A DNA stretch of 42,593 nucleotides, taken from contig CAZLGF010000001.1 of assembly GCA_964558955.1 (NCBI GenBank), forward strand, positions 10,372 through 52,964, read 5' to 3'. Below are positions 1-42,593 of this stretch, piece by piece. Under the pieces are notes generated by a model that did no database searches, was not told the origin of the DNA, and saw nothing but the letters and a program-made list of their open reading frames with translations. Positions within the stretch are counted from its first letter, which is position 1. Every line of letters begins with the position of its first letter. This DNA comes from an uncultured Coriobacteriaceae bacterium (GTDB lineage Bacteria > Actinomycetota > Coriobacteriia > Coriobacteriales > Coriobacteriaceae). A program made the position numbers and the translations under genes.

Positions 1-27
1 CGCGGCGTCGATCACCTGAGAGAGGTG

Positions 28-55
28 TTCAAAACGTGGAGACAAGGGCTAAAAT
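28..55 (+). promoter_or_regulatory. Putative sigma70-type promoter of the rnf operon
   Basis: TTCAAA (28-33), 16-nt spacer, TAAAAT (50-55) in an AT-rich patch about 80 nt upstream of rnfC. Confidence 0.5.
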
Positions 56-133
56 ACATTCCTAATGGACACCTATGGTGATCCTGCGAGGTTCGCCTGA
101 CCTCGCGAGCGACAAGAGGGGAAAGGGGAGTTG

Positions 134-1471
134 ATGTTCTCTCTGCACAAGACGCTGGGCGGTGTGCATCCGCCCCAGTGCAAGGACACGCGTGACTGCG
201 CGGTCACGACCCTCGCTCCGCCCGATCGCGTGCGCATTCCGCTCAACATGCACATCGGCGCCCCCGACACGCCCTGCGTGTCCGTGGGCGATCACGTGTA
301 TATCGGCACGCTCATCGGTGACGGGGAAGGGCTGTGCGCGCCCATTCACGCGAGCATCTCGGGAACGGTGACCTCGGTCGCCACCGAGACGCTGCCCACC
401 GGCCAGACCGCTCCCGTGGTGGAGATCACCTCGGACGGCGCGATGGAGGTCGATCCGTCGCTCACGGTTCCCACGTATGAGACGCGCGACGAGTTCATCG
501 CGTGCGTGCGCGCGTCGGGCGTGGTGGGCTTGGGCGGCGCCTCGTTCCCGTCATGGTTCAAGATGAAGGCTCCCGCGGGCAAGAGCTTCGAGTTCGTCGT
601 CGTCAACGGCATGGAGTGCGAGCCCTTCATCACCAGCGACTTCCGTCAGATGATCGAGCACGCCGAGCGCGTGATCGACGGCGTGGTGCGCATCGCGCGG
701 GCGCTCGAGATCCCCGCGGCCGTGATCGGCGTGGAGGACAACAAGCCCGAGGCCATCGAGATCCTGCAGCAGACCATCACCGAGAAGGGCGTGGGCGACC
801 TCGTCGAGGTCATGGGCGTTCCCACCAAGTACCCGGCCGGCGGCGAGAAGGTTCTCATCGAGGCGACCACGGGCCGGGCGGTCCCGGCGGGCGGGCTGCC
901 CGTCGACGCGGGCTGCCTCGTGCTCAACGTGACCACGGTCTCCAAGATCGAGGAGTACTTCCGCTACGGCGTGCCGCTCGCCCGCAAGACCGTCACCATC
1001 GCCGGTGACTGCGTGAAGAATCCCGGCAACTACCGCGTGCCGGTGGGCATGAGCGTGCACGACGTCATCGAGGCCACCGGCGGGCTCATCAAGGAGCCGC
1101 GCAAGATCATCATGGGCGGCCCCATGATGGGTCGGACCATCACCGACATCGACTGCCCCATCCTGAAGGCCAACAACGCCATCCTCTGCCTTGATGACGC
1201 GGCGGTTCTTCCCGATGAGACGCCGTGCATCCGCTGCGGCCGCTGCGTGCGCGCGTGCCCGCTCGGGCTCATGCCGTTCGCGCTCGACGCCGCCTCGCGC
1301 AGCCACGACGTGGTCAAGCTTGACGAGTACGCGGTCATGAACTGCATGGAGTGCGGATCCTGCGCCTTCACGTGCCCGGCGCACCGTCGTATCACCGCCT
1401 CGATCCGCGAGGGCAAGGGCGTCTATCGCTCCGAGGTCGCGCGGCTCACCCAGCCTGCGAAGGAGGCGTAA
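134..1471 (+). CDS. rnfC: Rnf/Rsx electron transport complex subunit C (NAD(H)/FMN-binding, 2x[4Fe-4S])
   Basis: Motifs GGVHP, HIGAP, PIHASISG, GLGGASFP, NGMECEP, KYPAGGEK, MGGPMMG and two ferredoxin motifs CIRCGRCVRACP / CMECGSCAFTCP. SD AAGGGGAG upstream; TTG at 131 is an alternative start. Confidence 0.95.
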   Translation: MFSLHKTLGGVHPPQCKDTRDCAVTTLAPPDRVRIPLNMHIGAPDTPCVSVGDHVYIGTLIGDGEGLCAPIHASISGTVTSVATETLPTGQTAPVVEITSDGAMEVDPSLTVPTYETRDEFIACVRASGVVGLGGASFPSWFKMKAPAGKSFEFVVVNGMECEPFITSDFRQMIEHAERVIDGVVRIARALEIPAAVIGVEDNKPEAIEILQQTITEKGVGDLVEVMGVPTKYPAGGEKVLIEATTGRAVPAGGLPVDAGCLVLNVTTVSKIEEYFRYGVPLARKTVTIAGDCVKNPGNYRVPVGMSVHDVIEATGGLIKEPRKIIMGGPMMGRTITDIDCPILKANNAILCLDDAAVLPDETPCIRCGRCVRACPLGLMPFALDAASRSHDVVKLDEYAVMNCMECGSCAFTCPAHRRITASIREGKGVYRSEVARLTQPAKEA

Positions 1472-1476
1472 GCGTC

Positions 1477-2409
1477 ATGGATCTGATTAACGAGGCATCG
1501 CCTCACTTCCACGGGACGTCGAGGACGCAGCGGATCATGGGCGCCGTCTGCCTGGCGCTCGCTCCCACGCTCATCGCCTCCCTGTTCCTCTACGGGCTCC
1601 GCGCCCCGCTGCTCGTGCTCGTCTGCGTCGCCACGGCGCTCGTCTGCGAGCACCTGTGCTGCATCATCATGCGGCGCGAGTCGACCGCGGGCGACCTCTC
1701 GTGCGTGGTCACGGGCATGCTTCTGGCCTTCACCCTGCCGTCGACCTGCTCGTTCGCCGTGGCTATCGCGGGCACCGTCTTCGCCGTGGTGATCGCCAAG
1801 ATGCTCTTTGGCGGCATCGGCTGCAACTTCGCCAACCCGGCGGTCGCGGGCCGCATCTTCATCATGGTGGCGTTCCCCTCCGCGCTCTCGTCCTACCCTG
1901 ACGTGGCCGGCAAGGCGCTCGACGCCATCACCGGCGCCACCCCGCTCGCCATGCTGTCATCGGGGGCCGACTCCTACAGCTATCTCGACATGCTGCTCGG
2001 CAACCATGCGGGCGCCCTGGGTGAGACCTGCATCATCACGCTGCTCGTGGGCTACCTCTTCCTGCTCGCCATCAAGGTGGTCGACGGCTGGGCGACGCTT
2101 CCCTTCATCGCGACGGTCGCCGTGATCACCGGCCTCGCCGGTGAGGACGTGGTCTATCAGCTGCTCTCGGGCGGCCTTGCGCTCGGCGCCTTCTTCATGG
2201 CGACGGACTACACCACCACGCCCATGACGCCCAAGGGCAAGATCATCTTCGGCGTGGGCTGCGGCCTCATCACCGCGCTCGTGCGCATCTTCGCCTCGGC
2301 GCCCGAGGGCGTCGCCTACTCCATCCTGTTCATGAACATGCTCGTTCCGCTGATTGATCGCTTCACGCGCTCGCAGCCGGTGGGAGGTGTCAAGCATGCC
2401 ATCGTCTAA
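1477..2409 (+). CDS. rnfD: Rnf/Rsx subunit D (membrane, covalent FMN)
   Basis: SPH start, FGGIGCNFANPA, DAITGATPL flavinylation motif, GALGET, FFMATDY, PEG. SD AAGGAGG at the end of rnfC supports ATG 1477 rather than the ORF-track start at 1351. Confidence 0.95.
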   Translation: MDLINEASPHFHGTSRTQRIMGAVCLALAPTLIASLFLYGLRAPLLVLVCVATALVCEHLCCIIMRRESTAGDLSCVVTGMLLAFTLPSTCSFAVAIAGTVFAVVIAKMLFGGIGCNFANPAVAGRIFIMVAFPSALSSYPDVAGKALDAITGATPLAMLSSGADSYSYLDMLLGNHAGALGETCIITLLVGYLFLLAIKVVDGWATLPFIATVAVITGLAGEDVVYQLLSGGLALGAFFMATDYTTTPMTPKGKIIFGVGCGLITALVRIFASAPEGVAYSILFMNMLVPLIDRFTRSQPVGGVKHAIV

Positions 2410-3055
2410 CGAGTCTTCCCGCGCGCTCACCCCTGAGGTGCCCTCCGCGGCCGAGACCGAGGCCCCGCGCCGCTCCTGGATCGCGCGGCATCGCGACAGC
2501 GCGCCCTACGCCTTCGTGGTCACGCTGCTCGCGGTCGTGATCTGCGGCACCGTCATGTCGACCGCCTACTTCGTGGGCCAGTGGGGCACGAGCGCCTTCG
2601 CCGACGCCGACGCGGTGCTTGATGAGGCGCAGGGCGGCTCCCAGCGCGCGCTGCTCTTCCCCGACGCGTCTTCGTTCGAGCAGGTTTCCGCTCCGTCCAT
2701 CGACGGCCTCAACTCGGTGTACGTGACCGAGAGCGGCGACTACGTCTTCGATGTGACCTCAACCGGCTACGGCGGCGACGTCGAGATGCTCGTGGGCATC
2801 GCGTCGGATGGCACGGTGGCCGGCATTCAGGTCATCGCCGAGAGCGAGACCGACGGCATCGGCTCCAACGCCCTCACCGAGGACTATTTCGACACGTTCA
2901 CCGGCTTGACCGCGACGGGCACCCTGACCGTTGAGGAGGCGACGGGCGACGAGACCGAGGTCGACGGCGTCTCCGGTGCCACCTACACCTCGAAGGCCGT
3001 CGTCGCGAATCTGAACATCGCCTTCGAGGCCTACGCTGAGCTGGGAGGTAACTAG
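2396..3055 (+). CDS. rnfG: Rnf/Rsx subunit G (membrane-anchored extracytosolic FMN-binding protein)
   Basis: One N-terminal TM helix, GYGG..MLVGI..DG, ESETDGIG and VDGVSGATYTSKAV flavinylation motif. SD GGGAGG; overlaps the rnfD stop. Confidence 0.9.
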   Translation: MPSSNESSRALTPEVPSAAETEAPRRSWIARHRDSAPYAFVVTLLAVVICGTVMSTAYFVGQWGTSAFADADAVLDEAQGGSQRALLFPDASSFEQVSAPSIDGLNSVYVTESGDYVFDVTSTGYGGDVEMLVGIASDGTVAGIQVIAESETDGIGSNALTEDYFDTFTGLTATGTLTVEEATGDETEVDGVSGATYTSKAVVANLNIAFEAYAELGGN

Positions 3056-3056
3056 G

Positions 3057-3710
3057 ATGGCCCTGCATGAATCAGTCGTGCGCGCGCAGAACGAGCATGC
3101 CTCCGCGCTCGTGCGCACGCCCGCCTTTCTCCTGGTCGCCGGGTCGCTCACGGGCCTCGCTGCGGCGACCTCGCTTGAGAATGGCGTCGCGATCGGCGCG
3201 GTGAGCGCGATCGCCATCGTGGTGATGGCGCTCGTCGCCCGTCCGCTTCGCGCGCTGACCGGCACGCATGCGCGCGTTCCGGTGCTCTTGCTCGTGAGCG
3301 CGACGGTGGTCGTGCTTCTCTCGTTTGCCGTGCGCGTCATCAACCCCATCGTCTATCAGGATCTCGGGTTCTACCTTCCGCTCGCCGCGGTCAACGGGCT
3401 CGTCGCGTGCTTCATCTACGATGACGGCTTCACGGCGTCGCCTGCGTCCTGCACGCCGCTCACCGCGGTCTTCGGTGGTGCCTGCACCTTCGTCACGCTC
3501 ACGATCATTGGGCTCATCAACGGCATGTTCACGACGGGCGAGATCTTCGGCCTGGTGAACGATGAGCTCGCCTCGTCGCCGATCGCGATCTTCGCCACGC
3601 CGGCGGGATCGCTGCTGCTGCTTGCGCTCGCGGCGGCGTTCGTGAACTCGGTCGTCGCGGCCTCGCTTGCGAGCCGCGCCGCGGACTCCAAGGAGGGTGA
3701 GGACCGATGA
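3057..3710 (+). CDS. rnfE: Divergent Rnf subunit E lacking both canonical Fe-S cysteines
   Basis: Operon position and hydrophobic pattern. Aligns by eye with RnfE (P.F.L..G...LA..TS..NG; R.P; LG.YLPL..VN; G.IFG; P.G..L), but G-x-C-P reads GSLT and VNC reads VNG. Confidence 0.85.
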   Translation: MALHESVVRAQNEHASALVRTPAFLLVAGSLTGLAAATSLENGVAIGAVSAIAIVVMALVARPLRALTGTHARVPVLLLVSATVVVLLSFAVRVINPIVYQDLGFYLPLAAVNGLVACFIYDDGFTASPASCTPLTAVFGGACTFVTLTIIGLINGMFTTGEIFGLVNDELASSPIAIFATPAGSLLLLALAAAFVNSVVAASLASRAADSKEGEDR

Positions 3711-4303
3711 GCGTTCTGAACGCGCTGTTCACGGCTGCCTTCGACAACAACCTCGTGTTCGCCCAGATCGTGGGCATGGTCTCGGTGCTGCTCATCGCTG
3801 AGCGTCCGCAGGACGCCATCCGCTTCGGCGGGGTGCTCGGTGCGGCGTGCTTCATCGCGGGGCTCGTGGGCTGGCCGATCTACACGTACTACCTGTCCTA
3901 CTGGGGCATCACCTACATGGCGCCCGCGGTGCACCTCGTGGTGAGCGCGGCGGTGATCTTCATGGTCGGCGCCATCAAGATCGCGATGAAGCCGGATGTT
4001 GACCGCGCCCGCGTCGTGCGCGCGTGCGTCCTGCTGGCGATCAACGCGGCGGTGCTCGCGGTGCCGCTCTCGCTCGCGGATTCGACCGACGTCACCACGT
4101 TCGGCGAGGCGGGGGCCACGGCCCTCGGGTCCGGCCTCGGGCTCTTCATCGCCGTGGTGCTCTTCGCGTCCATCCGCGATCGCATCGACGAGCGCCTTGT
4201 CCCACCGGTTCTGCGGGGCCTGCCGATCTCGCTGATGACTGCGGCGCTCATGGCGCTCGCTTTCACGGGCGTTTCCGGCATCGCCGGCGGACTGTTCGCG
4301 TAA
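3707..4303 (+). CDS. rnfA: Divergent Rnf subunit A lacking both canonical Fe-S cysteines
   Basis: F.NN.V at the N-terminus and the diagnostic C-terminus VLFASIRDRI....VP..LRGLPISLMTAALMALAFTG. G-x-C-P reads GMVS and TNCAVL reads INAAVL. Confidence 0.88.
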   Translation: MSVLNALFTAAFDNNLVFAQIVGMVSVLLIAERPQDAIRFGGVLGAACFIAGLVGWPIYTYYLSYWGITYMAPAVHLVVSAAVIFMVGAIKIAMKPDVDRARVVRACVLLAINAAVLAVPLSLADSTDVTTFGEAGATALGSGLGLFIAVVLFASIRDRIDERLVPPVLRGLPISLMTAALMALAFTGVSGIAGGLFA

Positions 4304-4314
4304 GGAGGCAGACC

Positions 4315-4485
4315 ATGGGAATGTATGTGGTGGCGCCCCCGGTGATCTTCACGGTGCTCATGTTCGTCCCCACCGTGGTGCTCGCGGTCGCGACGATGCT
4401 CGTGCGCCGGGCGGACCGGCTCGAGGCGCAGGCGGCCGAGCAGGCGGATGACGCCGCCGAGACGGCGGATCCCGACGCTGCGTAG
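4315..4485 (+). CDS. 56-aa single-TM protein in the rnfB position (probable RnfB membrane-anchor remnant)
   Basis: Strong SD AAGGAGG (4302-4308) overlapping the rnfA stop. Sequence MGMYVVAPPVIFTVLMFVPTVVLAVATMLVRRADRLEAQAAEQADDAAETADPDAA: hydrophobic N-half, acidic tail, no Cys. Confidence 0.7.
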   Translation: MGMYVVAPPVIFTVLMFVPTVVLAVATMLVRRADRLEAQAAEQADDAAETADPDAA

Positions 4486-4516
4486 GGCTGGCGAGCGACG
4501 TTCTTCTCCGCGCGGA

Positions 4517-4525
4517 TGGTACTCT
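4517..4525 (+). promoter_or_regulatory. Possible extended -10 promoter for ligA
   Basis: TGGTACTCT (TGn + TACTCT) about 35 nt upstream of ligA. Confidence 0.35.
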
Positions 4526-4535
4526 TATCGAGTGA

Positions 4536-8693
<4,158 letters not shown>

Positions 8694-8694
<1 letters not shown>

Positions 8695-10670
8695 TGGCCT
8701 CGCCGGGAAACAAGCCCAAGAACCTGCTCGCGACCGTTCGCGCGCTGATGGCCTATCTGGGCCGTCATAAGCTGCTCTTCGGGGCGGTCGCCGTGCTCGT
8801 GGCGATCGCGGCCGTCGCGAACCTGCTCGGCACCTACATGATTCGCCCGGTGGTCGACGCGCTCTCAGCCGGCGACGTCGACTCCTTTATCGAGGGCGTC
8901 ATCCTCACGGCGACCATCTACCTCGTTGGCGTCCTCGCGTCGTTGGGCTACACGCAGATCATGGTGCACGCGGCTCAGAAGGTGCTCGTCGACATCAGGC
9001 GCGACCTGTTCGGCCACATCCAGACGCTGCCGCTCAGCTACTTCGACAGCCGCAGCCGCGGCGACATCATGAGCCACTTCACCAACGACGTCGATACCGT
9101 CGCCGAGGCCATGAACAACAGCTTCGCGCTGGTCATCCAGAGCTTCATCCAGATCGTGGGCACGCTCGCGATGATCTTCTACCTCAACTGGCGGCTCTCG
9201 CTCATCGTGGTCGTGGGATACGCGGCGATGTTCGCCTACATCGGCTTCTCCACCGCGCGGAGCCGTCGCTACTACCAGCGCCAGCAGACCGTTCTCGGCG
9301 AGCTCGACGGCTACATCGAGGAGATGGTGACCGGGCAGAAGGTCGTGAAGGTGTTCAACCACGAGGCCGAGAACGTCGCCTCCTTCCTCGATAAGAACGA
9401 GCGGCTGCGCGTGGCGGGCACGGGCGCGCAGTCGTACGCCGCCTCGATGATTCCGGCCGTGGTGTCCATCAGCTACGTCAACTACGCGATCGTGGCCGTC
9501 ATCGGCGGCTGGATGGCCATCACGGGCATGACCGACGTTGGCGCGCTCGCGAGCTACCTCGTCTTCGTTCGTCAGACAGCCATGCCCATCAACCAGTTCA
9601 CCCAGCAGTCGAACTTCCTGCTCTCGGCGCTCGCCGGCGCCGAGCGCGTCTTCGCCGCGATGCGCGAGCCGTCCGAGGTCGACGAGGGGACCGTGCGGCT
9701 TGAGCAGACGGGCAAGGGTTCCTGGGCCTGGCGGATCCCCGAGGGCTTCGGCATCGGGGTCTGGGGCGCGCTCGTGCCGGTGGCGGAGCGTGATGACCGC
9801 GTTGCCCCCGGCGCGTGCGACGCGGCTGCCGAGACGGACGCCGCGAACCAGGCGCCGGCCGTGGACGCCGGCGCCGTCGTCGCCCAGACCGCCCGCGCGG
9901 CGGACGGGACCGTGCTCGCCTGCGGGCTCATCCCGCTCCGAGGCGACGTGCGCTTCCATGACGTGAGCTTCGGCTACACGCCGCGCAACGAGGTGCTCCA
10001 CCAGATCAACCTCTTCGCCAAGCCGGGGCAGAAGATCGCCTTCGTGGGATCGACCGGTGCGGGCAAGACCACGATCACCAATCTGGTGAACCGGTTCTAC
10101 GACGTGCAACAGGGCGAGATCACCTTCGACGGCATCAACGTGAAGCACATTTCCAAGGACGCGCTGCGCCGCTCGCTCGGCATCGTGCTCCAGGACACGC
10201 ATCTGTTCACCGGCACGATCGCCGACAACATTCGCTTCGGCAAGCTCGACGCGACCGACGAGGAGGTGCGCCGCGCCGCTCAGATCGCCAACGCCGACAG
10301 CTTCATCCGGCGCCTGCCGCAGGGGTACGACACGATGGTGACCTCGGACGGCGCGAACCTCAGCCAAGGTCAGCGGCAGCTTCTGGCCATCGCGCGCGCC
10401 GCCGTGGCCGATCCGCCGGTGCTCATTCTCGATGAGGCGACGAGCTCGATCGACACGCGCACCGAGATGCTCATCAGCCGCGGCATGGACCAGCTTATGG
10501 AGGGTCGCACGACGTTCATGATCGCGCATCGCCTCTCAACGGTGCGCGGCGCGGACGCCATCATGGTGCTTGATCATGGCCGCATCATCGAGCGCGGCAC
10601 GCACGAGGAGCTCTACGCGCTCGGCGGGACATACTGGGAGCTCTGTCAGGGGCTTCGCGAGCTCGATTAG
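8694..10670 (+). CDS. Heterodimeric ABC exporter, TMD-NBD subunit with consensus catalytic residues (TM288-like)
   Basis: Walker A GSTGAGKT, signature LSQGQRQ, Walker B LILDEATS, switch IAHR. TGATG coupling with the upstream subunit. Confidence 0.93.
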
Positions 10671-10697
10671 CATCGTCGGAACATCAAGGAGGAAATC

Positions 10698-11270
10698 GTG
10701 GCGAAGCTGTATCTCATGCGACACGGGCAGACGCTCTTCAACGTGCTCAAGCGCAAGCAAGGGTGGTGCGACTCGCCCCTCACTGAGGACGGCATCGCTC
10801 AGGCGCGCCGCGCGGGGGAGTGGATCCGCGAACAGGGGATCACGTTCGATCACTGCTACTCGAGCACGTCGGAGCGGGCGTGCGACACGCTCGAGCTGGT
10901 GGTTCCCGGCATGCCGTATGAGCGTCTCAAGGGACTCAAGGAGTGGAACTTCGGCGTCTTCGAGGGCTTGACCGAGGACATCAACCCGGCGCTGCCGTAC
11001 AACGACTTCTACGTGCAGTTCGGCGGGGAGGGGATGATGGACTTCCGCGAGCGCATCGTGCGGACGATCACCGAGATCATGAACCGTCCGGACCACGAGT
11101 GCGTGCTCGCGGTGAGCCATGGCGCGGCGTGCGCGCAGGCGATGCGCGGCCTCTCGTACGACTACTTCCGCGCGACGGGCAAGCGCGTTGGCAACTGCGG
11201 CATCATCGAGCTTGATTACACGCCGGAGACGGGCTTCTCCGTCTGCGACGTGCACAATCCCAATAGCTAG
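10698..11270 (+). CDS. Histidine phosphatase (phosphoglycerate mutase-like) family protein
   Basis: LYLMRHGQT, QGWCDSPLT, LKEWNFG, LAVSHG. SD AAGGAGG before the GTG start. Confidence 0.9.
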   Translation: MAKLYLMRHGQTLFNVLKRKQGWCDSPLTEDGIAQARRAGEWIREQGITFDHCYSSTSERACDTLELVVPGMPYERLKGLKEWNFGVFEGLTEDINPALPYNDFYVQFGGEGMMDFRERIVRTITEIMNRPDHECVLAVSHGAACAQAMRGLSYDYFRATGKRVGNCGIIELDYTPETGFSVCDVHNPNS

Positions 11271-11358
11271 TTGAGGCATGCCCGGGCGCGGGCTGCCGCG
11301 AGCGCGCGGTGGCCCGCGCCGTCGCCTTGCGGGGCGCGAGCGCACAGGGGAGGATGGC

Positions 11359-12405
11359 ATGGCTGCTCACGAGATGGTCGACGAGTACGGGCGCGGTATC
11401 ACCTATCTGCGCATCGCCGTGACCGATAAGTGCAATTATCGGTGCGTGTACTGCATGCCCGCGGAGGGCGTGCCGCCGCGGGCGCATGATGAGCTGCTGT
11501 CCGCCGAGGAGATCGCGCGCTTCGTGCGCGCGGTGGCGCGCGAGGGCGTGCGCCGCGTGCGCCTGACGGGCGGGGAGCCGCTCGTCTCCCATCGCATCGT
11601 TCCGCTCGTCCGCGCCATCCGGGCGATCCCCGAGATCGAGGACATCGCGCTCACCACGAACGGGGCGCTGCTGCCCGCGCTCGCGCCCGAGCTCAAGGCG
11701 GCGGGGCTCGACCGGGTGAACATCTCGCTCGACACGCTCGACCCCGCGCAGTTCACCCAGATCACGCGCATCGGCCGCCTCGAGCAGACGCTCCAGGGCA
11801 TCGATGCGGCGCTTGCGCACGGATTTGATCCGGTGAAGGTCAACTGCGTGGTGGTGCGCCGGCTGAACCAGGACGTGCTCGGCCTGGCGCGGCTCTCGAT
11901 CGACAGGCCGGTGCACGTGCGGTTCATCGAGTACATGCCCATCGGCGACGAGCGCACGAGCTCGGGATGCGCCGTCGACCCGCATGACGCGCACGTCGAC
12001 GCGGCGGTGTGGGACGCGAGCGACACGGTGCCCTCGTTTGAGCTGGCGGAGCGGATCTCGCGCGCCGGTGAGGCCGCGGGCCTGGGCGCGCTCGAGGAAG
12101 CTGAGGGGCCAAACGGAGCCGGTCCCGCGCGCTACCTGCGCTTTTCGGGGGCGCAGGGAACGGTGGGGTTCATCTCGGCGATGTCGGACCACTTCTGCGC
12201 GACGTGCAACCGGATGCGGCTCACCGCCGACGGCGCCATCCGGCCGTGTTTGTTCTCGGATGATGAGTACGTGGTGCGCGACGCCCTGCGCGCCGGCGAT
12301 GACGAGCGCGTTCGTGCCGTCTGGCGCACGGCGGTCAGCCACAAGCCCGAGGAGCACGAGGTCATCAGCGGCACCGCGCGGTTCATGTCCCAGATCGGCG
12401 GATAG
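11359..12405 (+). CDS. moaA: GTP 3',8-cyclase (Moco biosynthesis, radical SAM)
   Basis: YLRIAVTDKCNYRCVYC, RLTGGEP, NISLDT, C-terminal CATCNRMRLTADG...C cluster and terminal IGG. SD GGGGAGG supports ATG 11359. Confidence 0.96.
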   Translation: MAAHEMVDEYGRGITYLRIAVTDKCNYRCVYCMPAEGVPPRAHDELLSAEEIARFVRAVAREGVRRVRLTGGEPLVSHRIVPLVRAIRAIPEIEDIALTTNGALLPALAPELKAAGLDRVNISLDTLDPAQFTQITRIGRLEQTLQGIDAALAHGFDPVKVNCVVVRRLNQDVLGLARLSIDRPVHVRFIEYMPIGDERTSSGCAVDPHDAHVDAAVWDASDTVPSFELAERISRAGEAAGLGALEEAEGPNGAGPARYLRFSGAQGTVGFISAMSDHFCATCNRMRLTADGAIRPCLFSDDEYVVRDALRAGDDERVRAVWRTAVSHKPEEHEVISGTARFMSQIGG

Positions 12406-12557
12406 GGGCGCCGCGGCCGCCGGGGTCGTGAGGTGGCGGGCGCGCGGCGTGACGGGCGCGCGCGAGATGTGCTAGCGTGAGGTCGATTCGCAGCATCAGG
12501 CGCAGGCGCGGCGCCCGCGGCATCGGCCGGGCGCCGGCATCCCGAACGGAGGCACCC

Positions 12558-13721
12558 ATGACGAGCAGCGAGACCGCGCGCGACGCGTACCGCGACGAGC
12601 TCACCCACGTCGACGAGCGCGGTGACGTGCGCATGGTCGACGTGTCCGAGAAGGCTTCGACCAAGCGCGTCGCCGTGGCCGAGGCGAGCATCCTCATGCA
12701 TCCCGAGACGCAGGCCATGGTGCTTGAGGACCGCGCCAAGAAGGGCGACGTCCTTGCCTGCGCGCGCGTCGCGGGCATCATGGCCGCCAAGCGCACGAGC
12801 GACCTCATTCCCATGTGCCACCCGCTCATGCTCACCAAGAGCGCGGTCGACATCGCGCCGATCGCCGCGGACGCCACCTCCGCACCCGCCGACTGGGCTC
12901 CCGCCCGCGCCGATGGGCGCGTGGGCTTTCGCGTGCGGGCGACCTGCGGCGTCACGGGCGTCACGGGCATCGAGATGGAGGCGCTGACCGCGGCGAGCAC
13001 GGCGTGCCTCACCATCTACGACATGTGCAAGGCGGTCGATCGCGGCATGGAGATCGTCGACGTGCGGCTGCTGCGCAAGGAGGGCGGCCGCTCGGGCACC
13101 TGGGATCGCGCGGCGGCGGAGGACGGCGCTGAGGACGAGGCCGGCACCCGGGTAGGGGATGCGCCGCGTGCCGGCGTGCCTTCTGTGCCGGGAGAGTCTC
13201 CCGCTCCCGCGATCGCCTTCGTCGGCTACCAGAACGCGGGCAAGACGACGCTCGTCGAGCGCGTCATCACCGAGCTCACGCGCGCGGGCGTGCGCGTCGG
13301 CACGGTGAAGCACCATGGTCACGCCGGTTTCGACATCGACGTGCCCGGCAAGGACTCGTGGCGCCACGCGCAGGCGGGCAGCCGGCACGTGGGGCTCATC
13401 TGCGCCGATCGTTACGCCGAGTACGCCGACACCGCCGCGGAGCTGCCGCTCGACGAGCTGCTCGCGCGCTACACGGACGTCGACGTGGTGCTGGTCGAGG
13501 GGTACAAGGCGGCGGGGCTGCCCAACGTGGTGGTCGCGCGCTCGGGGGTCGACCGCATGCGCGGCGCGAGCTCGCTCGATCTGATCGACGAGCGAACCGT
13601 GGCCCTTGCCTGCAATGACGCGCTTGCCGGGCGCGTGCGCACGGGGACGCCCGTCATCAGCATCAACGACGCCGCCGCGGTGGCCGCGGCCGTCAGGGAC
13701 TGGCTCGCCCGCGCGCGATAG
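12558..13721 (+). CDS. moaC: MoaC-MobB fusion (cPMP synthase plus molybdopterin-guanine dinucleotide biosynthesis protein B)
   Basis: N-half [43 protein letters not shown]. After a linker, C-half [40 protein letters not shown] (MobB). SD GGAGG before ATG 12558. Confidence 0.9.
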
Positions 13722-13862
13722 GGTGCCGGGCCTCACGCGTGATCCGCGGGCATCTCGCGCGTCGCGCTCGGAGGGGCCGCGCGCTGATCGGGGTACCATA
13801 GAAGAACAACATGCCTGTCTTGCCGACGCGCCGCGCGACGGCGCCCTTACCAGGAGGATCCC

Positions 13863-16219
<2,357 letters not shown>

Positions 16220-16268
16220 GTCCTGGTAACACGGGCGACGCACTCAGCGCGCCCTTATGCCTTTTTAC

Positions 16269-16307
16269 AAGGGGCACGGCTCTGCGGGGCCGTGCCCCTT
16301 TACGTTT
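16269..16307 (+). terminator. Intrinsic terminator after GH1 copy 1
   Basis: Perfect 12-bp stem AAGGGGCACGGC (16269-16280) / GCCGTGCCCCTT (16289-16300) followed by TACGTTT. Confidence 0.8.
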
Positions 16308-16427
16308 GCGGTTTGCGCGATTCTCATGCGCTTTTTGGGGGGCGCAGCGCCGACCTTCCTTCCACATGCTTGGTGCTTCAGGCGCCCCCGTCACGCATAA
16401 AACCGCCTCAGTCTCCTACCAACAAGA

Positions 16428-16483
16428 TTCCGTCTCGCACGGAACAGCTCGTCATTGAGTGGCTTCAACCCCCTCTTTAAGAT
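16428..16483 (+). promoter_or_regulatory. Promoter with upstream inverted repeat (putative LicR/CelR-type activator site)
   Basis: TTCCGT-N5-ACGGAA palindrome (16428-16444), then TTGAGT (16455-16460), 17-nt spacer and TAAGAT (16478-16483). Confidence 0.6.
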
Positions 16484-16505
16484 ACGTTATGGAAAGGAGT
16501 GGGGC

Positions 16506-18488
16506 GTGATCGACTCAGATCTCATCGTATACGTGCAGGAACATGCCGGTGTCGCGCCCGCGGATCTTGCGGCGCGCGCCGGCGTGTCAACGCGCACGGT
16601 ACGAAAACGCATCGCGGCATGCAACGATGCGCTCGCCGGCGCCGCGGCCATCACGTATGAGCGAAACGGCGCGCAGGGCAGCGGCTACTATGTGGTGGTT
16701 TCCGATGCCGCGCGGTTTGAGGAGTTACTTGCGCGCGCCCGGCAAACGCGAACTTCCTCGCTGCCCGAGAACAGCGAGGAGCGCGTGAGCTTTTTGCTCA
16801 ACTATCTGCTGCTGCAGACCGACTGGATCACACGTGAGCAACTCGCGGAGATTCTCTACGTCTCGCCCAACAGCATTACCGCGGCGCTCAGGGATGTCGA
16901 GCGAATCTTGGGCGAGTTCAACCTGACGCTTCAGCGTCGTCCCCGGTACGGTGTCCGTGTGGCAGGTTCTGAGATGGCGCGGCGGCTCTGCCTTGCTAAC
17001 GCGGCGGTGAGCGAGCTCGATGCCGATAGCCTGCAGGCTGGCACGGGTCTCTCGGTGCTCAACAGTCTGCTTCCCGAGTCATCTGCTCGTTCAGACACGA
17101 TGCAGATTCGCCTTATGCTGGATCGCCTCGACACCTTGGTGTCAGACGTGGTCGGGAAGAGCAACTTCCACGTCAACTCGTTCTCCTACCAAAATCTTCT
17201 GGTGCACATCGGCATCGCGCTCGTTCGCATCCAGAAGGGCTGTTACGTGCCTATGGCCACCGAGCAGCTGGAGCCCATCAGGCAGTCCGATGAATACGCG
17301 GTGGCTCGAAAGATCGCTCAGGGCATTGAGCACGAGTTCGACATTCATTTGCCCGAAGAAGAGGTTGCCTATATCTCGATCCATCTTGCGGGAAAGCAGA
17401 TCATCCAGCTTGAGGGGGCGCCGACGCTGGATGGCTCGTCTCCCATTTCGGATGAGGTGTGGAGCGTCGTTACCGCCATCCTCGAGCGCGTCTGGAGCAC
17501 ATACCGCTTCGATTTGCGCGGCGATCTCGAGTTGCGCATGAACCTTGCCCAACACATCGTGCCGCTTTCGGTGCGCCTCAACTATAGTCTGGAAGTGCGA
17601 AATCCCATGGCGGATGAGATCAAGGCGCGCTATCCGCTTGCCTATGCCATGGCCCTCGAAGCCGCCGGCGTCTTGGCGCATACCTATGGCTCGGAGCTTT
17701 CCGATAACGAGGTGAGCTATCTCGCCCTGTCGTTCGCGCTTTCGCTGGAGCGCCAGAAGACTGGGCACCCCAAGAAGAATATTTTGGTGGTATGCGCCTC
17801 GGGACGGGGGAGTGCCAGTCTCCTGGGATTCCGCTATCGTCAAGAATTTGGCGACTATATCGAAACGATCACCTCGTGCGATGTGCATCATATCGATCAA
17901 GTCGACCTGTCCCGCATCGACTACGTATTCACCACCGTGCCCCTCAACCAGAGCCTGCCGGTTCCGGTGCGCGAAGTCGGCTACTTCTTGAACGATGACG
18001 ACATCCTAGCCATTCGCAGCGTACTCCACAACGACACGTCGCGACACGCGGAAGGCGTCGAGCGCTATTTCGATTCACGACTCTTCTTCACGCATCTGCG
18101 GTTTGCCGCGCGTGAGGACGTGCTCTCCTTCCTGTGCGATGCCGTCTGCGCAACCGGCTTGGTGGACGACACCTTTACCGAGCAGGTGCAGCTGCGCGAG
18201 CGTGCAGCGCCTACCGCCTTTGGCGGGTTGGTCGCGCTGCCGCATCCGTATGCTCCCGTGTCTGACGTCTCGTTCGTAGCGGTCGGGCTCCTCGACGACC
18301 CCGTCGAATGGAACGGACACGAGGTGCAGGCCGTCTTCCTGCTGTGCATAGCCCGCGAACCCGACGATGACCTCACAAGTTTCTACGACAAGTTCTCGAA
18401 TCTGATGTTCAACGAGCAGGCCATCAGGTGCCTTCTTGAAGATCAGCGCTTTGAGGTGCTCGAGCGCGTCTTTTTAGGTGCCGACTGA
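16506..18488 (+). CDS. LicR/CelR/MtlR-type PRD-containing transcriptional activator (HTH-PRD-PRD-EIIB-EIIA)
   Basis: N-terminal HTH (LAARAGVSTRTVRK), second Mga-like HTH, PRD histidines (LLVHIGIA, ISIHLAG, LAQHIVP), EIIB-like VVCASGRGSA, EIIA-like VALPHP. SD GAAAGGAG before GTG 16506. Confidence 0.92.
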   Translation: MIDSDLIVYVQEHAGVAPADLAARAGVSTRTVRKRIAACNDALAGAAAITYERNGAQGSGYYVVVSDAARFEELLARARQTRTSSLPENSEERVSFLLNYLLLQTDWITREQLAEILYVSPNSITAALRDVERILGEFNLTLQRRPRYGVRVAGSEMARRLCLANAAVSELDADSLQAGTGLSVLNSLLPESSARSDTMQIRLMLDRLDTLVSDVVGKSNFHVNSFSYQNLLVHIGIALVRIQKGCYVPMATEQLEPIRQSDEYAVARKIAQGIEHEFDIHLPEEEVAYISIHLAGKQIIQLEGAPTLDGSSPISDEVWSVVTAILERVWSTYRFDLRGDLELRMNLAQHIVPLSVRLNYSLEVRNPMADEIKARYPLAYAMALEAAGVLAHTYGSELSDNEVSYLALSFALSLERQKTGHPKKNILVVCASGRGSASLLGFRYRQEFGDYIETITSCDVHHIDQVDLSRIDYVFTTVPLNQSLPVPVREVGYFLNDDDILAIRSVLHNDTSRHAEGVERYFDSRLFFTHLRFAAREDVLSFLCDAVCATGLVDDTFTEQVQLRERAAPTAFGGLVALPHPYAPVSDVSFVAVGLLDDPVEWNGHEVQAVFLLCIAREPDDDLTSFYDKFSNLMFNEQAIRCLLEDQRFEVLERVFLGAD

Positions 18489-18588
18489 GTGTTCTTTGGT
18501 AATCGGTGCGGCCGTTTGATACCGGTGCAAGCGGCTCGCACGTTACAGATACGGACGCAATCGGTTTATTGCGGAAGGAGACAGAATC

Positions 18589-18885
18589 ATGCGTCATATC
18601 GTATTGATGTGCGCGGCAGGGGCGTCGACCAGCATGCTGGTCAAGCGCATGCGTGATGCTGCCGCACGAGACGGCTATGAGTGCAGCGTCGAGGCCCACC
18701 CGGTGAGCGAGGCGGAGCAGTACGCCAATGCCGATGTCATCTTGCTGGGTCCGCAGGTTCGCTTTCAGCTCGCTAAGGTAAAGGGCCTCGTCAACTGCCC
18801 GGTCGGGTCGATCGACATGGCAGACTATGGCGCCATGAACGGCGAGGCGGTTTTGCGACAGGCCCGAGAGCTCATGGGTGATTAA
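18589..18885 (+). CDS. PTS lactose/cellobiose family EIIB
   Basis: IVLMCAAGASTSMLV phosphorylation motif, ILLGPQV, IDMADYG. SD GAAGGAG. Confidence 0.93.
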   Translation: MRHIVLMCAAGASTSMLVKRMRDAAARDGYECSVEAHPVSEAEQYANADVILLGPQVRFQLAKVKGLVNCPVGSIDMADYGAMNGEAVLRQARELMGD

Positions 18886-18886
18886 G

Positions 18887-19255
18887 ATGGCCGACGCGCA
18901 CGAGCAGGCTCTTGAGGAGCTCGAGCATGCCTGCTTCCAGATCGTTGCGCTGGTGGGCAATGCCCGAAGTTGCTTCTTGGAGGCCATCTCAAAGGCCGAG
19001 CAGGGCGATTTCGAGGGCGCTCAGGCAAGCATCGCCGAGGGCGATAAATCGTTTAACGAGGGCCACAGCGCGCATCTTGCGCTCTTGCAGCGCGAGGCGA
19101 ACGGTGAGCAGCTGCCGTTCCGCATCATCTTGCTCCATGCTGAGGACCAGCTTATGAGTGCTGAGGGCTTCCGAATCTTGGCCGACACCTTCATCGCGCT
19201 CTACCGAAAGATCCAGCACGCGGACACACCGCATTCCGTCTCGAAGGGGGAATGA
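18887..19255 (+). CDS. PTS lactose/cellobiose family EIIA
   Basis: FQIVALVGNARS, GHSAH..LLQREANG, ILLHAEDQLM motif. Confidence 0.92.
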   Translation: MADAHEQALEELEHACFQIVALVGNARSCFLEAISKAEQGDFEGAQASIAEGDKSFNEGHSAHLALLQREANGEQLPFRIILLHAEDQLMSAEGFRILADTFIALYRKIQHADTPHSVSKGE

Positions 19256-19259
19256 GCAC

Positions 19260-20567
19260 ATGTCAGTAGTCGATTCCATTCAAACCATCATGGATAGGTG
19301 GCTTGGCCCCATTGCGACCAAGCTGAGTGGCAACCGCGGCATCCAAGCGATTTCCGGCGGTATGATGGCAACCATGCCGGTCTCGCTGGGTATCGCGCTG
19401 ATCGCCATCGTCGTCAACCTGCCGATCCCCGGTTTTGAAGACTTCCTGATGTCGAGCGGCGCCTACGCCTACGGTATGGCGCTCATGTCCGTCACGATGT
19501 CGATGCTCGGCATCTACATCACGGTCGGCATCGGGTACCGCTTCGGCACGATGCTGGGTCTTAACGGCCTGACCAGCGCTATCTTCTGCATGGGAGTGTT
19601 CTTGGGCCTGATTCCGCTCACGAGCGCCGAGGTCGACGGTGCGACGTCGAGTCTTTTGGATCCAACCTACATGGGTTCCAACGGCATCTTCATGGCCATC
19701 ATCATCGGCTTGGCTGTTCCGGCCATCCTCTCGTTCCTGATGAAGCACGTCGCCTTCAAGCTCCCCGACACGGTGCCGCCGATGGTTTCCGACTCGCTGT
19801 CCCCTACGTTTGCGGCCATCATCATCTTCACCGGCACGTTCCTCATCAAGTGGGGCTTCAGCTTTACGCCGTGGGGCAACGTCTTCGATATGGTCACCAC
19901 CCTTGTCGGCATGCCCATCACCAACATCGGCACGCAGCTCTGGGCCCCCATCGTCGTCCAGATCCTTGCGATGACCTTCTGGTTCTTCGGCATCCATCCG
20001 TCTGCTGTCGTCAACATCTACAACATCGTGGCCACCGCGTGCACCGCCGCCAACCTTGAGGCCTTCGTCGCCGGCAATCCGCTGCCCTATCTTGAGTGGC
20101 AGGTTCTGTACAACATCCTCAGCACGGGCTTTGCCGCCGAGGGCCTGCCGCTCGCCATCGCGCTGCTCACCTCGAAGTCCGCGCGCTACAAGGCGACCTC
20201 GCGCCTGGCCCTCATCCCGGCGATCTTCAACATCACCGAGCCCATGATGTTCGGTATCCCGGTCGTGCTCAACCCGGTATTCGCCATCCCGATGATTCTC
20301 ATCAAGGCGCTGGTCGGCGGCGTCACCATCCTCTTGCTTCAGCTCGGGCTCGTTCAGACGCTCAACGTGGCGGTCTCCATGACATGGATCATGCCCTACC
20401 CGGTCACCGCGTTCCTCATGGGCGGCGTCGGGTTCCTGATCATCGCGTTGGTCGGCTTCGTGGTGTCGTTCCTCTTCTTCTTCCCGTTCGTGCGCATGGC
20501 GGACAATATGGCCCTGAAGCAGGAACGCGAGGCTGCCGAGGCTGAGACTGCGGGGGCTGGCGCGTAG
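19260..20567 (+). CDS. PTS lactose/cellobiose family EIIC permease
   Basis: Multi-TM; GSNGIFMAIIIG, KLPDTVPPMV, FWFFGIH, PAIFNITEPMMFGIPVVLNP. Confidence 0.93.
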   Translation: MSVVDSIQTIMDRWLGPIATKLSGNRGIQAISGGMMATMPVSLGIALIAIVVNLPIPGFEDFLMSSGAYAYGMALMSVTMSMLGIYITVGIGYRFGTMLGLNGLTSAIFCMGVFLGLIPLTSAEVDGATSSLLDPTYMGSNGIFMAIIIGLAVPAILSFLMKHVAFKLPDTVPPMVSDSLSPTFAAIIIFTGTFLIKWGFSFTPWGNVFDMVTTLVGMPITNIGTQLWAPIVVQILAMTFWFFGIHPSAVVNIYNIVATACTAANLEAFVAGNPLPYLEWQVLYNILSTGFAAEGLPLAIALLTSKSARYKATSRLALIPAIFNITEPMMFGIPVVLNPVFAIPMILIKALVGGVTILLLQLGLVQTLNVAVSMTWIMPYPVTAFLMGGVGFLIIALVGFVVSFLFFFPFVRMADNMALKQEREAAEAETAGAGA

Positions 20568-20707
20568 CCCGCACTCGTATCAGGCGGCATATCTGCCTTG
20601 AGCAGGCTGAGGGACGGCGCTCGAAGCGCGCGGCGTCGTCCCTCATCTCATGGTTGCCGCGCGCTTCAGCTTGAGCATGACCGCGTACGTATGAGCGAGG
20701 AGGGATC

Positions 20708-22132
20708 ATGGCCCAGAGCTCCATAGCGTATAACCCCTATATGCCGTTTTGGGAATATGTGCCCGATGGAGAGCCGCACGTCTTCGGCGACCGGCTCTAC
20801 GTCTACGGCTCGCACGATCGCCAAAACGGCGATGCCTATTGCCTCGAGGACTATGTGGTATGGTCGGCGCCGGTTGACGATCTGTCGCAGTGGCGCTGCG
20901 AAGGCACGAGCCTCAAGAAGGCCGACCACTATCGGGCGCTCGGCCCGCGTGAGAGCCTGGCCGCCCCCGACGCGGCGCAGGGTCCCGACGGTCGCTACTA
21001 TCTCTACTACTGCATCGGCTTTGACGAGATCAGCGTGGCGGTATCGGACCATCCGGCGGGACCCTTCAAACCGCTGGGGCCGGTGATGTTCGGCACGGAG
21101 CGCGTGCCCTCGGCAGGGATGGCGTTCGACCCGGCGATCCTCGTCGATGACACGGGCAGGTGGCTCTACTACGGTTTCGACCCATCTAAGACGGCGGGCG
21201 AAGAGGCGGTTGCGGCCTCGGGGGCCTTCGTGGTGCGGCTTGCCGACGACATGATGACCACGGTGGGCGAGCCGAGAAAGATCGTGCCCGGTCAGGTTGA
21301 GGCCAAGGGCACGCCGTTTGAGGGGCATGCGTTCTTCGAGGCGTCGAGCATGCGCCGCGTGGGCGATGCCTACTACTTCGTGTGGTCGAGCGAGCTCGGC
21401 CACGAGCTGTGCTATGCCGTGGGCGCCGCGGCGGATGGGCCGTTCACCTTCGGTGGCACCATCGTCTCCATCTCCGACATCGGATATCAGGGAAACACCG
21501 AGCCGGTCGCCTACGAGGCGAACACGCATGGCGGCATGGTCGAGGTCGCCGGGCAGTGGTACATCTTCTATCACCGGCATACGCACGAGCGACAGTACTC
21601 GCGTCAGGCATGCGCGGAAAAGATCGAGATTCTGCCCGACGGGTCCATTCCACAGGTGGAGATCACGAGCTGCGGGCTGAACGAGGGACCGCTGCCCACG
21701 GGGAGGACCTATCCAGCGCATATCGCCTGCGGCATCCGCGGGCCTGAGGGCGTCGTGCACCTGTCGTCGCGCGTGCAGCGCCGTTCGAGCGACCCGTACT
21801 TGATGCAAGAGGGCGGACGGGACGACGGCTGCATGCTCGCCAAGAACATGCAGCCCGGTGCTGAGCTGACGTTCAAGTACTTCGCCTGCACCGGGCGCGA
21901 GCGCACCTGCTCGGTGACGCTGCGCGGGACCTTGGCGGGCTCGGTGGAGGTGCAGGCGGTATCCCCCGACGGCGCGGTGAGGCCGGTGGGGACCGTCACC
22001 GTCGAACAGCCGACCGGCAACGTGTGGGCTGAGCACACAGGAAGCGTCGCCCTGCCCGAAGGCGTATATGGCATACGGATGGTCATAGCGGGCAGCGGCT
22101 CGTGCGACATCAAAGCGTTCTCGATAGGTTAG
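20708..22132 (+). CDS. GH43 glycoside hydrolase (xylosidase/arabinofuranosidase-like) with C-terminal beta-sandwich; no signal peptide
   Basis: NPYMP..EYVPDGEPHVFGDRLYVYGSHD, APD, FDPAILVDD, FFEASS, NTHGG, WYIFYHR. SD GAGGAGG. Confidence 0.88.
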   Translation: MAQSSIAYNPYMPFWEYVPDGEPHVFGDRLYVYGSHDRQNGDAYCLEDYVVWSAPVDDLSQWRCEGTSLKKADHYRALGPRESLAAPDAAQGPDGRYYLYYCIGFDEISVAVSDHPAGPFKPLGPVMFGTERVPSAGMAFDPAILVDDTGRWLYYGFDPSKTAGEEAVAASGAFVVRLADDMMTTVGEPRKIVPGQVEAKGTPFEGHAFFEASSMRRVGDAYYFVWSSELGHELCYAVGAAADGPFTFGGTIVSISDIGYQGNTEPVAYEANTHGGMVEVAGQWYIFYHRHTHERQYSRQACAEKIEILPDGSIPQVEITSCGLNEGPLPTGRTYPAHIACGIRGPEGVVHLSSRVQRRSSDPYLMQEGGRDDGCMLAKNMQPGAELTFKYFACTGRERTCSVTLRGTLAGSVEVQAVSPDGAVRPVGTVTVEQPTGNVWAEHTGSVALPEGVYGIRMVIAGSGSCDIKAFSIG

Positions 22133-22141
22133 GAGGTCGGC

Positions 22142-24367
22142 ATGACGGAGGAGAAGCTCCAAGAGCTCCTCGACTCGCTCACCCTAGAGGAGAAGGTGGG
22201 CCAGCTCGTTCAGCTGTCGGGTGATTTCTTCAACGACAACGAGGCGCTTGCCGTCGGCCCGCAGGAGAAGCTCGGCATCGACCCCGCGATGGTGGGGCTC
22301 GCCGGCTCGGTGCTCAACGTGACGGGCGCCGCGGAGGTGCGCGCCATCCAAGAGGCGTACCTCGCCAAGAGCCGTCACAAGATTCCCCTGCTGTTCATGG
22401 CGGACATCATCTACGGTTGCAAGACCATCTTCCCCATCCCGCTGGGGTTTGCCGCATCGTGGGATCCCGAGCTCGTGCGCCGGTGCTATGAGGTGGCCGC
22501 GCGCGAGGCGCGCGCGATCGGCGTGCACGTGACGTATGCGCCGATGCTCGACCTCGTGCGCGATGCGCGTTGGGGCCGCTGTCTCGAGTCGACCGGCGAA
22601 GACCCGTACCTGCAGAGCTGCTACGCGCAGGCCATGGTCACGGGCTTCCAGGGCTCGGGCGATCTTGCGCGCGAGGGCATCGCCTCGTGCATGAAGCACT
22701 TCGCCGGGTACGGTGCCGTTGAGGCGGGGCGCGAGTACAACACGGTCGACATGAGCGAGCGCATGCTGCGCGAGGCATATCTGCCACCCTATCGGGCCGC
22801 GGTCGATGCGGGGTGCCGGCTGGTCATGCCCTCGTTCAACATCATCGACGAGGTTCCCTCAACGGCGAATACCTGGCTGTTGAACGACGTGCTTCGCGGC
22901 GAGTGGGGCTTCGATGGCGTGATCGTGACCGACTACGCCGCCATCAACGAGCTTATCGCCCATGGCGTGGCCGCCGACCAGGCGGAGGCGGCGCGGCTGG
23001 CGATCGAGGCCGGTGTGGATATCGACATGAAGACGGCCTGCTACGCCAACAACCTGCCCGAGCTCGTGCGCACGGGAGCGGTCGACGAGGCGCTCGTCGA
23101 CCGGGCGTGCCTGCGCGTGCTCAGGCTCAAGAACGAGATGGGTCTTTTCGAGGACCCGTTCCGCGGCGTGAGCGAGGAGCGTGAGGCGTCGGTGTGCCTG
23201 ACCGCGGAGAACCGCGCGCTGGCGCGCCAGCTCGCCGACGAATCGCTGGTGCTGCTCGAGAACAAGGACGCCGTGCTGCCGCTCGACCCCGCAGGCGCCG
23301 AGCGCATCGCGCTGATCGGCCCGTATGCCGAGAGCCGTGCCCTGATGGGCCTGTGGGCGGTCCATGGCGATGAGGGCGCGGTGGTCACGCTGGCCGATGC
23401 GCTGCGCGAGGTCGTGGGGGAGCGTCTGACGGTCGCTCCGGGCGCACCGCTGCTTGAAGATGAGAGCGGGCTGGGATTCTTTGGCCACGGGGGCGCCGCG
23501 GACGCCGCTGAAGACGAGGCACGCTTCAAGCGGATGCACGATGAGGCCCTTGCGGCGGCGCAGGCCGCCGACGTGGTCATCTTGGCCGTGGGCGAGCATC
23601 CCCTGCAAAGCGGCGAGGGCGGCTCCAAGACCGACCTGCGCCTGCCGGAGATCCAGCGCAAGCTGGTCGCCGACGTGTGCGCCCTCGGCAAGAAGGTGAT
23701 CGCGGTCGTGATGTCCGGTCGTGCGCCGGAGCTGACCGATGTCGCCGCCGAGGTGGACGCCCTCATCGAGTCCTGGTTCCCCGGCACCGAGGGCGCGCAT
23801 GCGCTCGCCGACATCATCTTCGGCCGCGTGAACCCGTCGGGCCGCATCACCATGAGCTTCCCGTACGCCACGGGCCAGGAGCCCATCTACTACAACGCCT
23901 TCAACACGGGGCGCCCCGAGGCAACGTCCACCCACACCAACCGCTTCACCTCCCGCTATGTCGATTGCCCCACGGCGCCGCGGTATCCGTTTGGCTACGG
24001 GTTGTCCTACCACGCCTGTCGCTACGGTGAGCCGGTCTTGAGCGCCGCCACCATGGGTGCTCAGGAGAGCATCACGGTCTCAATCGATGTGACGAACATC
24101 TCCCCGGTGGCGGGCGTCGAGACCGTTCAGCTCTACATTCGGGACCGGGTGGCGAGCGTCGTGCGCCCGGTGAGCGAGCTCAAGGCCTTCGAGCGCGTGG
24201 CGCTTGAGCCGGGTGAGACCAAGACCGTGACCTTCGAGGTGACGGAGCCCATGCTGCGCTTCTGGCGCCGCGACATGACCTTCGGGTCGGAGCCGGGGGT
24301 GTTCGACATCATGGTGGGGCGCAACAGCGCCGATGTTCAGACGGTGCCATGTGAGCTGGTGGCCTAG
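22142..24367 (+). CDS. GH3 beta-glucosidase (BglX-like); no signal peptide
   Basis: LTLEEKVGQL, RDARWGR..E..GEDP, KHFAGYG, VTDY nucleophile region, YPFGYGLSY and C-terminal Fn3-like domain (ETVQLY..RPVSELKAF). Confidence 0.95.
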   Translation: MTEEKLQELLDSLTLEEKVGQLVQLSGDFFNDNEALAVGPQEKLGIDPAMVGLAGSVLNVTGAAEVRAIQEAYLAKSRHKIPLLFMADIIYGCKTIFPIPLGFAASWDPELVRRCYEVAAREARAIGVHVTYAPMLDLVRDARWGRCLESTGEDPYLQSCYAQAMVTGFQGSGDLAREGIASCMKHFAGYGAVEAGREYNTVDMSERMLREAYLPPYRAAVDAGCRLVMPSFNIIDEVPSTANTWLLNDVLRGEWGFDGVIVTDYAAINELIAHGVAADQAEAARLAIEAGVDIDMKTACYANNLPELVRTGAVDEALVDRACLRVLRLKNEMGLFEDPFRGVSEEREASVCLTAENRALARQLADESLVLLENKDAVLPLDPAGAERIALIGPYAESRALMGLWAVHGDEGAVVTLADALREVVGERLTVAPGAPLLEDESGLGFFGHGGAADAAEDEARFKRMHDEALAAAQAADVVILAVGEHPLQSGEGGSKTDLRLPEIQRKLVADVCALGKKVIAVVMSGRAPELTDVAAEVDALIESWFPGTEGAHALADIIFGRVNPSGRITMSFPYATGQEPIYYNAFNTGRPEATSTHTNRFTSRYVDCPTAPRYPFGYGLSYHACRYGEPVLSAATMGAQESITVSIDVTNISPVAGVETVQLYIRDRVASVVRPVSELKAFERVALEPGETKTVTFEVTEPMLRFWRRDMTFGSEPGVFDIMVGRNSADVQTVPCELVA

Positions 24368-24396
24368 CCGCACCCGGCGAGAGAGGAGATCAAGAC

Positions 24397-26004
24397 ATGG
24401 CTGATGGGGTGGATCGCACCATGCCGCATTTCGAGCGATGCGGCGACGACACGCTGCTCTACGTTGACGGCGCGCCGTTCGTGATGCTCGCAGGTGAGGT
24501 CCACAACTCATCCTCGTCCTCGCCGACTGTCTTTGCCGCGTGCCTTGATAAGGCCGTAGCGGCCGGCATGAACAGCGTCCTCGCCCCGGTAACCTGGGAG
24601 CTTATCGAGCCTGAGGAGGGCCTGTTCGATTTCACCACGATGGACGAGATGATCATGCTCGCGCGCGAGCGTGGCCTGCGCCTGGGCCTGCTGTGGTTCG
24701 GTGGGTGGAAGAACGCCCAGTGCATGTACGCGCCCGCGTGGGTCAAGCGCGACCTTGCGCGCTTCCCGCGCGCCCAGATGAAGCCGGGTCAGAACCGCTG
24801 CATCCTGGAGGACTTCCACGGCATGAGCTATAGCGCGCTCTCGCTTTTCGGCGAGCAGACGCGCGCCGCCGACGCCCGTGCCTTCGCGCGGTTGATGCGG
24901 CACCTCGCTGAGGTCGACGGGCAGTATCAGACCGTCATCACCGTCCAGGTGGAGAACGAGTGCGGCGAGCAGGGCGCGGCGCGCGAGCACTCGGCCGCGG
25001 CCGACATCGCGTTTGCCGAGCGGGTTCCCGACGGCTTGATCGAGTATCTCAAGGCCGCTCCGGAGCTCGTGGCGCCCGATATCGCCGCCGCGCTCGAGGT
25101 TGGCGCGCAGGCCGGAACCTGGAGCGAGGTCTTCGGCCCGGTTGCCGAGGAGGTGTTCACCACCTACCACATGGCGAGCTATGTCGAGCAGGTTGCCGCG
25201 GCCGGCAAGGATGCCTACCCGCTGCCCATGGTGGCGAACTGCTGGCTTGACAAGGGACATAAACCCGGAAGGTTCCCCACGGGTGGACCGGTCGCGCGCG
25301 TGATGGGCATCTGGCGCTTTGCCGCGCCAACCATCGAGGTTATGTGCCCCGACATCTACGTGCCGTACTTCTGCGACGTGTGCGACGAGTACCGCAGGCC
25401 AGGTAACCCGCTGTACATTCCCGAGACGGCGACGCAGGTGTATGCGGCTCCACGAGAGATCTGGGCCGTGGGCCACCACCATGCCGTATGCTACGCGCCG
25501 TTTGCCTACGAGGATATGGGCAAGCCCTTCGATGCGAGCGCAGGCGTGCTCTTCGGCGCCGACGCCAGCGATCCGTTTTTGCGCGTGCCGCAGGACCCCG
25601 AGGTATATGGCACAACGACGCGCGCGATCGCGCAGCTGCTCTCCCTCATCCCTGAGGCGCGCCAGCGCGCCACGCTGGTGGCGGCAACGTCCGAGCGCCC
25701 GGACGAGAACGAGCTTGTGCTGGGAGCCTGCAAGCTGGTCGTGCGCTTTGGCAGCGAGGCGCCGGGCGCGTGCATGGCGGCGCGGGCCGAGGACGGCTCG
25801 ATCTACATCGTCGCCATGGGTTGCATGGTGACGTTCGCGTCCAACGATCCGGAAAACCCGCTGCTCGACATCCTGGCGCTGGAGGACGGCGAGGCCGTCA
25901 ATGGCGCATGGCGGCGCGACCGTCGCCTCAACGGCGATGAGGCGACGGTCGTCAGGTGCGACGACCCCACGCTTCTGCGCGCGGAGCTCTTCGTCTACGC
26001 CTGA
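24397..26004 (+). CDS. GH35-like (GH-A clan, DUF5597-type) glycoside hydrolase, putative beta-galactosidase
   Basis: LYVDGAPF..LAGEVHNSS, WELIEPEEG.FDF, LWFGGWKN, VQVENE, PDIY, IPET, RRLNGDE. Substrate uncertain. Confidence 0.75.
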   Translation: MADGVDRTMPHFERCGDDTLLYVDGAPFVMLAGEVHNSSSSSPTVFAACLDKAVAAGMNSVLAPVTWELIEPEEGLFDFTTMDEMIMLARERGLRLGLLWFGGWKNAQCMYAPAWVKRDLARFPRAQMKPGQNRCILEDFHGMSYSALSLFGEQTRAADARAFARLMRHLAEVDGQYQTVITVQVENECGEQGAAREHSAAADIAFAERVPDGLIEYLKAAPELVAPDIAAALEVGAQAGTWSEVFGPVAEEVFTTYHMASYVEQVAAAGKDAYPLPMVANCWLDKGHKPGRFPTGGPVARVMGIWRFAAPTIEVMCPDIYVPYFCDVCDEYRRPGNPLYIPETATQVYAAPREIWAVGHHHAVCYAPFAYEDMGKPFDASAGVLFGADASDPFLRVPQDPEVYGTTTRAIAQLLSLIPEARQRATLVAATSERPDENELVLGACKLVVRFGSEAPGACMAARAEDGSIYIVAMGCMVTFASNDPENPLLDILALEDGEAVNGAWRRDRRLNGDEATVVRCDDPTLLRAELFVYA

Positions 26005-26112
26005 CGGACGGCGCTCGCCACATGGGAATCCGATATAGTGGTGCTTGGCCGCAAGGCACCTTTCGATAGGCAACTCCAGGGTGGCACAGGAGTCTGAGCG
26101 CAGGGAGCAGGT

Positions 26113-26958
26113 ATGGCGAAGATCATCTTCCTCGATGTGGACGGCACGATCACCGACTACGAGAACAACGTTCCCGAGTCGGCCAAACGCGCGATCAAGC
26201 TCGCGCGTGCCAACGGCCACCGCGTCTACATGTGCACCGGTCGCAGCAAGGCCGAGAACCCGCCCGAGATCACCGAGATCGGCTTCGATGGCATGATCGG
26301 TGGGAACGGTTGCTACGTGGAGAGCGACGACGAGGTCGTCATGCACCAGCTCATCACCGCCGAGCAGTGCCGCCACATCGTCGACTGGCTCCATGAGCGC
26401 GGGCTCGAGTTCTATCTTGAGTCCAACAACGGCCTCTTCGCGAGCGAGCATTTCCGCGAGGCGTCGCGCTCCGTGATGGTCCAGTACGCCAAGGGCAAGG
26501 GCGCGACCGAGGAGGAAGCGGCGAACGCGGCCAGTGGCTTCGTCGACTCGCTGATCTACGGCGGCGAGCTCTACCGCGACGATCTCAACAAGGTGAGCTT
26601 CATCCTCTCAAGCTATCAGGATCACCTCGACTCCATCGAGGAGTTCCCGGACCTGGTGGCAAACACCTGGGGCGGCAAGGGCGAGCATGCGCTCTTCGGC
26701 GATCTCGGCGTCAAGGGCATCGACAAGGCCCATGCCGTGCGCGTGCTCGTCGAGCACCTGGGCGCCGACATGGCCGACACCATCGCCGTGGGTGACGCCA
26801 AGATCGATATCCCCATGTTCGAATGCTGCGCGCAGAGCGTGTGCATGGGCTCGGGCGGCGAAGAGGCCAAGGCGGCTGCCGACTGGGTGACCACCGACGT
26901 CGATGACGACGGCATGTGGAACGCCTTCGTGCACCTCGGGCTGATCGAAGAGGGCTGA
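26113..26958 (+). CDS. Cof-type HAD-IIB sugar-phosphate phosphatase (copy 1)
   Basis: FLDVDGT, CTGR, KGIDKA, GDAKID motifs; possible -10 TATAGT at 26034-26039. Confidence 0.92.
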   Translation: MAKIIFLDVDGTITDYENNVPESAKRAIKLARANGHRVYMCTGRSKAENPPEITEIGFDGMIGGNGCYVESDDEVVMHQLITAEQCRHIVDWLHERGLEFYLESNNGLFASEHFREASRSVMVQYAKGKGATEEEAANAASGFVDSLIYGGELYRDDLNKVSFILSSYQDHLDSIEEFPDLVANTWGGKGEHALFGDLGVKGIDKAHAVRVLVEHLGADMADTIAVGDAKIDIPMFECCAQSVCMGSGGEEAKAAADWVTTDVDDDGMWNAFVHLGLIEEG

Positions 26959-26999
26959 TCCAAGAGGACTGACCGCGCGCTCGCGCGCAGACGTCTTGA

Positions 27000-27034
27000 C
27001 GCGGCCGCATCCGTGTAGCACGGGTGCGGCCGCG
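27000..27034 (+). terminator. GC-rich hairpin after the HAD gene (probable terminator)
   Basis: CGCGGCCGCATCCGTG-TAG-CACGGGTGCGGCCGCG: 16-bp stem with one G-U pair; no clear U-tract. Confidence 0.55.
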
Positions 27035-27323
27035 CTCTGTGTGGGGCAGGCGAGGCTGGGGGTGCGCCTCGCGCGTCGCGTAAGGGCGGCAGATCCGTCG
27101 TGCATGCGAATGCACACGGCGGGATGGATGGTGTCGCGAGGGGGGTCAGCGGGTGGATTGAGTCGGTGGGTGGCATTCGCGTCTTTTTCTACACAAGTCG
27201 ACCACGAAACCGGTACAATACGAAACGCGCACAGTGTCACTCCCTCCGAGGCATCATGTGCGATAGAGGCAGGCCTATGAGGCGCTGCGGTATCGCGAGC
27301 ACAGATGGAGGAGTCTATCGGTT

Positions 27324-28166
27324 ATGCGCATCGTCAAGCAGATCAACAACAACGCCGCGCTCGCCCAAGATGAGCAGGGCAATGATCTGGTCGTGTTCGG
27401 TACGGGTATCGGGTTTCACTCGATGCCGTATGAACTCGAAGACATGTCGCGCATCCAGCGCGTCTTCCGCCATGTGGATGACGAGCTCCTCGAGACCATC
27501 TCCTCGATCTCCCAGGAGATGCTCGGCGTCGCCATCGACATCGTGAGCGCGGCCAAGCAGGAGCTCGACTGCGAGCTCAACCCCAACCTCTACCTCACGC
27601 TCGCCGACCACCTGCAGTTCGCGGCGGATCGCTTCGCAAAGGGCATCGTCATCGAGAACCCGCTTGCGAGCGAGATCCCGTACGTCTATCCGCGTGAGTA
27701 CGCGCTGGGTCTGCAAGGGCTTCAGATCATGCTCGCGCAGACCGGCATCACGCTGCCGGACGCCGAGGCGTGCTCCATCGCGCTGCACGTGGTCAACGCC
27801 GAGACCGACGGCGGCGGCTTCTCGAGCAGCATGCGCGCGGTCATGGAGAGCATCGAGGTCATCAACGGGGTCATCGAGCTGCTTGAGAAGCGCTTCAAGA
27901 CCTCGTTTGACCGCCAGTCTAGAAGCTACGTCCGCTTCGTGTCGCACCTACGCTATCTGGTGAAGCGCCTGCAGCAGGGCGCCGAGGTCGAGCAGCAGGA
28001 TGACTCGCTCCTCGACCAGGTGCGCAAGGACTTCTCCGAGGCGTACGACGCCGCTCAGGCGGTCGCGCGCTACTTCAGGCGCAAGAAGCGCTGGCGGCTC
28101 TCCAACGAGGAGCTTCTGTACCTCATGATGCACCTCATCCGCTTCACCTCTCGGACGGGCGTCTGA
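27324..28166 (+). CDS. BglG/LicT family transcriptional antiterminator (CAT-PRD-PRD)
   Basis: MRIVKQINNN..LVVFGTGIGF CAT domain; PRD histidines LADHL, IALHV, FVSHL, LMMHL. SD GGAGG; -10-like TACAAT at 27214-27219. Confidence 0.93.
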   Translation: MRIVKQINNNAALAQDEQGNDLVVFGTGIGFHSMPYELEDMSRIQRVFRHVDDELLETISSISQEMLGVAIDIVSAAKQELDCELNPNLYLTLADHLQFAADRFAKGIVIENPLASEIPYVYPREYALGLQGLQIMLAQTGITLPDAEACSIALHVVNAETDGGGFSSSMRAVMESIEVINGVIELLEKRFKTSFDRQSRSYVRFVSHLRYLVKRLQQGAEVEQQDDSLLDQVRKDFSEAYDAAQAVARYFRRKKRWRLSNEELLYLMMHLIRFTSRTGV

Positions 28167-28219
28167 GAACGTCTTTGGGTTTCAATGCTGCCTGAGCAAC
28201 GCGCGGCGATGGCAGCTGA

Positions 28220-29734
<1,515 letters not shown>

Positions 29735-29753
29735 GCTTGTGCGCGTCTCATAG

Positions 29754-31364
<1,611 letters not shown>

Positions 31365-31456
31365 ACCGCGTGATGCGGCGGGGCCGCTCGGGCGGTCCCG
31401 CCGCGGACGGCGGATGCAGCATGGGTTGGTTGTGGACGAGGCAGGGATGATACGTG

Positions 31457-32374
31457 ATGTCAGATGGTGCCGTCGGCATTATGATCACGCAGACGATCGC
31501 TATGTTTTGCATGATGGCGATCGGCATCGTGCTATTCGAGCTCAAGCTGCTCGATAACCACAGCATTTCCAAGCTCGCGAACATCGCGCTGTACGTGTCG
31601 ACGCCGGCCGTGGTGATCAATTCGCTGGCCACGACGTTCACGACTGCGCGCCTGATCGGCGGCATCTGGTGCTTCGCGCTCTCGGCGCTGTTCACGGCGG
31701 CGAGCGCCGTGGTCGCGTGGGCGGTCTATCGCGATCGACGGCGCATCGCCCAGCTGGGCATCCTGGTTTCGAATATGGGGTTCCTCGGCATCCCGCTCGT
31801 GCAGAACGTGGTGGGTGAGGAATACGTGTTCTACATCTCGGCCTGCATCGCCGCCCAGATCCCCTTCATCTGGACCTACGGCGTGTGGCTCACCACCCAG
31901 GACCGCTCGATGATCTCCGTCAAGCGCATCATCACGAACCCCTCGATCATCGCCGTCGCGGTGGGTGTGGCGCTGTTCCTGTGCTCGGTGAGCCTCTCGG
32001 GGGTGTTCGAGGTCGCGGTGGGTGACATGGCGGACCTCAACACCGGCATCGCGATGCTCATCCTGGGATCCTATCTCGCCCAGACCGATATCCGCAGCCT
32101 GGTGCGCGACGCCAACCTCTACCTCGCCAACGCCCTGCGTCTCGTGGTGGTCCCGGCGCTGTGCATCGTGGTGCTCGCGGTGCTGCCCCTGAGCGTGCCC
32201 GTCAAGCTGACCGTGCTGATCGCCAACTCGGCGCCGTGCGGCACCGTCTCGGCGATCCTGCCCCAGAAGTTCGGCGGCGACTACCGCTTCGGCGCGGGCC
32301 TCGTGTCCTCGTCCACGCTGCTCTCCCTGGTGACCCTGCCGGTGGTGCTCGCCGTGGGCCTCGCGGTGTTCTAA
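31457..32374 (+). CDS. AEC (auxin efflux carrier / malate permease) family transporter
   Basis: About 10 TMs; STPAVVINS, SNMGFLGIP, WTYG, NPSIIA, ILGSYL, SAPCG, STLLSLVTLP. Start uncertain (31454, 31457 or 31481). Confidence 0.88.
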   Translation: MSDGAVGIMITQTIAMFCMMAIGIVLFELKLLDNHSISKLANIALYVSTPAVVINSLATTFTTARLIGGIWCFALSALFTAASAVVAWAVYRDRRRIAQLGILVSNMGFLGIPLVQNVVGEEYVFYISACIAAQIPFIWTYGVWLTTQDRSMISVKRIITNPSIIAVAVGVALFLCSVSLSGVFEVAVGDMADLNTGIAMLILGSYLAQTDIRSLVRDANLYLANALRLVVVPALCIVVLAVLPLSVPVKLTVLIANSAPCGTVSAILPQKFGGDYRFGAGLVSSSTLLSLVTLPVVLAVGLAVF

Positions 32375-33952
<1,578 letters not shown>

Positions 33953-34045
33953 CGAGACGTCGCGCGCACGCGGCGCGCGCATCTGCCCGCCCGCGGCACC
34001 TCGCCGCGGGCGGCTGCGTGTGGGGATGAGGGAATGGGAGGCGCC

Positions 34046-34885
34046 ATGGGCGTGGATCAGGTAAGGGCCATCATGTGCGACGTCGACGGCACGCTGCTCA
34101 CCAGCGAGCACACGGCGTCGCCCCGTACGGTCGAGGCGCTCAAGCGCGCCCGCGCCCAGGGGATCTTGGTGGGGCTGTGCACCGGGCGCGACGTGGTGGG
34201 CGTCGAGAAGGTCCTGCCCACGTGGGGCCTCGAGGACTGCATCGACGCCATCGTCGGGTCGGGCGGCGCGGAGCTGCGCGACCGCACGCGCGACGTCTTC
34301 GAGCTCAACCACCCGCTGCCCGGCGAGGCCATCAAAGAGATCATGGCGCACTTCACCGACATGCCCGTGAGCTTCGTGATCCCGTATCACGGCGTGCTCT
34401 ACGCGCCTGCGGACGACGCGCGGGTGCAGCGTCTCTCGGTGGTTGATGGCCTGCCGTACGAGATCGTGGACTTCGACGAGTTCTTGCAGGAGCCGCGCCC
34501 CAAGCTCATGCTCGCCTGCGCGCCCGAGGACATGGACGCGGTGGTGGCGCGCGCCGCGACCTTCTCGAGCGACGCCTATCGCTCGGCCTCGCTGATCACC
34601 TCGGCGCGCCTCTACGAGTACATGGATCCCCGCATCTCCAAGACCTTCGGCCTCACGAAGCTCATGGAGCTCCATGGATGGACCATGGACGACCTGCTGG
34701 TGTTCGGTGACGCCGACAACGACTACGACATGGTGCTCAACGCCGGCACCGGCGTCGCGATGGGCAACGCCAGCGAGAAGACCGCCGCAGCCGCCGACTA
34801 CGTCACCGACGACTGCGACCATGACGGCATCGCCACCTTCCTCGAGCGCTACGTGCTCGACCCCAAGACCAAGGAGGACGCATGA
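34046..34885 (+). CDS. Cof-type HAD-IIB sugar-phosphate phosphatase (copy 2)
   Basis: MCDVDGTLL, CTGR, ISK, FGDADND, AMGNA motifs. Start could be 34046 or 34052. Confidence 0.92.
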   Translation: MGVDQVRAIMCDVDGTLLTSEHTASPRTVEALKRARAQGILVGLCTGRDVVGVEKVLPTWGLEDCIDAIVGSGGAELRDRTRDVFELNHPLPGEAIKEIMAHFTDMPVSFVIPYHGVLYAPADDARVQRLSVVDGLPYEIVDFDEFLQEPRPKLMLACAPEDMDAVVARAATFSSDAYRSASLITSARLYEYMDPRISKTFGLTKLMELHGWTMDDLLVFGDADNDYDMVLNAGTGVAMGNASEKTAAAADYVTDDCDHDGIATFLERYVLDPKTKEDA

Positions 34886-36183
34886 AGACATCAGATTTCC
34901 TGAGCGCGCAGCCCACCGCGGCCGAGCGCGAGCTCGCCGCCTACGCCGACCGCGCGTTCGCGCCCGCCCACACCCAGGTGGGCGATCGCATCCATCACTT
35001 CGCGGGCCGCGCGCACAGCAGCATGACCGTGGTGGAGGGCGCGACCTCGCTCATCGTCATCGACGCCACGGAAAGCCCCGACACGGCGCGCGCCATCATG
35101 GAGGAGGTGCGTACCTTCACCGACAAGCCGGTTCAGACGCTCATCTACACGCACGGCCACCCCGATCATCGCGGCGGCGCCGGCGCCTTCCGTGCGACGG
35201 TGCGCGACGTGATCGCGATGGTGCCCGCGGTGACGCCGCCGCCGGGGTACGAGCGCCTCAATGAGGTGCTGGGGGCGCGCGGCCGTCGGCAGCACGGCTA
35301 TGGGCTCAGCGATGAGGAGGCGCTCTGCCAGGGTATCGGCGTGCGCGAGGCGAGCACGCACGGACTCGCCGGGTATGACATCCTGCCGCCGACCGAGATG
35401 CTCGCGCAGGAGCGCACCGCGCGCGTCATCGATGGGGTGGAGCTCGAGTTCATCCCCGCGCCCGGTGAGACGGACGACACGCTCTACGTGTGGTTCCCGC
35501 GCGAGCGCGCGCTGTGCTCGGGCGACAACTACTACGGCTGCTGGCCGAATCTCTACGCGATCCGCGGCACCTCGTACCGCAGCGTCGCCACCTGGATCGA
35601 GAGCCTGAGCGCGCTGCTCGCGCTCGAGCCCGCGGCGCTGCTGCCGGGGCACACGCCGGCGCTCATCGGGGGCGAGCTCATCCAGGAGCAGGTGGGGACC
35701 TACCGCGACGCCCTGCAGTGGGTGCTCGATGAGACGCTCTCGTGCATGGACCGCGGCATGACCCTCGAGGAGACCGTCCAGGCGGTGCAGCTGCCCGAGC
35801 GCTTCGCGTCCCAGCCGTACCTCGGCGAGTTCTACGGCACGGTCGCCTGGTCGGTGCGGAGCATCTACACCGGCTACGTGGGCTGGTTCGACGGCGACCC
35901 GGTGAAGCTCACGCCCGCGCCCGCGGGCGAGCTGGCGACGGAGCTCGTGGGGCTCATCGGCGCCGAGCGTGTTCTTGAGCGCGCCCGCGCGCTCGCGGCG
36001 GACGGGTCGTATCAGCTCGCTCTCGAGCTCCTGTCGCTTATGGGCGATGAGCGCGACCGCGAGCTCGAGATCGCCTGCCTGCGCGGGAGGGCCCGTCAGA
36101 TGACCTCGGCCAACGCGCGTCATTACTACTTCGCCTGCGCCCGCGAGCTCGAGGCGCGCCGCGCCGACGCGTCTGCGCGCTGA
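34882..36183 (+). CDS. Metallo-beta-lactamase-fold alkyl/aryl sulfatase-like protein (SdsA1/YjcS-like catalytic and dimerisation domains, no SCP2 domain)
   Basis: YTHGHPDHRGG, APGET, GDN, PNLYAIRG, PGH and FYGTVAWSVRSIYTGYVGWFDGDP dimerisation motif. ATGA overlap with the HAD gene; SD AAGGAGG. Confidence 0.82.
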   Translation: MKTSDFLSAQPTAAERELAAYADRAFAPAHTQVGDRIHHFAGRAHSSMTVVEGATSLIVIDATESPDTARAIMEEVRTFTDKPVQTLIYTHGHPDHRGGAGAFRATVRDVIAMVPAVTPPPGYERLNEVLGARGRRQHGYGLSDEEALCQGIGVREASTHGLAGYDILPPTEMLAQERTARVIDGVELEFIPAPGETDDTLYVWFPRERALCSGDNYYGCWPNLYAIRGTSYRSVATWIESLSALLALEPAALLPGHTPALIGGELIQEQVGTYRDALQWVLDETLSCMDRGMTLEETVQAVQLPERFASQPYLGEFYGTVAWSVRSIYTGYVGWFDGDPVKLTPAPAGELATELVGLIGAERVLERARALAADGSYQLALELLSLMGDERDRELEIACLRGRARQMTSANARHYYFACARELEARRADASAR

Positions 36184-36274
36184 GCGAAAAGTGCGCCTTC
36201 CCGCTGATTTCGCGCAGGGGCACGGGGTATATCGGCCGTGAACTGTGCCTGAATCGGCGGGCACGATCGGCTGA

Positions 36275-37744
<1,470 letters not shown>

Positions 37745-37771
37745 CGTCGGCACGCGCTGATCGCGTCCTCG

Positions 37772-37818
37772 CGGGCCCGGTGACGGCCGCTCAGGCGGCC
37801 GCCGCCGGGCCCGTTTTT
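37772..37818 (+). terminator. Intrinsic terminator closing the GH1 operon
   Basis: CGGGCCCGGTGACGGCCGC-TCAG-GCGGCCGCCGCCGGGCCCG long stem (one mismatch, one G-U) followed by TTTTT. Confidence 0.85.
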
Positions 37819-37968
37819 CGTGTCGCGTCGCCCGTCCGCGCCGGGCGTCGTCGCGCCGCCCGCCTACCCACGCATCGCTGTGCCGCACCGCAAATTCGGA
37901 GCTCGTGCCATCCGCCGAGGAGACGACCCCTCTCGCCGAGCGTGGCGGGGAAGCGCCCTGCACGCGCT

Positions 37969-37992
37969 TATAGTGAATGAGACATTCACTAT
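37969..37992 (+). promoter_or_regulatory. Perfect palindromic operator overlapping a -10-like hexamer upstream of the esterase
   Basis: ATAGTGAATG-AGA-CATTCACTAT (37970-37992); TATAGT at 37969-37974. Confidence 0.65.
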
Positions 37993-38044
37993 GGGACGAG
38001 TTCTCGTGAAAGATGATACGGGGACCCGATCGAAAGGGGACGAC

Positions 38045-39766
38045 ATGATCGTATCCAGACGGACGTTCGGCGCGGGCATCGCGGCAGGCGCCGCCGCTGT
38101 TTTCGCAGCTGGGTGCACGAGCCAGACGGATGTGACGAGCGGGAGCGCCGCGGGAAGCGCCGCAACCGACGAGGCCGTCGAGCTCTCGTCGGTGCGCACG
38201 ACCGCCTACGGCGACGTGCAGGGCATCGTCTCCGATGGCGTCGAGATCTACTACAACATCCCCTATGGCAAGGACCCCACCGGCGAGCTGCGCTGGCACG
38301 CGCCCGAGACGCCCGACGCCTGGGACGAGACCCTCGACTGCTCGGCGAACACCAAGCGCGCGCTGCAGATGGGCACGGTCTATGCGTCTGACGGCAGCTC
38401 CTCGACCGAGCTCATGGGCACGACGGACTGCTTGAACCTCGACGTCTACACCACGTCCGACGCCGACATGCTCCCGGTCATGGTCTACGTCCACGGCGGC
38501 AACAACCAGACCGGCACCTCGACCGAGATCCCCGGCGACGAGATCGTCAAGCAGGCCGGCGCCGTCTACGTGTCGCTCGACTACCGCCTGGGGCTGCTCG
38601 GCTACAACTGCCTGCCGGCGCTCATGGACGACGAGGTCACGACCGGCAACTTCGGCATGCTCGACATCGCGGCCGGTCTCACCTGGGTGCGCGACAACAT
38701 CGATCAGTTCGGCGGCGATCCCAACAACGTGACGGTCTCGGGCTTCTCGGCGGGCGGCCGCAACGTCATGGCCATGCTCGTGAGCTCGCAGTTCGAGGGC
38801 CTCTTCGACCGCGCGATCGCGTTCTCGGGCGGCATGACCATCGCCGACCTCGACGAGTCGATCGTCAAGACCGCCGCCACCATCGCGCCGCTCGCCGTCG
38901 AGGACGGCATGGCCGAGACCGAGGAGGAGGCCGCCGCGTGGCTCCAGGAGGACACCGACGAGGTGCGTGAGTACCTCTTCGACCTCGACGCCGACCGCCT
39001 GACCGAGCTCATGAGCGACGCGGGCATCCGCATGAGCGCCTTCCCGCACCTCTTCGGCGATGACGTCATGCTGCCCTCCACCGGGTTCACGGGCGTGACC
39101 TACGTGAACGACGTGCCGCTCATGATGCTCACCGGCACGACCGAGTTCAGCCTGTTCTGCATGGGGAGCTCCGTCTACGAGGAGCTCGGCGACGAGTCCG
39201 ATGCCGCGCTCGCGTTCGCGACGAGCTATGGCTCGGACCTCTACCGCATCTTCAACACCCAGACGAGCGCGGCGACCATGGCCGACGCCTACACCTCCGA
39301 CCTCTACCTCGTGCAGGTGAACTACGGCGGTGACGACTCGGCGATGCCGATCGACCTCTTCGGCTCGTTCCACGGCATCTTCGTGCCGATGCTGGGCGGC
39401 AGCAACTACGACTCGTTCTACGACTTCACCGAGGAGGGCTACCAGGCCATGGCCGCGCAGTTCATGACCTACCTCGCGAACTTCCTGCGCGGCTCCGACG
39501 TGTCGTCGGGGGCCGATGTGTCCTGGCCCGCGTGGACGGCCGACGACCGGCAGACGCTGCTGCTCGACGCCGCCGACGGCGCGGCGCAGATCGAGGCCGC
39601 GGACGTCTTCAAGACCCCGGCGGATATCATCGCCGAGATGGAGGCCGACGACACCCTCTCCGACGAGGCGAAGACCCGCGTCATGACCGAGGTCATGAAC
39701 GGCCGCTGGTTCAGCACCCTGCTCGATGAGACCACGGGCACGGAGCAGGAGGTGCACCTGCTCTAA
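38045..39766 (+). CDS. Type-B carboxylesterase family, predicted Tat-exported lipoprotein
   Basis: MIVSRRTFGAGIAAGAAAVFAAG-C (twin-Arg plus lipobox); IPY..P.GELRW, DCLNLDVY, VYVHGG, YRLG, FGGDPNNVTVSGFSAGG nucleophile, GSFHG. SD AAAGGGG before ATG 38045. Confidence 0.88.
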   Translation: MIVSRRTFGAGIAAGAAAVFAAGCTSQTDVTSGSAAGSAATDEAVELSSVRTTAYGDVQGIVSDGVEIYYNIPYGKDPTGELRWHAPETPDAWDETLDCSANTKRALQMGTVYASDGSSSTELMGTTDCLNLDVYTTSDADMLPVMVYVHGGNNQTGTSTEIPGDEIVKQAGAVYVSLDYRLGLLGYNCLPALMDDEVTTGNFGMLDIAAGLTWVRDNIDQFGGDPNNVTVSGFSAGGRNVMAMLVSSQFEGLFDRAIAFSGGMTIADLDESIVKTAATIAPLAVEDGMAETEEEAAAWLQEDTDEVREYLFDLDADRLTELMSDAGIRMSAFPHLFGDDVMLPSTGFTGVTYVNDVPLMMLTGTTEFSLFCMGSSVYEELGDESDAALAFATSYGSDLYRIFNTQTSAATMADAYTSDLYLVQVNYGGDDSAMPIDLFGSFHGIFVPMLGGSNYDSFYDFTEEGYQAMAAQFMTYLANFLRGSDVSSGADVSWPAWTADDRQTLLLDAADGAAQIEAADVFKTPADIIAEMEADDTLSDEAKTRVMTEVMNGRWFSTLLDETTGTEQEVHLL

Positions 39767-39890
39767 GGCTCGTCGCGCCCGCACGGCATGGGGCGGCGCC
39801 CGTTCCGCATCAGCGCGGGGCGGGCGCCGCCCTCCACGTTGCAGGTGTGTGACCCGGCGCGGCACCCGGTGGGGTCCGTGCGGCGCCGCG

Positions 39891-39896
39891 TATAAT
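39891..39896 (+). promoter_or_regulatory. -10 element of the gatCAB promoter
   Basis: Consensus TATAAT in a very GC-rich intergenic region, 33 nt upstream of the gatC ATG. Confidence 0.6.
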
Positions 39897-39929
39897 GAGG
39901 CGCATCGATCCCACACGGAAGGAGCGCCC

Positions 39930-40238
39930 ATGGCACTCACCGAGGCGGATGTCCGCGGCATCGCCGACTACGCGCGCATCGCGCTCGAGGGCGAGGAGCT
40001 CTCCCAGATGACGGCCTACATGAATGACGCCGTCGCGATGCTCGAGCCCGTGCTCGCCTATAACCTGCCCGACGTGGATCCCACGTTCCATCCCATCGGC
40101 GACCTCTCGAACGTCATGCGCGCCGACGCCGTGGCGCCCGAGCGGGACCTGCCGCTCGACGCCGCGCTCGGCAACGCCGGCAGCGTGCGCGATCGCAGCT
40201 TCCGCGTGCCGTCAATCCTGGGGGAGGGTGAGGCGTGA
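39930..40238 (+). CDS. gatC: Asp/Glu-tRNA amidotransferase subunit C
   Basis: LTEADVRGIADYARIAL, VDPTFHP...SNVMRAD, FRVPSIL; immediately upstream of gatA. SD GAAGGAG. Confidence 0.93.
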   Translation: MALTEADVRGIADYARIALEGEELSQMTAYMNDAVAMLEPVLAYNLPDVDPTFHPIGDLSNVMRADAVAPERDLPLDAALGNAGSVRDRSFRVPSILGEGEA

Positions 40239-41749
40239 TGGCCACGAGCTACGACACCCTCACCGCCGCGCAGATCGCCGCCGGCGTCGCCGCGGGCGCG
40301 TTCTCGGCGACCGATGTCGCGCGGGCGGCGCTCGATGCCCTGGAGCAGCGCGAGCCCGCGATCCAGGCGTTTCTTCAGATCACGCCCGAGCTCGCGCTCG
40401 AGGCGGCCGCGCGCGTCGACGCGGCCCGCGCCTCGGGCGAGGCGCTGCCCGCGCTCGCCGGCGTACCTGTGGCCGTCAAGGACAACATGAACCTCACGGG
40501 CACGCGCACCACCTGCGCGTCCCGCATGCTCGAGACCTATGAGAGTCCCTACACGGCCACCTGCGTCCAGCGCATGCTCGACGCGGGCTGCGTGCCCGTG
40601 GGCAAGACCAACATGGACGAGTTCGCGTTCGGGTCCTCGACGGACACCTCGGCCTTCCACCCCACCAACAACCCGTGGGACGTCGAGCGCGTTCCCGGCG
40701 GGTCATCCGGCGGGTCGGCTGCCGCGGTCGCTGCCGGCGAGGTGCCCCTCGCGCTCGGCTCCGACACGGGCGGCTCCATCCGTCAGCCCGCCGCGCTCTG
40801 CGGCGTGGTGGGCATGAAGCCCACGTATGGCGCCGTGAGCCGCTACGGCGTGGTCGCCTTCGGCAGCTCGCTCGACCAGGTGGGCCCGTTCGGCCGCACC
40901 GTCGAGGACGTGGCGCTTGCGATGGACGCCCTTGTGGCGGGCGGGAGCGACCCGTTCGACTCCACCTCCCAGAACGTCCCCGCGACCTTCGCCGCGCACG
41001 CGGGCGCCTCCATCGAGGGGCTTCGCGTGGGGATCATCCCCTCGTTCATGGAGGCCGACGGCCTGACGTCCGAGGTTCGCGCCGGCGTGGAGCGCGCCGC
41101 GCGGGTGCTCTCCGATGCGGGCGCGACCATCGCCGAGGTCGACCTGCCGCATCTCGATGCCGCGATATCGGCCTACTACGTGATCGGTCCGGCCGAGGCC
41201 TTCTCCAACCTCGCGCGCTTCGACGGCATTCGCTACGGCTACCAGGCGCCTGGCTGCGCCACGCTCGCCGAGCAGAGCGCGCGCTCGCGCGCGGAGGGCT
41301 TCGGGCCCGAGGCCAAGCGCCGCCAGATGCTCGGCGCCTACCTGCTCTCGAGCGGCGTCTATGACCGGTACTACTACGCGGCGCAGAAGGCGCGCACCCT
41401 CATCACGCAGGACTACGCCCGCGCGTACGAGCGCGTCGACGTGATCCTCATGCCGGCGTGCCCGCGCACCGCGTTCAAGCACGGCGAGATCTCGGATCCC
41501 ACGCAGATGTACCTCTCGGATCTGTTCACCATCTCGATCAACATCGCTGGCAACGGCGGCATCACGGTGCCGGTGGGGCGCGGCGCGGACTCCGGGCTCC
41601 CGGTGGCGGCGCAGCTCGTGGCGCCGGCGTTTAAGGACGAGCGGCTCATCGCCTTCGGCGCGGCCCTCGAGCGAGGGCTCGCGGCCGCGGACGGCGAGCG
41701 GTGCCGCGTGGCGCCCGGGTGCGCCGGGAAGGGGGGTGAGCCCGCATGA
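40238..41749 (+). CDS. gatA: Asp/Glu-tRNA amidotransferase subunit A
   Basis: VAVKDN, GKTNMDEFAFGSS, PGGSSGGSAAAV, GSDTGGSIRQPA amidase signature, SNLARFDGIRYG. Confidence 0.96.
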   Translation: MATSYDTLTAAQIAAGVAAGAFSATDVARAALDALEQREPAIQAFLQITPELALEAAARVDAARASGEALPALAGVPVAVKDNMNLTGTRTTCASRMLETYESPYTATCVQRMLDAGCVPVGKTNMDEFAFGSSTDTSAFHPTNNPWDVERVPGGSSGGSAAAVAAGEVPLALGSDTGGSIRQPAALCGVVGMKPTYGAVSRYGVVAFGSSLDQVGPFGRTVEDVALAMDALVAGGSDPFDSTSQNVPATFAAHAGASIEGLRVGIIPSFMEADGLTSEVRAGVERAARVLSDAGATIAEVDLPHLDAAISAYYVIGPAEAFSNLARFDGIRYGYQAPGCATLAEQSARSRAEGFGPEAKRRQMLGAYLLSSGVYDRYYYAAQKARTLITQDYARAYERVDVILMPACPRTAFKHGEISDPTQMYLSDLFTISINIAGNGGITVPVGRGADSGLPVAAQLVAPAFKDERLIAFGAALERGLAAADGERCRVAPGCAGKGGEPA

Positions 41750-42593
41750 GGGAGCTCGCCGAGGTCTTGCGCGACTGGGAGGCCGTAATCGGCCTCGAGA
41801 TCCACACCGAGCTCACGACGCTCGAGACCAAGATGTTCTGCGCGTGCGAGCTCGCCCACGATGACGAGCCCAACGCGCACGTCTGCCCCGTGTGCCTGGG
41901 GCTGCCAGGCGCGCTGCCCGTGCCCAACGAGCGCGCCATCGAGTCGATCGTGAAGGCTGGCCTCGCCACCAACTGCGAGATTCAGAAGCACTCGATGTTC
42001 TACCGCAAGCACTACTTCTATCCCGACATGGCCAAGAACTTCCAAACCACGCAGGGGCCGGTGGCGTTCTGCATGCACGGGCGCCTCGATCTGGAGGTTA
42101 CGGGGCGCGGCGCCGCCGAGCGCCCGGCGTGCGCCTTCGGCGAGGCTGAGGCCGCGAGCCTGGCCAGCGCGAGTGCGAACGCCGTGGGCCTGTCAACCGC
42201 GATGGCGCAGCAGATGCCCGAGGGCGCGACGTCCGCCCCCGCCGGCGCGCTCGCGGGGATGAGCAGCTACGACACGACCGATCTGGCGGTGCCGGTGCGC
42301 CGCGAGGACGGCTCGTACACCGTGCCCATCAGGATCCTGCGCATCCACATGGAGGAGGACGCGGCCAAGATGGTGCACGTGGGCGGCGAGGAGGGCCGCA
42401 TCACCGCCGCGGCCGAGAGCCTCATCGACTACAACCGCTGCGGCACCCCGCTCATCGAGCTCGTGACCGAGCCCGACCTGCGCACCCCCGAGGAGGCCCG
42501 CCTCTTCATGGAGAAGCTCCGCCGCATCTTCCTCACGCTCGGCATCTCCGACTGCTCGATGGAGGAGGGCTCGATGCGCTGCGACGGCAACGT
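41746..42593 (+). CDS. gatB: Asp/Glu-tRNA amidotransferase subunit B (partial, runs off the window)
   Basis: Not in the ORF track because there is no stop. Manual translation gives WEAVIGLEIHTEL, TKMFC, CPVCLGLPGALPVPN, RKHYFYPD, RIHMEEDAAK, DYNRCGTPLIELVTEPD, MEEGSMRCD. Confidence 0.96.
   Translation, partial: MRELAEVLRDWEAVIGLEIHTELTTLETKMFCACELAHDDEPNAHVCPVCLGLPGALPVPNERAIESIVKAGLATNCEIQKHSMFYRKHYFYPDMAKNFQTTQGPVAFCMHGRLDLEVTGRGAAERPACAFGEAEAASLASASANAVGLSTAMAQQMPEGATSAPAGALAGMSSYDTTDLAVPVRREDGSYTVPIRILRIHMEEDAAKMVHVGGEEGRITAAAESLIDYNRCGTPLIELVTEPDLRTPEEARLFMEKLRRIFLTLGISDCSMEEGSMRCDGN

What the first reader, a model, noticed from the sequence alone, without database searches (positions are those of the whole stretch)
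134..4485. Half-Rnf complex: intact NAD(H)-to-extracytosolic-FMN arm, disabled ferredoxin arm
Seen: RnfC keeps both 4Fe-4S motifs and its FMN/NAD motifs, and RnfD (GATPL) and RnfG (SGATYTS) keep their flavinylated Thr. RnfA and RnfE lack the canonical cluster cysteines and RnfB is a Cys-free stub, yet all six ORFs are intact, tightly coupled and mostly carry clear SD sites. Established: in Rnf, electrons run ferredoxin > RnfB > A/E membrane Fe-S > RnfG-FMN > RnfD-FMN/riboflavin > RnfC > NAD+. Inference: exactly the B-A/E half of the path is removed in a coordinated way, leaving a single-pass wire between cytosolic NAD(H) and the outward-facing RnfG flavin, with A/E/B-stub as scaffold. It could feed extracytosolic reductases or acceptors, or take electrons from an outside donor, instead of pumping ions. 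Automated pipelines would call it an ordinary Rnf. I cannot confirm that this architecture is unreported.
Basis: partly seen in the sequence, partly recalled or inferred. Interest (0 to 1): 0.9.

Follow-up and report, generated by a model that had tools for sequence, protein, structure and literature searches.

The report
Half-Rnf wired to exported molybdoenzyme
Gut Collinsella-type bacteria keep a version of the Rnf respiratory complex that has lost its ferredoxin half, and it is kept or lost together with an exported molybdenum-type enzyme of unknown function and a five-heme cytochrome, which likely form one electron chain between the outside of the cell and NAD inside.

Summary
RnfC, D and G keep every cofactor motif. 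RnfA and RnfE lack all four [2Fe-2S] cysteines, and RnfB is a 56-aa membrane stub. This is not decay: 24 of 24 Coriobacteriaceae loci share it, dN/dS is 0.05-0.10, and no RnfB was found elsewhere in 5 genomes tested.

A likely partner emerged. In 120 genomes, RnfG, a YdhV-family (Class V WOR) enzyme and a pentaheme cytochrome occur in the same 27 and in none of the other 93, across at least three changes on the tree; controls Ech (115) and MoaA (112) do not follow. The enzyme operon swaps the quinone-type NrfD anchor of relatives for the cytochrome, and 19 of 27 carriers lack MenA. A palindrome found before molybdate and Moco genes also precedes rnfC in 15 of 27 carriers.

Best reading: exported enzyme > cytochrome > RnfG > RnfD > RnfC > NAD+. 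Contact, substrate and direction are untested. One-way Rnf-derived wires are published as a different two-subunit system. This scan noted RnfB-less, cysteine-less Rnf variants on other DNA before (unchecked). I found no paper on this architecture or partner.

The parts
28..55 (+). Promoter-like hexamer pair upstream of rnfC (consensus match only). Sequence further upstream, where relatives carry the palindromic box, is an N gap in this assembly.
   Evidence: L001 10399-10426
134..1471 (+). rnfC, 445 aa: FMN/NAD(H) domain and two 4Fe-4S motifs, intact
   Evidence: omega 0.054
1477..2409 (+). rnfD, 310 aa: flavinylation Thr155 and conserved Asn120, Glu183, Asp244, Glu277
   Evidence: omega 0.059
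2396..3055 (+). rnfG, 219 aa: membrane-anchored FMN-binding domain with Thr196; the only FMN_bind match in this assembly
   Evidence: omega 0.065
3057..3710 (+). rnfE-derived membrane subunit, 217 aa, both cluster cysteines replaced (Leu31, Gly114)
   Evidence: omega 0.082
3707..4303 (+). rnfA-derived membrane subunit, 198 aa, both cluster cysteines replaced (Val25, Ala114); predicted fold retained
   Evidence: omega 0.098
4315..4485 (+). 56-aa single-helix protein with an acidic tail in the position of rnfB
11359..12405 (+). moaA (context: molybdenum cofactor synthesis; in five relatives it is preceded by the same box as rnfC)
12558..13721 (+). moaC-mobB fusion (context)

Best explanation
This six-gene complex keeps the NAD- and flavin-carrying half of Rnf, has lost the ferredoxin half, and likely takes electrons from an exported molybdenum-type enzyme through a five-heme cytochrome and passes them inward to NAD+. 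Shown: RnfC, D and G keep their cofactor motifs; the A/E cluster ligands and RnfB's Fe-S domains are gone; the genes are under purifying selection; a worS-worL-cytochrome operon elsewhere in the genome (G000:C26:7961-11648) is kept or lost with it. Inferred path: WorL oxidises a low-potential substrate outside the membrane > WorS Fe-S clusters > pentaheme cytochrome > RnfG-FMN > RnfD-FMN/riboflavin > RnfC > NAD+. A, E and the stub would act as a cofactor-free scaffold. Moving electrons inward while releasing protons outside would build membrane potential without a pump (inference). I put the link to the WOR-cytochrome module in any form at about 0.77, and this direct, inward version at 0.35.
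For: (1) Co-occurrence in one sample of 120 family genomes at least 90% complete: single FMN_bind hit in 27, cytochrome in the same 27, WorL in the same 27, none in the other 93. In an order-wide sample, RnfC and WorL hit the same 16 of 63 family genomes. (2) Controls do not follow the pattern: Ech large subunit 115 of 120, MoaA 112 of 120, TatC 5 of 5. (3) A LigA tree of 31 rows needs 5 changes, at least 3 forced by starred branches. In 11 of 12 family non-carriers the upstream protease gene lies next to ligA, so the operon is absent from its site. (4) In all 19 carrier loci read, the operon is worS(Tat)-worL-pentaheme cytochrome. In 5 of 5 full-length loci from other families it is followed by an Fe-S protein and an NrfD-type anchor, with no cytochrome. 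(5) No UbiA-family gene in 18 of 27 carriers, and one more has a non-MenA enzyme. MenF is absent in 3 of 3 carriers and MqnA in 4 of 4. (6) In the single-contig carrier G305, no DMSO-family enzyme, FAD_binding_2 protein or second cytochrome of this type was found. (7) The box TTATTCT-N6-AGAATAA: 52 sites in 35 genomes against 2 for the reversed control; 15 lie before rnfC, 3 before worS and 26 before mod/moe/moa genes. No site with 1 mismatch or fewer lies before any of 18 canonical rnfC. (8) ApbE in 27 of 27 carriers; cytochrome c maturation genes in 4 of 4 carriers and not in the one non-carrier tested. Direction rests on the family's usual aldehyde-oxidising chemistry (PMC13328260, passages) and on recalled potentials (aldehyde/acid about -0.56 V, NAD -0.32 V).
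Against: The two operons are unlinked, and kin are not independent: 83 of the 93 non-carriers look like one tight clade (identities), and I ran only two genome-wide controls. The soluble parts of RnfG and the cytochrome are both strongly acidic (-25 and -26), which does not favour direct docking. MenA occurs in 8 of 27 carriers and 0 of 93 non-carriers, which hints at a quinone step. The box precedes both rnfC and worS in no genome at 1 mismatch or fewer, and 16 of 19 wor promoters lack it. No activity is known for any Class V WOR, and one purified large subunit showed none with 46 aldehydes (PMC13328260, section 14). Fermenters usually need NADH sinks, not sources (recalled). Outside this family WorL occurs widely without Rnf (f3: 36 of 64 against 7 of 64 with RnfC), and canonical Rnf occurs without WorL (f6: 6 of 64 against 0 of 64).
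Confidence: 0.35

Rival explanations
1. Same chain, run outward: NADH > RnfC > RnfD > RnfG > cytochrome > WOR acting as a terminal reductase. It would serve as an NADH sink, helped by the membrane potential.
For: All co-occurrence and regulatory evidence applies equally. This assembly has a second, homologous cytochrome next to a Tat-type FAD_binding_2 protein, the layout of the Cgr1/Cgr2 reductase (PMC5953540, passages). Ech is present to handle ferredoxin. One Class V WOR showed no aldehyde oxidation (PMC13328260).
Against: Only 5 of 28 carriers have a second cytochrome, and I saw the flavoprotein neighbour only in G000. Characterised WORs mostly oxidise aldehydes (PMC13328260, passages).
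Confidence: 0.25
2. Quinone-mediated link: the half-Rnf acts as an NADH:menaquinone oxidoreductase, as NQR does through NqrB, and the cytochrome is an NrfH-like quinol dehydrogenase using scavenged quinone or DHNA.
For: MenA occurs only in carriers (8 of 27 against 0 of 93). The cytochrome matches the Cgr1 model below cut-off, and Cgr1 is described as NapC/NrfH-like (PMC5953540). Both soluble domains are acidic.
Against: 19 of 27 carriers have no MenA hit, and no head-group synthesis was found in those tested. RnfG and its Thr are kept in 24 of 24 loci although a quinone site in RnfD would not need them. The NrfD anchor was replaced.
Confidence: 0.17
3. The half-Rnf serves some other outside partner (soluble flavins, ferric iron, an unrecognised enzyme), and its match with the WOR operon reflects shared history or a shared niche.
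For: There are few independent losses (3 to 5 changes) and the operons are unlinked. Iron uptake has been suggested for Nqr/Rnf-like systems (PMC8238504), and feoAB-like genes lie about 5-8 kb upstream of rnfC (my reading of the sequence).
Against: It does not explain a molybdenum-gene box before rnfC in 15 of 27 carriers and before 0 of 18 canonical rnfC, nor the change of anchor in the WOR operon.
Confidence: 0.14
4. It is still a ferredoxin:NAD+ oxidoreductase, with a substitute input subunit or other ligands for the membrane cluster.
For: All membrane subunits are kept, and RnfA is predicted to keep its fold (TM-score 0.82 to 9eri_A).
Against: All four ligand columns hold Val, Ala, Leu or Gly in 24 of 24 loci. 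The only conserved Cys in A (107; 18 of 24) and E (143; 19 of 24) are at other positions. No PF04060 match in 5 of 5 genomes. A and E are 2-4 times more relaxed than their canonical counterparts.
Confidence: 0.05
5. A decaying Rnf operon.
For: A, E and G fall below their NCBIfam cut-offs, and the operon has been lost several times.
Against: Omega is 0.054-0.098 for the five large subunits, and dN is below dS in 12 of 12 valid stub pairs. The same replacements are fixed across four genera, and 23 of 24 loci have whole frames (L005 has a break in rnfC).
Confidence: 0.02

Closest known systems
Canonical Rnf (RnfCDGEAB; PDB 9eri, 7zc6, 8ahx)
   Same: Gene order CDGEA(B); RnfC, D and G cofactor motifs; RnfA fold; descent from canonical Rnf of other Coriobacteriia.
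   Different: No A/E [2Fe-2S] ligands and no RnfB Fe-S domains, so no ferredoxin input; a molybdenum-gene box upstream.
Nqr/Rnf-like systems (PMC8238504; PMC10979944)
   Same: Proposed one-way transfer between cytosolic NAD(P)H and an extracytosolic FMN domain.
   Different: Those have two subunits, an RnfD-like domain fused to PF00175, and no conserved RnfD Thr. This has separate RnfC, keeps Thr155, and retains A, E and a stub.
Methanosarcina Rnf with the multiheme cytochrome MmcA (10.1101/2022.07.20.500911; start of abstract seen)
   Same: An Rnf working with a multiheme c-type cytochrome.
   Different: That complex takes electrons from ferredoxin; here the ferredoxin half is the one removed and the NAD half is kept.
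Class V WOR, clade 41 (E. coli YdhV/YdhY; PMC13328260)
   Same: WorL passes PRK09849 (971.5 vs 868), and WorS has a Tat-like signal and three CxxCxxCxxxC motifs.
   Different: The paper's text gives Coriobacteria a transmembrane subunit plus a second pyranopterin subunit. These carriers have one pentaheme cytochrome instead. Rnf is not mentioned in its main text.
Eggerthella Cgr1/Cgr2 (PMC5953540)
   Same: Membrane-anchored cytochrome c3-family protein serving an exported oxidoreductase (PF14537).
   Different: Below the Cgr1 cut-off (85.9 vs 340); paired with a WOR; most carriers lack MenA.

Membership tests
Canonical Rnf | RnfC with FMN/NAD motifs and two 4Fe-4S clusters | tested here: met
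   (23 of 23 loci)
Canonical Rnf | Flavinylation Thr in RnfD and RnfG, with ApbE in the genome | tested here: met
   sequence only
Canonical Rnf | Four Cys from RnfA and RnfE binding the membrane [2Fe-2S] | tested here: not met
   (0 of 4 in 24 of 24 loci)
Canonical Rnf | Polyferredoxin RnfB | tested here: not met
   (43-69 aa stub against 267-328 aa in 15 canonical loci)
Canonical Rnf | Ferredoxin:NAD+ activity with ion translocation | not testable with these tools
   needs biochemistry
Nqr/Rnf-like (Meheust 2021) | PF03116 fused to PF00175 | tested here: not met
   RnfD has PF03116 only
Nqr/Rnf-like (Huang 2024) | Two subunits; RnfD-like Thr not conserved | tested here: not met
   six genes; Thr155 in 23 of 23
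Nqr/Rnf-like | One-way transfer between NAD(P)H and an outside FMN domain (works like) | not testable with these tools
   inferred from anatomy
Class V WOR (partner) | YdhV-family large subunit | tested here: met
   PRK09849 over cut-off; placement in clade 41 not tested by tree
Class V WOR (partner) | Small subunit with Tat signal or transmembrane domain | tested here: met
   RRGF motif and hydrophobic stretch by pattern; TatC present; no signal-peptide predictor run
Class V WOR (partner) | Metal (Mo or W) and substrate | not testable with these tools
   a ModA-type binding protein sits in the moeA operon; tupA not searched

The most novel reading that the evidence does not exclude
An Rnf repurposed as a quinone-free redox loop. 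An exported YdhV-family molybdoenzyme feeds a pentaheme cytochrome that hands electrons straight to flavinylated RnfG, and the operon has been recruited into the molybdenum regulon. This would give the orphan Class V WORs an NAD-linked role in gut bacteria and supply a natural Rnf without the A/E cluster. The many independent cysteine-less RnfA lineages would then be other such wires with other partners.
Probability: 0.55. Interest if true: 0.85.

Novelty: new variant of a known kind. Interest (0 to 1): 0.74.

Why it matters
It makes two open questions testable. First, published models disagree on whether Rnf moves ions through RnfD or through RnfA/E (PMC12174285, passages); this is a natural complex with RnfD intact and the A/E cluster removed. 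Second, Class V WORs, including E. coli YdhV, have no assigned activity or role (PMC13328260); cultured Collinsella species offer a minimal three-gene version with a candidate NAD-linked partner. It also means that 'Rnf present' calls for these gut bacteria, and probably for other lineages with cysteine-less RnfA, wrongly imply ferredoxin-linked energy conservation.

Tried and rejected
AlphaFold2 of the cytochrome was too poor to use (pLDDT 51.9). A profile search matched only its C-terminal hemes to flavocytochrome c3 (best E 4.7e-7), with no NrfH hit. No RNA holder was listed for the operon. I sought context for cysteine-less RnfA in other lineages: one metagenome scan found nothing, another returned 80 of 80 loci with both RnfA cysteines, and cluster look-ups gave one named member, a Porticoccaceae protein; one search returned mostly Clostridia-named RnfA, which I did not examine further. 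A search for the regulator with a candidate from another family found nothing in G000, and a paper search did not identify the box. Other flavinylated FMN_bind partners were rejected: carriers have one match each. DMSO-family enzymes were rejected as the general partner (0 of 4 carriers), as were FAD_binding_2 reductases (none in G305). The probable moaE label (L326) got no Pfam match.
Full report
1. OBSERVATION. The six ORFs are at the stated coordinates. RnfC and RnfD pass their NCBIfam cut-offs; G, E and A are recognisable but fall below. Alignment to solved Rnf chains shows that the two cluster cysteines of RnfA and the two of RnfE are replaced. A review states that these four cysteines hold a membrane [2Fe-2S] cluster that carries electrons from RnfB to RnfG (PMC12174285, passages). 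The 56-aa last ORF has one hydrophobic helix and no cysteine, and it matched no RnfB model; calling it an RnfB remnant is inference from position.

2. SOURCE AND SPREAD. The genome is a 1.5 Mb assembly, 77.8% complete. Named relatives are Collinsella and Coriobacteriaceae. I assembled 28 variant loci and dropped 4 duplicates, leaving 24. All 24 lack all four cysteines, with near-fixed replacements (A: Val 23/Ala 1 and Ala 23/Gly 1; E: Leu 24 and Ala 18/Gly 6). The canonical rows have Cys (14 of 14 at both A columns; 15 plus 2 gaps, and 17 of 17, at the E columns). All 24 have a 43-69 aa stub; for L057 the script first picked a wrong frame, and the right one is seen. Fifteen canonical loci from other families of the order have a 267-328 aa RnfB with 24-28 cysteines. 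RnfC and RnfD trees put the variant in one clade (SH-aLRT 100), next to canonical Rnf of G009, G019, G007 and G010 (support 91 and 88). No second rnf was found in G000; each of 16 family genomes with RnfC has one match, and PF04060 is absent in 5 of 5 carriers.

3. NOT DECAY. Codon-model omega for the variant (23-24 sequences) is C 0.054, D 0.059, G 0.065, E 0.082 and A 0.098. For the canonical set (11-14 sequences) it is 0.042, 0.050, 0.061, 0.046 and 0.026. A and E are relaxed about 2-4-fold but remain constrained. For the stub, dN is below dS in 12 of 12 valid pairs, with one pair dropped for the wrong frame. The RnfA model (pLDDT 77.8) matches 9eri_A at TM-score 0.82; its alignment included canonical rows.

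4. THE PARTNER. RnfG is the only FMN_bind match in G000. In 120 family genomes at least 90% complete, 27 have one match, 3 have five matches from an unrelated system without RnfC, and 90 have none. I call the 27 carriers. For 16 of them I read the whole operon (L047-L062); the rest are assigned by RnfG, of which 7 align at 69-76% identity to the window's. G000 encodes, on contig C26, a Tat-type Fe-S protein, an AFOR-family protein and a one-helix cytochrome with five heme motifs. The cytochrome family (query: its paralogue on C94) and the AFOR protein each hit exactly those 27 genomes and none of the other 93; in G318 the AFOR match is split. The AFOR protein passes the YdhV-family model. A 2026 paper defines such Tat-exported enzymes as Class V WORs, lists Collinsella among their hosts, and says that none has an assigned activity or role (PMC13328260, passages and sections 14-15). 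Controls in the same sample: Ech 115 of 120, missing in 3 carriers; MoaA 112 of 120; ApbE 34 of 120, including all 27. Most non-carriers are close kin. On a LigA tree of 18 carriers, 12 family non-carriers and an outgroup, presence changes 5 times, at least 3 forced; in 11 of the 12 the upstream HtrA-type protease gene lies next to ligA. So the joint pattern rests on a few events, not 93.

5. ANCHOR SWAP AND QUINONES. In 19 of 19 carrier loci the order is worS-worL-cytochrome. In 5 full-length loci from other families (G007, G019, G029, G143, G168) the WOR genes lead to an Fe-S protein and an NrfD-type anchor, with a second Tat molybdoenzyme before them; I confirmed these families by scan for G007 only. 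UbiA-family genes occur in 9 of 27 carriers and 0 of 93 others. Eight are MenA and one is a decaprenyl-phosphate phosphoribosyltransferase. MenF is absent in 3 carriers and 1 non-carrier and present in an f3 genome; MqnA is absent in 5 of 5 genomes tested. Most carriers therefore show no route to a prenylated quinone, but MenA's confinement to carriers keeps a quinone step open. In single-contig G305 no other exported-type redox partner was found among the families searched.

6. A SHARED BOX. Comparing upstream regions revealed TTATTCT-N6-AGAATAA. With up to 2 mismatches it precedes rnfC in 13 of 23 loci and worS in 3 of 19. Genome-wide, with up to 1 mismatch, 35 genomes (27 carriers, 8 non-carriers) hold 52 sites against 2 for the reversed pattern. 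Fifteen lie before rnfC (11 by blastx, 4 by coordinates), 3 before worS, 26 before modA, moeA, moaA or a probable moaE, 2 before an aldehyde-dehydrogenase-domain gene that I read as adhE, and 6 elsewhere. Of 18 canonical rnfC upstream regions, none has such a site and one has a 2-mismatch site; one WorL gene in another family has it. The pattern was derived from rnf and wor promoters, so those counts lean in its favour; the mod/moe/moa sites are the independent part. In G000 the only site precedes moeA, and the region upstream of rnfC is an N gap. The regulator is unidentified.

7. MECHANISM. Shown: anatomy, selection, co-retention, anchor swap and the box. Inferred: that the cytochrome exchanges electrons with RnfG, that A, E and the stub are scaffold, and the direction. 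I favour inward flow to NAD+ (0.35) over outward flow (0.25), a quinone-mediated link (0.17), another partner (0.14), hidden ferredoxin input (0.05) and decay (0.02). Against direct contact, both soluble domains are strongly acidic, though canonical RnfG of the order is too (-10 to -18 per 140 residues). Redox potentials used are recalled.

8. WHAT IS KNOWN. It fails two defining features of Rnf and is not a member in the functional sense. It works like the published Nqr/Rnf-like wire but fails that family's definition (PMC8238504 passages; PMC10979944 abstract and passages). The first of those papers scored Rnf by the presence of RnfB, so this locus would probably fall outside both of its classes (inference); I did not read its supplementary tables, nor the WOR paper's Figure S4, which may list these genes. 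Full-text searches listed no paper on this architecture or on an Rnf-WOR link; the library lacks most subscription papers. PMC5953540 (passages) gives the Cgr1 comparison. PMC13390469 mentioned Collinsella only in references.

9. WIDER PATTERN. Among 151 rows (query plus 150 cluster representatives), 56 lack both RnfA cysteines with residues present at both columns, 49 have both, and the rest have one or are fragments. The search was seeded with a cysteine-less query. On a fast tree of 133 rows the cysteine-less state needs 24 changes, at least 6 forced. I could not obtain their gene context. Three earlier notes of this scan describe RnfB-less, cysteine-less variants in other genomes (unchecked); none appeared for this sequence or for the WOR link.

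10. VERDICT. Real, conserved and functional; a new variant of a known kind with a specific, testable partner. Interest 0.74.

Noticed in passing
G000:C30:1924-2808 (L085): A second ApbE with no evident signal peptide. 26 of 27 carriers have two or more ApbE genes, while the 7 non-carriers with ApbE have one. Its substrate is unknown.
   Followed up: partly
G000:C2:13910-15281 (L086, L118): PF07456 gene next to a lipoprotein-type ApbE, followed by ECF-transporter-like genes: probably the flavin export and flavinylation kit, separated from rnf (role recalled).
   Followed up: partly
G000:C94:2029-4465 (L121): A second multiheme cytochrome beside a Tat-type FAD_binding_2 protein, Cgr1/Cgr2-like; substrate unknown.
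   Followed up: partly
L117:7638-17320 (G187; also G060, G283): Three non-carriers hold an unrelated cluster of multi-FMN_bind proteins, an Fe-S membrane protein and ApbE.
   Followed up: partly
upstream of worS, L135-L158: Most wor promoters carry repeated TACCC-N6-AGGTGA-like motifs; the three that carry the palindromic box appear to lack them.
   Followed up: no
P0126-P0275: Cysteine-less RnfA has arisen many times outside this family; contexts unknown.
   Followed up: partly
L012:10571-11084, L013: Bacilli rnf loci with normal A/E cysteines but only a 129-aa RnfB-like ORF preceded by a 63-aa cysteine-containing membrane peptide.
   Followed up: no
window 12558-13721: MoaC-MobB fusion protein. 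moaA gives split matches in G107, G137, G304 and G305.
   Followed up: no
window 16455-38000: A long run of PTS and glycoside-hydrolase-like genes; the first three (16455-19255) have lower GC3 (0.74-0.77 against about 0.9) (labels are my reading).
   Followed up: no
L067:11367-15357 (G188): A canonical rnf operon directly followed by Ech-like hydrogenase genes (label is my reading).
   Followed up: no

Follow-up and report, generated by a model that had tools for sequence, protein, structure and literature searches.

A conserved Rnf variant of gut Coriobacteriaceae that lacks RnfB and the RnfA/RnfE iron-sulfur ligands, and its candidate WOR41 partner

Introduction

What can an Rnf complex do once the metal centre in its membrane core has lost its ligands? 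The question is raised by a stretch of 42,593 nt from contig CAZLGF010000001.1 (assembly GCA_964558955.1, an uncultured Coriobacteriaceae bacterium), here called the window, which begins with rnfC, rnfD, rnfG, rnfE, rnfA and a 56-codon ORF, followed by ligA. In the Rnf architecture, as laid out in the available text of PMC12174285, a path from NAD(H) through RnfC and RnfD to RnfG ends on the outer face of the membrane. Four cysteines, C25 and C113 of RnfA and C25 and C108 of RnfE, coordinate the [2Fe-2S] cluster within the membrane, and in A. woodii the absence of these cysteines abolished both Fd:NAD+ activity and growth (PMC11889175, available text). The original prediction for the window was that all four of these positions are occupied by other residues.

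Results

Operon and samples

The genes at the start of the window were assigned as follows.

131..1471, + strand: rnfC (TIGR01945, 440.6 bits against a cut-off of 246; full-length alignment to 7zc6_C/9eri_C)
1477..2409, + strand: rnfD (TIGR01946, 267.6 bits against a cut-off of 207)
2396..3055, + strand: rnfG, a membrane-anchored FMN carrier (PF04205, above cut-off)
3057..3710, + strand: rnfE without Fe-S ligands (39 bits against an NCBIfam cut-off of 213; assigned with phmmer)
3707..4303, + strand: rnfA without Fe-S ligands (86 bits against an NCBIfam cut-off of 229; assigned with phmmer)
4315..4485, + strand: mini-B, a 56-aa single-helix ORF in the rnfB slot, with GGAGG just upstream

We compared 46 Coriobacteriaceae operons, that is, the window and 45 loci from a genome scan (Collinsella, Enorma, Ca. 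Coprousia, Ca. Limicola and Coriobacteriaceae), with an outgroup of 18 hand-picked operons from the same class, Coriobacteriia. Gene content was surveyed in 121 Coriobacteriaceae genomes, 31 with the rnf operon (positives) and 90 without it. ORF calls were poor in the lower-GC loci L180, L181 and L084. A scan for promoters and terminators gave no signal above chance. Further along the window, at positions 14474-37744, inspection by eye points to glycoside hydrolase and PTS-like genes in an extended cluster.

Loss of the intramembrane ligands

Alignment with phmmer to 9eri and 7zc6 places four non-cysteine residues on the ligand cysteines, just as had been predicted, and both reading frames are open, in line with the claim that no frameshift is involved.

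3147..3149, + strand: RnfE Leu31 (CTC), position of ligand Cys25; Leu in 46/46
3396..3398, + strand: RnfE Gly114 (GGG), position of ligand Cys108; Gly in 17 and Ala in 29 of 46
3779..3781, + strand: RnfA Val25 (GTC), position of ligand Cys25; Val in 43, Ala in 2 and Leu in 1 of 46
4046..4048, + strand: RnfA Ala114 (GCG), position of ligand Cys113; Ala in 44, Gly in 1 and Ser in 1 of 46

The replacement of RAE by FIY and of IRE by ING in RnfE also holds on alignment. In RnfA the substitution that yields CVLL is real, but it had been mapped to YLPL, and the aligned motif is LPLI, one residue off. None of the 46 operons has a cysteine at any of the four columns, whereas all 18 outgroup operons have all four, so chance and assembly error can both be rejected as the source of the loss.

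An alternative metal site built from other cysteines, which the original prediction had allowed for, is made unlikely by the comparison, given that neither RnfE nor RnfA has a near-invariant Cys or His column. The leftover cysteines of RnfE are kept in 33 (C143), 3 (C118) and 1 (C132) of the 46 operons and those of RnfA in 37 (C107) and 10 (C48), and eight of the 46 pairs have only three cysteines in total. Since the leftover cysteines vary and these pairs have too few of them, a replacement four-cysteine site cannot be general. Most residues of the Na+ path of Rnf are likewise gone from the family: the equivalents of RnfE E115 (Y121 in the window) and of RnfA E88, T110 and T111 occur in 0/46 operons, and the equivalent of RnfE R67 (Arg73 in the window) is retained in 33/46. 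RnfE R67 and RnfA E88, T110 and T111 are present in the outgroup operons (n = 18).

RnfA and RnfE might continue to bind a metal centre with other residues, or to conduct ions, and so pump by an altered mechanism. The fair conservation of RnfE C143 and RnfA C107, the asparagine N113 kept in both subunits, the frequent retention of RnfE R73 and two new invariant polar residues in RnfA (D13 and Q20) would suit such a mechanism. We nevertheless consider it very improbable, as no Cys or His is invariant, the four path residues are lost in 46/46 operons, and there is no RnfB Fe-S domain to feed a centre.

The further suggestion that the cofactor was lost and the fold kept is supported by an AF2 model of RnfA (pLDDT 70), whose best Foldseek match is 9eri_A (TM 0.72), and by dN/dS values of 0.15 for both RnfE and RnfA. 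In the model the helices run through the ligand sites without a break, which is uninformative because a canonical control folded likewise shows the same. Among 251 genomes sampled across the class, 91 have a PF02508 match, and the best matches are weak in Coriobacteriaceae only. In FastTree trees that include 12 of the 46 in-group rows, RnfC and RnfA of the family adjoin the canonical operons L164, L165 and L174, and the stem branch measures 1.46 for RnfA against 0.40 for RnfC. A second, canonical rnf copy was considered and ruled out: each of the 31 positives has exactly two PF02508 matches, which leaves no canonical second A/E pair.

The rnfB slot

In 17 of the 18 outgroup loci, rnfA is followed by a Cys-rich RnfB of 267-310 aa (no ORF was called there in L171). 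The same slot in the family holds the single-helix ORF that we call mini-B, 43-69 aa long and present in 45/46 operons (43 at first pass and two via another start). Displacement of rnfB to another part of the genome was also ruled out, given that no TIGR01944 match above cut-off was found in any of the 121 family genomes (5 of 14 controls have one). Mini-B has a dN/dS of 0.23. In a profile comparison it resembles the RnfB helix weakly (probability 33%), and a search for a longer homologue found none; from its position, it is likely a remnant membrane anchor of RnfB. In one locus (L084, 6601-6770) mini-B looks decayed: ATA stands at the start position of its relatives and the helix is less hydrophobic. 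RnfA and RnfE are open there.

An intact flavin half under selection

The cofactor sites of the other half of the complex are preserved. RnfC, the NAD(H)/FMN subunit, is intact, and its eight Fe-S cysteines (two [4Fe-4S] clusters) are invariant in 46/46 operons, as are the FMN-bearing Thr155 and the riboflavin residues Asn120 and Asp244 of RnfD; the motifs at the flavin site of RnfC vary little or not at all. RnfG keeps its flavinylation residue Thr196 and also Tyr125 (the [ST]GAT motif and the tyrosine are found in 45/45 loci) and is the sole FMN_bind match in each of the 31 positives. The start of RnfG was miscalled in 10 of the 45 loci, which were excluded from the outgroup comparison and from dN/dS; on recheck the alignment of these 10 crosses a stop, and we take the actual start to be downstream of it. 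In 31/31 genomes the FMN domain itself is free of stops.

Could the operon be a decaying relic? The long stem branch of RnfA, the repeated loss of the operon within the family and the apparently decayed mini-B of L084 point that way. Against this, the frames of rnfC, rnfD, rnfE and rnfA are open and of normal length in 46/46 operons, the cofactor sites are invariant, and pooled dN/dS values are 0.12 (C), 0.09 (D), 0.15 (G), 0.15 (E) and 0.15 (A) over 15 close pairs (12 for G). Decay is thus already largely refuted, and we give it almost no weight.

The inventory of cofactor sites points to one remaining path, NAD(H) - RnfC - RnfD - RnfG. It is very probable, in our judgement, that the complex acts as a one-armed wire with cofactor-free RnfA and RnfE.

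ApbE was found in 38/121 genomes, including all 31 positives, most of which have two copies. In genome G000, a Tat-lipoprotein ApbE adjoins an EetB-family gene and ECF transporter genes (C2:13400-19780, L101; an assembly gap cuts the ApbE), and a second ApbE lies at C30:1924-2808; the EetB-family/ApbE comparison draws on the available text of PMC9973259. A different flavinylation locus (L355, G077:C11:273600-281800) encodes a Tp47/FMN_bind protein, multi-FMN_bind proteins, a NapH-like Fer4_5 protein and ApbE. With matches in G028 and G104, this type of locus occurs in three rnf-negative genomes.

A WOR41 enzyme and a cytochrome as candidate partner

A second operon, on the minus strand in genome G000 (C26:7961-11705, L100), encodes a Tat Fe-S protein, a YdhV/WOR41 enzyme and a Cgr1-like membrane-anchored cytochrome. 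The large subunit, WorL, scores 971.5 bits with PRK09849 (cut-off 868), and its placement in clade 41 comes from this YdhV model rather than from a tree. WorS is a YdhY-like 4Fe-4S subunit with a twin-Arg (Tat) motif, and the cytochrome has five haem-type motifs, two of them with non-canonical spacings. A NifU_N-like gene and a divergent membrane LuxR regulator precede the operon. The core order of Fe-S protein, WOR41 and cytochrome is the same in 5/5 family loci, with the cytochrome directly after worL. In the window, moaA and a moaC-mobB fusion (11278-13721) lie 7 kb downstream of the rnf operon; they belong to pterin cofactor synthesis of the kind that WOR41 would need.

WorL and the cytochrome are found in the same 31/121 genomes as the rnf operon and in 0/90 others, although the worL and rnf operons are unlinked and not neighbours. 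Because of kinship the 31/90 split does not represent independent counts: on a quick LigA tree of 45/121 genomes (29 positive, 16 negative) it takes about four changes, two of them forced by well-supported branches. On the same tree the rnf losses fall in several lineages. No trace of rnf was found in the htrA-ligA interval of 11/11 negative loci, where the gap is within 0.7 kb in nine and holds 1.3 kb and 4.3 kb of other DNA in the remaining two. Haem-c maturation genes were present in 5/5 positives and in 0/5 genomes from loss lineages. We compared the match with control genes, which do not follow the pattern: Ech-type hydrogenase is found in 115/121 genomes, TatC in 5/5 and 5/5, MoeA in 2/5 negatives and ApbE more widely than rnf, and UbiA is also off-pattern. 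An Ech-type membrane hydrogenase operon lies at G000:C9:8568-14420 (L102). This type of hydrogenase, without a match in four positives, could oxidise ferredoxin in place of Rnf.

For the most part there can be no quinone link, since 22 of the 31 positives have no UbiA-family gene; the 12 genomes of the window's genus all lack one. In those 22 genomes the cytochrome and WOR41 would thus have no other evident link to the cytoplasm. The presence of a UbiA-family gene in the other nine positives counts against a quinone-free wire, and five of six UbiA-family copies checked in the family are MenA.

WOR41 is not confined to genomes with Rnf. In another family (f3, probably Eggerthellaceae, which is a guess), close WOR41 orthologues occur in 22/33 genomes and Rnf in 4/33, so WOR41 does not generally depend on Rnf. 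There, no multihaem ORF was called beside worL in nine loci, against 5/5 family loci with the cytochrome, and UbiA-family genes are present in 6/6 genomes. In 6/9 of these loci worS adjoins an ORF of roughly 750-950 aa with a Tat motif, read, without a family scan, as a putative molybdoenzyme. The contrast fits a family-specific rewiring in Coriobacteriaceae. A complex prediction for the RnfG domain and the cytochrome scored 0.00; it used single sequences only and speaks neither for nor against contact.

Discussion

Electron flow and its direction

The co-inheritance of WOR41 and the cytochrome with the rnf operon supports them as candidate partners of the remaining flavin path. The reading that we prefer, at a probability of roughly 40%, is that RnfB was reduced and the RnfA/RnfE cysteines were lost, and that the retained flavin arm forms a non-pumping wire which connects NAD(H) with the surface enzyme WOR41 via the cytochrome. 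In this scheme WOR41 would be exported along with its Tat-bearing Fe-S subunit and oxidise a low-potential substrate outside the cell. Electrons would pass from the Fe-S subunit to the cytochrome, the FMN of RnfG, the FMN and riboflavin of RnfD, and the Fe-S clusters and FMN of RnfC before reaching NAD+, and such an inbound flow would follow the normal direction of the RnfC-D-G half. With protons released outside and charge moved inward, the membrane would be energised by a redox loop that needs no ion channel. RnfA, RnfE and mini-B would stay as a scaffold for RnfG and RnfD.

Class V enzymes make up more than 10% of the WOR family and have no known function; a second pyranopterin subunit is also mentioned, and partly purified CsWOR41L, without its S subunit, was inactive on 46 aldehydes (PMC13328260, available text). 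The lack of any Class V WOR with a known reaction, the presence of WOR41 without Rnf in the other family, the separate location of the two operons and the small number of changes behind the 31/90 split all count against the wire. It also counts against inbound flow that a fermenter would gain NADH in need of disposal.

The same wiring evidence would serve a wire that runs outward, from NADH through RnfC-D-G to the cytochrome, with WOR41 or a Cgr1/Cgr2-like flavin reductase as terminal reductase; the cell would gain an outside electron sink and spend membrane potential. Consistent with this are the pairing of a cytochrome with a Tat FAD-reductase in 5/31 positives, the putative molybdoenzyme next to worS in the other family, and the outward flow proposed for two-subunit NQR/RNF-like systems (PMC8238504, PMC11334425, available text of both). 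CsWOR41L, for which no aldehyde oxidation is reported in the available text of PMC13328260, fits as well, whereas the same text describes Class I-II WORs as aldehyde-oxidising. Other points against an outward wire are a complete genome (G005) without a FAD_binding_2 reductase at E<=1e-20, and the dissipation of potential to be expected from charge moved outward. We rate outward flow as rather unlikely, if well worth keeping in view.

The potential of the acid/aldehyde couple lies well below that of NAD+/NADH. Given this, the aldehyde oxidation by Class I-II WORs and the normal direction of the retained half, the inbound direction is probably to be favoured over the outbound one by a small margin.

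Another Cgr1-like cytochrome is encoded at G000:C94:1918-4465 (L099), where the next gene is a Tat lipoprotein FAD_binding_2 reductase. This second cytochrome occurs in 5/121 genomes, all with the rnf operon, and suits outward flow.

A one-armed wire from NAD(H) to the surface could also serve a different partner, such as MenA-derived demethylmenaquinone, soluble flavins or Fe(III), with the joint loss of WOR41 reflecting a shared niche or cofactor supply. The small number of independent losses on the tree leaves room for this, as do the independence of WOR41 from Rnf in the other family, MenA in some positives, and Cys-less RnfA in about 44 unrelated 50%-clusters. It is harder to reconcile with the exact match of two unlinked operons, which the controls ApbE, Ech and UbiA fail to reproduce, and with the 22 genomes in which the cytochrome and WOR41 would be cut off from the cytoplasm. 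A different partner is an unlikely explanation in our view.

Comparison with known systems

The family operon shares with canonical RnfABCDGE (A. woodii 9eri, C. tetanomorphum 7zc6, A. vinelandii 8ahx) the gene order CDGEA(B), the cofactor sites of C, D and G, and the RnfA fold. It differs in the missing A/E [2Fe-2S] ligands, an RnfB of one helix and the loss of most Na+ residues. Judging from the A. woodii results in the available text of PMC11889175, the complex should neither catalyse Fd:NAD+ oxidoreduction nor pump by the published mechanism.

Two-subunit NQR/RNF-like systems resemble the family complex in having a single transmembrane path, made of RnfD-like and RnfG-like proteins and proposed to run one way from NAD(P)H to the surface (PMC8238504, PMC11334425, available text). 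In those systems an NqrF-type PF00175 domain is fused to RnfD, the RnfD flavinylation threonine is missing, and there is no C, A or E (same sources and extent). The family RnfD, in contrast, is an unfused protein of 310 aa with PF03116 only and Thr155 in 46/46 operons, and RnfC, RnfE, RnfA and mini-B are present.

MmcA-Rnf of Methanosarcina acetivorans likewise places a multihaem c-type cytochrome in electron flow on the outer side of Rnf; there, mmcA lies inside the rnf operon, and electrons flow from ferredoxin to methanophenazine or to outside acceptors (PMC11024163, available text). The family has instead lost the ferredoxin arm, and its Cgr1-like cytochrome is unlinked and lies with worL; no multihaem cytochrome gene was found in the rnf operon neighbourhoods.

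Na+-NQR is derived from Rnf by loss of RnfB, and NqrF may hold the former RnfB helix (PMC4014512, available text). In NQR the D/E [2Fe-2S] arm survives and RnfC has been degraded to NqrA, whereas in the family complex RnfC survives and the A/E arm has been degraded. The window operon is not NQR: nqr models score below cut-off, and no NqrF-sized gene follows rnfA. The family partner resembles Class V (clade 41) WOR and E. coli YdhVY, as presented in the available text of PMC13328260, in its WorL above the PRK09849 cut-off and its Tat YdhY-like subunit. It differs in its membrane link, a Cgr1-like cytochrome with five haem-type motifs, and that text has no mention of Rnf.

By gene content and key residues, we place the family operon outside canonical Rnf, NQR/RNF-like systems, NQR and MmcA-Rnf, and suggest that it works like the NQR/RNF-like proposal. 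Our literature search found no description of a Cys-less, RnfB-less Rnf or of an Rnf-WOR41 link; most subscription papers and supplements lie outside its range, and relevant material may exist in the gene-cluster tables that accompany PMC8238504 and in the operon figures of PMC13328260.

Cys-less RnfA in other lineages

Loss of the RnfA cysteines seems to be recurrent across lineages. Among the best 150 representatives of 50%-clusters of RnfA, both cysteines are present in 55, neither in 50, and one is lost in 29; 16 are partial. About 44 of the 50 clusters without either cysteine lie outside Coriobacteriaceae (P0134-P0270), one of them labelled Porticoccaceae; the query profile favours Cys-less matches, some of which may be decayed. 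A metagenome scan with P0171 as the query returned canonical loci in 80/80 cases.

Implications

The Cys-less, RnfB-less operon is, on comparative sequence evidence, real, conserved and selected, an Rnf variant with a concrete candidate partner. Such operons are annotated as ordinary Rnf, so that metabolic models would wrongly credit these gut bacteria with ferredoxin-driven ion pumping. The operon is a natural dissection of Rnf in which the G-D-C half is kept and the B-A/E half deleted, the complement of what happened in NQR. With it, one could test directly which half carries charge and whether RnfG can exchange electrons with outside partners, and it opens a physiological route to Class V WORs in cultured Collinsella species such as Collinsella stercoris and C. 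tanakaei.

From the perspective of evolution, we tentatively suggest that gut Coriobacteriaceae turned an Rnf pump into a quinone-free redox loop that leads from a surface Mo/W enzyme through a pentahaem cytochrome and the flavin half to NAD+, and that cofactor-less RnfA/E in other lineages represent repeated versions of this change; we hold this broader idea to be possible but doubtful. If the redox-loop reading is true, these bacteria would energise their membrane with no ion channel and without quinones.
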